From positions 1 through 64,000 of the forward strand of contig CAVTWJ010000014.1 of assembly GCA_963738405.1 (NCBI GenBank): a stretch of DNA of 64,000 nt. The letters run 5' to 3'. Shown in pieces: positions 1 to 64,000 of the stretch. This DNA comes from a candidate division FCPU426 bacterium. Its GTDB lineage: Bacteria > Oederibacteriota > Muellerivitia > Muellerivitales > Muellerivitaceae. Below the pieces are notes generated by a model that searched no databases, was not told where the DNA came from, and saw only the letters and a list, made by a program, of their open reading frames with translations. Made by a program: the position numbers and the translations under genes. Positions within the stretch are counted from its first letter, which is position 1, and each line of letters starts with the position of its first letter.

Positions 1-2605
1 CCGGGAACAGGAACCTTTTGCCGTCAGCGGAGACGTCCCAGCCGTCCGCGTTCGGCGGGCCTTTGAACAATGCCGCGGGCGTCCCGGGCTGGAATCCATC
101 AACGCTTGCGGACACTGGCACTGCCATTAAGTTGCCGTCTGGAGCGAGGTAGAACAACTCCTTGCTGTCACCGCGCCAACGCGGCTGGGTTCCGCCGCCT
201 TGCGAGACCGTCCATTTTCCGCCGCCGTTGGCCGCCGGGAACGGCCGCACGTAGATCTCGTTTCTTCCGGACTCGTCCGATTGATACGCGACCCAGTTGC
301 CATCGGGAGAGAATTTTGCATTTTGCTCGTCGAAATCGGTGCGCAGAAACGGAACCGGCTTGCGACCGCCCTGCTTGCCCGATGACGCCCCGTCCATCGG
401 CAGCACCCACAAGTCGCCTTTGGTCTTTGGATCGACATCGTAATACAGCAGGAAGCGTCCGTCGCGAGACCAGTCCTCTACGAACTTGACGTGATCCGAC
501 TTGAACAGCAACTGGTCCTGACCCGCGCCGTTCGACGCATTTTGGTACAGGTCGAACTGGCCGGCACGATCCGATGAAAACGCAATGCGATTGCCGTCCG
601 GAGACCAGACGGGGTTCAGGTCTGAGGCCGGGTTGAAGGTGAAGCGCGTATCGCTCGCTCGGGAAAATGCCGTCACCCAGATGTCAAAGTTGTTCCCATC
701 AGTTCGCGCGGCGGCGACCCGCGTCCCGTCCGGCGAAAGCGCCAGTGATGCCGGCCCCCTGTAGTTGTGGGCGGTGCCCACCACGCCTAGACCTTTGCCC
801 TGCCGATCGAACCAGCCGAGCTGATTGGTTCCGCCGCTCGCGCCATCTCGATAGGCGAGGATTCCATTATCCGAGGCGGCAAAGTATCCAAACCCAATGT
901 AGCTGCCCAACTGTTCGGCCAGCGGTACGGCTTCACCGGTGGTCTCCAGGCGGCGAAGATCGAAGGGCTGCGCCAGCAGTGTTCCGCCGCTTTGGAAAAG
1001 GATCGCGCCTCCCTTGCCGTCCGGGAAAGGAACGAAGCCAGGGCTAAACCCGGCAGCCATTAGCCGCTTGGGCTCTTGTTGATCCGGCTTGGAATCGAGA
1101 GCCCCGAGGTACACGCCACTGTTCTCTGAGGCTGCCGATCGGACCAGGTATAGGAAATGCCGCCCGTCGGGCAGGAAAACTGGAAACAGGTGAAGCCTGT
1201 CGTTGCGCGCCGCATTCGTAGCGGTCACCGGCGAAGGCGCGCCACCGGCGGAAGAAACCCGCTGGATGCCTGCGCCATTGTTAAGTCCGAATACGATGAC
1301 GCCATCGCGATTCCAGGAGCCGCCTACGACCGTCGCGGGCACGTCGCAGAGAGTCTGTAGGGGGCCGCCAGCCAGATCCACCTTCTTGAGTTTCCCTCCC
1401 GTGTCAAACGCAATGAACCGGCTGTCCGGCGACCAGAATAGGGGCACGTTCAGCATTTCAACGCCGGCCAGCGCGTGGGATTCGAGACTGTCCATCGTCC
1501 GCACCCACAGGCGCGACACACCGTCCGAACCGAAACCAACATAGGCAAGCTTGGTTCCATCGGGCGATATCGAGAAAATACCGGCGGGTATGACGCCCGG
1601 AGGCGGCGCGATTTGGAAGCGCACCGGCTTCGGCAGCTCCGGGGCCGCTCGCCAGGGCATCCATAGCGCGACGGCTGTCGTGATCGCCAGCGTCCCCGCT
1701 ACCACCCATGCCCATCGCGATGGACTGCGGGATTCAGTCGGCGGGCTTTGAATCGCGCCCTTCGGGTTTGCTAGACAATTTTGGATCGTCACCCGAGCTT
1801 CACCGATGTCACGCAGTCGGGTTTTGACGTCCCGATCCAAGCAGCGCTTCAACAACTCAGCGATCGGCGAGTGCGTGGCAGCGGGGAGACTTGCGAAATC
1901 GATGGGCGCTCGGAGCACGTCGGCCAGCGTGTGAGAAATCGTCTCGGCGCTGAAGAGCTGCGCGCCGGTGATCATCTCCCACAACACCACGCCGAAGCTC
2001 CAAATGTCGCTGCGCTTGTCGACCACTTTGCCCGCGGCTTGCTCGGGGCTCATGTAGGCCGCGGTTCCCATGATCATGCCCCCCTGAGTGGCGGCCATGG
2101 TCGTGGTCGGTGAGTTGGTTGGATCGCTTCCACCTTCGCGACTCGGAATCGAGGCGAGGCCGAAGTCGAGCACCTTTACCACGCCCTCGGGCGTAATCAT
2201 GATGTTGGCCGGTTTCAGATCGCGATGCGTGACGCCTTTTTCGTGCGCGGCTTCCAGCGCGTCCGCGATTTGCTTGGCGTAGTTGAGAGCGGTCTCCAGA
2301 GGGAGCGGTCCTTTGAGAGGCCCACCGGGGACCAACTCCATCGCCAATGCACGAATACCATCTGATTCTTCGAACCCGTAAATCTGGGCGATGTTCGGAT
2401 GGTTTAGTGCCGCAAGAACCCTTGCTTCGCGTTCGAAGCGTGCCAGCCGCTCGGGGTCTTGCGCGAAGGCGGCGGGGAGAACCTTTATCGCGACTTCGCG
2501 GTCCAGCTTCCTATCGCACGCTTTGTAGACTTCACCCATGCCTCCAGCGCCGATCGGAGCGACGATCTCGTACGGGCCCAGACGAGTCCTCGCAGCGAGA
2601 GCCAT
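1..2605 (-). CDS. Hanks-type Ser/Thr protein kinase with C-terminal PD40/WD40-like beta-propeller (3' end outside window)
   Basis: Not in the ORF track. Manual translation from ATG 2605 gives MALAARTRLGPYEIVAPIGAGGMGEVYKA..VAIKVL..HRDLKPANIMITPEGVVKVLDFGLA, later SPDG-type repeats. This architecture is common in Acidobacteriota. Confidence 0.93.
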   Translation of the reverse strand, partial: MALAARTRLGPYEIVAPIGAGGMGEVYKACDRKLDREVAIKVLPAAFAQDPERLARFEREARVLAALNHPNIAQIYGFEESDGIRALAMELVPGGPLKGPLPLETALNYAKQIADALEAAHEKGVTHRDLKPANIMITPEGVVKVLDFGLASIPSREGGSDPTNSPTTTMAATQGGMIMGTAAYMSPEQAAGKVVDKRSDIWSFGVVLWEMITGAQLFSAETISHTLADVLRAPIDFASLPAATHSPIAELLKRCLDRDVKTRLRDIGEARVTIQNCLANPKGAIQSPPTESRSPSRWAWVVAGTLAITTAVALWMPWRAAPELPKPVRFQIAPPPGVIPAGIFSISPDGTKLAYVGFGSDGVSRLWVRTMDSLESHALAGVEMLNVPLFWSPDSRFIAFDTGGKLKKVDLAGGPLQTLCDVPATVVGGSWNRDGVIVFGLNNGAGIQRVSSAGGAPSPVTATNAARNDRLHLFPVFLPDGRHFLYLVRSAASENSGVYLGALDSKPDQQEPKRLMAAGFSPGFVPFPDGKGGAILFQSGGTLLAQPFDLRRLETTGEAVPLAEQLGSYIGFGYFAASDNGILAYRDGASGGTNQLGWFDRQGKGLGVVGTAHNYRGPASLALSPDGTRVAAARTDGNNFDIWVTAFSRASDTRFTFNPASDLNPVWSPDGNRIAFSSDRAGQFDLYQNASNGAGQDQLLFKSDHVKFVEDWSRDGRFLLYYDVDPKTKGDLWVLPMDGASSGKQGGRKPVPFLRTDFDEQNAKFSPDGNWVAYQSDESGRNEIYVRPFPAANGGGKWTVSQGGGTQPRWRGDSKELFYLAPDGNLMAVPVSASVDGFQPGTPAALFKGPPNADGWDVSADGKRFLFP

Positions 2606-2874
2606 ATAGATCTGAGCGATTCTACCCTACCGGAGTATGCGGGATATAGTAAGTCCTGGATTACGGGCAAACAGGAAGTAATCCTTGGGAGTGGTGGTTG
2701 GCACTGATGAATGAATTTGGCTTCTGTGACGGCAAACGGGTTTCCCTCTAGGCAATCAACCGCTAGTTCGAAGATTGCTTGGTACTTCCCGTAACAAGCA
2801 AAGTAAGTTCGGTCTTCCCGAAAAGTCAAATTAGAAAAATCGTCCAAAATGAGGTGCTGCGGGCCTATCCTGGA

Positions 2875-3846
2875 TTACGACTGGACAGGTCCCGGCATTT
2901 GACGACCGGAAGAGTCGTGCGTTCCAACGGCTACACTACGCAGGACCGGAGTGCCGAGCTCCCTGGCGAAAAAACTCTTAAGAAACGCAGAGAATTCGTC
3001 GGCTCCGGGTGGGAGCTTCTTTCCTCGATTGCTAATCTGATGAAACTCCACTTCTACGACAGGATTGATCAGACGACTCGTCGCTACTTTTCGGTTCCGG
3101 CACGCTGGCAATCCGAATGAAGGGATAATGGCTATGCCTTCATCGGCCTCCACCATGGCAATTTGCGTATCCAGAAGGTTGATCGACAAACTCTGCCGGG
3201 ATACGACACCTGCTTGGGCCAGATGCTTGTCTACAATCTGCTGTATCGGGCTAAACGATCGCAGCGAGATTAGCTTCTCACCCTTCAAAGCGGACCACGT
3301 GGTGGATGCTCGACGAAATGCGGGATTCCTGTCCGGGCGGATCACCATCAGAGGAGAACGAAAGAATGGGGTGCGCCTGATACCTGGCGTCCGGGCGAAG
3401 ATGCCAAGACCAATGTCTAGCTTGCCGGCGAGGACAAGTTGTAGGATGGCAGGCGATCTTTCGTCGAACAACTGAATCCGAAGATCGGGCCGGTGACCGC
3501 GGAATTCCTTGATCGCGTGGGTGACGATATTGGCTGCGATCAAGGGCGGCGCACCCAAAGTCAAAGACTGGCTGGCTTGGGTCGCGGAGCGTCCGATACG
3601 CGACACCGCGGCGTCGATTTCGGCCACGCTCTTCTGGGCAACTGCCAGTAATTCGGTTCCGTGGGCAGTGGGCACGACATGCCGCGTAGTGCGGTCGAAC
3701 AACCGGAAGCCCAGCTGCAACTCCAGTTCTCTTATCAAAACGCTTAATCCGGACGGAGTAATGTAGAGGACCTCGGCCGCCCGCGAGAAGCTCCGGTGTT
3801 GCGCCACGAGCAGGAAGGCGCGAAGTTGTCGGGAGGTAAAATCCAT
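2875..3846 (-). CDS. LysR-family transcriptional regulator
   Basis: MDFTSRQLRAFLLVAQHRSFSRAAEVLYITPSGLSVLIRELELQLGFRLFDRTTR is a LysR HTH; start trimmed to ATG 3846; divergent from the MFS gene. Confidence 0.93.
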   Translation of the reverse strand: MDFTSRQLRAFLLVAQHRSFSRAAEVLYITPSGLSVLIRELELQLGFRLFDRTTRHVVPTAHGTELLAVAQKSVAEIDAAVSRIGRSATQASQSLTLGAPPLIAANIVTHAIKEFRGHRPDLRIQLFDERSPAILQLVLAGKLDIGLGIFARTPGIRRTPFFRSPLMVIRPDRNPAFRRASTTWSALKGEKLISLRSFSPIQQIVDKHLAQAGVVSRQSLSINLLDTQIAMVEADEGIAIIPSFGLPACRNRKVATSRLINPVVEVEFHQISNRGKKLPPGADEFSAFLKSFFARELGTPVLRSVAVGTHDSSGRQMPGPVQS

Positions 3847-3976
3847 TCGTGAGTATTCCTCACTAATTGTCAAATTATTTTGACTTGTATCATAAACCGT
3901 TCCGGCCTTAAATAGCAGCGCAGTGGAGGTTTTTCTGAAAGCCTCAGGACGCACACGGCTCATAGCGAGTTCCGGA

Positions 3977-5320
3977 ATGGACGGCGCCGAAGGGATGGCC
4001 GCTCCATCCAGGTTGACGCCGATTCAGTGGCTCATCTGCGGCGTCGCTTGCCTTGGATTCGCATTCGATTTGTACGAAAGTTTGATGCTGCCCCTGATCG
4101 TGCGCCCCGCACTCACAGCTCTGGGACATCTGAAGCCCGGGACGCCCGAGTTTAACTTGTGGGTAGGGTTGCTGTTCTATGTTCCGAATATGGCAGGCGG
4201 CTTGTTTGGGTTGCTCGGAGGATACCTCACCGATCTTTTCGGCCGAAAGCGCATTCTCCTTTGGAGCATTCTGCTCTACAGCTTCTCCGCATGTGCCGCG
4301 AGCTTTTCCACCTCCTTGACACAATTGCTGGTACTGCGGTGTACGACGATGATTGGCGTCTGCGTAGAATTCGTGGCTGCAATTACCTGGATCGCAGAGC
4401 TCTTTCCAAACCCCAAGCGTCGAGAGTCCGTCTTGGGCTACACGCAAGGGTTTCATGCGGTGGGTGGGCTCATGGTAGCCGGAGCCTACTACCTGGCAGT
4501 GACCTACGCAGAAACATTGCCGACGATTCAGGGAGGTCACGAGGCATGGCGCTACACGTTGCTTTCCGGCTTAATTCCCGCGATTCCACTTCTTTTCATC
4601 CGGCCTTTTCTCCCCGAATCGCCGTTGTGGCAGAAAAAGAAATCGAAGAATGACCTGCAGCGCCCCTCTCTCAGGGAGCTGTTCCGGCCCGCCCTGAGAA
4701 AGACCACACTCGTTGCGACGCTATTGTTCGCTTGCAGTTACTTTCTGTCGGTCGGAGCTCTTCAGCAAACGGTTCGCATGATTCCAGGGCTGGCTGAGGT
4801 GGCGAAGCTGGCGCCACGCCAGATCGAGCAGGCGGCCAGTGGAGTGCAATTGTTTCAAGAGTTAGGCGGTTTGACGGGCCGCATACTTTTTGCACTATTC
4901 GTCGTTCGGATCGTTTCGCAGCGCCGCCGGTTGCGCCTTCTGCTCGGACCGGCCGTGTTCGTTTATGCGTGGCTCTATTTTTTCGCGGCAACACGAAGCC
5001 TGGCATTTGTCCATGTTGGGATTTTTCTCGCCACCATGCTTTTCAACGGACTACACAGTTTTTGGGGGAACTATTTGCCCAGAGTCTATCCGACGCGTTT
5101 ACGAGGCACTGGCGAGAGTTTCGCGGCAAACATCGGGGGCAGAGTGATCGGGGTTTCTGCCGTTTTCATCACGACAACCCTTTCCAACGTAATGCCGGGA
5201 AGTGGTCCTGCCGCAAGCTTGGCGTACTCCGCTGGATTCGTAAGTCTATTCGGGCTACTTGCCGCACTGGTTGGCAGTTTGTGGCTGCAAGAGCCCGCCG
5301 GACTGCAACTCCCCGACTGA
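3977..5320 (+). CDS. MFS transporter
   Basis: About 12 hydrophobic segments, motif A GYLTDLFGRK, ELFP..R, PESP and YPTRLRGTG motifs; start uncertain (3977 or 3995). Confidence 0.9.
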   Translation: MDGAEGMAAPSRLTPIQWLICGVACLGFAFDLYESLMLPLIVRPALTALGHLKPGTPEFNLWVGLLFYVPNMAGGLFGLLGGYLTDLFGRKRILLWSILLYSFSACAASFSTSLTQLLVLRCTTMIGVCVEFVAAITWIAELFPNPKRRESVLGYTQGFHAVGGLMVAGAYYLAVTYAETLPTIQGGHEAWRYTLLSGLIPAIPLLFIRPFLPESPLWQKKKSKNDLQRPSLRELFRPALRKTTLVATLLFACSYFLSVGALQQTVRMIPGLAEVAKLAPRQIEQAASGVQLFQELGGLTGRILFALFVVRIVSQRRRLRLLLGPAVFVYAWLYFFAATRSLAFVHVGIFLATMLFNGLHSFWGNYLPRVYPTRLRGTGESFAANIGGRVIGVSAVFITTTLSNVMPGSGPAASLAYSAGFVSLFGLLAALVGSLWLQEPAGLQLPD

Positions 5321-5377
5321 GTTTCGCACCAACGTCGCCAATGATCCAACGCGTCGACGAAATTACAAGGAGGCGCT

Positions 5378-6205
5378 ATGCCAATTTACGAAGGTTCTGA
5401 TTCCCATCGCTCTGCTGGTTTCACCTACTCTCTAGATAACTCGAGTAGGGAAGCACCCGCGCGATTCGATGCTTTGTCGGGCATGTTTGATCGCGGCACA
5501 ATCCTCCATTTGGAGGACCGCGGCGTAAGCGAGTCCTGGCGGTGCCTGGAGGTCGGGGGAGGTGGAGGCTCGATCACTGCGTGGCTCGCGAATCGAGTGG
5601 GACCCACGGGACACGTCCTCGTTACGGACGTCGATCCGAGGTTTCTGGAGCCCTTGTCGGCGCAAAACGTCGAGGTGCGAAAGCACAATATTGTTACTGA
5701 CCCATTGCCAAACGCAACTTTTGATCTCATTCATGCCCGGCTGGTATTGATACACCTTCCGGAACGAGAACAAGTGCTGGCGCGTTTGGTGTCGGCCTTG
5801 AAGCCAGGAGGTTGGCTTGTGGATGAGGATCTTGATTCCGTCTCTCTGCTTCCTGATCCAAGTGTGAGTCCTGGCGAGGTCATTCTGAAAACTCAAATGG
5901 CCGTAATGCAGCTGTTGAAAGAACGCGGCGTTGAACGACGGTTTGGGCGACTGCTCTATGGTCGCCTGCGGGCACATGGCCTTGTCGAAGTTGGCGCGGA
6001 GGGGCGGCTGTTCATGTCGCGGAGCGGGTCAGCAGGCGTCTCCCTCATGAGAGCGAATTTCGAGCAGCTTCGCGGAGCTTTGCTTGATGCCCGTTATATT
6101 ACCGAGCAAGAGTTCGCTCAGGACAGCGCGCACTTGGACGATCCCGATTTCATGGCGCCGTCCCCCATCATGTGGACGGCGTGGGGACGCCGGCCATCGG
6201 CGTGA
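5378..6205 (+). CDS. Class I SAM-dependent methyltransferase
   Basis: CLEVGGGGGS motif I, FDLIHARLVLIHL, LKPGGWL; SD AGGAGG upstream. Confidence 0.92.
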   Translation: MPIYEGSDSHRSAGFTYSLDNSSREAPARFDALSGMFDRGTILHLEDRGVSESWRCLEVGGGGGSITAWLANRVGPTGHVLVTDVDPRFLEPLSAQNVEVRKHNIVTDPLPNATFDLIHARLVLIHLPEREQVLARLVSALKPGGWLVDEDLDSVSLLPDPSVSPGEVILKTQMAVMQLLKERGVERRFGRLLYGRLRAHGLVEVGAEGRLFMSRSGSAGVSLMRANFEQLRGALLDARYITEQEFAQDSAHLDDPDFMAPSPIMWTAWGRRPSA

Positions 6206-6449
6206 CGGCCGCTCACTTCTGACCAATTCGAATTCAGCAAACCCCGCAAGTACGCACAACTCGACCTAACTTCGGGTTAGCCGGCGTCCGGCAGTAACGC
6301 CATGTCAGTCACGAGATACGGCTTGTCGGAAGCGAATTGAACAGCTCCTTGGATCACGGACAACCCAGAAGTGATCCTGCGTACCGCCTGTAAAGTCTTA
6401 GTGACGCAAGCTGGGTCTTCGCGGCTTCGAACCGCGTCAACCCATTACT

Positions 6450-6773
6450 ATGTCTCTCGGGGAAACCAAGGAGCCTATTGATCTAGGTACACCCGAATAC
6501 CTTCCGCTCGCTTCGCACACCTTGGTTCTGCGTACCCGACGGGAAGTCCGGGAGGAGCTAGAACGATTTAAAGCGCGCCGCTCGCTCTTACGTCGAACGT
6601 TACTTCCCTCTTTATTATGTATGGGGATCGGCCTTCTCATAATGTTCCAACCTGAATTTGCAAAGTCCTGGATCTGTAAGCTCGCGTCGCTTTACTACTG
6701 GGCGCTCGCGGTGCTTATACCTTGGCTGGTTGTACGCAAAGAAAAGAAGCACACCAGCCGGCAATTGCTCTAA
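6450..6773 (+). CDS. Small hypothetical membrane protein (2 TM)
   Basis: 107-aa ORF with a basic helix followed by two hydrophobic segments; no recognised motif. Confidence 0.45.
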   Translation: MSLGETKEPIDLGTPEYLPLASHTLVLRTRREVREELERFKARRSLLRRTLLPSLLCMGIGLLIMFQPEFAKSWICKLASLYYWALAVLIPWLVVRKEKKHTSRQLL

Positions 6774-7109
6774 CTGACAATAGCGCGTCTGATCAAAGGC
6801 GGCCGACACAGGCATACGCCTGCCGATTTCCTTGAGCAAGGCTCGCACGATGGCGGTTAGGAACGGGGGGTTGTTCGCGGACGAGCGTGATGTTCCCGTG
6901 AAGTCGCGATTTTGGTACCTTCCCCCAACCGGGATGGGAGTGCCGGCAAGTCCCCGCCCGGGCGGCGCACCAAAGCAACTTACCGAAATCCTAACGTTTC
7001 ACGGGAACTCCGCTTCAACGGTCGGAAAGCCACGTGTCCGAAAAGCCGACCACACGGCCATCTGGGATGCGCTCATTGAGAATCAATCGTTCTCGGCGAA
7101 AATCCTACT

Positions 7110-7159
7110 CCTTGACATCCGACAGGAATGGTGCGCAATATTGTTGTCGTATATCAAGG
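7110..7159 (+). promoter_or_regulatory. padR promoter with paired inverted operator-like sites
   Basis: TTGACA at 7112-7117. CCTTGACATCCGACAG (7110-7125) and TTGTCGTATATCAAGG (7144-7159) are inverted copies, 13/16 identical, directly upstream of padR. Confidence 0.55.
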
Positions 7160-7166
7160 GGAACAA

Positions 7167-7508
7167 ATGCCAACGCCAACGGACCTGTTGCAAGGGACGC
7201 TCGATCTTCTCATTCTCCAAACGCTTGCCTTGGAACCAATGCATGGCTGGGGAGTAGCCGAGCGCATTCAGCAAATCTCCAAAGATGTACTCCAGATCGG
7301 TCAGGGGTCACTCTATCCTGCATTGCATCGGCTGGAATACAAGGGATGGATCAAATCGGATTGGGGGAATTCAGAGAACAATCGACGGGCGAAGTTCTAT
7401 CGGTTGACGGCTGCTGGTCGGAGGCAGCTGGAGACGGAACTCGCCACCTGGGATCGGCTGTCGTCTGCGATTATGCTGGTTTTGGGCCGCGCAGTGGAGG
7501 CCTCATGA
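7167..7508 (+). CDS. PadR-family transcriptional regulator (acidobacterial type)
   Basis: DLLQGTLDLLILQTL..MHGWG..GSLYPALHRLE..WGNSENNRRAKFYRLT; stop overlaps the next ATG (ATGA). Confidence 0.95.
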   Translation: MPTPTDLLQGTLDLLILQTLALEPMHGWGVAERIQQISKDVLQIGQGSLYPALHRLEYKGWIKSDWGNSENNRRAKFYRLTAAGRRQLETELATWDRLSSAIMLVLGRAVEAS

Positions 7509-10176
7509 TCACAGAATTCTTGACTCGCCTCCGGTTCCTTATTCTTCGCAAAAAGCCAAGCGAATTAGACGAAGAAATCGGTTTCCATATAGAGCAATCC
7601 ACCGCCGCAAAGCAGGCGGCAGGATTAATGCCTCGGAAGCACGCCGACAAGCAATGATCGAGTTAGGAGGAATGGAGCGCACGCGGGAACAATGCGACGA
7701 GCAGCGCCCTGGTTGGTGGATGGATTCTTTCGCTCGCGATCTGCGTTACGGTTTGCGGATGCTGCGCAAGTCTCCGGGGTTTACATCGGTGGTGGTGGTG
7801 ATGTTGGCCCTCGGTATCGGCGCGAATACAGCGGTATTCAGCGTAATGAACGCAGTACTAATGCAGTTGCTGCCGGTCGCACGGCCCCAGGGACTCTACT
7901 ACGTCCGCATGGCTAATGGAGAATCGAATCCGCCGGGCGCCAGTGACACGGGAGACGCGCATACCTCGTTTTCCGAAGTGACGTTTGAGGCGCTCCGGCA
8001 GCGGAGCGAGATCTTCGAGGACCTGATCGCGTATGTGCCGCTCAGCTTCAATGGCAGTGTCGCCGTGCGTCATGCAGAACTTCCCGAAGAGGCGGCAGGC
8101 GAAGAGGTCAGTGGCAACTTCTTCTCCGGCCTCAGCGCGCGGATCGAGGTAGGACGGGGGTTCACCCTGGACGATGAAAAGAGCCATGCGCCGGTCGTTG
8201 TCCTCAGTGATGACTATTGGACCAGGAGCTTCGCTCGCGACCCGGACATACTCGGCAAAACGGTCCACATCAAAGGCGTTCCTTTCACTGTCGTAGGTGT
8301 CACGGCTCGCGGCTTCAAGGGCATTGAGCCGGCGGTTGCGACTGACTTCTGGATTCCGTTGCAGAAGCGCGCCGAATTGACCGCTTGGGGCTTACCGGAC
8401 GATTCCCTCTACGGGACTCAAAGGTGGTGGAGCTTGCGGATGATGGCTCGCCTGCGTTCGGGGGTTGCGCCGATGCGCGCCCAGCGAGAGCTGTCCGGCA
8501 CCTTTGCCGCGGTGGTCAAGCAGACGATCGGCGACGTCGATCCTAAGGAATGGAAACCGCTGCTCGACTTCGCGCCGGCACGGGGCATTGGCGGATACAA
8601 CGAGGAATATCGCACGCCGGTAGAAATTCTGATGGGTTTGGTGGCATTGGTGTTGCTGATCGCCTGCACCAATGTAGCAATGATGTTGCAGGCACGTAAC
8701 TCCGTCCGGCAGCATGAGTTCAGTCTGCGCATGGCGATCGGCGCGAGCCACGCGAACATATTCCACCAATTACTGTGCGAGAGCCTGCTGCTCGTCGCTG
8801 CCGGTGCAGCGTTGGGATGGCTTTTTGCAGTTTCGGCAACACGAATGTTAGCGTCGTGGTCCGGTATCGAGACCGGTCTCAGTCCCGACCGTACCGTCCT
8901 GCTTTTCACCCTCCTTGTTTCGGTTCTAGCCGCGCTTGTTTTTGGACTGGTTCCCCTGTGGAGCGCTGTGCGCGCGCCGGTCGCAGGCGTTCTGCGGTCC
9001 ACTTCGCCCAACACCAGTGCAACGCGGAACCGCGTTGCTGCAGGACGTGCCTTGCTCTCTGCTCAAATTGCAGTGTGCCTGATACTACTGATGGCCGCGG
9101 GCCTGTTGCTGCGCACTTTGCGCAACTTCGCAACCCAGAATCTCGGCCTGCTGGCCAACGGCTTGCTGGTCTTCGGGACCACCCCGCAAGACAGCTCCGA
9201 CAGCCACCTTTTCTATCGCAGAGTGATCGACCACCTTGGGCAGCTGCCGGGCGTGAAATCCGTATCGATGGCAGAGAACCGCCCCGGTACCGGATGGAGT
9301 GACAACAATGAACTGACGCTTGATGGAGTCTTGCAGCAGGGGGCTCTGCTGCGCTCCAACGATGTCGGTGCCGGTTTCTTTCGAACAATGGGAATTCCTG
9401 TTGTTGCCGGCCGGGATGTCGCGGAATCGGACGTCGAAAAGTCTCAACCCATCGCGCTGGTGAATGAGACATTCGCCAAACGATTTTTGCCCAACACCAA
9501 CCCGCTGGGCCATGTGCTGGGGTCAGGCGAGGACAAGAGGACCATCGTGGGCGTGGTCAGTGACAGCAAGTACGAAGGGGTGGCTGAGAAACCAATGCCC
9601 ATGGCTTATTACGCGGCAATGCAGTTCTCCTCACTCGGCACCATGCATCTGGAAGTGCGTACCTACGGCGACGCCATGGCGACGCTGCCGGCGTTGCGCA
9701 AATCTGTCGCGGCTCTGTACCCCTCTGTGCCCCTTGAACGGCCGATGACACAGCAGGCGCAGTTTGAGAAATCCTACGAGCAGCAGCGCATGTTCGCGGC
9801 CTTAGGCGGCTTTTTCGGTGTGCTCGCGGCGCTGCTCGTAGCTACAGGCCTCTACGGCACGTATTCCTTCCGGGTGAGTCGGCGCCGGGCCGAAATTGGT
9901 TTGCGGATGGCTCTCGGCGCCACTCGCAGCCAGGTGCTGGCGATGATCATGCGTGAGAGCCTTTTGGTACTCGTGCTCGGCCTCGCCGCAGGCATTCCTC
10001 TTACCCTCCTCGCGATGCGTCCGCTCAAGTCTATGCTGTACGGAATTTCTCCATTCGATCCGGCAAGCTTCGGGCTGGCAATTGCAGCCTTGGCAGTGGT
10101 CTCAGGGTGCGCCGCTTTCGCCCCGGCACGCCGGGCTGCTTCCGTGGAACCCGTGCAAGCCTTGCGCACCGAATAA
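7505..10176 (+). CDS. Duplicated MacB/FtsX-type ABC permease (ADOP-like), frameshifted near 7627
   Basis: The N-terminal MITEFLTRLRFL..ELDEEIGFHIEQ segment (from 7505) continues after a one-base shift into NASEARRQAMIELGGMERTRE..DLRYGLRMLRKSPGF..LALGIGANTAVFS..PARRAASVEPVQALRTE. Confidence 0.9.
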
Positions 10177-10555
10177 CCAGCGACCGAAGCTTTTCGAGTT
10201 GATCAGCCTTGACCCTTCGCGCGCTCACGAAGACCCATTCGTCTTAAACACAAAGTAACCTCCGGAAGGGTACTTTGGTTAAAAAAAAACGTCACCGCGC
10301 CTGTATGAAATCCCACCCCGGGCATCTTGATAGAAAACGATTTCGGCAGGAGGCGGCTTCTCGGCGGACGCGCTCCTACGGACTACGCCCGAGCGAAGCA
10401 CAGTCTTACCGCTGTCCGGTGTCACACCCGATCCCTGTCAAAAATCCCTCAATCCAGCACCCGTCGCGGCAGGATTTTTTATTGCGTCCCAACTGTGCCT
10501 GCGCAGTAGATAACCTCTGCCGTCAACCGCGGTCGCCCAAAGAGCCGCTCTTCCT

Positions 10556-10620
10556 GGAAGGGCACGGGTTCACCCGTGCCGAAAAGCAAACCACAGCCGA
10601 GGGCTTTAGCCCCTGGGGTA
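10556..10620. repeat. REP-like double-hairpin element
   Basis: GGAAG-GGCACGGG-TTCA-CCCGTGCC followed by GGGC-TTTA-GCCC, intergenic; resembles palindromic repeats common in Acidobacteriota. Confidence 0.55.
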
Positions 10621-10725
10621 CGTTTTTGAAAGATTCAACCTCTACAGTATTGCCCCCGAAGACGAAGGCCAACTTTGTCCCACCTGCTCTCAACTTCCCA
10701 ACTTCCCGAAAAAACGGAGCAATCT

Positions 10726-11470
10726 ATGCCCAAAAATCAAGTCAGCGACCCCATCACCGATCAGGAAATAGCCTTTGCCCACCTGGTCCTCGCTGGAACC
10801 ATGACCGACCGCCGGGCCGCCGAAGCCGTCGGTCTCAACCCCGACACCGCCGCCTACACCAAAGCCAAACCCCGTGTCCGCGCCTACATGCTCGAGCACC
10901 GGGCCGCCATGCACGAACGCCTCGTGCAGCAAGAAACTGAGGAACTGCGCCGGCTGAACCTGAGCCGCGAGCGAGTCCTGGCCCGCCTCTGGGAAATCGC
11001 CAACCTGGACCCCGAAATGACTCGAAACAGCGCTTCCGCCCAGATCAAGGCCCTCTCCATGATCGTCGCCATCGAAGGCCTGATCCCTCTGGAATACGAA
11101 CGGCCGCCGCGCCGGCTCCTCCCAGAAGAAATCCGCCCCCGCCGCCGTTCCGCAAATCGATACCGCCGCCTGGCTTCGCGAGCAGCAGGGGAAAACCACC
11201 GGCCCCCAGCCCGGCCCTGACCTTGTCCGAGACGAAGATGGGCCTGGCGTTCCCGATCCCCCGCCCGGCGCGGCGGCAGACGCGCCTTCGGACCTTGGCT
11301 CTACTCCCGGCCCAGACTTTGACTTCAGCGAATCCATCTTCGCCCGCCCCTCTAGCCCCGCGGAAGCGACCCCGTCGGCGCCTCATGCCCCCGTGTCCGC
11401 TTCTGCTCCAGACAACCGGGTCCCTTCCTCTATAGAAAAGAAACCCGATACCTGGCGCCTGAGACTCTAA
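10726..11470 (+). CDS. Hypothetical protein with terminase-small-subunit-like HTH N-terminus; probable frameshift near 11090
   Basis: MPKNQVSDPITDQEIAFAHLVLAG..AAEAVG..SRERVLARLWEIA..IKALSMI. The first frame stops at 11220; the shifted frame from ~11090 is open and Pro/Ala-rich to TAA 11468-11470. Confidence 0.55.
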
Positions 11471-11717
11471 AGGAAACGCACGCGCTGCCAATGCCCCAAA
11501 AGACCAAAAAGGATCGAATTTTATCGAACTTTACAAAAATCGACGACCCACAGAACCTTACTCGTCCAGGCCGCTGAGGGGTCTTCTCCCTCTCAAATAG
11601 CTCTTTTGCCCCCAACAAGTCTTCCTGCGACGGATCACCAGCGAGCGCCCAATGAGCTGCTCGAAACGGCAGTTCGCAAGGTATCCTCGAGGCAGATTCC
11701 CGCAGAGGAGAAGCGTG

Positions 11718-12191
11718 ATGGAATGGGAACGCTTGATTCGATTTGGGCTGTTGGGCGATGCGAATCTGGAACCATGGGCGATTTTGTTGGTGCGGGTCGC
11801 GTTAGGAGTGTTTTTCGCCATCTCCGGGGGAAATAAGCTGTTTGTCGCTAGCCGGGCGAAAGTCATGTATGAAACCTTGGCCGCGGCCAAGATCCCGTTT
11901 CCACGGCCGATGACCTATTGTGTGTCGGCGATAGAATTCGTCGGCGGTTGCATGCTGGTTGTGGGACTTCTGTCAAGCCTGGCTTGTTTTCTGTTGCTGG
12001 TCAACATGCTGGTCGCCATTCTGACCACTAAGCTTTCTGGCGACATTAAAGCGCTTACCCCGCTTAATTGGGTGGACGATTTCCTTTATTTTCCCGAAGT
12101 TCTTTACGTATTGTTTTTTGTGTGGCTGATCTGTTCCGGTCCAGGAAAATTCAGTCTGGATCACCTTATTGCGACTCGATTCGTTCCATGA
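11718..12191 (+). CDS. DoxX-family membrane protein
   Basis: LLVRVALGVFFAISGGNKL..EFVGG..GLL..GPGKFSLD; SD GAGGAG upstream. Confidence 0.9.
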   Translation: MEWERLIRFGLLGDANLEPWAILLVRVALGVFFAISGGNKLFVASRAKVMYETLAAAKIPFPRPMTYCVSAIEFVGGCMLVVGLLSSLACFLLLVNMLVAILTTKLSGDIKALTPLNWVDDFLYFPEVLYVLFFVWLICSGPGKFSLDHLIATRFVP

Positions 12192-12543
12192 GCCGGCTGA
12201 TCTCAAAGCTCTGATCGATGAGATGCCAACAGAAAAGCTGAACTCCCGGAATGGTGCTTCCTGGCTCAATACCATCCGCATGCTGGCCGGAGCCCCCGCA
12301 ACCTTGACCCCGATTTCGCTGCATTTTCCATTTTTTCTTAGTCTGGCGATCGTCAAGCGGTTCAGCGGCGTTCCCAGACTGCAGTTCGGGGCTTCCCCAA
12401 TGGCGAAGAGTGCGATTTCAAAGATTTGGAATTGACACCTCGCACTTTATTTGAGTATTTTGGTCTGACCACAACAGTCCAACTGCACGCAGCTCCGACG
12501 GGCTCAGCGAGGCTTCTCGAACAGCACTTTAAGGAAGGGTGGC

Positions 12544-12620
12544 ATGAAGAATATCCCGCAAGATCGTCGTCAATTTCTTAGCTCTCTCGGTCGGCTAGCT
12601 GCCGGAGGTATAACTCTCGG
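12544..12620 (+). other. 5' fragment of a Tat-exported protein, cut at the junction
   Basis: SD AAGGAAGGG then MKNIPQDRRQFLSSLGRLAAGGITLG (twin-arginine RRxFL); after ~12620 the ORF is simply mnmA antisense. Confidence 0.6.
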
Positions 12621-13404
12621 GGGTACCCATGCCCTTACGCTGGCCGATGGTATAGCCCGCCACACCCTCGTGTTGTCCGAGGATATTCCCGTCCACGTCC
12701 ACGATGTTGCCCGGCACGAAGGCTCGTGGCCTGTGGATCTTCACGAAATCCCGGTAGCTCTTTTGGGTCACGAAACAAATTTCCATGCTTTCGGGCTTCT
12801 CAGCGATGTTAAGCCCCAGTTCCCTGGCCTTCTCCCGCACCTGGGGCTTAGTGATTTCCCCTAAAGGAAAGAGAAGATGGGAAAGAAGCTTCTGATTGAG
12901 TTTATATAGAACGTAGCTTTGGTCTTTGTCCGGGTCGGCGGCCTTAAGGATACGCCAACGGCCCGTAGATGGGTCCTGGTCTAAGCGGGCGTAATGGCCG
13001 GTGGCCAGCTTTTCACAGCCCAGTTCAAGCGCCTGCTTGAGAAGAAGAGGAAGCTTGGCGAAGCGGTTGCATTCCACGCAGGGGTTGGGAGTTAGGCCCT
13101 GTTCGTATTCGTCCAAGAACCGATCCACGACCTTGGCGCGGAATACATCCAGCCCTTCATTAACATAATGGGGCGCGCCCAATTTCAGGGCTACGTTCCG
13201 TGCGTCCTGAATGTCCTCGACTGAGCAACAGCGTTGGCCCTTGGGCTCGACCTGCTGAACCTTCACGGCCCCGTTTTCCCCAGGCGTGATTTCGCAAGGC
13301 AATATCTTGAGGGTCAGGCCCATGACTTCATGGCCCTGCTCCTTCAAAAGTCCCAATACTGTAGAGGAATCCACTCCCCCGCTCATGGCCACGCCGATTT
13401 TCAT
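12595..13404 (-). CDS. mnmA: tRNA 2-thiouridylase MnmA, C-terminally truncated at ~12620
   Basis: VAMSGGVDSS, TPNPCVECN, ATGHYAR, KDQSYVL, ESMEICF, YTIGQRKGMG then an abrupt end at 269 aa; the C-terminal domain is missing. Confidence 0.95.
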   Translation of the reverse strand: MKIGVAMSGGVDSSTVLGLLKEQGHEVMGLTLKILPCEITPGENGAVKVQQVEPKGQRCCSVEDIQDARNVALKLGAPHYVNEGLDVFRAKVVDRFLDEYEQGLTPNPCVECNRFAKLPLLLKQALELGCEKLATGHYARLDQDPSTGRWRILKAADPDKDQSYVLYKLNQKLLSHLLFPLGEITKPQVREKARELGLNIAEKPESMEICFVTQKSYRDFVKIHRPRAFVPGNIVDVDGNILGQHEGVAGYTIGQRKGMGTPESYTSGS

Positions 13405-13934
13405 TTAACCATCTCAACTTTTTCAGGAATTGTTTCTATCTGTTTTTCGTACCATTTGTACAAAGATTTGAGTAACGAAAAGTGAGTTTTCTTATACGCC
13501 TTCTTTAACAAGGAAAAAGCTTCATTGCATTTACCCGCCTCAAACAATGAACTTATCAAGGTGTCATAAATTAATTCTAGTTGAGTAGACTTCAATTTTC
13601 TTTTCCCAACTAATTCCAGGGCTTTTCTAGCTACGGGAATTGCCCTCTTGGCATTTCCCTCGCCTAAAAGAGTATTTGCTTTCGAATCATATGCGTCGGG
13701 ATCATTAGGTTTTAATCGGATAGCTTTGTCATAAAGTTTTAAAGCTTTTTTTAAACTTCCATTCTCACTTTCAATGTCACCTAAAAGAATAATGGCCTGA
13801 TAATTTTTAGGATTGAGCAATAAAGATTTTTTCAATTCTCGGACGGCCTCTTTATTTTTACCATTTAAAAATAAATTTCCCCCTCGCCACCTACTTTCTT
13901 GGGAAAGTTGAAACTTATCGTAAGTAATAATCAT
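13401..13934 (-). CDS. AT-rich TPR-repeat protein
   Basis: TPR patterns (EAVRELKKSLLLNP, KALKLYDKAIRLKP); Lys-rich; ATGA overlaps at both ends. Confidence 0.8.
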   Translation of the reverse strand: MIITYDKFQLSQESRWRGGNLFLNGKNKEAVRELKKSLLLNPKNYQAIILLGDIESENGSLKKALKLYDKAIRLKPNDPDAYDSKANTLLGEGNAKRAIPVARKALELVGKRKLKSTQLELIYDTLISSLFEAGKCNEAFSLLKKAYKKTHFSLLKSLYKWYEKQIETIPEKVEMVK

Positions 13935-15100
13935 TTTACGATTGCCTTTAAAGCTTTAACCGCTTTCAGAATTTCCTTCTCCGTATTGTAGAACCCAAAA
14001 CTGAACCGAACCGTGCCGATGGGGTAGGTGCCGATAGTGCGGTGAGCCAAGGGTGCGCAATGGAGCCCGGAACGGGTGAGGATACCGAACCTTTCGTCCA
14101 ATTCATAGGCAACTTCGGAAGGGTCTTTCCCCTCAATGTTCAAGGAAACGACTGCCACCCTTTCCGAAGAAGCAGGCAGTCCATAGAGCTTTACGCCCTT
14201 GATCTTCGCGGCTTCCGATAGGAAGAGGTTAGTCAAAGCCTCTTCTTTCTTTCTTATCTTTTCCACGCTAGTGCGCAAAAGAAACTCCACCCCCGCCTTG
14301 AGGCCCGCCAAGCCCCAATAGTTTTGGGTGCCGCTCTCAAACTTGTCGGGCCATTGGGTAGGCTGTTCTTCCTGGTCGCTGTTGGAGCCGGTGCCTCCCT
14401 CGATGAGGGAATCCAGGTTGACCTGCTGTCCCACAATCAGCCCGCCCGTGCCGGGGGGGCCCATCAGGCCCTTGTGGCCAGTGAAGGCCAAAAAATCGAT
14501 GGGGTTGTCTTTGAGGTTGATGGATTGCACCCCCGCTGTCTGGGCCGAATCCACCAAAAAGGCCACGCCCTTCTTGCGGCAAATTTCCCCCACTTCTTTG
14601 ATGGGGCACAAGGTGCCCGTCACGTTGGAAGCATGCGCTAGGCAGACCAGGCGGGTGTTGACCTTCAAGGCCTCCCCAAAGTCGAAGGGATTGAACCGGC
14701 CTTGGCTGTTGGCCGAAACCAGGGTGTATTCAATTTCCATTTCCCGCTTGAGCTTGTTAAGGGGACGGATAAGGGCGTTGTGTTCCACCCCCGACAAAAC
14801 CACATGGTCGCCCCTTTTCAAGAAACCCTTCAGGGCCACATTGATGGCTTCGGTGACATTTTTGGTGAAAAGGATGCGCTCCATGCGGGGCGCGTTGAAG
14901 AGTTTGGAGAGGGCCAGCCGGGTGGAAAAAACAAGTTCGTTGGCCTGAATGCCCCTTTTCGTGGCGGCCCGGCCGTGGGAAACCCCCACCTCGGTGGCGT
15001 ACTGGACCAGCGCCTTTAAAACCTGGGGCGGTTTTTGGCGGCTCGTGGCCGCGGCATCGAGATAGATTTCATTGCGGGTCTTCTTTTTCTTCTTGGGCAT
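13931..15100 (-). CDS. Cysteine desulfurase-family PLP enzyme (aminotransferase class V)
   Basis: IYLDAAATS, EHNA, HASNVTG, DSAQTAG, FTGHKGL (PLP lysine), RSGLHCAP (catalytic Cys). Confidence 0.93.
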   Translation of the reverse strand: MPKKKKKTRNEIYLDAAATSRQKPPQVLKALVQYATEVGVSHGRAATKRGIQANELVFSTRLALSKLFNAPRMERILFTKNVTEAINVALKGFLKRGDHVVLSGVEHNALIRPLNKLKREMEIEYTLVSANSQGRFNPFDFGEALKVNTRLVCLAHASNVTGTLCPIKEVGEICRKKGVAFLVDSAQTAGVQSINLKDNPIDFLAFTGHKGLMGPPGTGGLIVGQQVNLDSLIEGGTGSNSDQEEQPTQWPDKFESGTQNYWGLAGLKAGVEFLLRTSVEKIRKKEEALTNLFLSEAAKIKGVKLYGLPASSERVAVVSLNIEGKDPSEVAYELDERFGILTRSGLHCAPLAHRTIGTYPIGTVRFSFGFYNTEKEILKAVKALKAIVK

Positions 15101-15178
15101 GACGGCCTTCCGTTGAGTTAGGTTCGGAAGGCAAATTCTATCACAGGGGCTGGTGAAAACTTTCCGCTAAGGCTTCAA

Positions 15179-16231
15179 CTAGTAGCTGACGGGGCCGAAA
15201 ACCTGGATATTTCCAGCCGTTCCCGAAGGCACCGTATTGGCGTCGTAATCGCCCACGTAGAAATCGCTGTTGTAAAAGAGGACCGCCGAGGGGCCTCCAA
15301 AAGCCGTGGCTCCGGTCTGGTTCCCCGTTAGTTCGGCCAGAAGTGAGCCTGTGGAGCTATAGACCTCCACCAGGCTGTTGTCGTAATCCGCCAGCACTAT
15401 GTTTCCATTCCCGTCCACGGCCAGGCTGTAGAACTGGATATCAGAAAGAAATGGGGAAGGGGGCAGTGGCAGTGCCCAAACGGTATTCACCGTAAAGACC
15501 CCGCCCGAAACGCTCAGACTCCACATGCGGTCGTTGTTGCCATCCGCCACATAAACATTGCCCGCCGAGTCCACCGCCACACCCATGGGAACCATGGGGT
15601 ATCCGTGATAATCAGTTTCCCAAACGCCTATGGGCGTACCGCTGGAACTGTATTCTTCCAAGGCCCAGTTTCCCGAGTCGGCCACATAGACATTTCCGGT
15701 CGAGTCCAAGGCAATTCCACCGGGGGTCGAGAGGGGTGTGGAACCGTAGCTTCCCCAGGAAGTCACGGGGACAAAGGTGGATGCGTTAAATTCGTAAACA
15801 GCGCCCCCGTTGTAGGGAGAATTGGGATTACCGGCGTCCAGGATATACAAATCGGATGAATTGGCCGCCGCGCCATTGGGATAAAGGAAGGTGGTTCCCG
15901 CGTAGGCGGACCATTGGGTCACCGCGCTTCCGCCCGAGGGATTAAAAACCTGGACCTGACTGACTGATTGGCCGTCCCCCTCAGCGGCAAAAACATATCC
16001 GCTAGAGTAGGCCAACCCATTGGGGCCGCTGACCGTCCAACCATTGACGTAAGCCGGGGTAGATTCCAAGGTGGGCGTGGACGTGACAGTAAGGCTTGGC
16101 GTCACGTAACGATTGGGATAGGTGCCGGAACCGTAATTGGGAGCGGTAGGAGGATAACTGTTGCAGGACCACATGAAGGTAAAGAGCGCCAAAGCCAAAC
16201 CCAGGAACAGCCAAACCCTTGATTTCATCAA
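15179..16231 (-). CDS. NHL-repeat beta-propeller lipoprotein
   Basis: Signal peptide with Cys, Thr/Pro linker, repeats PGGIALDSTGNVYVADSGN and PMGVAVDSAGNVYVADGNN. Confidence 0.85.
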   Translation of the reverse strand: MMKSRVWLFLGLALALFTFMWSCNSYPPTAPNYGSGTYPNRYVTPSLTVTSTPTLESTPAYVNGWTVSGPNGLAYSSGYVFAAEGDGQSVSQVQVFNPSGGSAVTQWSAYAGTTFLYPNGAAANSSDLYILDAGNPNSPYNGGAVYEFNASTFVPVTSWGSYGSTPLSTPGGIALDSTGNVYVADSGNWALEEYSSSGTPIGVWETDYHGYPMVPMGVAVDSAGNVYVADGNNDRMWSLSVSGGVFTVNTVWALPLPPSPFLSDIQFYSLAVDGNGNIVLADYDNSLVEVYSSTGSLLAELTGNQTGATAFGGPSAVLFYNSDFYVGDYDANTVPSGTAGNIQVFGPVSY

Positions 16232-16317
16232 TCACCTCCCGCCACGAACCCTCTTCTATTTTGACGACAGTGGAGGGAGAAAGTTTCAGGGGAAGACTAG
16301 TGTTTCAGCGTCAAAAA

Positions 16318-16710
16318 TTAATCGCGGGCGGCCTTCGGAAGATCAATGACTTTGGAAGCTTCCTCCATTTGGCAGCTCCCTTCAAACAAGGCGCCCTCTT
16401 CGATGATCAGCCTGGCCGTCGTGATATCCCCCTCAACGTGGGCGGTCTCTTGGATTTCAACCCGAAGCGAGGCGGTGATGTTGCCCTTGACCTTGCCCCC
16501 CACGAGAATGGTTTTCCCGACCAGGTTCCCTCGGATCATTCCCTTTTCCCCGACGATGATACCTTCCTCGCAAATCAGGTTCCCGTAAACTTCCCCGTCC
16601 ACATGAACGCTGTTCTTGGAGTTGTAGTTTCCCCTCAATGACGCCTCAGGGCCGATGATGGAATCCACCCTTCCCAAGCCCCTGGACTCGCCCGAACCGA
16701 ATAATCCCAT
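16318..16710 (-). CDS. Bactofilin (CcmA/DUF583 family)
   Basis: SIIGP..G..VDGEVYGN..VGEKG..GKVKGNI..VEGDI..LIIEEGALFEGSCQM beta-helix pattern. Confidence 0.93.
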   Translation of the reverse strand: MGLFGSGESRGLGRVDSIIGPEASLRGNYNSKNSVHVDGEVYGNLICEEGIIVGEKGMIRGNLVGKTILVGGKVKGNITASLRVEIQETAHVEGDITTARLIIEEGALFEGSCQMEEASKVIDLPKAARD

Positions 16711-16720
16711 TTGTTCTCTC

Positions 16721-17638
16721 CTAATCCAAATCCGGCAGATATTTTACCGGATCGACCGGCACACCGTGAATGCGCACCTCATAGTGGCAGTGGCTTCCTG
16801 TGCTGCGCCCCGTGGAACCCATGTAACCCACGATATCCCCCCTGCGGACTGACTGGCCCACTTTGATTTCAATTCGGGAACAATGGCCGTACCGGGTGCT
16901 GTAACCGTACCCATGTTCCACCACCACCACCCGCCCATAACCCATTTCCCATCCGGCGTAGGTGACGATGCCGTCTGCCGTCACGCGGATCGGGGTGCCG
17001 ATTTCGTTGGCGATATCCACCCCGTAATGCCTCCCCGGTTCCCCGGTGAGGGGGGAAGCCCTGGCGCCGAACCCTGAGGTGATCCATCCCTTGACGGGCC
17101 AGATGGAGGGCGTGGCGGCCAGGATGGACCTTTGCTTATCCAAAAAGCTGCTGATTTCCTTAAAACTAGTCTCTTGCTGGCTGGCCTTTTGGTTGTCGTC
17201 CTTAAGTGTCGTGGCGACCTTGTTCATGAGCTCGTCATTTTTCTTCTCGAGGATGGCGTCGAACTTGGCGGAATCCTCCTCGGTAGGACCGCCCAACCCC
17301 GAGTAGGAAAGAATTTGTTTCCGGTCCCCCAGTTTCAGGAGCTTGCGAAACTGGTTGTCCAACTGGGACATACGGCTGATCATTTCCCGATTGGTTTCCA
17401 TTTCTCCCAGGATCTCCTGCATGTTGGCTTTGAAATTCCGGGCCTCTATGGCCGCCAATTGGTAATTGATGTCCTTGGAAATCACATAGGCGGACCAGCC
17501 CAACACCAGGGCTACTACTGCTAGGAGCAAATGGACCATATAAAGATGGGTTTTAATTTGAATCGGTCTTCCGCCTTCGTGGGGAACGACCATCAAGGTG
17601 AGTTTCTTTTTAAGGTAGGAGTGGGAACGGTGAACCAA
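16721..17638 (-). CDS. M23-family peptidoglycan endopeptidase with TM and coiled coil
   Basis: PSIWPVKGWITSGFG, HYGVD, RYGH, GSTGRSTGSHCHYEV; start moved to TTG 17638 behind SD GAGAGG. M23-bactofilin is a known cell-shape gene pair. Confidence 0.92.
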   Translation of the reverse strand: MVHRSHSYLKKKLTLMVVPHEGGRPIQIKTHLYMVHLLLAVVALVLGWSAYVISKDINYQLAAIEARNFKANMQEILGEMETNREMISRMSQLDNQFRKLLKLGDRKQILSYSGLGGPTEEDSAKFDAILEKKNDELMNKVATTLKDDNQKASQQETSFKEISSFLDKQRSILAATPSIWPVKGWITSGFGARASPLTGEPGRHYGVDIANEIGTPIRVTADGIVTYAGWEMGYGRVVVVEHGYGYSTRYGHCSRIEIKVGQSVRRGDIVGYMGSTGRSTGSHCHYEVRIHGVPVDPVKYLPDLD

Positions 17639-17692
17639 ACTTATCCTCTCGGCAAGGTAAAAAACGTTGATAAAACGATAAAACTTGATTCC

Positions 17693-17721
17693 AAAATAGA
17701 AGCCTCTCCAAGGCCTGTCAA
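17693..17721 (-). promoter_or_regulatory. Sigma70-type promoter for the M23/bactofilin genes
   Basis: TTGACA-N17-TATTTT on the minus strand. Confidence 0.6.
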
Positions 17722-17814
17722 CGAAATAGGCCTCAAGGACGGGGTAATTGATTTCCACATTCGAGGGAAGGGGCTGTCGGATTGCAACCCACTACCCCCT
17801 GGGGGCTGGGCGGG

Positions 17815-18552
17815 TTATTCGATGCTTTGGCCATCTGTCGCCAAAAACCGCTCGATATTTTGAAAGAGAATCTGCCGGTCATAGTCCAGGGTAACGACAT
17901 GATCGGACCTTTCGAGATAAACCAAATGTTTGAGGGTAGATCCCAAAGCGCCGTGAATGAGTGTCCCATTGGAGGGAGGCACCATGGAATCCTTGCTCCC
18001 CTGGACCACCAAGGCCGGGCAGGTGATATAGGGCAGATCGTCGATAAGGTGATCCATGAGCTTCTTGAGTTCGTACAGGTTTCGGGTGGCGATATAGGGG
18101 TAAGTCACATGGGGGGAAGCCGAAGGGTCCAGGACCCCGCCTGAAAGATTCGATGTTCGCCATTGAAGAAAACGAAAAAAGGCGATGCCGTTAAAACGGA
18201 AGTCGAGAATCTTGACAGGAGCGGCCATGGAAATAACCCCTGCCACGGGAAAATGAGCCGCCAAATGAAGCGCCAAGTCCCCGCCCATGGAAAGCCCGCA
18301 TACGAAAACCTTCCCGCACCTTTCCTTCAAAAGCTCATAGGCCTCCCGCGCGTCCCGGGCCCAGTCCTGCCAAATAGTGGGGGAAAGGTCTTTGGGATTT
18401 GAGCCGTGGCCCTTCAACCAGGGCCCCAAGGTACTGATGCCTTTGGGCCCCAAATAGTCGCTGATGGGTTGAACTTCGTCCGGGGTGCCGGATAAACCAT
18501 GCAAAAGCAAAAGGCCCACCGGCCCCGCCTTGACCTCGAACCCGACCCTCAT
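17815..18552 (-). CDS. Alpha/beta-hydrolase carboxylesterase
   Basis: LLLHGLSG, GHG, GLSMGG nucleophile elbow, QGSKDSMV, SDHV; true start MRVGFE at 18552 overlaps the upstream stop. Confidence 0.9.
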   Translation of the reverse strand: MRVGFEVKAGPVGLLLLHGLSGTPDEVQPISDYLGPKGISTLGPWLKGHGSNPKDLSPTIWQDWARDAREAYELLKERCGKVFVCGLSMGGDLALHLAAHFPVAGVISMAAPVKILDFRFNGIAFFRFLQWRTSNLSGGVLDPSASPHVTYPYIATRNLYELKKLMDHLIDDLPYITCPALVVQGSKDSMVPPSNGTLIHGALGSTLKHLVYLERSDHVVTLDYDRQILFQNIERFLATDGQSIE

Positions 18553-19154
18553 TTGACGGGGGTCCCCAGCGCCCGGGAGGCGGCCTGTTCCCTTTGGATT
18601 TCGGCGAGGATCTCGTCGTCCGAGGGACGATCCATCGGATTGGCTCCCACGTACTTGTACCGAATCCTTTTTTGAGGGTCGATGATGATGACCGTGGGGT
18701 GGGCGATGGGGTGCCCGTTGTGGCCCGCTTGGTTGACGGCCCCGTAAGCCCCAATCAAGTTGAGTTTCACGTCGGAAAGAAGGGTAAAGGGAAAACGCCA
18801 CTGCTGGTCGAAATTAAGGCTTTCCTCTACCAAGTCGGTGCTGACGGCGTAAATCATGGAATGCAGTTGGAGAAACTTGGTGTAATCATCTTTTAAGTTA
18901 AAAAGCTGGGTTTGGCAGGCGGAGCACCAATAGCCCCGGTAAAGGATGATCACCAAAAAAGTATCCGGGGGAACGCTTGTTAGAGAAGTCATCTTGCCGT
19001 TGCTGTCCATGAGGGAAAAATCCGCCGCCATATCCCCCGGCATCAAACCCCCAGGCTTATTGGTGGCGGGTGCGGGCGGGGTGCAGGCAAAGTTCGTCAA
19101 AAGGAAAAAGAAAAGCAGGCTGGGGAGAAGAATAGGGTTGAAATCTTTTTTCAT
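18549..19154 (-). CDS. AhpC/TSA peroxiredoxin-like lipoprotein
   Basis: Lipobox-like FAC, AADFSL, YRGYWCSAC (CxxC), PTVIIID, DRP. Confidence 0.85.
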   Translation of the reverse strand: MKKDFNPILLPSLLFFFLLTNFACTPPAPATNKPGGLMPGDMAADFSLMDSNGKMTSLTSVPPDTFLVIILYRGYWCSACQTQLFNLKDDYTKFLQLHSMIYAVSTDLVEESLNFDQQWRFPFTLLSDVKLNLIGAYGAVNQAGHNGHPIAHPTVIIIDPQKRIRYKYVGANPMDRPSDDEILAEIQREQAASRALGTPVK

Positions 19155-19299
19155 ATATCCATGTACCCTTCAATTAAAATTCTCAAATTACCTTACCCAA
19201 GATCGTCCTAAGGCGCAACCTAGTCCCACGGGAACAGGCAGTCTGTTGACAACTTTTCAATGCCCTCCCAATAATGTCGCCTGAACGAGGAACCACCGC

Positions 19300-20034
19300 A
19301 TGCTCTTTATTAAGAAAACTCATCTAACTTTATGGCTAGGCTTAGTGTTTCTTTTTCTATCGGGAAAGGTCCTTTCGGCCAACAGCCCCCCGCCTCACGC
19401 CGATTCCCAGGGAACCATTTTCATCCACGAAAAAATATCCGATGAAAAAACTTTCGAGACGACTTTTAAGGGTCTAGCGGAAGCCTTTAAGAGAAATGGT
19501 TTTTCGGCCTATAGCCTTCATGCCGATCTGCAAGACCCCTCTTATGTCATTGTGACCCTGCAATGCTCCAACTTGAAAAACGGCCTATCCTTCCTTGAGA
19601 CGCCCGCCTATCAAAGCGCCATGAAAAGCACCGGTGTAAAAAATGCGACGGTTTGGTCGGGGGCTGATATCACTCCCCGTGTCTATGGCGATCTTCCCCC
19701 CAAGCCCGCCGGAATCGTCATCGCCCGAAACGACCTCAAATCCTACGATTATTGGAAGGCGGTTTTCGACGCCGAACATAACCCCGCCCATGGCGGCAAT
19801 AATCCTAATAAAGAAGCGGGTTATCACGAAAAAAGAGACTATAAAGCCAGCCACTACAGCATCCACCGCGGAACAGGAAAATCGGACGTGGCCTATGTGG
19901 TCCATGAGGCTTCCGATGTCTCAAAGGCTCCCGAATTCATGACCTCCGCGCCCATGAAAGCCATGAAGGGGCCTTTGGGGATCACGCATTTCACCGTTTG
20001 GTACGGGGTCAACCTTGAACAGGGTTCGTTTTAA
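19300..20034 (+). CDS. Exported protein with two repeated cyclase/DUF3764-like domains
   Basis: Signal peptide; two similar halves (YSLH..D..V..AMK..GV..TVW and YSIH..D..V..AMK..GI..TVW); TTGACA..AATAAT promoter at 19246-19275. Confidence 0.6.
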   Translation: MLFIKKTHLTLWLGLVFLFLSGKVLSANSPPPHADSQGTIFIHEKISDEKTFETTFKGLAEAFKRNGFSAYSLHADLQDPSYVIVTLQCSNLKNGLSFLETPAYQSAMKSTGVKNATVWSGADITPRVYGDLPPKPAGIVIARNDLKSYDYWKAVFDAEHNPAHGGNNPNKEAGYHEKRDYKASHYSIHRGTGKSDVAYVVHEASDVSKAPEFMTSAPMKAMKGPLGITHFTVWYGVNLEQGSF

Positions 20035-20366
20035 TGGATCCTAACGGCAATTCAGCGTCTGGAGATTTCCGAGCCATGCATGCCTTGCGAAAAAACTTTT
20101 CTTCGATTGTCAGCACGGGGCTCTTAGCCCTTTTCCTATCCGTGCTGGCGATGGAAACCTCCCATCACCACGGCCAGCTGGAGGACAACGATAACTGTTC
20201 CATGTGCGCCTGGCAGATGACAGGTTCCCACGCTGTCGCCTCTCCCACCCCGCCGGTTCTGATCCCAGTGGTGTTCGTCTCACTGCTGTTCTTTCTCACT
20301 TACCCCTTTCAGTCTTTTCAGCAAATTCAACCCCGCGGCAGGTCTCCTCCCACTCTCCCCCTTTAA
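20034..20366 (+). CDS. DUF2946-like leader protein (TM, HHH, CxxC, C-terminal RSPP)
   Basis: ..LLALFLSVLAMETSHHHG..CSMC..PRGRSPPTLPL; start at 20034 (overlaps upstream TAA) or 20076. Confidence 0.75.
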   Translation: MDPNGNSASGDFRAMHALRKNFSSIVSTGLLALFLSVLAMETSHHHGQLEDNDNCSMCAWQMTGSHAVASPTPPVLIPVVFVSLLFFLTYPFQSFQQIQPRGRSPPTLPL

Positions 20367-20414
20367 AACAGACGATCAACGGCTTTCTTCAAAGCCAAAT
20401 TTAAAGGAGGACCT

Positions 20415-21500
20415 ATGTCCCGTTACTTGCAGATTTTATTTTTAGTTTTACTACTGGGCTTTCCGGCTTTGGGTTTAACCCAAACCCGCTCCATCATTTC
20501 CAACCTGGCCAATCCGGCCATTGGAATGAGCGCCCTTTTCCTGGCCCAGGCCGCCCCCAACCTGACCCTTCCCGGCTCCACCGGACCTTCGTTCCAAGAG
20601 GCCGAAATCAGCGTGATTTCCACCGTGGACCCGCTCTGGACGCTGGCGGGCAACTTTACTTTCGACGCCGGATCGGGCGTGGCGGAAGAGGCTTACGCCA
20701 CCACCGACGCCCTACCGGATGTCACCTTCAAGGTGGGGGAGTTTCGGGCCTTCTTCGGAAAACACGGCACCCTGCACACCCACGCCTTCCCCTTCATTCA
20801 GGCGCCGCTCATCATGTCGAACACCGTAGGTGAGGAAGGGTTCAAGAACGCAGGATTGGAGGCGGCCTGGATGACGCCGCTTCCCTGGTACTGTGAGCTG
20901 ACCCTGGGCGCTTACCGCCCGGTTGAGGCCACACCCGATCACCCGCTTGATTTCAACGCCGGCTCCCAAGACAACATCCCCTACCTGGCCCACTTGAAAA
21001 ACCTTTTCGACGTGGATGACGACACCACCCTGGAACTGGGCGGTTCAGACCTGACGGGCTACGGGGATGACGGCCTTCACCACGCGGTTTATGGGGGGGA
21101 CTTAACTATTCGCAATGTCCCCTTGCGGGAGTCGAACCAGCATGGTTGGATTTTGCAGGGGGAGTACCTCAAAAAGGTTTCCTATGGAACCGGCATCTAC
21201 AATCAGGAATCGGACGGGTGGTACGCTTCCTTCCAAAACCGCTGGGGGCAAGAATGGTGGTCCGGCATTCGGGTGGAAGAGGCTTTCAACAGCGTTTCCG
21301 ACCTATCCGACAACCCGACGGACACTTCCCTTTCCGGGCACGTCCAAAGGGCATCGGTGAATGTGGCCTGGCTGCCTTCGGAATTTTCAGAAATGAAACT
21401 CGAATACGGGATCGCGAAGGATGACGCGGGGGCGGTGGATAACCGGGTGATGCTCCAGTTCAATTACATCATTGGCTTTCACCCGCCGCACGCTTATTGA
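20415..21500 (+). CDS. Putative outer-membrane beta-barrel of a metal-uptake operon
   Basis: Signal peptide, EEAY, FGKHGTLHTHAFPF, alternating beta-strand pattern, His-containing tail IGFHPPHAY. Confidence 0.72.
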   Translation: MSRYLQILFLVLLLGFPALGLTQTRSIISNLANPAIGMSALFLAQAAPNLTLPGSTGPSFQEAEISVISTVDPLWTLAGNFTFDAGSGVAEEAYATTDALPDVTFKVGEFRAFFGKHGTLHTHAFPFIQAPLIMSNTVGEEGFKNAGLEAAWMTPLPWYCELTLGAYRPVEATPDHPLDFNAGSQDNIPYLAHLKNLFDVDDDTTLELGGSDLTGYGDDGLHHAVYGGDLTIRNVPLRESNQHGWILQGEYLKKVSYGTGIYNQESDGWYASFQNRWGQEWWSGIRVEEAFNSVSDLSDNPTDTSLSGHVQRASVNVAWLPSEFSEMKLEYGIAKDDAGAVDNRVMLQFNYIIGFHPPHAY

Positions 21501-21526
21501 TCGTCAAAAAAACTAAAGGAGAAAAC

Positions 21527-22441
21527 ATGAAAACATTTAAACAGTTGGTTTTCGCGGTTTTAATGGCGGTTCTCGCCGTCCCGGCCTTCGCCGATTTAAA
21601 AGTAGCCACCTCCCTCTCGGACCTAGCCTCCGTGGCCCAGTTTGTGGGGGGCAAGCACGTCACGGCCATCAGCCTTTGTAAAGGCTTTGAGGACCCGCAT
21701 TTCGTGCCAGCCAAACCCAGCCTAATGAAGGCCATCCAGAACGCGGACGTATTCGTGTCTGTGGGGCTGGAACTGGACGGAGGCTGGCTGCCCCTAGTGA
21801 TTCCGGGGAGCCGTAACCCCAAGATCCAGCCGGGCGCCAAGGGTTTCGTGGACGCATCAGAAGGAGTGGAGGTGCTGGATAAGCCGATCGGCACCGTCAG
21901 CCGCGCCGAGGGAGATATCCATCCCCTTGGCAACCCCCACTATTACTCCGATCCCCTCAACCTGGTGGTAGTGGCGGATCACTTGACTCAGGTGTTCTCA
22001 GACTTGGACCCGGCCAACGCCGCCGATTACGCGGCCAACACCAAGGATTTCGACGCGAAGATGCAAAAAGCGGTCAAGGGTTGGACGGCCCAACTGGAGC
22101 CCTATAAGGGAATGTCCCTGGTAACCTTCCATGAGAACTTCAAATATTTTACAAACCGCTTCGGCCTGAAAGTCTTCGGCACGGTGGAACCCAAACCCGG
22201 AATCCCGCCCAGCCCCCGGTATTTGGCCGAAACTTCCGACGCGATGAAACAGGCCGGGGTAAAGGTTGTGACCTACCAGCCCTATTACGACGCGGACGCC
22301 TCGCAGCAGCTGGCCAAGCTGGCGGGCGGCACGGCCTTGGAAATCCCCAACGAGGTGGGCGGGGTGCCCGAAGCCAAGGATGTTTTCTCCAAGTTCGACT
22401 ATATCGTGTCGAGCCTGGCAAAAGCTTTATCCCAAAAGTGA
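21527..22441 (+). CDS. Zn/Mn ABC transporter substrate-binding protein (ZnuA/TroA cluster)
   Basis: DPHF, GDIHPLGNPHYYSDP, TFHENFKYF, EPKPGIPPSP. Confidence 0.92.
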   Translation: MKTFKQLVFAVLMAVLAVPAFADLKVATSLSDLASVAQFVGGKHVTAISLCKGFEDPHFVPAKPSLMKAIQNADVFVSVGLELDGGWLPLVIPGSRNPKIQPGAKGFVDASEGVEVLDKPIGTVSRAEGDIHPLGNPHYYSDPLNLVVVADHLTQVFSDLDPANAADYAANTKDFDAKMQKAVKGWTAQLEPYKGMSLVTFHENFKYFTNRFGLKVFGTVEPKPGIPPSPRYLAETSDAMKQAGVKVVTYQPYYDADASQQLAKLAGGTALEIPNEVGGVPEAKDVFSKFDYIVSSLAKALSQK

Positions 22442-22448
22442 GGTGACC

Positions 22449-23273
22449 ATGTCCTCTTTCTTTCAAGTGATGGCATTGCCGATGCTGGCCTGCCTGCTGT
22501 TGGTGTTGATCCTCCCCTCTTTGGGCCAGCATGTGCTGGCCCGGGGGGTCATCTTCGTCGATTTGGCACTGGCCCAGATCGCGGCCCTGGGGCAAAGCGT
22601 GGCCTTTTTGCGAGGCGCCGAACCGCATGATCCAGCTACCTACTACTGGTCCTTCGGTTTCACCCTGCTGGGGGCGGCCCTCTTTAGCTTTTTGTGGGAC
22701 CGCAACCACTCGGTGCTGCAGGAAGCCTTTATCGGAATCGCCTTCGCCTTCGCGACGGCGACCTCCCTCCTGCTTTTAGCCAACTCGCCCCACGGGGCGG
22801 AACACGTGCAGGGAACCTTGAGCGGCGAGGCGTTGGGGTGGGTCACTTGGCGCGACATCAGCGTCATGGCGGTCTTTTACGCCTTCGTGGGCGGTTTCCT
22901 TTTTTGGAAACACAAGACCCTGATGCTTTGTTCCAGCGATCCCAAGGGAGCCGCCCGACAGGGCCTTTCCTTGAAATTTTGGGACTTCCTTTTTTATATG
23001 GCCTTCGGCCTGGTCGTGACCGACGCGGTTCGGGTAGCCGGGGTTTTGGCGGTCTTTTCGTTTCTAATTGTTCCCATTGTCTGCGCCAACTTGATGGGGC
23101 ATAAGGCCCACCACCGGATCTTTTGGGCCTGGGGAATTGGCCTGGTCATCTCGATTTTGGGATCAGGGCTTTCCTACGCCAAGGATTGGCCCATGGGAGC
23201 GACGGTCGTTTGCATGTTCGGGCTGGCGGTGATCGTGATTTCCATCGCCACGAGAATGAAAAACGCGGATTAG
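22449..23273 (+). CDS. Metal ABC-3 permease (ZnuB/MntB-like)
   Basis: RGVIFVDLALAQIAALG, EAFIG, AGVLAVFSFLIVP, DWPMGATVV. Confidence 0.9.
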   Translation: MSSFFQVMALPMLACLLLVLILPSLGQHVLARGVIFVDLALAQIAALGQSVAFLRGAEPHDPATYYWSFGFTLLGAALFSFLWDRNHSVLQEAFIGIAFAFATATSLLLLANSPHGAEHVQGTLSGEALGWVTWRDISVMAVFYAFVGGFLFWKHKTLMLCSSDPKGAARQGLSLKFWDFLFYMAFGLVVTDAVRVAGVLAVFSFLIVPIVCANLMGHKAHHRIFWAWGIGLVISILGSGLSYAKDWPMGATVVCMFGLAVIVISIATRMKNAD

Positions 23274-23293
23274 ACGTCTATCCGCGCAGAAAT

Positions 23294-23330
23294 AAAAAAA
23301 GCCGCTCCCTTAAAAAGGGGCGGCTTTTTT
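23294..23330. terminator. Bidirectional intrinsic terminator
   Basis: A7-GCCGCTCCCT-TAAAA-AGGGGCGGC-T6 between convergent genes. Confidence 0.85.
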
Positions 23331-23344
23331 ACTTTTTAGTGATA

Positions 23345-23599
23345 TTACGAAACGATAGAACTTGGGGGTTCGGTAGGCTTTGTCTCTGCGGAGGCCATAG
23401 GAGCCTGAACCTGTGCCTGGGGAGCAGGCTGAGAAGGCGCCGGGGGAGTGGAACTGGTTTCCCCATTGGCGGCCTTCTTAAATTCGCGTATGGCTTCACC
23501 CATAGCCCTGGCCAAATCAGGAAGCTTTTGAGGTCCAAAAAGAAGCATTGCCACAATAAACAAAAGTAGTAATTCTCCGAAACGTCCACCCATGTCCAA
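23345..23599 (-). CDS. tatA: Twin-arginine translocase TatA
   Basis: ELLLLFIVAMLLFGPQKLPDLARAMGEAIREFKKA. Confidence 0.93.
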   Translation of the reverse strand: MDMGGRFGELLLLFIVAMLLFGPQKLPDLARAMGEAIREFKKAANGETSSTPPAPSQPAPQAQVQAPMASAETKPTEPPSSIVS

Positions 23600-23789
23600 C
23601 TCCTCAACAAATTTTCATTTTTTTAAAAAACCAGAGGGGTAAGGATAAGCTATCCCTTTCCACACCTTTAGAATGCTTGTTCTTTTCCTCTTTTTCAATA
23701 CCTTTTCAATATGCCGAGAATATGGAATATGAGGAATCGAGTCAGGTCGGAACATTTACATCACTTGTGAATGACAATATGATGAATTT

Positions 23790-26009
23790 GTGCGCTTTAT
23801 AAGAGAAACCGACACGCCTTCGAAGACCTCTTTTTTATTTTATCTGTTCGTTTCATTTGTCGCTTTCTTTCCCTGCCTGGTCCTTGGCCAGGCCTATTTT
23901 GACGGCGATCTTTTTATTCTCTTCTCGATCTACCGAACCTTCCTAAAAACCGCCCTTATCCAGGGCACCATTCCCCTTTGGAACCCCTATGTGTTCGCGG
24001 GACAGCCCTTTTTCGCCGATCCCAACACCATGTCGGCCTATCCCCTTCTCTATCCATTCTTAATCTTTCCGATCGGTTTGGGCTTCGGTCTTTTTTATTT
24101 TTCCCATCTTTTCTGGGCAATGGCCGGGATGCACGAATGGCTCAAACGCCTGGGCCTTTCTCAACCGGCCTGCGGGGTCGGCGCCTTGACCTTCGCCTTT
24201 TCCGGAATGTTCTGGGCCGAATTGGCTCACACCCCCGTTTTCACCGCCTTTGCCTGGCTGCCATGGTTTCTCGGATACCTGGAAAAATATTTTCAAACAG
24301 GATCCCGCTGGCACGCGGGCCTTTCCGGGTTTACCCTCGCCGTGATTTTTCTGGCCGGCAGTCCCTGGCTCTTTGTCGGAGTGGTGGGCCTGGGAACGGC
24401 TTACGGGCTCTTCAGGACAATCGAGAAAAAGAGTCCAGGAAATTTTTCAATCTTCATTTTCCCTTTTGTCTGGGGAGTCCTGCCAGCCCTTCTCCTGGCC
24501 TTTCCCTTCATTGATTTCATGCGGTTTTCCGACCGGGTCGTGGGCGTTCCCGACTATTTGAGTTATACGGGTTATTCCATCCGGCCTTCGGAACTTTACC
24601 GGCTTGTCTTCCCGATCCGTCCCATAGACCCGGCCGCCTGGACCCCCCGGCCTGAACTCGACACCTTTACAACAGAGGCTCTTCTAGGACTCTGGACGCC
24701 ATTCCTGGCCTTTTCCGCATGGAGAAGCAAAGAACGTTGGTCCCTGAAAGGGTTTCTCCTTTCGATATGCTTACTGTCGATTCTGGTGTGTTTCGGAAAA
24801 TACTTCCCGCTTCATCCTTGGTTGTTCCAACACATCCCGGGATTTCAATGGCTCAGGGGGCCCTTTCACTTTCGTTTCATTTATCAAATCGGGGCCTGCG
24901 GCCTGACCGCCATGGGTATTGAAACCTTCCTCCGGAAACGCCATCCTTCCGATATCCGCCAAAACTTTTGGCCCTGGCTGATCGGTTATATGGTCTTGGT
25001 ACTTTTGGGTTCATATTTTTTCGACTGGGATGAAAAAAAGATTTTACTTCTATTTGTTTCCACGGGAGTGGGACTAGGATTGTATGCCGGTAAGGATTCC
25101 ACCCAAAGATCGGGGCTATGGCTCTTTACCCTTTCTCTTATCATGCTATTGATGTGGGAAGGATGGTCCTTCAGTTCCTCCCGATGGGGACCCGTCAGCA
25201 ATCTGGATTTTAAAAAGGAAGCGCCCCTCTTTGCGGCCCTTCATCACGAAACCGGGGACCGGCGTTTTTTTCTCGGCGACCATATTCCCTGTCCTGTCCA
25301 GGTGGGCGGGCGTTCTTTTGAGCCCGATCTTCCCGCTAATGTTTCTTCCGTTTTTCAGATGAAAAATGCGGGAGGATCCAACGCCCTTTCCCTTGCCGCC
25401 CGGGGCGATCTTTTCACCACCTCGTTCCAGACCTTCCAACGGCTGATGGCCATCCAGGCTTTTGCCACAGGCAATGAGAGGGGTGACGTTCCGGGTTTTA
25501 TCCGGAAATCCCTCGGACCGGTCAACCTTTACACCGCGAAGGAATTCCATCCCATGGTCTATGCCCCACGTCATTGGTCAGTCGTAACCGACTCCAACCA
25601 GCGGCTGATCCAAATGCGGAATAAGGGGTTCAACCCCTATGAAATATCCATCGTCGACGAAACCTCCCTTAGGCAAGAGGCCGGGAAATCTCCCAGCTCT
25701 TTGAAATCTTCAACCCTGGTCCAAGAAACGGTGGATCGGCAGGAATACCAAATTCGATTAACAACACCGGGGCTGGTGGTTTTTTCAGAAGCGAACTTTC
25801 CAGGATGGCGGGCCTTCCAGGATGGCGTCGCGATTCCCATTTACACCACCAACCATCTTTACCGGGGTGCTTTCTTGAGCCAGGGCAAACATCAAATTTC
25901 GTTTAAATTCGATCCTATCTGCGTGCGGCTTTCCTTGTTCGTGATTCTCTCTTGGCTAGCGTCCAGCCTTTTACTCGGGCTTTTCCGGTTCCGCTCAAAA
26001 AACCCCTAA
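23790..26009 (+). CDS. YfhO-family polytopic membrane protein (GT-C-like)
   Basis: PLWNPYVFAGQPFFAD, many TM segments, C-terminal FSEANFPGWRA..DG..G.H.I.FKF.P. Confidence 0.85.
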   Translation: MRFIRETDTPSKTSFLFYLFVSFVAFFPCLVLGQAYFDGDLFILFSIYRTFLKTALIQGTIPLWNPYVFAGQPFFADPNTMSAYPLLYPFLIFPIGLGFGLFYFSHLFWAMAGMHEWLKRLGLSQPACGVGALTFAFSGMFWAELAHTPVFTAFAWLPWFLGYLEKYFQTGSRWHAGLSGFTLAVIFLAGSPWLFVGVVGLGTAYGLFRTIEKKSPGNFSIFIFPFVWGVLPALLLAFPFIDFMRFSDRVVGVPDYLSYTGYSIRPSELYRLVFPIRPIDPAAWTPRPELDTFTTEALLGLWTPFLAFSAWRSKERWSLKGFLLSICLLSILVCFGKYFPLHPWLFQHIPGFQWLRGPFHFRFIYQIGACGLTAMGIETFLRKRHPSDIRQNFWPWLIGYMVLVLLGSYFFDWDEKKILLLFVSTGVGLGLYAGKDSTQRSGLWLFTLSLIMLLMWEGWSFSSSRWGPVSNLDFKKEAPLFAALHHETGDRRFFLGDHIPCPVQVGGRSFEPDLPANVSSVFQMKNAGGSNALSLAARGDLFTTSFQTFQRLMAIQAFATGNERGDVPGFIRKSLGPVNLYTAKEFHPMVYAPRHWSVVTDSNQRLIQMRNKGFNPYEISIVDETSLRQEAGKSPSSLKSSTLVQETVDRQEYQIRLTTPGLVVFSEANFPGWRAFQDGVAIPIYTTNHLYRGAFLSQGKHQISFKFDPICVRLSLFVILSWLASSLLLGLFRFRSKNP

Positions 26010-26021
26010 GACTGGGGTTTT
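25997..26021. terminator. Probable bidirectional terminator
   Basis: AAAACCCC-TAAGACT-GGGGTTTT between convergent genes. Confidence 0.5.
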
Positions 26022-26029
26022 CCGCTTTT

Positions 26030-27673
26030 TCACTTTTGAGACACCATTTGGTAAACATCAAAATAGCCGTGAAAGACCAGCTTTCGGGTCACTTTCAATT
26101 CGGCCCGTTTCAAGTAATAGTCCTCCAGAGAATGACCAGGGTCGCTGAGGAACCAAAAAACATCCGGCCGATTTACCGTATCGGCGAGGAAGTTGTGAAT
26201 GCGAAACTGGTTTAAACGCCCCTCACCGTAAGGGGTTCTTTCCATCCAGGACATCCAGAAAAACCTGAAATTCTTCAAGCTGTCATCCGATTGAAAAATA
26301 GGAAAACCTGCGAAGGGAAAAGAGGGGCCCCAAACGATGAAAAGCTGGTCCTTCCGGGGGGAAAGCGACTTCATGGAGTCAAGAATCGCCTGCCGCATTT
26401 GAGGCCCCGTTTGATTGATGGAATAATCCTCCATAACGGCTCGAACGGAGCCCCAGCCCAATAAAAAAGCCAGGACGAGCACAAGCAATCGGCCCGGTGA
26501 TTCCCTTTTCCCGCCGAGAAACTCCGCCGGCAAAAGGAAAAGCATCACCATGTCCGCGAATAATACCTGCGGCCAAAACACCCTCGCGACAATCTTATTG
26601 AATGAAATCAGAAGTACAACCAATACCGCAACCCATAAAACAGGAACCCAAGCAGGCCTCCTTCCTAAGGAGGTGAGCGCCACACCGATTGCGAATGCCC
26701 CAAAAACAAATTGAACAATACCATTTTTCAACAACTCACCTAGCAAGTCCCATTTGACGCCGTAATCTGTTTTTAGACGGCTATCCAATTTCCGAAGATT
26801 CTCCAAATCAAAAAGAGGACCCGCGTAAAAGGTCTCTACGAACATTCGATAGTCTTCCGGGCCCCATCCCACGGATTGGAAAGCGGGTTCCTGTCGGCCG
26901 TAATCCGTGATCTTGATTTCGCCGATGGAGAAGCGTTTTTCGTAATATTCCCTGGCCTCTCCCCAGCCCGAATGGGTGGAAACATAAGTCCGATCGAAAA
27001 GAACGCCCAAAAAAATGATAAAGACCGCCCCCGAAAGAACACTTAAAACTTTGAGTTTCCTTTCTTTTTCCCGTTCCATCTTTATGGAATAAATCAAATA
27101 AACGGTCCCGGCGCCGATGGAAAACAACGCGGGTTCCAATCGAATCAGTGAGGCCGCCAACAGGAGAAAACATGCCAAGCCATCAGCAAAGAAACGCGGT
27201 CGGAAGGAATTTGCCAGTATAAAGACACCCGTCTGAGCAGCGGCAAAGCAAAAGACTGTGTACTGGGGCCAGGCGTAGCAATGAAAGAAAAGGGGTGTGC
27301 CCATAAGAATAAAAAAAATAACTGTCCAGGGGGATCTTTCGCGTGAAAGAAAGGCCGCCAGCAGACCCCAAACGGAAAGGAAAAATAACGCGAAGAGCCC
27401 CAATCCGAACCAGGGTACGTGAGGCCAAGCAAGATTCAGGTTTTTTAGCAAGAGCCCCAGGAGTACGTTCACGACCATCAGGAACTCCGAGGGATGGTCT
27501 ACCAGCCCCACCCCCCGGGTGATCCAATTCATCACCATGTCATCGTTGCTTTGGAAAAAGGGCGTGAAAAATAGCCATCCCAAGAAAAAATAAAAACCGG
27601 TAATGGCAAAAGAAGCCAAAACCGGACGGCGAAACAGGAAATGAAAACTCAAACAGAACGCTTTATCTGGCAT
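26030..27673 (-). CDS. Polytopic membrane protein, GT-C-like
   Basis: FQSNDD acidic motif after TM1, about 10 TM segments, LIR motif. Confidence 0.65.
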   Translation of the reverse strand: MPDKAFCLSFHFLFRRPVLASFAITGFYFFLGWLFFTPFFQSNDDMVMNWITRGVGLVDHPSEFLMVVNVLLGLLLKNLNLAWPHVPWFGLGLFALFFLSVWGLLAAFLSRERSPWTVIFFILMGTPLFFHCYAWPQYTVFCFAAAQTGVFILANSFRPRFFADGLACFLLLAASLIRLEPALFSIGAGTVYLIYSIKMEREKERKLKVLSVLSGAVFIIFLGVLFDRTYVSTHSGWGEAREYYEKRFSIGEIKITDYGRQEPAFQSVGWGPEDYRMFVETFYAGPLFDLENLRKLDSRLKTDYGVKWDLLGELLKNGIVQFVFGAFAIGVALTSLGRRPAWVPVLWVAVLVVLLISFNKIVARVFWPQVLFADMVMLFLLPAEFLGGKRESPGRLLVLVLAFLLGWGSVRAVMEDYSINQTGPQMRQAILDSMKSLSPRKDQLFIVWGPSFPFAGFPIFQSDDSLKNFRFFWMSWMERTPYGEGRLNQFRIHNFLADTVNRPDVFWFLSDPGHSLEDYYLKRAELKVTRKLVFHGYFDVYQMVSQK

Positions 27674-27782
27674 TGGGAAATTATAACCGTGGGCACATCA
27701 AAAGCGTTACTTCACGAGAAATCACGCATAAAGGGGCATGCCAGTCTATTTTCTTTCCCTTCCAATTATGGGAAATTAGAAC

Positions 27783-29261
27783 ATGATTAAAATTTCCAGG
27801 ATAAGGACTCGAATCAAATTCAGTTTCCTGCTGGGGCTTGTCTTTTTTCTTCCCTATCCCTCCTTACCCCATGAACTGGCCGGTACTTGGCAGGGAATTT
27901 TAAATCTCGGGCTGGTCAAATTCCGCGCGGCCTTGGTAATAAAAGATAGTCTCCAACATGAACCAGAAGTCTTTTTCAATAACATCGACGACGGTCTTTA
28001 TGACGAACCCGCAAGCCTTCTTTCTACCAGCTCCCAGGGAATCAAAGTGCGGTTGGAAAAGGGACAAACCCTCTCGCTTCACTTAAATGCCGGAAAAAAA
28101 CTCCTGGAAGGCTCCTATCTGCAGGCCCAGGGAAATTTCGAAACGGATGGGCAATCCGTTCCTTTAACTCTGGAAGCGGGGAAGGATTACCTTTTTCCGA
28201 GGTTTGATCCTAATGGCCAACCCATCACAACTTACCAATTCCGGCCCCCACAAAATCTGGATGATGGCTTAAAAATAGGAATATTGCCCTCCAAGGGCCT
28301 ATTGGGGGTCGAATCTGGTATCCACAAGATACTTGATGGCTCCTTCCCCCACATCCACGGGCTCTTGGTTGCTCAAGGGGATCAGTTATTAGTGGATGAA
28401 ACTTTTTATGGCTACAAACCCCAAGACCCCCACCCGGTTCAATCAATCACCAAGTCGGTCTTTTCTCTGTTATTCGGCATAGCCCAAGACAAGCATCTTC
28501 TTCAAATAAACCAGAAACTTTATGACTTTTTTCCCCAATACCGTTCCCAAAAAAATTGGGACCCCCGGAAGAACCAAATCACCTTGGGGAATCTTCTCAC
28601 CATGTCATCGGGGTTGGATTGTTTCGATTGGAAGGATGCCCAAGCTTGTTCCTGGGGTATGGTGCGGTCGGAGGATTGGTTGGATTACTCCCTTTCCAAA
28701 CCCTTGATTCAGGACCCCGGCTCCCGTTTTGGCTATTGCGGAGCCTGCCTCCTTCCTCTTTCCGTGATTCTGGAGAGGGTGAACGGGATGACAGTGCCCC
28801 AGTTCGCCCAACAGAATCTTTTTGACCCCTTGGGCATCCACTCCGCAAAGTGGGTTCAGGCCCCTTCAGCCGGAACCACGGTTGTTCCGGTTTCCTTTGC
28901 TCTTTCCCTTTCACCCCGCGACTTGGCCAAAATCGGGCTGCTTGTTTTAAACAAGGGTAAATGGGATGGGAAACAAATTGTTTCAGAGGATTGGATAAGG
29001 GAATCCACTTCCCAAAAAATCCCAAAGGATCAAACCAACAAAAAATACGATTACGGTTATTTATGGTGGAAAACAGAATTTAAAGTGAGGCAGAAAAACG
29101 CTTCTGTGATTATGGGTTGGGGCGTCGGCGGGAATTTTCTTTTTATAGCTCCAGAAAAGAATATCATTTGCGTCATTACGGCCGGAAATTACAACCAGCC
29201 TCAAGAGGCCAATAACTCTTTAAAGCTTTTTCAAGAGGATATTCTTCCAGCCTTTTATTGA
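27783..29261 (+). CDS. Serine hydrolase, beta-lactamase class C-like, with extra N-terminal domain
   Basis: QSITKS (SxxK), LLTMSSG, PGSRFGY, LFDPLGI, YGYLWW, GVGGN. Confidence 0.9.
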   Translation: MIKISRIRTRIKFSFLLGLVFFLPYPSLPHELAGTWQGILNLGLVKFRAALVIKDSLQHEPEVFFNNIDDGLYDEPASLLSTSSQGIKVRLEKGQTLSLHLNAGKKLLEGSYLQAQGNFETDGQSVPLTLEAGKDYLFPRFDPNGQPITTYQFRPPQNLDDGLKIGILPSKGLLGVESGIHKILDGSFPHIHGLLVAQGDQLLVDETFYGYKPQDPHPVQSITKSVFSLLFGIAQDKHLLQINQKLYDFFPQYRSQKNWDPRKNQITLGNLLTMSSGLDCFDWKDAQACSWGMVRSEDWLDYSLSKPLIQDPGSRFGYCGACLLPLSVILERVNGMTVPQFAQQNLFDPLGIHSAKWVQAPSAGTTVVPVSFALSLSPRDLAKIGLLVLNKGKWDGKQIVSEDWIRESTSQKIPKDQTNKKYDYGYLWWKTEFKVRQKNASVIMGWGVGGNFLFIAPEKNIICVITAGNYNQPQEANNSLKLFQEDILPAFY

Positions 29262-29274
29262 AATCGGGATACCT

Positions 29275-32079
29275 TTAATGCGCCTCCAACCAGTTCTTCC
29301 CCACTCCCACATCCACTTTGAGAGGCACCTTCAGTTCCATCGCCCCTTCCATCTCTTTGATGATGAGCTTCTTGGCGTCCTCCACTTCTGCCTTGGGCGC
29401 TTCAAAAACCAATTCATCATGCACCTGCAAAAGCATTGTGGTTTCCATCTTCTTTTGTTTCAGTTTGGCGTGCAGGCGCACCATGGCGATTTTAATCAGA
29501 TCTGCGGCGGATCCCTGGATAGGAGTGTTGACCGCCATGTGTTCAGCCGCGATCTTGAGCCCGATATTAGTGGAATGTATTTCCGGCAGAAGACGCTTGC
29601 GTCCCAGGATGGTGGAAACATAACCCTGTTCTTTCGCTGTTTCCACGCACTCGGTGGTGAATTTCTGGATTCCGGGATACTTGGCCAAGTAATCCTCGAT
29701 GAACTTCTTGGCCTCGGCCATGGAAACCCCGTTTTCACGGGCTAACCTTTGTGGGCCCATGCCGTAAATGACTCCAAAATTGATAGTCTTGGCCTGGCTG
29801 CGTTGGGTGGAAGTGACCTGGTCCATAGGCACCCCGAAGATGAGAGAGGCTGTGCGCCGGTGGACGTCCTCGTCCTTTTTGAATGTCTCGATCAGGTTCG
29901 GGTCGCCCGTGATGTGAGCGAGGACCCGCAGTTCGATCTGGGAATAGTCGGCTGAAATGAGTGCGTGCTTGGAATCCTTGGCCACGAAAGCCCCCCGAAT
30001 GCGACGCCCGAATTCGGAGCGGATGGGGATGTTCTGCAAGTTCGGATCGTTGGAAGACAGGCGGCCCGTGGCCGCCACCGCCTGGCTGTAGGAGGTGTGA
30101 ATGCGGCCGTCCTTAGGGCTCGCCATTCCGGGCAAAACGTCGAGATAGGTGTTCTTGAGCTTGGAAAGCTGGCGGTAGTCCAGCATCAGGTCCGCGATGG
30201 GAACACCCTTGAGGTTTTCCAGGACATCCACGTCGGTGGCATAGCCGGTTTTGGTCTTCTTGACCCGGGTGCCCCCTATTTTTTGCACCTGCATCTTCTC
30301 GAAAAGGATCTTGCCCAGTTGCAGGGGCGAGCCGATGTTGAACTCCTCCCCCGCTTCCTTATAGATCTTTTTGGTAAGTTTTTTCAGCTCACTTTCCGCC
30401 TCGGCGGAAAGGTCCTCCAATAACTGGGGGTCAATCGCGATGCCTGAGCGCTCCATATCCTCCAGCACCAACACCAGGGGCAGTTCCACTTCCTCATACA
30501 GCTTCTGAAGTCCTTCCTTTTTCAGTCGCGGGGCGAAGAGGTTGTGCGCGCGCAGGGTGAAGTCCACGTCCTCGCAAGCGTATTGGGTGAGGTCCTCCAG
30601 GGGCACCTGGTCCATGGTGATTTCTTTTTTTCCTTTTCCGATCAGGGCCTCGGTGGGAATCTTGGTGTAGTTGAAGTGCTTCAAGGCAATGGCGTCCAGG
30701 TTGTGCTGGCGGTAGGAGGAATCCAAAAGGAAACTCTCGAGCATGGTGTCGAAGACAAACCCTTTCGGTTCGATGCCGTGGCTCTTGAAGACGGCCCAGT
30801 CGTACTTGCTGTTTTGCCCGCCCTTTTCGATCTTCGGGTTTTCCAAGAAAGGCTTGAGGAGCTTGACGACCTTCTCTTTTCCGAGTTCTTGGTTGAATGG
30901 GATAAAGACCGCTTCCTTTTCTTTCCAGCAAAGGGACGCGCCCACAATGTCCACCGTCAAGGGGTCGAGCCCCGTGGTTTCGGTGTCCACGGCCACCAGG
31001 CCGGCCTTGGCTGCGGCCTCCAGCGCCTTTTCGATTTCTTCTTCGGTCAGGAGGCTTCGGTATTTATCCGATACATGCTTCACTTGGGCCACGGCAGGTT
31101 CCAGCGCTTCCTCTTTTTCCTTTTTGGCGGCCTTTTCTTTTTTCCCCTTCTTGGGGGACTCGGAAGGGCTTTCCAGGACAAAGTCTGTCGCCCCAAACTG
31201 GGCCGCATACTCCTCCACCCGGGTCATCATTCGGTTGAATTCCAATTCCTGACAAAGCTCGCGAAGTTCTTTCATGTCGGGCTTTCCAAGAACCATGTCT
31301 TTGGGTTTATCCGGGATCGGCGAGTCGCAATCGATGGTCACCAATTCCTTGGATAGGTCGGCTAGGGCCCTGTTTTGCAGGAGGGATTCCTTCAGTTTCG
31401 GCTTGGTGATCCTGTCGACGTTCTTGAAGAGGTTGTCCATGGACCCGTATTCTTGAATGAGGGTAGTGGCGGTCTTTTCCCCGATTCCGGGAACACCCGG
31501 CACATTGTCCGAGGCATCACCCATCAGGGCCAGCACGTCGATGACCTGTTCGGGTTTCACACCGAATTTTTCCATGACGTCCTTCTCATCCGCCATGGAC
31601 CAGTCGTTGGGCCATTTGGGCTTGTACATCTGCACGCCAGGTCCGATCAACTGCATGAAATCCTTGTCGCCGGACACGATCACGCTGTCGATCTTTTCCT
31701 TTTTCGCGCGTGTCACCATGGTGCCAATCAGGTCGTCCGCCTCATAGCCCGGCTTGACCAGAAGCGGCAAGTTGAGGGCCTTGACCATCTTATAAATGTA
31801 AGGGAAACCATTCGCTAAATCCTCGGGCATTTCCTCGCGGTTGGCCTTGTATTCCTTGTAAAGTTTGTGCCGAAAAGTGAGCTCCCGGGAGTCGAAGACC
31901 ACCGCAAAATAATCCGGTTTTTGCTTTCTCAAAATCATCAGCAGGGTATCCACGAAACCGTAGACCGCCGAAGTGTCGAAACCCTTCGATGTTTTCCGGG
32001 GGTTCTTGATAAAGGCAAAATGGGCCCTGTAGGCTACTGCGGCGCCGTCCAGTAGGTACAGACGAGGTTTGGCAATCAT
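29275..32079 (-). CDS. polA: DNA polymerase I
   Basis: EADDLIG, GDKDF, DTET exonuclease motif, TGRLSSNDPNLQNIP, ADYSQIELR, KTINFGVIYG, QVHDEL. Confidence 0.99.
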   Translation of the reverse strand: MIAKPRLYLLDGAAVAYRAHFAFIKNPRKTSKGFDTSAVYGFVDTLLMILRKQKPDYFAVVFDSRELTFRHKLYKEYKANREEMPEDLANGFPYIYKMVKALNLPLLVKPGYEADDLIGTMVTRAKKEKIDSVIVSGDKDFMQLIGPGVQMYKPKWPNDWSMADEKDVMEKFGVKPEQVIDVLALMGDASDNVPGVPGIGEKTATTLIQEYGSMDNLFKNVDRITKPKLKESLLQNRALADLSKELVTIDCDSPIPDKPKDMVLGKPDMKELRELCQELEFNRMMTRVEEYAAQFGATDFVLESPSESPKKGKKEKAAKKEKEEALEPAVAQVKHVSDKYRSLLTEEEIEKALEAAAKAGLVAVDTETTGLDPLTVDIVGASLCWKEKEAVFIPFNQELGKEKVVKLLKPFLENPKIEKGGQNSKYDWAVFKSHGIEPKGFVFDTMLESFLLDSSYRQHNLDAIALKHFNYTKIPTEALIGKGKKEITMDQVPLEDLTQYACEDVDFTLRAHNLFAPRLKKEGLQKLYEEVELPLVLVLEDMERSGIAIDPQLLEDLSAEAESELKKLTKKIYKEAGEEFNIGSPLQLGKILFEKMQVQKIGGTRVKKTKTGYATDVDVLENLKGVPIADLMLDYRQLSKLKNTYLDVLPGMASPKDGRIHTSYSQAVAATGRLSSNDPNLQNIPIRSEFGRRIRGAFVAKDSKHALISADYSQIELRVLAHITGDPNLIETFKKDEDVHRRTASLIFGVPMDQVTSTQRSQAKTINFGVIYGMGPQRLARENGVSMAEAKKFIEDYLAKYPGIQKFTTECVETAKEQGYVSTILGRKRLLPEIHSTNIGLKIAAEHMAVNTPIQGSAADLIKIAMVRLHAKLKQKKMETTMLLQVHDELVFEAPKAEVEDAKKLIIKEMEGAMELKVPLKVDVGVGKNWLEAH

Positions 32080-32138
32080 GCAAGAATTCCTTTCAAACTT
32101 TGGGATTCAAACGTCAGCAGCGGAAAGGATATCGAGAT

Positions 32139-32681
32139 TTAGCCCTTAAGTAAGGCAAGCGGTACGGAATAAATCTCTTTCACGGGGTGATATTCGGCCA
32201 AGGCTAGCCGTTTGTAAAGACCCCGAAAATCATAGGGGGTTTTTTGTACGAAGGTAAAAGCCCTCATCAGATCTTCTTTGGACAGTCCTAGTCCTAAGGT
32301 GCAGTGGGGAACCCAATTCCCTGGCAAATAATGAGAAAGAGCTCCCCGCATCAAATGTTTTATGGAACGATGCAAATGGGCGTGAAGTTTTAGCAAATCC
32401 GAAGTCATCACCGGAGACAGGAAAAGGGGCCTTTCGGCTCCCGGAAAAGTCCCCAAGCTTGAGAAAGAAAAAGGAATCGGATTGAACTGGCGGGCCAGAT
32501 GATTTAAAAGGGGCGGAATCTTATTTCGTGAATACTTATCAAAAACAGCAAGCGTCACATGGGGACTGGCGCCCTCACCGCTTAAAATCGTAGGAATCTT
32601 GTTTTTTTCGAGCAGCTTTCCGATTTTCCGGACCGACTGGTCGGTCTTGGAGTCGAAAAGAAGCTCGATAGCGAAGGGCAT
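32139..32681 (-). CDS. 2H phosphoesterase (2'-5' RNA ligase family)
   Basis: Two HxT motifs: PHVTL and PHCTL. Confidence 0.85.
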   Translation of the reverse strand: MPFAIELLFDSKTDQSVRKIGKLLEKNKIPTILSGEGASPHVTLAVFDKYSRNKIPPLLNHLARQFNPIPFSFSSLGTFPGAERPLFLSPVMTSDLLKLHAHLHRSIKHLMRGALSHYLPGNWVPHCTLGLGLSKEDLMRAFTFVQKTPYDFRGLYKRLALAEYHPVKEIYSVPLALLKG

Positions 32682-32693
32682 GGGGAGTCTCCT

Positions 32694-32733
32694 AAAAAAA
32701 AGCCCCCAACGGTAAGATACCGCCAGGGGCTTT
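32694..32733 (-). terminator. Intrinsic terminator
   Basis: Minus strand AGCCCCTGGCGGTA-TCT-TACCGTTGGGGGCT then a T run; G-U pairs work only on the minus strand. Confidence 0.8.
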
Positions 32734-32800
32734 CTACTATATCACCAACTAAAGGGTTCCGGCAGGAGCCCTGAAATCGTTATCGGAGTGAACGAAAAAA

Positions 32801-33139
32801 TTAAGCCGGTATTCCGTACTTCTTCTTGGCTTCCGGCGTCATGTTTTCGATATGTTCCATCAAAAGGCGGGCGCGGGTTCCGTTGGTCCTTTTCAACTCG
32901 GTGGCCAAGGTTCCTTTCAACCGGCCCTGAAGCATGTCGGCCACTTTGCGGGGTGCATACACGTAAATGTCGACCCCGTCGTCCTTGTAGCTGGTAAAGT
33001 CGTTTCGAATGACGGCGTTGGGCGCGAGTCGCTTCACCTCGCCCTCCATTTTCTTGGCCAATATCTCTGCGGCGGTTTGAGGCATTTCTGCTCCTTCCTC
33101 AGGTTCGTTGGAAAAGCGCTTTCTCTTCCTTACGACCAT
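32801..33139 (-). CDS. Hypothetical protein
   Basis: 112-aa ORF downstream of parB with protein-like composition; start may be MPQTAA. Confidence 0.65.
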   Translation of the reverse strand: MVVRKRKRFSNEPEEGAEMPQTAAEILAKKMEGEVKRLAPNAVIRNDFTSYKDDGVDIYVYAPRKVADMLQGRLKGTLATELKRTNGTRARLLMEHIENMTPEAKKKYGIPA

Positions 33140-33170
33140 AAAAATAATCTAAATCCTTAGTTGCCGATTG

Positions 33171-34037
33171 TCAACGATACCCTGCTTTGCGGAACAAATT
33201 CAGCATTCGGTCCAAATCATCCAGTGAATAATATTCCAGCGTGACTGTTCCTTTTTGCTTGCCCTGGGTCTTGATCGTAACCTTCGTTCCCAGCCAATCC
33301 CTCAAACTTTCCTCCAGCTTGGCCACATTGGGATCTTTGACCTTGGACCCATGTTTCGAACGACGTCCAGGCCCTTTCTGGTTTTGGAGCCATTGCTCCA
33401 CCTCCCGCACAGAAGCCCCGTGATGGAGAATCTTGTCCGCCCATTTTTTTTGCTCCTGGGGGGTTGGAAGCCCGGCTAAAACCCGGGCATGGCCGGCCGT
33501 CAGCCTTCCGGATGCCAAAAGGGACTGCACTTCGGGAGCGAGCTTCAAAAGCCTCAGGGCGTTGGCCACAGTCGCCCGGTCCTTGCCGACCTTTTGAGCT
33601 ATTTGCTCTTGGGTCATTTGAAATTCTTCCTGAAGGCGGTGATACCCTTGGGATTCTTCAATGGGATTCAGGTCGGACCGTTGGAGATTCTCAATCAGGG
33701 CCAATTCCAAGGACTCGACGTCGCTGGCCACCACTTCGGTGACCGGCAGGGTCAAAAGTCCCAATTTTTGGGCCGCACGCCAGCGTCTTTCCCCCGCCAC
33801 GATTTCCCAGATTTCCCCTTTTTTGCGGACCACGATAGGCTGGAGAATCCCCTTTTCACGTACCGAATTGACCAGTTCCTGGAGTTCTTCCGGCCGGAAA
33901 ACCTTCCGGGGCTGGTTGGGATTGGGGCGGATTTTTGAAAGTGGAATCTGCTGCAATCCTCCCCGGCGTTCCTCGAAGGGCCTTTTGGGGATAAGGGCTT
34001 CCAAACCCTTTCCGAGCGCTTTCTTAGTCACGGGCAA
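33171..34037 (-). CDS. parB: Chromosome partitioning protein ParB/Spo0J
   Basis: KKALGKGLEALI, PNPNQPR, IVAGERRWRAA, ENLQRSDL, HTH. Confidence 0.97.
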   Translation of the reverse strand: MPVTKKALGKGLEALIPKRPFEERRGGLQQIPLSKIRPNPNQPRKVFRPEELQELVNSVREKGILQPIVVRKKGEIWEIVAGERRWRAAQKLGLLTLPVTEVVASDVESLELALIENLQRSDLNPIEESQGYHRLQEEFQMTQEQIAQKVGKDRATVANALRLLKLAPEVQSLLASGRLTAGHARVLAGLPTPQEQKKWADKILHHGASVREVEQWLQNQKGPGRRSKHGSKVKDPNVAKLEESLRDWLGTKVTIKTQGKQKGTVTLEYYSLDDLDRMLNLFRKAGYR

Positions 34038-34785
34038 CCACCTCCTTCGTGAGATTTAGGTAGGCTTGGGCTCCGCTGGAGCGGATGTCATAAAGAATAA
34101 TGGGTTTTCCAAAAGAGGGGGATTCGGAAAGCTGAACGTTTCGGGGAATGACTGTTTGATAAATCTTTTCCCCAAAAAATTTCTTCACTTCGTCGCCGAC
34201 CTGATTGGCGAGCCGGGTGCGGGCATCGTGCATGGTCAAGACCGCCCCCTCAATCACCAGATCCGGGTTAAGGCTTTCCCTTACCCTTTCAATGGTTTCC
34301 ATCAGCGAGCTCAAACCTTCAAGGGCGTAGTATTCGCTTTGAATGGGAATCAAGACCGACCGGGCGGCCGTGAGGGCGTTGAGCGTGAGGAACCCCAGGG
34401 AAGGGGGACAGTCGATCAGGATAAAATCAAACCCGTTTTCCACCGATTCCAGAGCTTTTTTGAGCCGTAATTCCCTTTCTTCCATGCCCACCAGTTCCAC
34501 TTCCGCGCCGGTCAAATGGCCGTTGGCGGGGACACAGAAAAGTTTTTGTAATTCGGTAGGCCGAATGGCCTGCAGGATGTCGGCCTCTCCCATGAGGACC
34601 TGGTAAATCGTGGGATCGCATTCGTTTTTATCTAGACCCACACCGCTCGTGGCGTTGCCCTGCGGGTCCAGATCCACCAGCAGGGTCTTTTTTTCGATGG
34701 CCGCCAGACAGGAGGCTAGGTTGACGGTGGTGGTGGTCTTGCCAACCCCGCCCTTTTGATTCGCGATACAGATAATCTTCGTCAT
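34024..34785 (-). CDS. parA: ParA/Soj ATPase
   Basis: NQKGGVGKTTT, DLDPQGNAT, IDCPPSLG, IPRNVQLSESPS. Confidence 0.97.
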   Translation of the reverse strand: MTKIICIANQKGGVGKTTTTVNLASCLAAIEKKTLLVDLDPQGNATSGVGLDKNECDPTIYQVLMGEADILQAIRPTELQKLFCVPANGHLTGAEVELVGMEERELRLKKALESVENGFDFILIDCPPSLGFLTLNALTAARSVLIPIQSEYYALEGLSSLMETIERVRESLNPDLVIEGAVLTMHDARTRLANQVGDEVKKFFGEKIYQTVIPRNVQLSESPSFGKPIILYDIRSSGAQAYLNLTKEVVARD

Positions 34786-34814
34786 TCAAGTTCCTAATTT
34801 TTAACTACTAAGTT

Positions 34815-35777
34815 TTAAGCGCGGTTGCCTTGAAAAATGGCCTGGAGTTTGATCGGCTTGATGAGAAAGCAGAAAAAGCCCAAAAAGGAAAAAAGGATGG
34901 ACCCCACAAAGAGGATCAAGATCGAATAAGCCACGGCCTGATCTGATGTCAAATGGACCAAGCTAAACAAGATAATGAGCGCTCCTTCCCTTGTTCCCAT
35001 ACCTAAAAAGGTGACCAGGGAAACGATGTTCACAACCGAGATGGAAAAGGCGATAAAAGTGAATCCAATGGCCGAAAGACCGATGGAATGGGCTAGTTCC
35101 TCACAGCCCCAGAAATAAATGAGATAGGAAGCGGTAGATAAGAGGATGGGAATTAAAAGACTGGGTTTGTAAAAAGCCCCCATTCCGTCGTGAAAATCAT
35201 CGAACGCCTTATCGGTAATCTCCTTGTGTTCCTTCTTCATAAGCCTCTGAAAAACAGTTTTCAGGATGGCGCCCCCGATTTTCTGGTTGAACGCCAAGAG
35301 GGTTATGGCAAATAGAACTCCGAAGAAAATCCAAACGGTTTTGATCAAAACCGGGTCCACCGGCATGGGATAGAGCAATATGCCAGCCCCCCCTAAGATC
35401 AACAAAAGGTAAAGATCAAATACCCGGTCCACCAAAACACTGGGCATGGCCTTGCCAATGGGTAGCTTCAGGTCTTCCTGGAGATAAAAAATCTTGATGA
35501 AATCCCCCACCCGGCCGGGAGTCACATTTCCCCAAAACAAACTGCCCATATAGATCAAGAAACAATTCCAAACCGAATAAGCCTGCCCCTGCATCCGCAA
35601 GAGATAGCTCCACCGGACGCCCTTGAGAAAGACCATGATAATGAAGGTAAGGAGCCCCAGAGCACATAAGGCGAGGTCGGCGTTTTTTAACAAACCCCAG
35701 GTTTTTGGGATGTCGATTTTAAAGAGGATGAAAACAAACAAGCCGAGACCGATGATGATCGGCAAATATTTTTTCAT
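34815..35777 (-). CDS. Lysylphosphatidylglycerol-synthase TM / flippase-like protein (UPF0104)
   Basis: RW..LL, NVTPGRVGD, VDRVFD, GMGTREG. Confidence 0.85.
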   Translation of the reverse strand: MKKYLPIIIGLGLFVFILFKIDIPKTWGLLKNADLALCALGLLTFIIMVFLKGVRWSYLLRMQGQAYSVWNCFLIYMGSLFWGNVTPGRVGDFIKIFYLQEDLKLPIGKAMPSVLVDRVFDLYLLLILGGAGILLYPMPVDPVLIKTVWIFFGVLFAITLLAFNQKIGGAILKTVFQRLMKKEHKEITDKAFDDFHDGMGAFYKPSLLIPILLSTASYLIYFWGCEELAHSIGLSAIGFTFIAFSISVVNIVSLVTFLGMGTREGALIILFSLVHLTSDQAVAYSILILFVGSILFSFLGFFCFLIKPIKLQAIFQGNRA

Positions 35778-35813
35778 GATGAGGTAAAACCTTTTGGTGA
35801 ATTGACCAGCTTA

Positions 35814-35953
35814 ACCCTGTGCTGAAAAAGTATTTTTCAGCACAGGGTCGACAGCCATGGGATAGAACGAGCCACTAAAAACATGGTTTTTATTTTCTGT
35901 GGCTCGTTCACAAATATGAAAAAGTCCGAATTTCAGACTTTTTCAACAACCTG
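35814..35953. repeat. Triple-hairpin MITE-like element
   Basis: Perfect inverted repeats of 16 bp (35814-35829/35833-35848), 11 bp (35865-35875/35899-35909) and 10 bp (35917-35926/35936-35945); recurrent TGAAAAAGT. Confidence 0.6.
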
Positions 35954-35966
35954 TCAAGGCGGGCTA

Positions 35967-37385
35967 TTATATCCGAAGCATCTTCAAGCCAACACGGGCT
36001 TTTCGGAAAAGGTCCTGGGCCGAGTGGGTATAAGACATATTCTTCATGATCATGCTGGGCCGCAGATAGAAGGACTTATAGGCGTACTTCAGAAGGCTCA
36101 CCAGTTCTTCCCGGTCCATGTGTTCTTCCCAAAGCTTGGGTTTAAAATCGGGCGTGGGGTTTTTGGCAAACTCCGCCCAATAGTCATTCTCATAGCGCCC
36201 CTCTTCCAAAGCCTTGTAATAAATAGCCGTGGCAGGAAAAGGAGTCAGAATGGAAAAATGAACAAAATCCGGGTCCAGTTCCTTGGCGAATTGGATGGTA
36301 TGCAGGGCCATTTCTCGGGTCTCGCCCGGGTTGCCGATCATGAAATAGGCCAGGGTCTTCATGCCGTGGTCCCGGGTGGCATTGAAAATGCGCCGCACAT
36401 GGTCCAGGTCCAGGTCTTTTAAAAGCGTAGCCAGCACTTCCTCGTTGCCGGATTCAACCCCGTAATGGATGCGGTCGCACCCCGCCGAGGCCAGTTCCTT
36501 CAGCATTTCATCGTCCATGCGGTCGGCCCGAGCGCGGATGTCGAAGGAAATCTCAAGCTTGCGTTTCTTGATCTCCCCGCAGATATCAAAAACACGCTTT
36601 CGGTTCACGTTGAAGGTGTCGTCGTAAATAAAAAATTCACGGATGCCAAGCTTAATGCAAGCTTCCATCTCGTTGACCACGCTCATCGCTGAGTGGCTTC
36701 GGAAACGGCGTCCCATGGTGGGGCGATCGCAAAACAAACAGCGGTAGGGGCATCCCCGGCTGGTGAACATGGTAGTAATGGGGTTGTGTTTCGCCAAAAT
36801 GGAATAGTACTTATTGACGGGGGTCAGTTCCCTGGCCGGATAGGGCAGGTTGTCCAAATCTTCCACCGGGGGCGCGGGAGGGTTGTCCTTTACTTGTCCG
36901 GTCGCGGGATCCCGGTAGGCCAAACCGAAAACCTGGGGAAAGGGAAGCAGTCCTTCCAGGGCGCTTAAGAGCTGGGTAAAAGCAAGCTCACCCTCGCCCT
37001 TGATCGCGAAATCCACCTCGTCCATAGCTAGGGTCTCGCGGGCATAAATATGAACATGGGGCCCGCCCATCACGACCTTGCATTTGGGGTTGGCGCGTTT
37101 GGCAGCTTGGGCCACCATGCGCGCGTCGATCACCGTGAAGGTTAGGGTTTGAATCCCGACCACGTCAGGCATGATTTCCCGAATTCGGCTCTCGACCTCG
37201 TCCTGGGAAACCTCCTCCACCTGGCAATCCAGCACCCGAATGTCATGGGCGGTGTTGGCCTTTGCAAATCCGGCCACATACAAAAGACCCAAAGGCGGGT
37301 TGAAACCCCGTTCCTCGTCCACCACGGACGGGATATTGGTAGTAATCATGTTCTCGCTCGGCGGATTGACTAACAAAACCTTCAT
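35967..37385 (-). CDS. Cobalamin-binding radical SAM protein
   Basis: PPLGLLY, VMGGPH, GEGE, SRGCPYRCLFC (CX3CX2C), YDDTF, GVESG. Confidence 0.93.
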   Translation of the reverse strand: MKVLLVNPPSENMITTNIPSVVDEERGFNPPLGLLYVAGFAKANTAHDIRVLDCQVEEVSQDEVESRIREIMPDVVGIQTLTFTVIDARMVAQAAKRANPKCKVVMGGPHVHIYARETLAMDEVDFAIKGEGELAFTQLLSALEGLLPFPQVFGLAYRDPATGQVKDNPPAPPVEDLDNLPYPARELTPVNKYYSILAKHNPITTMFTSRGCPYRCLFCDRPTMGRRFRSHSAMSVVNEMEACIKLGIREFFIYDDTFNVNRKRVFDICGEIKKRKLEISFDIRARADRMDDEMLKELASAGCDRIHYGVESGNEEVLATLLKDLDLDHVRRIFNATRDHGMKTLAYFMIGNPGETREMALHTIQFAKELDPDFVHFSILTPFPATAIYYKALEEGRYENDYWAEFAKNPTPDFKPKLWEEHMDREELVSLLKYAYKSFYLRPSMIMKNMSYTHSAQDLFRKARVGLKMLRI

Positions 37386-37387
37386 GG

Positions 37388-38245
37388 TTATCTCCCCCTC
37401 TTTACCAGCAGATCCGCCAACAATCCCAGGGCCGCCACCTGCAGACCCGCTACCAGAAGAAGAATGGTGACACCGTCAAGAGGCTGTCCCCGGTAAGCGG
37501 ACAAGGCCCCGGCGGCAACTCCTGCTATGAATAGGATACCGCTTAAGGGTATGAATATCTTCAAGGGTTTGAAATACATGACGATTCTTAGCACCAAAGA
37601 AAAGAAGTTGATGGTGTCTTTGATGGGGCTGATTTTGGAAGAACCAATGCGTTCCCGGTACTGAATGGGCAAATAATGCACGATATAACCGTGACATTCC
37701 AGCGCCAGAGTCAGGGTGGTGGTGAAGGAAAACCCGTTAGGGAACAATCCCTCATAGCGCCCGGCTATTTTTTTTCGGAAAACCCTTAAACCCGAGTTCA
37801 GATCGGGAATTTTGCGTTCGGCCAGGTAATTGGCCCATTTCCCCAAAAGCCATTTAGGGAACCGCCGAAGGGTGGGGATAGCGGCATTGGGTTTAATACG
37901 GGCGCCCACCGCCATGTCGGCGGTCTTGACCGATTCAAGAAGGGCTGGCAAATCCTCCGCCGGGTAGGTGCCGTCGGCATCCAAAATGGCGATTAGGTCG
38001 TGTTTAGCCTGACGGATGCCCGCCTTCAAAGAGGCGCCATAGCCGCGGTTTTCACCCATCCGGATTAGGACCGCCCCGGCTTTGCGGGCCGCTAAGGCGG
38101 TTTCGTCTTTACTACCGTCATCCACTACCAGAATTTCAAATGGAATCCGCGCGGCTTTTAAATGTTTGCGCACTTCCCCCACCACGCCCGCGACGCCCTT
38201 TTCCTCGTTATAGGCGGGGATAACTACCGAGACGGCCTCGTTCAT
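37388..38245 (-). CDS. GT2 glycosyltransferase (polyprenol-phosphate glycosyltransferase-like)
   Basis: VVIPAYNEE, VDDGSKD, NRGYG, DADG, DLNSGLR, two C-terminal TMs. Confidence 0.93.
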   Translation of the reverse strand: MNEAVSVVIPAYNEEKGVAGVVGEVRKHLKAARIPFEILVVDDGSKDETALAARKAGAVLIRMGENRGYGASLKAGIRQAKHDLIAILDADGTYPAEDLPALLESVKTADMAVGARIKPNAAIPTLRRFPKWLLGKWANYLAERKIPDLNSGLRVFRKKIAGRYEGLFPNGFSFTTTLTLALECHGYIVHYLPIQYRERIGSSKISPIKDTINFFSLVLRIVMYFKPLKIFIPLSGILFIAGVAAGALSAYRGQPLDGVTILLLVAGLQVAALGLLADLLVKRGR

Positions 38246-38601
38246 TGGAGATCCACTTTCATTTCGGTGTAATGGGGGTCACCCGTGGGAGGGTAAAAAC
38301 TAACCCGGACCTTATAGCTGCCCGGTTTGACCCAGGGCGAAAAGGGGATGGTGCCGTAAAAATACCAGAGGCCCTTATCAACATCCTTAGCGAAAACCAG
38401 CGTCGGACTGCCAAAGGTTTCCACCACGCCAACCACCTTTATGGAGTCCATAGGGGCCTCCACCTTCGCCAGGGCGGGCTGTCCCCGCTTAACGGGCTGG
38501 GGGACAATTTGCAAATTCAGGGAATCATCCCTGACCCCCAATGTGGCGCAGCCTGTCAAAAGGGCGCCGAGCGCCAAAACAAGGGGGAAAGTTTTTCGCA
38601 T
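38242..38601 (-). CDS. Small lipoprotein
   Basis: MRKTFPLVLALGALLTGC lipobox; stop overlaps the GT2 start. Confidence 0.75.
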   Translation of the reverse strand: MRKTFPLVLALGALLTGCATLGVRDDSLNLQIVPQPVKRGQPALAKVEAPMDSIKVVGVVETFGSPTLVFAKDVDKGLWYFYGTIPFSPWVKPGSYKVRVSFYPPTGDPHYTEMKVDLQ

Positions 38602-38798
38602 GACAACCATCCTAGGAGATTTTAAGCAAAAAAGAACCCACTCAACCGGAAAAGTCAATCTTGCATGACCCGGTCTCGCGATTTGAAAAGGGGTTCCCAT
38701 CGCGGGAAGCCTAAGGGGGAAAGGGGCTGTTATTCATTGGGGATAGGACAAGGTCATTCGTCCCAGGAACAGCTTCGATTGAACAAAAATAAGAAAGT

Positions 38799-39389
38799 TT
38801 ATTTCTTGGCTTGAGCCGCCGCGGCCGCCATATTCGCCTCAGCCGAGGGCGCGGTTCGCATGGCATCGCGATGTGCTTTTAACTGCTTGGCCTTTTCCAT
38901 GAATTGTACCTTGGCTTGCTTTTGTTTGTTTTCTTCTCTTGCTTCAAGGTAAGCAAAGGCGTTGGCCTTCAAAAGCATGGTCTCAGCCACATAGGCGCCC
39001 ACGCCGTAATTCACGAAGGCCGGCAGGAGGGCGGATAGGGCCACCAGGGCCAACAGCCAGAGGCTCGACATGGTTTGAGGCAAACCCAGCATGGGTTTTT
39101 GCATCATGGCTAGGTAAACCACTCCCACCATCATGGCCACGATCACGATCAGAAAAAAACCTAAGAGGCGGTAGGTCGAGCGTATCTTTTCATAGGTTAA
39201 CTGCAGATCCTCGGCGTATTGCCTGACGGATTGGCCCCTCTCCTCGAGCTTTTCCTTCCATTGGTCGTCCCAAAGAAGTATTTTGCGCCTCAGCATCACG
39301 CCGAAAACCAGGACCATAAACGTCACGGTCCAGGTCAGCAAAGATAACAAAAAGAACCCGATGGCCGATTCAACGGTAGGGTTTGTCAT
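38799..39389 (-). CDS. Hypothetical membrane protein (3 TM)
   Basis: SD GGAGG; three hydrophobic segments. Confidence 0.7.
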   Translation of the reverse strand: MTNPTVESAIGFFLLSLLTWTVTFMVLVFGVMLRRKILLWDDQWKEKLEERGQSVRQYAEDLQLTYEKIRSTYRLLGFFLIVIVAMMVGVVYLAMMQKPMLGLPQTMSSLWLLALVALSALLPAFVNYGVGAYVAETMLLKANAFAYLEAREENKQKQAKVQFMEKAKQLKAHRDAMRTAPSAEANMAAAAAQAKK

Positions 39390-39416
39390 TCGTCCTCCAT
39401 CCCTGGTTTATTCTTT

Positions 39417-40103
39417 TTAAGAATGCGTCAATTGGACCGTCGCGTCCAAGAGTTCCAACAGCCGCTGTTTCACTTCGTTCCATTGGGGACCCCCGTCCCC
39501 GTTCTGTTTGGCCTGCTGCCAGGCCATGACCAACTGGGTTAAAATCTTGTCCCCTTCGGCGATCAAGGCCATGCGCACCGCCATCCGGCGGTTTTCTTCC
39601 TCTTGCGCGTAATCATCCTTCAGCCTCGAGAGCATCTCGGCCTGGGCCTCGGGGCTGGTGGCTTCGGCCTGGAGCGTGGACCGGACCTCAGCTTCCACCC
39701 TCTGCCGGATGGAAGATTCCAACACCTTCAGAAGCTCGTTTTGATCCAGGGACAGCCCCGCGGGAACCGCTATGGGGGCTGAGGCCGAGGGTGCCGCCGC
39801 GACCACCGGAGAAACCTTGGGTGAGTAATCTTCCCAATCCGACTCGCTGGCCAGTTCGGTCTTGATACCCCTGTTCTGGCCGAAAACCATCGGCATGAAC
39901 TCGTCGATCTTATCGTGATAGACCTTTAGTCCCACCTCAATTTCCTTCAAATCATCCGCCGTGCGGGCCAGAAGAACCAAATTGTATTTGGTCAACTCTT
40001 TCGGAAGAGCGGTTTTCATGTGTTGGTAGAGCCGCGCTTCCCGGACCTCGACGACCTTGAGGAAGGCTTGCCATTGGTTTTGGAGTTCAGCGTTGCCAGG
40101 CAT
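39417..40103 (-). CDS. Hypothetical protein (possible DnaA-N/DnaX-C-like domain plus coiled coil)
   Basis: SD GAGGGAG; globular N-terminus, Ala/Pro linker, helical C-terminus; overlaps the nnr 3' end by 88 nt. Confidence 0.65.
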   Translation of the reverse strand: MPGNAELQNQWQAFLKVVEVREARLYQHMKTALPKELTKYNLVLLARTADDLKEIEVGLKVYHDKIDEFMPMVFGQNRGIKTELASESDWEDYSPKVSPVVAAAPSASAPIAVPAGLSLDQNELLKVLESSIRQRVEAEVRSTLQAEATSPEAQAEMLSRLKDDYAQEEENRRMAVRMALIAEGDKILTQLVMAWQQAKQNGDGGPQWNEVKQRLLELLDATVQLTHS

Positions 40104-41668
40104 TGGGGCTCCCTCGGAGTTTCACTGATTTGTCGAAGCAATTTGGGGAAGATGGGTAAAAGATCCCCCGCCAACAGTCCGTCCGGCCCCATCCGCCGGG
40201 CTAATCTTTCCCCAGCCAATCCATGCAGATATACTCCGAGGGTGGCGGCATCGAAGGGGTTCAAACGCTGGGCTAAAAGCCCGCCAATGACTCCCGACAA
40301 CACATCTCCAGTTCCCGCAGTGGCCAAGGCCCGGTTGCCGGTGGGATTGATTCGAATTTCCCCCCTGGGGCTGGCAATGACGGTATGACGACCCTTTAGG
40401 ACAAGCACGACATTATAGCCCTCGGCAATTTGCTTCGCAACTTTGAGCCGGTTTTGTTCCACTTCGGAAATGCTGATCTTAAGCAGCCAAGCCGCCTCGC
40501 CTGGATGAGGCGTCAGGATGACCGGAGCCTTCACAGCCTTGAATATGTCCAATTGTCCCCCCAACAGGTTGAGGGCGTCCGCGTCCACGACCATAGGGAG
40601 CGTAAGCTTGGTCAAGAGGTCTCGAACCAGTTGAGCGGTTTCACGATGACGTCCAATGCCGGGCCCGATGACCACCGAGTTCACATTGGTGCAGAGGCCA
40701 AGGATTCGGCCCGCCGCCTTGAGGGAGAGGAACCCGCCCGCCACCTCAGGGACCGGCGCGGTCATGGGCTCGGTCAGTTTGACTTCCAATATGGCGTTGA
40801 GGCTCTCGGGGCATGCGACCGTTACAAGACCCGCTCCAATGCGTTGGGCGCCCAACGCGCTTAAAGTCGCGGCCCCGGTCAAGCCCGTGGCGCCCGCCAC
40901 TACCACCACCCTTCCCCGGCTTCCCTTGTGGGTGTAATCGTCGTAACGGGGCAGGGCTTTCCGGACGGTTTCTCTTTCGGTTATTTCATGTTTTAAAAAG
41001 GGAGCGTTTAGCAGTTCATCGGGAAAACCAATCGGGTCCACCTTCCATTTCCCCAAGTAGGCTGGAGCCGTGGGGGAATAAAACCCAACCTTGGGCAGGC
41101 CGAAAGTAACCGTCCGATGGGCGCTCAATACCTCTCCCAAGGGGTTACCCGTATCCGCCGACAGCCCGGATGGAATATCCACCGCCACGACGGGCTTTCC
41201 CAATCCCTTTGCCAGGCGGATCAAGTCCTTGGCCAAGCCTTCCACGGGGCGGCTCAAACCGGTGCCCAGAATCGCGTCCACCAGAAGATCGCATTCTTCC
41301 AGGGCCACCTGGATGGATTTTAAATTTCCGGCTTCTTCCAAAAAAAGAATCGGCACCTTGGCCGTTTTGGCCCTTTGAAACTGGCCCAGGGTTTCCTCCG
41401 CCAGGGATTCGGCGTCCCCCAGCACTACCGCCACCACGCTGGCTTTGACCGCTTTCAAGAGGCGGGCCGTTACCAATCCATCCCCGCCGTTATGCCCCTT
41501 GCCGCACAAAACCCCCACGGTGCGTTTGGAAAGGGGGGCAAAATGTTCCTCCAACTCTCTTAAAACCGCTTCCCCGGCCGATTCCATCAATTGGCGGACG
41601 GACAACCCATAATCTTGAACCGCCAATTCATCGATTTTTTTCATATCCCGGGCTGTGGCAAGTTTCAT
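40016..41668 (-). CDS. nnr: Bifunctional NAD(P)H-hydrate epimerase/dehydratase
   Basis: LMESAG, CGKGHNGGDG, VDAILGTG, DIPSG, HKGSRG, GPGIG, DADAL, TPHPGE, ATAGTGDVLSG. Confidence 0.96.
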   Translation of the reverse strand: MKLATARDMKKIDELAVQDYGLSVRQLMESAGEAVLRELEEHFAPLSKRTVGVLCGKGHNGGDGLVTARLLKAVKASVVAVVLGDAESLAEETLGQFQRAKTAKVPILFLEEAGNLKSIQVALEECDLLVDAILGTGLSRPVEGLAKDLIRLAKGLGKPVVAVDIPSGLSADTGNPLGEVLSAHRTVTFGLPKVGFYSPTAPAYLGKWKVDPIGFPDELLNAPFLKHEITERETVRKALPRYDDYTHKGSRGRVVVVAGATGLTGAATLSALGAQRIGAGLVTVACPESLNAILEVKLTEPMTAPVPEVAGGFLSLKAAGRILGLCTNVNSVVIGPGIGRHRETAQLVRDLLTKLTLPMVVDADALNLLGGQLDIFKAVKAPVILTPHPGEAAWLLKISISEVEQNRLKVAKQIAEGYNVVLVLKGRHTVIASPRGEIRINPTGNRALATAGTGDVLSGVIGGLLAQRLNPFDAATLGVYLHGLAGERLARRMGPDGLLAGDLLPIFPKLLRQISETPREPQCLATLNSKTNGKPSSRSSRSGKRGSTNT

Positions 41669-41683
41669 GGCGCCTCCTGAAGG

Positions 41684-43171
41684 CTATTTCTCGATGTGGT
41701 AGATCAGGCTTGTAAAAAATTGAGGTCTGAACCGGAAGGCGGTCGCTTCGAATCGGTTCTGGAGAGTGGGGTCTTCCATGAGGTCGGTTAAAAGCGGCAC
41801 CACCATGCTTTTATCCTGTCGCAAGACCACCGCCCCCAGCCTTTCCCGCATATTCACATCCACAAAACTTAACCGGTCGGTATAGAAACTATGGAGCGCC
41901 ACATAGGCGCCCTTGGGAGGGTTAAAGGGAAGGGTTACAAGAATCGGGTTTCGGCCGGACCAATATTGGGTTTTGGGAATTTCATCCGAATAAATCACTG
42001 CGTCGGGCGGGAGCGTATTTAAATACTCCGCCGAACGCTTGATGTCGCCGAAGGAATCATATTGGGCAATGATAACAGCGGCGGAATAGATGACCGACCA
42101 GGCCAGCATCACCGTCAAAAGGGTGTTCTTGAGAAGCAATTTGTAGATGGGCCGATGAGGCTCTTTCCAGCGGATAAAAAAGAGATCCAACTGGTAGCCT
42201 GCGGCGACCGCGACCAGCGGTAAAAAAGGAAGAAGATACCGGTCCTGGTAAGCGGTTGGAAAAAGTCTGGATAAAAAAAGAACCATATAAACCTGAAGAA
42301 TCACCCGCCGGAAGGCATTGCCCTCCGCCCCTTCCCGGTTGGCCATTTTCCCGATCCCCAAGATGGCCGCCCCGTAGATGAGGGGAGTAAACACAAAGGC
42401 GGGCTGGGTCAGGTAGGTGTAAAGATGCTCCATGAAGTTGAGAAAAAACAAATGGTGGCCCGATAGGCCCGATGCGGTTCCCGCCCCTTCCCGGTAAGCT
42501 TCCAATATGGTCATGAACTTTGGCAGCAGCAGATACATCGGCCCTGCCCAAACAAGAAGGGTCATCAGCCTTCGGGGCCAAAGAGTTCTTTTCTCGAGCC
42601 CCTCGCCCACGGCCCAAATCCAAGGCAAAAGGAGGTAGCCTTCCGGGCGGGTACAGGCGGCAACCGCAGCGGTAAGGCTGGCCGTAATCCAGGCGCCTGG
42701 GTGCTGATCCGCTTCCGCCGCAGTTAACCTTTCCAACGCCAGCCAGAAAAACAGAAGAAAAAAAACATCCGGCATCACCTTTAAGGACCACTGCCAAAGC
42801 AGGGGAGAAAAAAGGGCCATGGTGCAAACCAGCCCGGACATTTCGGTCGACATCCAACGCCTGCTGAACCGCCAAAGAGGAAGTAAAAAAAGAAGCCCCG
42901 CAAGGGCCGAAACCCACCGCCCTAAGATCCACCCGGTTGCCCCCATGCACTGACCCAAAAACAGAAGAAAGGGATAACCGGGAAAAAGCACAAACCGCTC
43001 GTTAGGCACGAAATGAGGGGAAAAATAAGTGAGGCTGTAGACCCCATCGGTAGTCTCAGCGGCGGCCATGCGCAGCAGGGGAAGACGCGTGACCACACCC
43101 ATGAACAGCAAAAACCAAAACCAATGGGCCGCGGTGAGGATGCGGGGTTTCCACTCTTTGGAGGAGGGCAT
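41684..43171 (-). CDS. ArnT/PMT-like (GT-C) membrane glycosyltransferase
   Basis: ETTD loop, PGYP, MPD, TRPEG, DRYLLP; multiple TMs. Confidence 0.75.
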   Translation of the reverse strand: MPSSKEWKPRILTAAHWFWFLLFMGVVTRLPLLRMAAAETTDGVYSLTYFSPHFVPNERFVLFPGYPFLLFLGQCMGATGWILGRWVSALAGLLFLLPLWRFSRRWMSTEMSGLVCTMALFSPLLWQWSLKVMPDVFFLLFFWLALERLTAAEADQHPGAWITASLTAAVAACTRPEGYLLLPWIWAVGEGLEKRTLWPRRLMTLLVWAGPMYLLLPKFMTILEAYREGAGTASGLSGHHLFFLNFMEHLYTYLTQPAFVFTPLIYGAAILGIGKMANREGAEGNAFRRVILQVYMVLFLSRLFPTAYQDRYLLPFLPLVAVAAGYQLDLFFIRWKEPHRPIYKLLLKNTLLTVMLAWSVIYSAAVIIAQYDSFGDIKRSAEYLNTLPPDAVIYSDEIPKTQYWSGRNPILVTLPFNPPKGAYVALHSFYTDRLSFVDVNMRERLGAVVLRQDKSMVVPLLTDLMEDPTLQNRFEATAFRFRPQFFTSLIYHIEK

Positions 43172-43179
43172 ATCGTTCC

Positions 43180-43563
43180 TTACAACCTAGATTCTAAGAT
43201 CACCGTTGCAGTCGCATCCCTTTTGCTATGGGCCAGGGTTAAGTGAAGAAACTCGATACCGCGCTCAACCCTTAATTTTTCAAAGATTCCCAACAACCGC
43301 AGAGAGGGTTTTCCCGCCTCGTCGCGCAGAACCTCAATCTGGTTCCATTTCCACCGGCCCCCGAAACCCCGGCTGAAGGCCTTGATGACAGCCTCTTTCG
43401 CGGCAAAACGGCCGGCGAGCGAGGGATAGGGGTCGGATTTTTTTAGGCAGTAAGCGGCTTCTTGGGGAGTGAAGAGGCGGTCGATAAAACGCTTACCGAA
43501 TCTTTCATGGGCGAGCTTCACCCGGTCGATCTCGATTAAATCCACACCTACACCCACAATCAT
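43180..43563 (-). CDS. acpS: Holo-ACP synthase
   Basis: GVGVDLIEIDR, AGRFAAKEAVIKA, GKP. Confidence 0.96.
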   Translation of the reverse strand: MIVGVGVDLIEIDRVKLAHERFGKRFIDRLFTPQEAAYCLKKSDPYPSLAGRFAAKEAVIKAFSRGFGGRWKWNQIEVLRDEAGKPSLRLLGIFEKLRVERGIEFLHLTLAHSKRDATATVILESRL

Positions 43564-43641
43564 GGCATACCTTTTTATTACGAGGAGGTGGCGTATTTTA
43601 TCGGCGGGAAGCGTCGGATGACAAGTCCGTGGGAAAAGGGG

Positions 43642-44061
43642 TTAGGAACCGGCCCTTTTGGCCTCTTCGATGACCTTCAAGCGGCCCTGGGCCCTTTCCA
43701 ATTTGGACAAGACTTCAGGATTGTTCTTCATTTCTTTTTTTGAGGCCATCAGTTCCTTGGCCGTTTCCATGGATTTTTTGGCGCGATCCGCGTCAATTTC
43801 ATCGGCCTTCTCGTAGGCCTCGGCCAGCACGATCACCGACTTGGGGTTCACTTCCACAAACCCCTTGGAAACAAAATAAAGCTCCCGCTTTCCGTTGGCC
43901 GTCACCTTGAGGGTGCCGGGCTTGATCGTCGCCATGATCGGCATATGGCGGGCCATGACACCGAACTCCCCGGCGCTTCCCGGCAATGTCACCAAGGTGA
44001 CCTCGGAAGCGAATCCCGGCTTATCGGGGGAAACAACCTGGAGCTGGAGAGTGTTGGCCAT
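43642..44061 (-). CDS. atpC: ATP synthase F1 epsilon
   Basis: LQVVSPD, GEFGVMARH, GFVEV; position in operon. Confidence 0.95.
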   Translation of the reverse strand: MANTLQLQVVSPDKPGFASEVTLVTLPGSAGEFGVMARHMPIMATIKPGTLKVTANGKRELYFVSKGFVEVNPKSVIVLAEAYEKADEIDADRAKKSMETAKELMASKKEMKNNPEVLSKLERAQGRLKVIEEAKRAGS

Positions 44062-44210
44062 GGGATTCCCTTTCCTTACATCTTGAGACCTCTGAAAAAA
44101 TTAAAAAAAGCGACAACCCGAGGTCTCAATCCCAAAGATTTCCGCAGGAAATCGTGGGGTCACATTGAATGTTTTACTGGAAAAGGCGGCAAGGCCGACT
44201 TTTCCAGAGA

Positions 44211-45629
<1,419 letters not shown>

Positions 45630-45679
45630 TCATTTCCTCCAAGATTTCAAAGGCCCAACCGGGCCTCTTCTCTCCCCAT

Positions 45680-46537
45680 CTATTTCAAGGCTTCCGCTCC
45701 ACCGACGATTTCCGCCAATTCCTTGGTAATCATGGCCTGCCGGGCCCGGTTATAGTCCAGAGTCAGCTTGGCGATCATTTCCCCTGCGTTCTTGCTGGCC
45801 GATTCCATGGCGCTCCGTTTGGCACCCATTTCAGAGGAGAAACTCTCCAGCAGGTAGCGGTGGATCATCGTGGCCAGGTACTGGGACACCAGGGAATTCA
45901 AAATGGTGTCCAGATCCGGCTCAAAATCATAATCGGCCGTCAAGCCCTTGGCCTCCCCTGGAATTTCCTGAAGCCGAATGGGAAGCAATAGATCCATGGC
46001 GGTCTTTTGCGAAATCACGCTTTTGAATTCGGTGTAAAGCACCCGAATCTCTTTGTATCCGCCCCGAATGAACAACCCTTCGATCTCGTCGCGCATCTCC
46101 AACACGGTCTCATGCGGGATATTCGGAAATACATAGAGCCATTCTTTGATGATGTTGAATTTACGGCGCTTGAAGAAATCCCGCCCCTTTTTACCGATGG
46201 TGATCAGGTCCGTACCGGGGTTTTCCCGCAAGTAGGCCTGGGCTTGCCGGAAAATATTGGCGTTAAAACTTCCGCAAAGCCCGCGGTCCGCGCTGATGAC
46301 CACCAGGGCCGACTTGCCTTCCTGTTTCACCGCCAGGAGGGGATGGTCCCGTTCGGTGGTCTTGGCCGCCAGATTTTTCATCACTTCCGCCATGCGGATG
46401 GCGTAGGGCCGGGCGCTCAAGATGCGCTGTTGGGCGCGTTTCAAGCGGGCGGTGGCCACCATCTTCATGGCCTTGGTGATTTGGCCGATGTTCTTGACGC
46501 TTTTGATGCGTGTTTTGATTTCCCTGATCTGTGCCAT
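45680..46537 (-). CDS. atpG: ATP synthase F1 gamma
   Basis: ITKAMKMVA, DRGLCG, YNRARQAMITKEL. Confidence 0.98.
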   Translation of the reverse strand: MAQIREIKTRIKSVKNIGQITKAMKMVATARLKRAQQRILSARPYAIRMAEVMKNLAAKTTERDHPLLAVKQEGKSALVVISADRGLCGSFNANIFRQAQAYLRENPGTDLITIGKKGRDFFKRRKFNIIKEWLYVFPNIPHETVLEMRDEIEGLFIRGGYKEIRVLYTEFKSVISQKTAMDLLLPIRLQEIPGEAKGLTADYDFEPDLDTILNSLVSQYLATMIHRYLLESFSSEMGAKRSAMESASKNAGEMIAKLTLDYNRARQAMITKELAEIVGGAEALK

Positions 46538-46560
46538 GGGCGGTCCTCAAAAACCTTTCA

Positions 46561-48069
46561 TCAAGCCACGAATGACTTGGAGAATTCCTCGATGGCCGAG
46601 ACCAGCTTCGCCTTGTTGTCGTCCGTCAGGTCGTTTATCTCGCGGATTTCTTTCAGGATCGCCGGGTACTTTTCTTTCAGAAAGTTTAAAAGCCCCGTCT
46701 CAAAGGGTTTCACCTTCTCGATGGGCAGGTTATCCATATAGCCGCTAATCCCGGCGAAGATGGAAGCCACCTGATCTTCCATGATCATGGGGGAATACTG
46801 GGGCTGCTTCATCAGCTCCACCATATGGGACCCCCGGTTCAGCTGGGCCATGGAGGTTTTGTCCAATTCGGCGCCGAACTGGGCGAAGGCCGCCAGTTCG
46901 TTGTACTGGGCCATGTCCAATTTCAGCTTGCCCGCCACCTTCTTGGTGGCCTTGGTTTGGGCGTTGCCGCCCACGCGGGAGACCGAGATACCCACGTTAA
47001 TGGCCGGGCGAATACCCGAGTTGAAAAGGTTTGATTCAAGGAAGATCTGCCCGTCGGTAATGGAAATAACGTTGGTCGGGATATAAGCCGTCACGTCTCC
47101 CGCCTGTGTCTCGATAATCGGGAGGGCCGTTAAGGAACCGCCGCCCAACTTGTCATTCAACTTACAGGCGCGTTCCAATAGGCGTGAATGAAGGTAGAAA
47201 ACATCCCCCGGGTAGGCCTCGCGTCCCGGTGGACGGCGCAAGAGGAGGGACAATTCCCGATAGGCCACGGCTTGTTTGGACAAGTCGTCATAAATAATCA
47301 AGGCGTGCCCGCCGTTATAGGTGAATTCTTCCGCCATGGCGCATCCCGCGTAGGGGGCGATGTATTGCAGGGGCGCCGGGTCGGAAGCGGTGGAGGAAAC
47401 GATGATGCAATAACTCAACGCGTCGCGTTCTTCCAGGGTGCGAACCACTTGGGCCACCGTGGACTGCTTTTGGCCGATGGCCACATAAACGCAGATGACG
47501 CCCTTTCCCTTCTGGTTCAGGATCGCGTCAATGGCAATGGCAGTCTTTCCCGTCTGGCGGTCGCCGATGATCAACTCGCGCTGGCCCCGGCCGATAGGAA
47601 TCATGCAATCGATGGCCTTAATACCTGTATGAAGGGGTTCCTTCACCGGCTGGCGCTGCACCACGCCTGGGGCGCGGATCTCAAGCCTTCGGGTCGTGGT
47701 GGCCTTCAGGGGTCCCTTGCCGTCCAGGGGGATGCCGAGGGGATTCACCACCCGTCCCAGAAGTTCCTTGCCCGTCGGCACTTCGGCGATACGACCGGTC
47801 AACTCAACGGGATCGCCCTCGTGCACCAGGCGGGTTTCACCCATCAGCACCGCGCCCACGGAGTCGGTCTCCAGGTTAAAAGTAATGCCGTAGACGTCGT
47901 TGGGAAATTTGAGCAATTCGCCGGCCATGGCGTTTTTCAATCCGTAAATCACGGCCACGCCGTCCCCAACCTTAAGGACTTCTCCCACCTGGGAGAGATC
48001 GGTCTCGGCCTTGAATTCCTTGATTTTGGATTTCAGGATTTTCGTTACTTCATCCGCTTGGAGCGCCAC
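46561..48069 (-). CDS. atpA: ATP synthase F1 alpha
   Basis: [32 protein letters not shown] start behind GGAGG. Confidence 0.99.
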
Positions 48070-48100
48070 AGTGTTACCTCCGAGTATTCGTTAAAAAGGA

Positions 48101-48646
48101 TTAATCGATCTCGACCCGCAAAAGCCTCTGTTTCATCTTTTCAAGCTGCCCGAGGACGCTCCCGTCCATGCGCTGATCGCCTAAATAAATCATCATCCCG
48201 CCGATGAGGCCCGGCCTCACTTCTTCCTTCAGTTCCACGGTCAACCCCAGCATCTGCGAAAGCTTTTGGGAAAGGGACGATTTTTGGGCGGAGGTCAAGG
48301 GGCTGGCGGTCAAGACCCGCGCGATGGCCTTACCCCTCATCTCATAGCAAAGCCTCTCAAAGTGGTCCGCCACGGCTTTCAAATGCTTGATGCGTTTCTT
48401 GGTTAAAAGAAGGCGTAGGAAGTTTTCTAAAGTGGGAGAAAGGGCGCTTCCCAAAAGGGCTTTGAGGGCGTCCAATTTCTCCTGGGCCTTGACCCGGGGA
48501 TGCTCCAAGGTGACTTTCAACTCAGGGGATTCTTCCAAAAGCTTCTGCACCGCCTGCATCTCAGAGGAAAGCGAATCCACCGTCTTTTGCTCCTGGGCCA
48601 CCTGCAACAGCGCCACGGCGTACTTTTCGGCGATAACCGATTCCAT
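48101..48646 (-). CDS. atpH: ATP synthase delta
   Basis: YAVALL, LIGG..D..DGSV; position in operon. Confidence 0.95.
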   Translation of the reverse strand: MESVIAEKYAVALLQVAQEQKTVDSLSSEMQAVQKLLEESPELKVTLEHPRVKAQEKLDALKALLGSALSPTLENFLRLLLTKKRIKHLKAVADHFERLCYEMRGKAIARVLTASPLTSAQKSSLSQKLSQMLGLTVELKEEVRPGLIGGMMIYLGDQRMDGSVLGQLEKMKQRLLRVEID

Positions 48647-48668
48647 GGGCTTTCTCCTGATCTCGAAT

Positions 48669-49157
48669 TTAATTCTTGCGGGCGTTCAGCCCTTGAATGC
48701 TTTCCTGCACGATCTTGTCCTGCACCTTGGCGTCCACGCTGGCGCGGATGATCTTCTCAGCGATCTCGACTGCCATCGACCCGATTTCCCTCTGCAAGGT
48801 CGCGGAAGCGGCTTGGCGCTCGCTTTCCAAAACCTTCCTTGCATCGGCCAAGGTCAATTCGGATTCCTTGCGTGCGGCGTGAATGATTTCTTCCTTCATC
48901 CGATCCGCTTCCTTGCGGGCCGTTTGAAGGGTTTCGGCGGTCTTTTGCTCCAGATCCTTGAGCTTTTGCTCCAAATCCGACTGGAGCTTTTCAGATTCCT
49001 TTTGCCGCTGCTCAGCGGTGGCCAGCTGGCCCTCAATGCGCTTTTGCCGGTCCGCCATCCAGCCCCTCAGGTAGGGCAGGAAGACGACCGCGGACAGGGC
49101 CATGCCGATAACGAAGGTGGCAAGCTGCAGAAAAAATACACTGGCGTTAAATTCCAT
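48669..49157 (-). CDS. atpF: ATP synthase Fo subunit b
   Basis: N-terminal TM plus long charged coiled coil; start trimmed to MEFNAS at 49157. Confidence 0.92.
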   Translation of the reverse strand: MEFNASVFFLQLATFVIGMALSAVVFLPYLRGWMADRQKRIEGQLATAEQRQKESEKLQSDLEQKLKDLEQKTAETLQTARKEADRMKEEIIHAARKESELTLADARKVLESERQAASATLQREIGSMAVEIAEKIIRASVDAKVQDKIVQESIQGLNARKN

Positions 49158-49216
49158 GGCGTACCTTCCAATCGAATCCGGGGCCCTTCGGCCCCGGATT
49201 CGGAGTGCGGCTCGAT

Positions 49217-49618
<402 letters not shown>

Positions 49619-49679
49619 TCAAGCGGGGGCAAGACCCGGAGAATCCCGCCTGCGCGGGAACGTCGAAATCGTTTAAGCC

Positions 49680-50528
49680 TCAGCCGTGCTGGGGCTCGCC
49701 GGCCTCCTCATGCTCGTCATGGCCTTGGACGGCGCCGCCGATATATACCATGGCCAGGAGCATGAAAACAAAGGCTTGGATAAAAGAAATAAACACGCCC
49801 AACACCACAATGCACACCCTTAAAAGAAAGGGAAAAGAGGACATAATCTTGAAAACCGGCGCGCCGTTCCAAAAAAAGAGGACCAGGATGATGCAAACCG
49901 CCAGGACCTTCTCTTTCCCCATCATGTTCCCGAACAAACGCATGGTGAGGGAAACGGGTTTGATCAACTCTCCCGCGATGTGGATGAGGGGCATCATCAG
50001 ACAAAGGGCGAAATAGATGACGTTCATCATGAGTTTCAGCGCGAAAGGCGACTTGGGGTCCGCCGAAACTTTCGGGGGCAGGAAATGGGCCAGGTATTTC
50101 AACAGGCCTTTTTCTTTAATCCCCCAGATGTGGGTCGAGGCAAAAACAATCAGCGCCATGCCGACATTCATATCGACCCGGCTGGTGGGCGACACCAAAC
50201 CCGGGATGAGCCCCATGAGGTTCGAGAAGAAAATAAAAAAGAAAAGATAAAAAAACATAGGGAAGAAAAACTCGGCGTGCTTTCCGACGATGGGGTCGGC
50301 TAGGTCCTTCACGAAGTCGATGGAAAGTTCGAAAAAATTCTGGAGCCCCGTCGGCACCAATTTCAGGTTGCGTCGGGCAAGGAGGAAGAGAACCAACAGG
50401 AGGCAAAAAACAAAAAGCGCGACGCTGGAGACGTTGATCAGATTATCAAATCCCATAAAATTTCCGTGAAGGGAAATCGGGCTTTCAGCGGTTTCGATGC
50501 CCGGGATAGGACTTTCAGCGGCGGCCAT
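49680..50528 (-). CDS. atpB: ATP synthase Fo subunit a
   Basis: NLMGLIP, SLTMRLFGNM (essential Arg), IQAFVF. Confidence 0.96.
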   Translation of the reverse strand: MAAAESPIPGIETAESPISLHGNFMGFDNLINVSSVALFVFCLLLVLFLLARRNLKLVPTGLQNFFELSIDFVKDLADPIVGKHAEFFFPMFFYLFFFIFFSNLMGLIPGLVSPTSRVDMNVGMALIVFASTHIWGIKEKGLLKYLAHFLPPKVSADPKSPFALKLMMNVIYFALCLMMPLIHIAGELIKPVSLTMRLFGNMMGKEKVLAVCIILVLFFWNGAPVFKIMSSFPFLLRVCIVVLGVFISFIQAFVFMLLAMVYIGGAVQGHDEHEEAGEPQHG

Positions 50529-50683
50529 TCGCAGAACCTTTCAAAACATGAATAAGCGAAGGGAGAAAGGGAAGGTGTGGAAGAAAAACCGCCAAAAAGG
50601 TTTTTCGAGAGCGTCGTTACGGAAATTCGTGGTCAATGGTCAACTTTTCCCAATACAAAATCAAGTGAAAAACTTCCGCCGCT

Positions 50684-51109
50684 TCAGGCCTTATTAGATG
50701 ACAAAGACTGTCCCTCTTTTTTTCCCATCCAGCCTAAAACAAAAAGAAACCAAATGTACCCGGCAAGCGCTCCCAAAAGACAAATCGTTGATATTTGAAG
50801 GAGTCCCCAACAGGCAAAGGCAAGCAACAACCAGCGGAACAAATTCCAAAACCAAATTTGTCCGCCTCCCTTTTGAAATCCGCTCATGAGAATCTTGCCG
50901 GACATCCACCCGAGGGAAATTAAATAGAGAGATGAAAGTATCCCTCCCGTAAAAAGACCCAGACTGAAATCGGCTTTGTGAAAAATAAAATAGACCAGGC
51001 CGGAAGCCAGGGCGCAACCTCCAAGGGTCCATCGGGTAACGCTTAAGATGAGTGCAAGGGATAAATTTGCGGAAGCACTTCCGGATGGAGGCGGCGCGGG
51101 GGAAATCAT
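50684..51109 (-). CDS. atpI: ATP synthase subunit I-like membrane protein
   Basis: 4 TM protein immediately upstream of atpB. Confidence 0.7.
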   Translation of the reverse strand: MISPAPPPSGSASANLSLALILSVTRWTLGGCALASGLVYFIFHKADFSLGLFTGGILSSLYLISLGWMSGKILMSGFQKGGGQIWFWNLFRWLLLAFACWGLLQISTICLLGALAGYIWFLFVLGWMGKKEGQSLSSNKA

Positions 51110-51345
51110 GACCGGGGCGGATTTTTCGGGGGAGTCGAAATATCCCGAATGTCCCCGATCAAAAGATAAAACCCCGCGCAGACCCCCGCCAATAACCCCG
51201 CGATGATGACCCAGGGTCCCCAGTGCAGATAGCGGTTCAAGAGCCAGCCCACGCCCGCTCCCCCGAAGGTGGTCAGGACGAAGTTGATTCCGAGGGTGGA
51301 GAGTCGTACGAGATTGGCGCTGGTGGATAATTTTCCCTTGTCCAT
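51106..51345 (-). CDS. AtpZ/AtpI-family (ATPase gene 1) protein
   Basis: 79 aa, GAGVGWLLNRYL..PW..GLLAG; SD AAGGAGG. Confidence 0.8.
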   Translation of the reverse strand: MDKGKLSTSANLVRLSTLGINFVLTTFGGAGVGWLLNRYLHWGPWVIIAGLLAGVCAGFYLLIGDIRDISTPPKNPPRS

Positions 51346-51587
51346 TGACCCTCCTTATCGATATGAAACGCGGCCTTGATGTAGATCCCCTCAGGTGGCA
51401 GAAGCGCCTCTACCTTCGGGCGTTCTTCTTTGACAATCACGAGCCCCAATCCGCAGTCGTCCTTTATGTCCCGGGGACGGGGGATCAGTTTAAAACGCAT
51501 CCGCCGATCCTTTAAGAGGGACTCGGCGTGCATAGTCTCGTGGGTGGTGTGAAACAAAAGGATGAAGTGGGCTTCAGTTAGGGCCAT
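51273..51587 (-). CDS. DUF3343-family protein
   Basis: LFHTTHETMHAESLLK..LIPRPRDIKDDCGLGL signature. Confidence 0.78.
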   Translation of the reverse strand: MALTEAHFILLFHTTHETMHAESLLKDRRMRFKLIPRPRDIKDDCGLGLVIVKEERPKVEALLPPEGIYIKAAFHIDKEGQWTRENYPPAPISYDSPPSESTSS

Positions 51588-51680
51588 TCGGCCCTTGGGG
51601 GATGGAGGGGAGGACACCCTGCCTCCTTTATTTATCGATCAACCGGTTTGTTTTGCGCTACCAGGAAAAACCCAAAGGGA

Positions 51681-52181
51681 TTAACCCTCGCTTCCGCCGT
51701 GGAGGTCCCGGAAATCCTTGGGGCTCAAATGCTCTAGGAACTTCTTAAAGTCGCTCATCTCTTCTTTGTATTTTTCTTTATCGGGGATGGTGGCGTTCAC
51801 TACCACCTTCTCCGCCACGAAAATGGGGGCGCCGGTGCGCAGGGCCAGGGCAATGGCGTCCGAAGGCCGGGCGTCCAAATCAATCTTGTCCCCGCCATCT
51901 AAAAATTCCAAAAAGATGCGGGCGAAAAAAGTGTTCTGATTGATGTCGTTGACCAGCACCTTAATCACCTTCGCCCCCAGGGCGTCAATGGTGTTCTTCA
52001 ACAGGTCATGGGTCATGGGCCGGGGAAGGGTCTGTTCGTTGAGCTGAATAAAAATGGCCGTGGCCTCAGGCACGCCGATCCAGATGGGCAGATAGCGTTT
52101 TTCATCGTCGTCGGTCAATATGACCGCCGGCGTTTTAAGGTTAGGATCCACCGCGATTCCGCGGACTTTCATTTCAATCAT
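51681..52181 (-). CDS. Bifunctional nuclease family protein (DUF151)
   Basis: LPIWIG..EA, RPMTHDL, DARPSDAIALALR. Confidence 0.93.
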   Translation of the reverse strand: MIEMKVRGIAVDPNLKTPAVILTDDDEKRYLPIWIGVPEATAIFIQLNEQTLPRPMTHDLLKNTIDALGAKVIKVLVNDINQNTFFARIFLEFLDGGDKIDLDARPSDAIALALRTGAPIFVAEKVVVNATIPDKEKYKEEMSDFKKFLEHLSPKDFRDLHGGSEG

Positions 52182-52354
52182 CGGGCAAGGCTCCGTTTTA
52201 TTCCCAGCACAACCACGACAGTTTCATCATGGGAACAAGCTTCAAATGATTCAAGGGAAGACTGTAAAAGGGCATCCACTTAGGCGAGAAACCGTCGAAT
52301 GGGCGGATTATATCCCTCCTTTCCCACCCATGCAACGACAGGAAAAGAGGGGAA

Positions 52355-52924
52355 TTATTTCTTTTGGACATCCGCCTCGCTGAAAACTTGTGCCTCAAAG
52401 GCGGACAATTCAGCCTTATCGCGCCAGGAATCCTGCGGCAAGCCCGCCTTCACGCAGGTTTGAGATAAAAAAGTTTCCCGGTCCATGTGGTGCTCCACCG
52501 CCACTTGCGGCAACAAAAGCCCGGACCGGTTGCCCTTGCTGATGATGAGTCCGTGCACCCCGATCTTCACTTTTTCCGGATCGATTTTTTGGGGAATTGT
52601 CAGCACCGAAATCTCGATGCCGAGGGCGGAAAATTCTTCCTGAACCACCGGCGGAAACCTCGGGTCTTGAAAGGCCGCGCTGGTGGCCGCCTCTTGGACC
52701 GCTTCTACCAAGGGCTTGATGGGATAGGGCAAACCGATACAGCCCCGCAAACCATCTTCAGACCAGAGGGTCACAAAAACTCCCCGCTTTTCCCGAAGGA
52801 TGGGAGAAAGGGCATCCACCGGGGGAAGGCGCCTTCCCCTTTGCAAGGTGGTTCGAATGGCGTTTCGGGCCAGTTGCAGAAGAAATTTCTGCTCTTCAAT
52901 GCCCAGAACCTCGGAAGGTTTCAC
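52355..52924 (-). CDS. amrA: AmmeMemoRadiSam system protein A (AMMECR1)
   Basis: GVFVTL, LRGCIG, DPRF, EISVL, GLLLPQV, KAGL. Confidence 0.93.
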   Translation of the reverse strand: MKPSEVLGIEEQKFLLQLARNAIRTTLQRGRRLPPVDALSPILREKRGVFVTLWSEDGLRGCIGLPYPIKPLVEAVQEAATSAAFQDPRFPPVVQEEFSALGIEISVLTIPQKIDPEKVKIGVHGLIISKGNRSGLLLPQVAVEHHMDRETFLSQTCVKAGLPQDSWRDKAELSAFEAQVFSEADVQKK

Positions 52925-53655
52925 CAGCCGCTCCTAGCAGTATTTTTAATGTTTAATAATTCAGCCGCCTCAAAAATCAAATCACCGACTTTTTTCCTTT
53001 TCAATTCCGTCACAACAAATGGAATAATTTTATGATCTTTTCTTTGAGCTAATCCAACTATGGCTTCACACTTCGTATCGTAATCAGAATCTTTAACTCG
53101 TTTCCATAAGGCTTTTCTTATTCTCGGATTATCTTTTTCATTAAGAGTTCCTATTGAAAACGTGGCCCAATCCCGTATCTTTGCTGTTCTATCGGCAGAT
53201 AACTTGGTAAGCAAATCAAGGGATTTTTGATTTTTATTCGAACCCAAGCCATAAGTGGCAGCCCAACGAACATCAGAATCAGTACTTTCGCTCAATGTTT
53301 TAAGAATAGGAAAACCTTCCTTGATTTCTAAATAACCTAATGCAACAGCAATAGCATTTAGAACTTTATTTGATTTTTCCTTCTTGAAGGTTTCATTAAT
53401 TACCTTAAATCTTTCAACTAAATACTGCCGCTTTTTCACTCCTAATTGACTAAGAATGTCGATTCCGAGGACACGCTCACGCACTGTTTTTCCGAAACAT
53501 AATGCCTTGGCAGATTTGAATACTTCACGACCACCTCTAAAATGAAGCTTGACCACATATTTCCAAGATGCTTTTTCATCTTTTTCTTTCAACGCTAAAT
53601 GGACTAATTGTTTTGTTGAACGTTGATCTTTATATGATTTTTTTCGTCGTGCCAT
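52921..53655 (-). CDS. AT-rich HEAT-repeat protein
   Basis: DSDVRWAATYGLG, IRDWATFSIG, EAIVGLA; Lys-rich. Confidence 0.82.
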   Translation of the reverse strand: MARRKKSYKDQRSTKQLVHLALKEKDEKASWKYVVKLHFRGGREVFKSAKALCFGKTVRERVLGIDILSQLGVKKRQYLVERFKVINETFKKEKSNKVLNAIAVALGYLEIKEGFPILKTLSESTDSDVRWAATYGLGSNKNQKSLDLLTKLSADRTAKIRDWATFSIGTLNEKDNPRIRKALWKRVKDSDYDTKCEAIVGLAQRKDHKIIPFVVTELKRKKVGDLIFEAAELLNIKNTARSGW

Positions 53656-53701
53656 TCCTTACCTTCTACCTTGTGTTTGGTGTTGAATATTTTGTTGTCT
53701 T

Positions 53702-54535
53702 TCACCTGCAAAAAGCCACGGACGAATATCCCACCACCCGGTCCATGTCGCCCGTCACATCGCCCGAATTGCGGTAGCAAAGAAGCTCCGCCTTCGCCCC
53801 AAGCTCCTCGGCCCATTTCACCAGGGTCGTAACCGGTTCTTTACCGCAATGGGTGCAATGGTAATCCGAATATCCACTTCCCATGATTTCCTTGTCGGTC
53901 TTTTCTATTTTCTTCTCGTCACCGGTCAAAAGAGCGTCCAGGAACTTGCGGTCCGCCTTTTGGGCTGTGGAGTAATCGGGATAATGTGATAAATCGGACG
54001 AAGCCACAAGGATGAAAGGTTTTTCCTTGGCCAGCCGCTTCAGCCCCTTCAAAAGGGGTTCCACGCAGGCGGTCTTTCCCTGCCCCATGATCACCGGCAC
54101 CACCTTGGCGCCCGGCAAAAAGGTTTGAATGAAGGGGAAATGGACTTCTACTGAATGTTCCTTAACGTAGGCGGGGGGAAAGTCGATCACCTGGTCGTCC
54201 TCTTCCAAAATCCGGCAGGCTTCCTGATCCACTGGCAGTTCCCCCAGCGGGGTCATGACCGCTTCCCCCGAAAAAAGGGCGCATCCTTTAAAGGATAGGT
54301 AGTGGCTTGGGCCTGCCACCACCACGGTAGAAGGATTGAAGGAAGCCAGGGCCCGGTAACCCAATGCCGCTACCGCCCCCGAATAAACGTAACCGGCGTG
54401 GGGCAAAAGAAAACCAATGGGTTCTCCCGGCAATTCCGTGGCTTTCCCCTCTTCCCTAAATCCATCAAGCAATCGTTGAAGAATGGGAGCTTTACCGGGA
54501 TAAAAGGTTCCGGCGACGACCGGTTGAAGTTTCAT
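53702..54535 (-). CDS. amrB: AmmeMemoRadiSam system protein B (Memo)
   Basis: VAGTFYP, PHAGYVYSG, GPSH, EHSVEV, SSDLSHY, CG, VVGY. Confidence 0.94.
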   Translation of the reverse strand: MKLQPVVAGTFYPGKAPILQRLLDGFREEGKATELPGEPIGFLLPHAGYVYSGAVAALGYRALASFNPSTVVVAGPSHYLSFKGCALFSGEAVMTPLGELPVDQEACRILEEDDQVIDFPPAYVKEHSVEVHFPFIQTFLPGAKVVPVIMGQGKTACVEPLLKGLKRLAKEKPFILVASSDLSHYPDYSTAQKADRKFLDALLTGDEKKIEKTDKEIMGSGYSDYHCTHCGKEPVTTLVKWAEELGAKAELLCYRNSGDVTGDMDRVVGYSSVAFCR

Positions 54536-54573
54536 GGGGTTATTTTAAGGACTTCTAAAGAAACCTCAAACTC

Positions 54574-54669
54574 TTACCGCCAAGACACGAAGACACCAAG
54601 AAAACCTTTGGTTTAAAATCCAATTCTTTAGTTTTGCTTCTCTTGGTGACTTGGCGTCTTGGTGGTGAA
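54574..54669. repeat. Palindromic element with 8-nt periodic arms
   Basis: ACCGCCAAGACACGAAGACACCAAGA ... TCTTGGTGACTTGGCGTCTTGGTGGT around an AT-rich spacer. Confidence 0.75.
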
Positions 54670-54691
54670 AAATGCTTTTAGGCAGGATTTC

Positions 54692-55267
54692 TCAATGAAC
54701 CTTGGTCATTTTGATGATACGGTCCCGGGTCGAGGGCCAAATGCCATCGGGAAGGACAGACAAGGAACCGGCGGTAAACATGGATGTTTCCAAAGGCACC
54801 CAAGTTTTATGGGCGGCGTAGCTGGGTTTCAGGGGCAGGTCCATGGGAACGGGAAGCTGGTAAACCCGGACCAGAAAGAGGAACACACCCTGCCAGTCCC
54901 CCTCGTTGAACCTTTTTTCGACCGCCTCCTCGCTCATCACGGTAAAAGGGGTTAGGCCCTTGCAGATTTCCCAGTCGGTGACCTTCTCAACCTTGTCCCC
55001 AATGCCCAGCAGGCGGAAATGGATGCGCTTAGGGTCTTTGTTTTCCTTTTCAATGGCGGAAATACGGGGCCGCCAGTCGGATTTGATGCTCTGGGGCGTT
55101 TCGTGCTCAAAGGTTGGAAATAGGAAGAATTCGGGGTGTTCGGGTTTAAATACCCCGTCCTCTTCCACCATGCCGTCTTTTAATAGAAGAAGGGTTTGTT
55201 TCCCCTCTTCAAGGGCCTTCAATACGACGGCCCACTCTTTGAGCGCAACATTATTTTGTAGTTTCAT
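54692..55267 (-). CDS. DUF1802-family protein
   Basis: ALKEWAVV..LEEGKQTLLL.K.G..E, FFLFPTFEH, VRVY, WV.L. Confidence 0.85.
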   Translation of the reverse strand: MKLQNNVALKEWAVVLKALEEGKQTLLLLKDGMVEEDGVFKPEHPEFFLFPTFEHETPQSIKSDWRPRISAIEKENKDPKRIHFRLLGIGDKVEKVTDWEICKGLTPFTVMSEEAVEKRFNEGDWQGVFLFLVRVYQLPVPMDLPLKPSYAAHKTWVPLETSMFTAGSLSVLPDGIWPSTRDRIIKMTKVH

Positions 55268-55350
55268 AGGAAATTGATTATGTGGATTTCAACATGAACT
55301 TTCAAGCGGGAAAGGCTTACTGCCTAAACGAAGTAAAGCAAAATCAAGTC

Positions 55351-55450
55351 TTAGCCACAGATTCATAGGATGCACACAGATAGATTGAAGAAAAAGAAGT
55401 TAAATGTCTGTGTTTTTAAAATCCTATGAATCCCATGTATCTGTGGCTCA
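55351..55450. repeat. Palindromic element with 9-10-nt periodic arms
   Basis: AGCCACAGAT-TCATAGGAT-GCACACAGAT ... TCTGTGT..ATCCTATGAAT..ATCTGTGGCT. Confidence 0.75.
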
Positions 55451-55471
55451 ATGGTTGGTCTTTGTATTTTT

Positions 55472-56341
55472 TTAAGCCAGCGCTAATAGAACAATTCCCA
55501 AAACAACGATCAAAGTCCCGCCAAAAACCTTCGGGCACTGCGAAAGTGGAAGCTCTTTGAACACAAAGAGGGACCAGGCCGCGTAAACCAGCGCGTTTGA
55601 ATTGATGATGGGAACCGCCCGCGCCAGCCCCAGTTGTTCGATGGCCAGAAGAAAAAATATGGTTCCCAGCCCCCACAGGGCCGCAGTGCCTAACCCCAGG
55701 CCCACTTCTTTCAAACCCCACTTCGGCTTCACGGCAAACAAACATATCAGCAATCCCATCAAGGCTCCGCCCAGCATCAAGCCGCTGAAAATATCCATGG
55801 AAGTAAGCGTTGGTTCGGGCCTGAAAATTTGCAGGGCCCTCACCGGGGTGAAATAGGTGCCCCAAAAGACGCTGGCTAAGAGGCTGAAATAAATGCCCTT
55901 TTTCAAGTTGCCTTCTTTAGCGGGCGCGGCCGAGGCCCTCGAAACCCACCAGGCTCCCAGGAAAAGAAAAAAACCGCCCGCGAAGATAAGCGAATAGGCT
56001 TTCAGTCCCGAAGCCTCGTGGAAAAGCGCCAGCCCCAGGGCGATGTTGAAGAAAGAGTTCAAATTAAAAATGACCGCCGCCTTGGCCAAGCTGATCTCGG
56101 CTAAGGACAAGTTGCTGAAGGTTTGTCCCAAGCCCCAAATCAGGCCCGCCCCCACCGAACCCCAAAACCAAAGGGGATGGGCCCAAAGGGCCTTCAGGGA
56201 ATCGATTCTGAAAAGATCCAACGCCAGCATTCCCAAAGCCATAAGGGGAAAAAAGGCCAAGCCTTTGTTATTAGAAAACCGGGCCGGCACCAAGTAACTC
56301 CCGATGCAAAAAAACGCCCCGAGCGCGTAAACATAACCCAT
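55472..56341 (-). CDS. DMT-superfamily transporter (GRP/GlcU-like)
   Basis: About 10 TM in two repeats; GSYLVP/GTYFTP, GLIWGLG/ALWGLG, LFHE/VFKE. Confidence 0.82.
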   Translation of the reverse strand: MGYVYALGAFFCIGSYLVPARFSNNKGLAFFPLMALGMLALDLFRIDSLKALWAHPLWFWGSVGAGLIWGLGQTFSNLSLAEISLAKAAVIFNLNSFFNIALGLALFHEASGLKAYSLIFAGGFFLFLGAWWVSRASAAPAKEGNLKKGIYFSLLASVFWGTYFTPVRALQIFRPEPTLTSMDIFSGLMLGGALMGLLICLFAVKPKWGLKEVGLGLGTAALWGLGTIFFLLAIEQLGLARAVPIINSNALVYAAWSLFVFKELPLSQCPKVFGGTLIVVLGIVLLALA

Positions 56342-56361
56342 GAAGATGATTCCTTAAGTTT

Positions 56362-57732
56362 TTAAAGATTGTTCGATTGGCCTAAAACCGGCGACAGGGT
56401 AGCAGATACCTTTCGAAGCAGGAAGAAATTCAAAATTCTCATTACCCCCAACAATCCCAACAGGGCTACCGGCGACACCCGGCCATAGAGAAAGGCTCCC
56501 AGAAACCCGGTCCCGGCAATGCCCAGCTTGATGAGGGCAAAGGTGGCCGCCACCACCTTGGCCCTCTCCTTTTCTTCAATGATGTTCATCCAAACCGCCG
56601 CGCTCACCGAGTTGTAAAACACCCCCGCCACGGCACCCAACCCGGCGCTGGCCAGGATGAACAACAAAACGTCTTGCGACCCGGAAACAGAAAGAAACAA
56701 CACACCCAGGGATAACAGCCAAAAGATCTGGTCAAACCCTAATGACTTGATCACCTGCTTCTCCGTCAGATTGGGAATCACGATGAACAAGGCTATGACC
56801 GCCACATAGGCCGACACCTGGGAAAGCACCGAAAGGTACGATTCCCTCATGCCGAGGTAATTGACGTAATAGAGGGAGGAATAAACCGCCCACATGGCGG
56901 TAATCCATTCATCGACAAACTTGGAACAGAAAAATATTTTCGATCCCGATTTACTGAAAAATAATTTCATGGACTGCCGGTACTGGTTCCAACCCTGCGT
57001 CACTGCGGATTTCCAGGTATCGGCTTCTTTCTCGAAAATGAGAGAGGGAGGTAACATCTTCCACCTCAGGTAAATCCCAACCGCGATCACGGCGGTCATA
57101 AACCAGTACATGTCATGGTTGGCGGGCAAGAAACCTCGCTTGGAAACCCAAAAGCCCCCCAAGATCGGAAAGAAGAGAAGAAAGGGCGCCAGGTTGGACA
57201 TCTGCAAAACGGTGTAAACCGAAGGCTTCTTGGAATTCGGAACATTCTCTACCAGCAGGGATTGATAAGGCGGTGTGGAACCCGCGTTCGTGGCCAGAAA
57301 GGCGATGGCCGCCAAGCACCACCACTTGCTGTCGGCTAGGGCCAGGGATAAGCAGTAGCCTCCCCAGCTTAAGATGTCGAAAGCGATTAAAGTTTTTTTG
57401 CGTCCCCACACATCCGAAAGATACCCGCCCATGAAATAACCGATGGGGCTGATGACTTGCAAAAGGGTTTGGTAAACCCCGATCTCGGTTTTGGATAAAC
57501 CCAACTGCACCATGTAAACGCTGGTGTAGGGTTGAACCATGGCGATGGGGATGACCCAAAGAATCCCGGCGTAAATGGTGACGGCCTGCACGGGGGCGAT
57601 GTCGCCAAACATTTGGCCGACTTTTCGGCCTTGTTGGCCTAATAGGTTGATAGGTTTCTTGAGGAGTATTTCATAACCCTCTTCGCCCGCGTCGCGAAGA
57701 GAGGATAAGAAAGATAGGAATGGTTGAAACAT
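56362..57732 (-). CDS. MFS transporter
   Basis: GYLSDVWGRKK motif A; about 12 TM. Confidence 0.9.
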   Translation of the reverse strand: MFQPFLSFLSSLRDAGEEGYEILLKKPINLLGQQGRKVGQMFGDIAPVQAVTIYAGILWVIPIAMVQPYTSVYMVQLGLSKTEIGVYQTLLQVISPIGYFMGGYLSDVWGRKKTLIAFDILSWGGYCLSLALADSKWWCLAAIAFLATNAGSTPPYQSLLVENVPNSKKPSVYTVLQMSNLAPFLLFFPILGGFWVSKRGFLPANHDMYWFMTAVIAVGIYLRWKMLPPSLIFEKEADTWKSAVTQGWNQYRQSMKLFFSKSGSKIFFCSKFVDEWITAMWAVYSSLYYVNYLGMRESYLSVLSQVSAYVAVIALFIVIPNLTEKQVIKSLGFDQIFWLLSLGVLFLSVSGSQDVLLFILASAGLGAVAGVFYNSVSAAVWMNIIEEKERAKVVAATFALIKLGIAGTGFLGAFLYGRVSPVALLGLLGVMRILNFFLLRKVSATLSPVLGQSNNL

Positions 57733-57846
57733 GTGGGTCCTGGGTCGAATTGAAAGGGGGCATTTTAGCAGGTTAAGAAAAAACGCAAGCTGGCAAGTGG
57801 TTCGGGAAAGGTCCTAGAAAACGCTTTTATGACATGCGGAGGCTTT
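57716..57846. repeat. ~130-bp imperfect direct repeat, copy 1 (MFS promoter plus first codons)
   Basis: Shares ATTGAAAGGGGGCATTTTAGCAGGTT, AAAAAACGCAAGC, CAAGTGGTTC and TAGAAAACGCTTTTATGA with copy 2. Confidence 0.9.
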
Positions 57847-57920
57847 AATAACTTTAAAGAACGGCCTTTACGATTCCGCAAAGGATGCCCGGCAGACAAA
57901 ACAAAACCGGAATAATTGAA

Positions 57921-58130
57921 TTATCGATTCCAATCAGATGGATGAATATCGGCCTGACGAAGAATTTAACGGAGGAGGGAAATGCCAATGTCCCTTTGAT
58001 GGGGATTTGGAATGCGGAGTTTCAAAGTGCCTTTGACCATAAACATGTGTTTCCCGCCGCTATAGGGGCCTTCGAAACCTAGGAGGCCCAAACGGCGGAT
58101 CAAATCTCGCTGAGATACGGGTTTAAGCAT
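57921..58130 (-). pseudogene. hicA: HicA-family toxin with premature TAA
   Basis: Manual translation MLKPVSQRDLIRRLGLLGFEGPYSGGKHMFMVKGTLKLRIPNPHQRDIGISLLR*ILRQADIHPSDWNR*; stop at 57966-57968. Confidence 0.85.
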
Positions 58131-58368
58131 GTACCAAATTGGGTAATTTCAAGCGCTTCCCGTGAATCACCGGAAGGCGGTCCCCCTGATGCACCTTTAA
58201 CAAAACCCATTCCTCAAGCACTTCCTGGAGAACCTTTCGGCAGTTCTCAAGCCCTTTTTCGTTAGACCACACACCCTTAAACCCAGGAATTTCCCCGTAG
58301 TAGGTCTTGTCCTCGAGGATTTTGTATTTGGCCTGCCCCATCGCGGTATGAATGTATTCCATGAACAT
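58123..58368 (-). CDS. hicB: HicB-family antitoxin (short form)
   Basis: YYGEIPGFKGVWS..LENCRKVLQEVLEEW..LP; overlaps the hicA start. Confidence 0.88.
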   Translation of the reverse strand: MFMEYIHTAMGQAKYKILEDKTYYGEIPGFKGVWSNEKGLENCRKVLQEVLEEWVLLKVHQGDRLPVIHGKRLKLPNLVHA

Positions 58369-58433
58369 GTTCGCCCCCTTTACATTGGCAGTATATCAAA
58401 TCCATTTTTAAACAAAGGAATCAAACTTCAAAC

Positions 58434-58564
58434 AGGAATGGTTGGAACATGTTGATCCCGAAGTCGGATTGAAAGGGGGCATTTTAGCAGGTTGGGAAAA
58501 AACGCAAGCCGACAAGTGGTTCAGGGAGTGCTTTAGAAAACGCTTTTATGATGCCAGAGGCTTT
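58434..58564. repeat. ~130-bp imperfect direct repeat, copy 2
   Basis: Colinear with 57716-57846; minus strand encodes MFQPFL like the MFS start, then stops. Confidence 0.9.
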
Positions 58565-58680
58565 TAAAAACAATCTGAAACATCTATGTCGATTATCCAC
58601 TACAACTCCCCATCGAGGACAACCTGTGTAAATAAAGCGCAGACTGGATTTCCCTCGCGTCCCTGAAGCAGATGGACTTC

Positions 58681-59886
58681 TCAAGGGTTAATTAGCCTTT
58701 TGTAGTCGTCAGACGAATCAAAATCCTTGAATTGGGTATCCATCTTAATTTCTTGACGATATTTCGGATCAATATCGATTGTTTTTTGGACTTCCTCGAT
58801 CGCTTCTGTATGTTGGCCATTGGCCCAATAAGCCAATGCGAGGTTGTAATGTCCCATGGCATAATCCGGTTTTACTGCTATTGATTTTCCTAGTGTTTGA
58901 ATAGCCTCGTCGTATTTTTTCAACCGAAAGAAGGCATAACCCATCAATTCATAAGCCCTACAATTATTCGCATCCACATCAATGGCCTTTTGATATTCTG
59001 AAATTGCCTTCCCGAATTGTTTCTTTTTAGCTAATTTCTCCCCCGCGAAAAGGGGATTCTCCTTACCCGCTGTGAGTGTCTCATTCAACACTTGTATGCA
59101 AATCCAACCTGACGCGCTGCCCGAGGGGTAAACCATTTTTGCGGTTTTCTTGTCGTCTCCGGCTTGGTTTGTACAAGTGACATAAACCAAGCGACCCCCA
59201 TGAATAACCTTGGTCTCACAATTCGAAGTATCCATTTGATCGTTAGCAAAATCTTCACCCATAGCCAATTGCGCTTCATATTCCGCACTATCTCGGTAAG
59301 GTTGATGACCCCCGCCCATTGGAAACTCGGAATCAAAAGTAATATCATCGACCTTTAATGAGCCATCTTCCTCGTCAAGGGTGATAAAACCATAAAAAAT
59401 CCGGGCGCTAGCACCTGTCGTTTCGGGTGGGGTGCCGCCAAGGAACAACCCTTTGTTCATTGGTTCCTCACCAACAAGAACACTTATCTCAAAAAACACC
59501 CGTTTTCGATTTGGAACTTCATTTGAATCGCCGGTATTATTCGCGGAATAAAGTTGAAGAAGTTTAAAATCCCCTTCATTGCCGAATGACTCAAGGTATT
59601 TCTCTGGTGTAATTTTGGACAAGTAACTCTTCGAAAGATAAGTTACGCTTTTATCTAAATTACCGCTGCCTTCCCCAATCGTACCCATGTTGGTAAACAT
59701 ATTCGAGGTACAGATAAGATCCATGAATTCTTTTGCCATTTTCGTTTCCGGGTTTTGTTCCTCATCCAAGAGGGGAAATGATTCAGTTTGTTTTGCTTCG
59801 AGTAGATGGCTTCTTTTCGCCAAACAAAAACTCGGGCTCAAACAAAAGCCGACAACGCAAATAATCCATAACCAGGATAATTTCAA
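58681..59886 (-). CDS. Exported protein with C-terminal TPR repeats (AT-rich)
   Basis: Signal peptide; KAISEYQKAIDVD, EAIQTLGKSIAVKP, EAIEEVQKTIDIDP. Confidence 0.82.
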   Translation of the reverse strand: MKLSWLWIICVVGFCLSPSFCLAKRSHLLEAKQTESFPLLDEEQNPETKMAKEFMDLICTSNMFTNMGTIGEGSGNLDKSVTYLSKSYLSKITPEKYLESFGNEGDFKLLQLYSANNTGDSNEVPNRKRVFFEISVLVGEEPMNKGLFLGGTPPETTGASARIFYGFITLDEEDGSLKVDDITFDSEFPMGGGHQPYRDSAEYEAQLAMGEDFANDQMDTSNCETKVIHGGRLVYVTCTNQAGDDKKTAKMVYPSGSASGWICIQVLNETLTAGKENPLFAGEKLAKKKQFGKAISEYQKAIDVDANNCRAYELMGYAFFRLKKYDEAIQTLGKSIAVKPDYAMGHYNLALAYWANGQHTEAIEEVQKTIDIDPKYRQEIKMDTQFKDFDSSDDYKRLINP

Positions 59887-60063
59887 TTGATCCCTCGATT
59901 TCTCAAAACAGAATTCAAAATATTATTAAGTTTTTCGTTTCAAATTCCCCCATTGGAAGATAGAGCTTTTCTGACAATTTTTTCTGCCCACGTCGGGTCC
60001 CCGTCGAGAACAAAGCTTTATCCCCAATCTCGAAACCATTATCGCACCCGGCAATTGATGCCA

Positions 60064-61668
60064 TCAGGCCTCTTCCACAAAATATTCCTCAGGTTCGTTT
60101 CCATCCCAAACCCAATCCACCAACTTCTCCATTTCATCTACCCACATCTCATTCGCGATGGCCACATTGACCACCCGCTCAACGATCTTTTGGGTTTCTT
60201 CAAGGTCTTTGGAGAGCTTATCGAGGCGTTTCAACGGAATAGCTTGCCATTCCGTAAACCGATAGCCCCCGTTATCCGTCCTTCCCTCATGGCAGTTACG
60301 AATGCTTTCAATGATCGCGATTCTGGTGTCTTTATTCAGCAGTTTAAATGCCGGATATACTTCTTTCGCCAATACGGGATCCAATTCCAACTTGATCGCC
60401 TTTTCGGCCACGGTCCCCTTCGGATCAAGCCCTAAAAGCCTTTCCAAAGCCCAGTAACCTTCAATCCAGGTACTGCATTTGGTTAGCCGATCAAGTTCGT
60501 TGAGAACCTTTATGGCTTCCCAAACATCGATGGTGGGGAAAACTGCGGCTGCTATCGTCGGCCGACCCAGTCGTTTGGCCGCTTCAAGTACGAGCGGGTC
60601 GTCAAACACCTCGTAATCATGGGCAGGATCGGCCTCCTTTTCCTCCTCTGAGAGGGTTCGAACCAGGATCTCCCTTTCGTAACTAGTTGCCTGCATGGAA
60701 AGGACCTTCCGCTGAAGTTCTTCAGGGGTAAAGTCCTTGTAGGGAGTGTAGGGATTTACGCTGACACGCGAGGTGTCGATTCTTATGTGTTTAACTTGGT
60801 CATATTTCTTTATTCCAGGAACAAACCCCTTCGGGGCTTTACCCTTGGGTTCCTTGACTGTTTCGTAATCCTCCAGCCGATTCCCCTCCTTGACCCATTT
60901 GACCAACCCTTTGGCCTGGGCTTCGGTCATTTGCACCTTCCGGGCTAGGCTCAACGCCCTGGCGATGAGGTCCCGGTCTTCCGGGGAGGTTTTGGAGACC
61001 CCGTCCAGCCCCAGCATGGCGTAGGCGACTTTCTCTGGAAAATCCCACAAATTCGCATCTGTTATGCCTGGTTCATAAGGTGTTTCGTTTCTAAGGGTTT
61101 TTGGGGCATTCACGGGAACCCCATAAATGGCCTCTTTGGCCTTGTCATTCAAGAAATCCATCAGCCTTAGTATTCGGCTAACGGTTGTCTGGTCTATTCC
61201 TAGTTGGGCCGCTATCTTCTCCTGGCTAACGCCCGGTTGGAACCGTTGGATGTCCTCTATGCCTTGGTACCGGTCCAGCCAATGAGGGTTCTCTTCCTCG
61301 TTATCCATGAATGCTTCCAAAAGAATCTGGGCTGGCGTGAGGTCGTAATCCAGGGCATCCAGGGTCGCCCAACCGAGCCGCTGGGCCGCCTCAAGCCTTA
61401 AATGGCCGCCTACGACCCCATGCTCATAGGGGCAGACACCCCCTAGGTCTTTGGCGATCTCAGCCTTTTCGGCCTCGGAAAGGGTCCAGGTCTTGATGGG
61501 CGTTTTTTGGCCAATTGACCGCATGGAATTCATCTTGGCCTCGACAGCGCCGGGCTTTTTGAACTTGCGGGGGTTCTTGGGGTTGGGCCAGAGTTTCCCG
61601 ATGGGGATTCTCATGAACCGGGGGGTGGGACGGTTCTCAGATGGATTGGCAGACGTTTCAACGGACAT
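60064..61668 (-). CDS. Protein composed of two tandem ParB-like modules
   Basis: Half 1: PNPKNPR..VGGHLRLEAAQRLG..HTH SQEKIAAQLGIDQTTVSRIL. Half 2 is colinear but degenerate. SD GGAGG precedes ATG 61668. Confidence 0.85.
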   Translation of the reverse strand: MSVETSANPSENRPTPRFMRIPIGKLWPNPKNPRKFKKPGAVEAKMNSMRSIGQKTPIKTWTLSEAEKAEIAKDLGGVCPYEHGVVGGHLRLEAAQRLGWATLDALDYDLTPAQILLEAFMDNEEENPHWLDRYQGIEDIQRFQPGVSQEKIAAQLGIDQTTVSRILRLMDFLNDKAKEAIYGVPVNAPKTLRNETPYEPGITDANLWDFPEKVAYAMLGLDGVSKTSPEDRDLIARALSLARKVQMTEAQAKGLVKWVKEGNRLEDYETVKEPKGKAPKGFVPGIKKYDQVKHIRIDTSRVSVNPYTPYKDFTPEELQRKVLSMQATSYEREILVRTLSEEEKEADPAHDYEVFDDPLVLEAAKRLGRPTIAAAVFPTIDVWEAIKVLNELDRLTKCSTWIEGYWALERLLGLDPKGTVAEKAIKLELDPVLAKEVYPAFKLLNKDTRIAIIESIRNCHEGRTDNGGYRFTEWQAIPLKRLDKLSKDLEETQKIVERVVNVAIANEMWVDEMEKLVDWVWDGNEPEEYFVEEA

Positions 61669-61798
61669 GAGGACACCTCCCAAATGAATTGAATGCTCCC
61701 CTTGTTTTGGGAATCGTAATTTTAGTTTTTATTCATTTCAAGAAAAAAGCGGGAGGTAGATCAGTTTCACAAGGACAGAAAAGCAACAGTTTTTTCGA

Positions 61799-62092
61799 TT
61801 AGGCGGGTTTGGCCAAGATAGGCTTCTTCTTGTGATGAATTTTCTGAGCTTGGGACAAATCATAATTCTTTTGGAGATTCAGCCACAGATCGGGAGTTGT
61901 TCCCAAAACATCCGCTAAGGAAAGGGCGGCTTCGGGGGTAACCCCCCTTCTCCCGTGGATAATTTCGTTCACCTTGGCATGTGACCACCCCAGGTGCAGA
62001 GCGAAAGCGTTTTGGGAAACGCCCATAGGTTTCAGGAAATCTTCGCTCAAAATTTCACCAGGATGGGTTGGGAGCTTCGATTTCGTTAACAT
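61799..62092 (-). CDS. higA: HigA-family antitoxin
   Basis: HPGEILSEDFLKPMG..VNEIIHGRRGVTPEAA..WLNLQKNYDL. Confidence 0.92.
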   Translation of the reverse strand: MLTKSKLPTHPGEILSEDFLKPMGVSQNAFALHLGWSHAKVNEIIHGRRGVTPEAALSLADVLGTTPDLWLNLQKNYDLSQAQKIHHKKKPILAKPA

Positions 62093-62133
62093 TTCGTTTT
62101 TCTCCAATAGAGAGACACTGCTTTCATTCCATT

Positions 62134-62565
62134 TCAAAGCCCTAACTTTTTAAGAAGCTGGGCCGTCGTGTACCATTCGACACCGGTTCCTTCAAAATCG
62201 CCGTCGTTGGACCATAGGGGTATTTCCAATTCTAAAGCCAAGGCCAATAAATCCACATCGTCGGGGTCTCTTTTTCCAATTTTCCGCCGGGCAATTGCCA
62301 ACGAACCCTGATATTCCCTTAAGTTAAATTCCCGGACAGCCAAAAGTTGAAACTGGCTTTCCAAAAGTTCCACGGCCATTTCATATTTCTCGGCCATGAC
62401 CGGAAGGTATTCCCGTACTTCTTTGATGTTTAAGGATGTTGAAACGACTTCGAGGGAGGATTGTTTAAAGACTTTAAGAGCGGCACGGCCTACGACAGCG
62501 GACAGAAGGACGTTAGCGTCCGCCGCGATTCGACCGGCGGCCTTTTCTCCATTTTTCAAAATCAT
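62134..62565 (-). CDS. PIN-domain (VapC-like) toxin
   Basis: DANVLLSA, E, RDPDD, LWSNDGDF acidic set; start uncertain. Confidence 0.88.
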   Translation of the reverse strand: MILKNGEKAAGRIAADANVLLSAVVGRAALKVFKQSSLEVVSTSLNIKEVREYLPVMAEKYEMAVELLESQFQLLAVREFNLREYQGSLAIARRKIGKRDPDDVDLLALALELEIPLWSNDGDFEGTGVEWYTTAQLLKKLGL

Positions 62566-62791
62566 TGATAACCGTCCGCTCGCTGACGCCTGATTTTTTT
62601 AAGTGGCTCGATATAGCCAAGCCCAGGTTGGTTAAAAGTTCCTTACGCAATTCCAAGGGAAGTTCCTGGGATTTGGACATTGGAACCAATAGGCTGGCAA
62701 CCTTGCCGTGCTTAGTAACAAACACAAGATCATTTCCGCTCAAATATTCCGGAGCATTATCCCTAAATTCTCTAACTCCCGCGACTCGCAT
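62513..62791 (-). CDS. Phd/YefM-like antitoxin
   Basis: GVREFRDN..YL..VFVTKHGKVASLLVP; overlaps the PIN gene. Confidence 0.82.
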   Translation of the reverse strand: MRVAGVREFRDNAPEYLSGNDLVFVTKHGKVASLLVPMSKSQELPLELRKELLTNLGLAISSHLKKSGVSERTVINDFEKWRKGRRSNRGGR

Positions 62792-62833
62792 GACTACTCC
62801 TATTCAAACAACTTTGCTTTTTCTTCTCTCTTA

Positions 62834-62877
62834 AATATCCAACCTTCTTCAAATTATGTCAATAGTTGTGTACACAA
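62834..62877 (-). promoter_or_regulatory. TA promoter and palindromic operator
   Basis: Minus-strand TTGACA (62857-62862) next to the perfect palindrome TTGTGTACACAA (62866-62877); TGTACA core as in Phd/YefM operators. Confidence 0.65.
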
Positions 62878-62890
62878 TAATTTAACTGCT

Positions 62891-63352
62891 TCAGCCAAAC
62901 GGCGGTGCTTGAGCCTCCGCGATTTCCTTGATCATCACCACCGCGTCTTCCTGGTTGTCGCTGTAATATTTTTTGCGGATGGCCACCATACGGAACCCGC
63001 ACTTTTCATAAAGCCTTCGGCCCGCCCCGTTACTATCCCTCACTTCCAACGTGGCCAAGCGGGCGCCCTTTTGGGCGGCATAGGCCAAGAAATGATCCAT
63101 CATTCTCTTCCCCAATCCCCGGTTGCGAAACGAGGGTGAAATAGCCAGGGTGATAATGTGGGCTTCTTCGGGCGCTTCCCAATAGCCGATATACCCGGCC
63201 AAGATTCCATCTTCCTCAATAACGAAGTAGTTTGCTTGGGTGCGTTTCAATTCCTCTTCAAAAAGTTCTTTGGACCAGGGCGAGGGCATGGAGGCTTTTT
63301 CAATGTCAACAACTCGATCCAGGTCGGCCAAGTTCATGGGTCGGAAGATCAT
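62891..63352 (-). CDS. rimI: Ribosomal-protein alanine N-acetyltransferase
   Basis: PWS, HIITLAI, RNRGLG, LEVRDSN, LYEKCGF, RKKYY, EDAVVM. Confidence 0.95.
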   Translation of the reverse strand: MIFRPMNLADLDRVVDIEKASMPSPWSKELFEEELKRTQANYFVIEEDGILAGYIGYWEAPEEAHIITLAISPSFRNRGLGKRMMDHFLAYAAQKGARLATLEVRDSNGAGRRLYEKCGFRMVAIRKKYYSDNQEDAVVMIKEIAEAQAPPFG

Positions 63353-64000
63353 GGGGCGGGCTTTTTCTCATCCACGGCGGGGGGCCTGAGATAGAGGGGT
63401 TTCAACTGATCCAATGTGGGGCGAGAGCCCGCCTGCCATTGACGGTAGGCAATACGGGCGATGCTCATGGCGCTGGGCTGGTGCTGGGCGTTGAAGGCGA
63501 AAAGCCCCCTTGTACCCAGGCTTTCGCGGAGCAACTTCTCATACTTCAAGGCACCCGGCCCGACGATCCATGCCCTTTCCTGGATGATAGAATCCAGCCG
63601 GTCGATGGCTAAGATTTGAGGCGGGGTGACGGCCCTAAAACCCTCCTCTTCAATATGGTAATGCCCCACGAAACATTCGCCCCTTTGGGCATCTACCAGG
63701 CAAAGGGCTTCGCCTTTCAATCCCGCGGCGAGCAGGTTTTCGGCCAGGCCGTCCAGCGTGGGAATGCCAAAGGCCAGCAGGTTGGAGGGCAGACACAGGC
63801 CCTCGGCGGTCGCGATGCCGACCCTGATTCCGGTAAAACTTCCGGGGCCGATGGATACTGCCACCGCCGACAGGTCCTGGGCGGTGAGGTCTCTTTCTTT
63901 CAAAAGTGTTTCCATGGCGGGAATAAGAGTAACCGAGCTTTCCCAATCCGCCGGGAGGTGGCAAAGGGAAAGTTCCTCGCCGGTGATGATATCCAGCAGG
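63349..64000 (-). CDS. tsaB: tRNA t6A biosynthesis protein TsaB (5' end outside window)
   Basis: GPGSFTGIRVG, DAQRGE, PLYLR; frame stays open to the window edge. Confidence 0.95.
   Translation of the reverse strand, partial: LLDIITGEELSLCHLPADWESSVTLIPAMETLLKERDLTAQDLSAVAVSIGPGSFTGIRVGIATAEGLCLPSNLLAFGIPTLDGLAENLLAAGLKGEALCLVDAQRGECFVGHYHIEEEGFRAVTPPQILAIDRLDSIIQERAWIVGPGALKYEKLLRESLGTRGLFAFNAQHQPSAMSIARIAYRQWQAGSRPTLDQLKPLYLRPPAVDEKKPAP

Follow-up and report, generated by a model that had tools for sequence, protein, structure and literature searches.

A tandem ParB-module gene with a conserved, acidic pseudo-ParB half in one uncultured bacterial family

Organization of the locus

The window is a 64,000-nucleotide stretch of contig CAVTWJ010000014.1 from a candidate division FCPU426 bacterium (GenBank assembly GCA_963738405.1). 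Near its end lies a gene for a protein, P0001, composed of two ParB-type modules, A and B. Its ATG start codon is at 61668 and is preceded by a ribosome-binding site, GGAGG, at 61676-61680. The gene lies in a variable slot, and the features of the locus are listed below.

57733..62890, no strand: variable slot of ~5.2 kb between an MFS gene and rimI, occupied by the tandem gene, toxin-antitoxin genes of the HicB-like, HigA-like, and PIN kinds, and a TPR gene (open reading frames, Pfam, cross-genome comparison)
60064..61668, minus strand: tandem ParB-module gene P0001, 534 amino acids (open reading frame, translation, self-alignment, ribosome-binding site)
60862..61620, minus strand: module A, residues 17-269, with ParB N-domain, HTH, and helical DNA-binding domain, without the canonical C-terminal dimerization domain (Pfam, model, structure matches)
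61396..61410, minus strand: GGHLR, the Box II sequence in module A (residues 87-91), whose G and R are the same in all 103 A modules
61162..61227, minus strand: HTH of module A, residues 148-169 (Pfam), whose recognition helix co-varies with the self-palindrome family-wide
61108..61128, no strand: gene-specific 9-3-9 palindrome at the fixed coding position of the family, a predicted self-loading site, with 7 of 9 pairs and both departures transitions
60796..60861, minus strand: flexible linker, residues 270-291, 22 residues (low pLDDT; centre covered by a contig of run X1)
60067..60795, minus strand: module B, residues 292-534, an acidic (net charge -15) pseudo-ParB in a clade of its own and under purifying selection (residue counts, tree, pN/pS, structure matches)
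61713..61741, minus strand: upstream match to a sigma70-like promoter, agreeing at 9 of 12 consensus bases
33171..34785, minus strand: canonical chromosomal parA-parB pair, ~25-27 kb from the tandem gene, given as context outside the system

Two sigma70-like matches were found against 1.3 expected, which is not above chance.

The content of the slot differs between genomes. It holds 0.9 kb of other genes in G003 and different genes again in G004 and G021, and its flanks lie on different contigs in G001 and G002. On the two sides of the tandem gene in the window lie HigA-like, PIN plus putative antitoxin, and HicB-like genes (61799-62791 and 58123-58368). As the original prediction had stated, no parA is found among the open reading frames next to P0001, and the canonical pair is distant. 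Accessory genes of various kinds surround the 113 family loci, and the 40 most recurrent neighbor clusters listed for these loci include no parA, integrase, or constant partner. The TPR gene downstream (58681-59886) has a 76% DNA match in G008 (L103:1302-2542), and there too it lies behind a family gene, which suggests that the family carries cargo genes along. Four tandems sit behind hisS. One of these, in G044, is split within module A by an opposite-strand transposase-like gene of an insertion sequence (L152:3649-6672).

A mobile-element carrier and a defense system were considered and rejected. Relatives were absent from viral contigs, 72,556 plasmids, and 50,697 phages (tblastn of P0001 for plasmids and phages), and P0001 has no PADLOC match.

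Two ParB-type modules in one chain

Residues 17-268 and 293-529 of P0001 align end to end with 27% identity over 258 columns (E = 9e-17). The true half scores 64.3 bits, against 24.3 bits for the highest-scoring of 500 shuffled halves. The seven motif pairs from which the repeat was originally proposed are all present. Family profiles of the two halves match each other over 242 columns (probability 100, E = 3.5e-43). Pfam ParB_N (PF02195) matches two stretches of P0001 (26.5 bits against a cut-off of 26.3), and HTH_ParB matches half 1 only.

In the AlphaFold model of P0001 (54-row alignment, mean pLDDT 87.4, pTM 0.58), both halves fit the N- and DNA-binding domains of solved ParB, Noc, and KorB structures. 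The prediction that half 2 adopts a ParB fold is borne out in this model. Half 2 matches 7bnr over model residues 293-521 (Z 12.9), its N-domain matches PadC (6ryk; Z 11.9, rmsd 2.2), and it matches the Spo0J DNA-binding domain (4umk; Z 9.0, rmsd 3.2). The N-terminus and residues 273-285 of the linker are disordered. According to the model, each module corresponds to a ParB protein minus its C-terminal dimerization domain. Structural matches of module A end near residue 218 of Spo0J and residue 225 of Noc, short of the C-domain, and module B comes straight after A. No ParB C-domain family is among the Pfam matches of P0001, and the canonical C-domain profile has no match among the tails of the family.

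A 180-base contig from the separate run X1, at least 99% identical, crosses the linker centre unbroken. This gives weak support to the junction not being an assembly chimera, and run X1 may stem from the same campaign. Two DNA runs from one study cover only short pieces of the gene.

Module A and its family

Residue positions were mapped onto Caulobacter crescentus ParB, in which the substitutions R60A, S74A, G79S, R103A, R104A, N136A, and R139A leave CTP binding weak or absent, according to the available text of PMC8367383. Half 1 had been described as intact-looking, and this is correct for the equivalents of R60 (R34), S74 (S48), G79 (G53), G101 (G88), R104 (R91), and N136 (N123). At the positions of E102, R103, and R139, however, it has H, L, and E, so it is only partly canonical. 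Because these three equivalents are missing, module A of P0001 may bind or hydrolyze CTP poorly. The equivalents of G101, R104, and N136, in Boxes II and III, are invariant in 103 of 103 A modules.

The genome of the window (G000) encodes 11 orphan A-module genes in addition to the canonical parB, and 2 of the 11 are tandems. The original prediction was silent on these paralogues. Approximately 100 loci were taken from search matches and include most, though not all, non-canonical matches. After one canonical ParB was dropped, and with near-copies kept, 94 A modules were counted in the fetched loci. Their tails vary: 62 have a membrane segment called by hydropathy, 20 have none, 9 have a B module, and 3 have nearly no tail. 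One class of outer domain on the membrane tails folds like DotI/IcmL/VirB8 (pLDDT 94.5, Z 16.2, rmsd 2.5). A second class has weak PDZ matches (best E = 0.06). In the ESM Atlas, scores for the outer domain are all under 0.9. The A family is orphan and lineage-restricted, confined to one uncultured bacterial family.

Module B is altered but conserved

Module B has lost the residues for nucleotide and DNA binding. The Box I arginine (R60) and the Box II arginine (R104) are each kept in 0 of 19 B modules, and the Box III asparagine (N136) is kept in 2, that of P0001 not being one of them. G79 is present in 12 of the 19, and 13 have an arginine where alpha3 ends. All 19 have a net charge between -8 and -25. 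The mean charge of the recognition helix is -0.47 in B and +1.58 in A (15 B and 100 A modules). Some A modules are acidic as well, down to -17, and the acidity of B does not establish DNA mimicry on its own.

Half 2 had been called degenerate. The description holds for the phosphate-binding arginines and the asparagine, but the half is not eroding and is the better-conserved of the two across homologues. Among the 12 B genes with DNA, pN is lower than pS in 66 of 66 pairs, and dN/dS ranges from 0.16 to 0.43 across the 15 least saturated B pairs. Module B is under purifying selection. In the ESM Atlas, B has only generic ParB_N clusters, and a first search of the genome contigs with the B half alone gave no match.

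Origin and distribution of module B

In a quick IQ-TREE analysis, all 15 B modules from the first set group together as a single clade (SH-aLRT 99). The 15 tandem heads, placed on a 103-row FastTree tree of A modules, fall into five clades. Their distribution needs 9 label changes, and strong branches force 6 of these. The head of P0001 shares 54-56% identity with the single-module proteins P0005-P0007 and 27% with its own B. That B is 61-64% identical to the B modules of L170 and P0003, whose heads belong to other clades, and B is only 22-29% identical to the heads of the five clades. Two open reading frames, L106 and L162, encode B without a head. These may be remnants, because one has an A-module trace upstream (E = 4e-4); the other has no clear ribosome-binding site. 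Several copies of a ~21-base repeat lie upstream of the B-only frame in G014 (L106:4654-4740).

The single B clade, found behind heads of five clades or alone, identifies the tandem as a shuffled fusion rather than a decaying duplication. By the same tree pattern and the contrast between head and B identities, B had a single origin in an A-type ancestor and was then recombined behind various heads.

At a threshold of at least 260 bits, 9 of 31 family genomes contain B, at 12 places in all. It is absent from the 68 genomes of 22 other families of the phylum, and three of those have only weaker A-type matches. G004, which is 99% complete and has many A genes, has no B match at this threshold. 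B is dispensable, and the gene is accessory and patchy. Among the best 150 matches in 1.84 billion representatives, the strong B matches are tandems, B-only sequences, or fragments, with a maximum of 581 amino acids.

A gene-specific palindrome after the HTH

Most A genes of the family carry a 9-3-9 palindrome within their own coding sequence, a feature that the original prediction had also left unmentioned. It starts at a fixed codon after the HTH, and at least 7 of 9 bases pair there in 49 of 94 A genes. A more permissive search for the best palindrome anywhere in the loop finds at least 7 of 9 pairs in 88 of 94. As background, 0.67% of all in-frame positions reach at least 7 of 9, and 0 of 12 B genes score 7. 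The sequence of the palindrome varies from gene to gene. All nine tandem genes with DNA have at least 7 of 9 pairs: six have 9, one has 8, and two have 7, the gene of the window being among the last. The genome contains no further copy of its palindrome within 2 mismatches.

The recognition helix of ParB reads a palindrome through two DNA-binding domains in two-fold symmetry (available text of PMC7383237). In the family, 199 windows of eight residues were compared with half-site identity, with overall identity controlled and pairs that are not independent. The six of the 199 windows that follow half-site identity most closely are all located on the recognition helix. None of 184 off-helix windows reaches the helix value, though one nearly equals it (0.242 versus 0.243). 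This co-variation could partly reflect co-transfer by recombination, because the helix and the palindrome are ~20 codons apart.

An RNA hairpin was considered as another reading of the palindrome, and both mismatches of the window's site would pair as G-U in RNA. Across 83 distinct family sites, however, G:T is not enriched (8 G:T versus 14 A:C), and the lack of a G:T excess favors a double-stranded site. Because the tandem genes keep symmetric sites, binding by two chains as A:A is favored over a single-chain pseudo-dimer clamp.

In two loci of G000, L006 (C16:47162 and 47204) and L008 (C23:147907 and 147949), the palindrome occurs twice, 42 bases apart, in a duplicated loop. Palindromes of the family type also occur outside recognized family genes in G000, at C20:50523 and 50607, C2:22561, and C2:198141, and are possibly relics or target sites.

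A tentative mechanism and its alternatives

The preferred reading, which is tentative, is that module A is a ParB-type head that loads as an A:A clamp at its self-palindrome and that B is a pseudo-ParB brake that caps ParB-type heads. Module A would bind a nucleoside triphosphate, with CTP the likeliest because S48 and G53 of the C-motif are kept, judging by the biochemistry of ParB, KorB, and Noc (PMC8367383 and PMC8494293, in the text available). By ParB biochemistry, two A chains would then engage the symmetric palindrome inside their own gene. The clamp would close and spread, probably silencing a nearby promoter ~600 bases away. B would touch A-type heads through its conserved N-domain surface, or present an acidic, DNA-like surface to the HTH, and would thereby limit loading or spreading of its own head or of the heads of paralogues. 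Since the slot of B is occupied in most paralogues by a membrane tail whose outer domain is VirB8/DotI-like or PDZ-like, the A-B protein would regulate, in soluble form, a family tethered to the membrane. That tandem genes have symmetric sites speaks for two A heads in the DNA-bound unit, with B left outside the N-gate, and the open form of the ligand-free model points weakly the same way. A brake is preferred because it fits the acidity of B, its indifference to the clade of the head, and the B-only frames. Against this reading, the window's own palindrome is imperfect, B is dispensable, and the B-only frames may be remnants.

The main rival, close behind, is doubtful but a serious candidate. 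It holds that B is a nucleotide-independent dimerization hinge: B:B contacts would replace the missing C-domain and close the ring, so that the two A heads would make up a sliding clamp that is soluble and sits on their own gene. The matches of module A end before the C-domain and the tails of the family lack a canonical one, B is C-terminal in every fusion seen, tandem genes have symmetric sites of which 6 of 9 are perfect, and the independence of B from the head clade fits as well. Against a hinge, B-only frames would be useless if expressed, and a two-domain module of 245 residues with a whole HTH domain is oversized for the task. A hinge of this kind would also turn a strongly acidic wall toward the DNA lumen, unlike the C-domains of ParB proteins.

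A wider form of the brake reading is rather unlikely as a whole. It describes a self-addressing, recombining ParB system in which the loop codons hold the gene's own loading site, the HTH co-evolves with it, and the C-terminal cargoes swap. Most cargoes would be VirB8/DotI-like envelope anchors that pin the gene's DNA. B would be the first pseudo-ParB, a nucleotide-blind DNA mimic that is dominant-negative in cis and in trans over paralogues.

The original prediction proposed a covalent, asymmetric pseudo-dimer clamp. In such a model, one chain would form an A:B clamp with one CTP, one active HTH, and an opposite alpha3 lent by B, possibly through the conserved R394. In ParB, each CTP is placed between a subunit and its partner's helix alpha3 (available text of PMC8367383). 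B retains the fold and frequently G79 and the alpha3-end arginine, the 22-residue linker is flexible, and the window's own site is asymmetric, all of which speak for such a clamp. It is nevertheless unlikely. The perfect and mutually different palindromes in 6 of 9 tandem genes imply selection on both half-sites, and symmetric, gene-specific sites call for two identical HTHs. In addition, B is a separate clade, distant from its heads, that stands behind at least five unrelated head clades and also occurs headless. The ligand-free, single-chain model lies nearer to open, unswapped conformers (rmsd 6.7 to 7nfu and 6.8 to 6t1f) than to CTP-closed ones (15.3 to 6sdk and 14.4 to 7bm8), which, at a pTM of 0.58, is weak evidence against the intramolecular N-gate closure that had been envisaged. 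A two-chain complex prediction of half 1 with half 2, each with its own alignment, scored 0.25 against a mark of 0.32 and counts neither for nor against binding. The enzyme/pseudo-enzyme switch that was proposed alongside the clamp is plausible.

Less likely still is a role for B in sensing or binding a new ligand, such as a metal, a metabolite, or a host protein, with B as one more cargo shown on DNA by the A clamp. B has its own set of conserved residues (R301, R320, D347, H350, D351, F355, D381, T400, S455, C459, and F471), and other family members hold varied cargoes in the same slot. However, several of these residues belong to a motif also seen in some A modules, C459 and the loop after it are missing in several B modules, and no neighboring gene hints at a ligand.

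That B is a decaying, functionless relic of duplication would suit an accessory, patchy gene found with B in 9 of 31 genomes and one tandem split by an insertion sequence, but it is very improbable and largely refuted by the selection test, as well as by full-length open frames at 39-64% identity to the window's B, the loss of identical residues in all copies, and the repeated re-fusion of B.

Relation to known ParB-type proteins

Chromosomal ParB/Spo0J and Noc (1vz0, 6sdk, 7bm8, 7nfu, 7ng0) give the best profile and fold matches to P0001. Their N-domain, HTH, and helical domain are found in both halves, and the S/G of the C-motif, the Box I arginine, GxxR of Box II, and the Box III asparagine are shared with half 1. 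P0001 differs from canonical ParB in having no ParA-binding N-terminus, no C-terminal dimerization domain, and no parA. The motif for ParA binding, given as (L/F/I)G(K/R)G(L/F/I) in the available text of PMC12704722, is absent from the N-terminus of P0001 and present in the canonical ParB of the window. The missing ParA-binding N-terminus, the missing parA, and the accessory slot support the non-partition role that had been proposed. P0001 also falls below the NCBIfam cut-offs (41 versus 58 bits; 30.5 versus 315 bits for TIGR04285, Noc). Noc has an N-terminal amphipathic membrane helix, whereas the N-terminus of P0001 is disordered in the model. Unlike ParB and Noc, P0001 has two modules per chain and many swappable paralogues, and in place of parS or NBS the family has a 9-3-9 gene-specific palindrome in its own gene.

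KorB of RK2, VirB of Shigella, BisD, and HerB are orphan or repurposed ParB-type regulators, according to the text available of PMC12704722 and PMC13370423. They are ParB-fold clamps outside partition, and P0001 has fold matches to 8qa8/8qa9 and 3vwb. They are single-module homodimers on plasmids or integrative and conjugative elements, whereas P0001 has two modules and no plasmid match. In the sources available, the locking partners of KorB are unrelated small proteins; in P0001, the candidate partner is a fused pseudo-ParB. KorB and VirB bind a palindromic operator and spread to regulate promoters. The P0001 family has an intragenic palindrome, its putative site, that co-varies with the recognition helix. 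PadC of Myxococcus is ParB-like and without noticeable CTPase activity (available text of PMC8367383). PadC binds CTP and recruits ParA, whereas B lacks the CTP-binding arginines and asparagine and the family has no link to parA. B, unlike PadC, has retained a domain of the HTH type and is joined to an intact module ahead of it. By analogy, P0001 would work like an orphan ParB-type clamp such as KorB, VirB, Noc, or HerB, but it is not a canonical ParB, Noc, or PadC.

The architecture had been put forward as unrecognized, and the literature searched, with subscription papers outside it, describes no tandem or pseudo-ParB. The main text of a survey of ~80,000 ParB homologues (PMC12704722) does not mention tandem, two-ParB, or transmembrane forms, and neither does the supplementary text available, although its large datasets may list such proteins. 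A heterodimer is not mentioned in the available text of PMC8357417 or PMC8494293. P0001 is a real, selected protein of the ParB kind that was apparently undescribed before.

ParB clamps are understood as homodimers with two nucleotide sites, each built between identical subunits. B is a natural, selected module that keeps the fold and has lost predicted nucleotide and DNA binding, and it is thus a ready-made probe of these clamps. Two questions that it could address are whether a single active subunit can close a clamp and whether pseudo-enzymes regulate ParB switches. The reach is limited to an accessory gene in one uncultured bacterial family. Within it, dozens of natural HTH-palindrome pairs are available for the study of DNA specificity beyond the ParB/Noc pair.

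Other sequences related to the family

Six long open reading frames of G000 match the HTH-plus-helical half only, without a ParB N-domain (C4:46837, C14:238829, C5:689, C9:24934, C14:125323, and C12:78085). A repeat of ~55-75 bases is found in frame both within linkers of family genes and in genes unrelated to them, with 12 matches on 8 contigs, and resembles a coding-sequence repeat element. Its sites in G000 are C23:10159-10233, C6:9267-9464, C22:43319 and 50898, C9:26163 and 179412, C3:24113, C20:116442, C16:46990, and C12:79907. A sister clade of B is represented by L095:3615-5315, L128:4486-6180, and L154:7285-9276, as well as by P0016 and P0019. Its members are composed of an N-terminal membrane segment, an acidic module in which GxxR and the asparagine are kept and the HTH is altered, and a conserved unknown C-domain.
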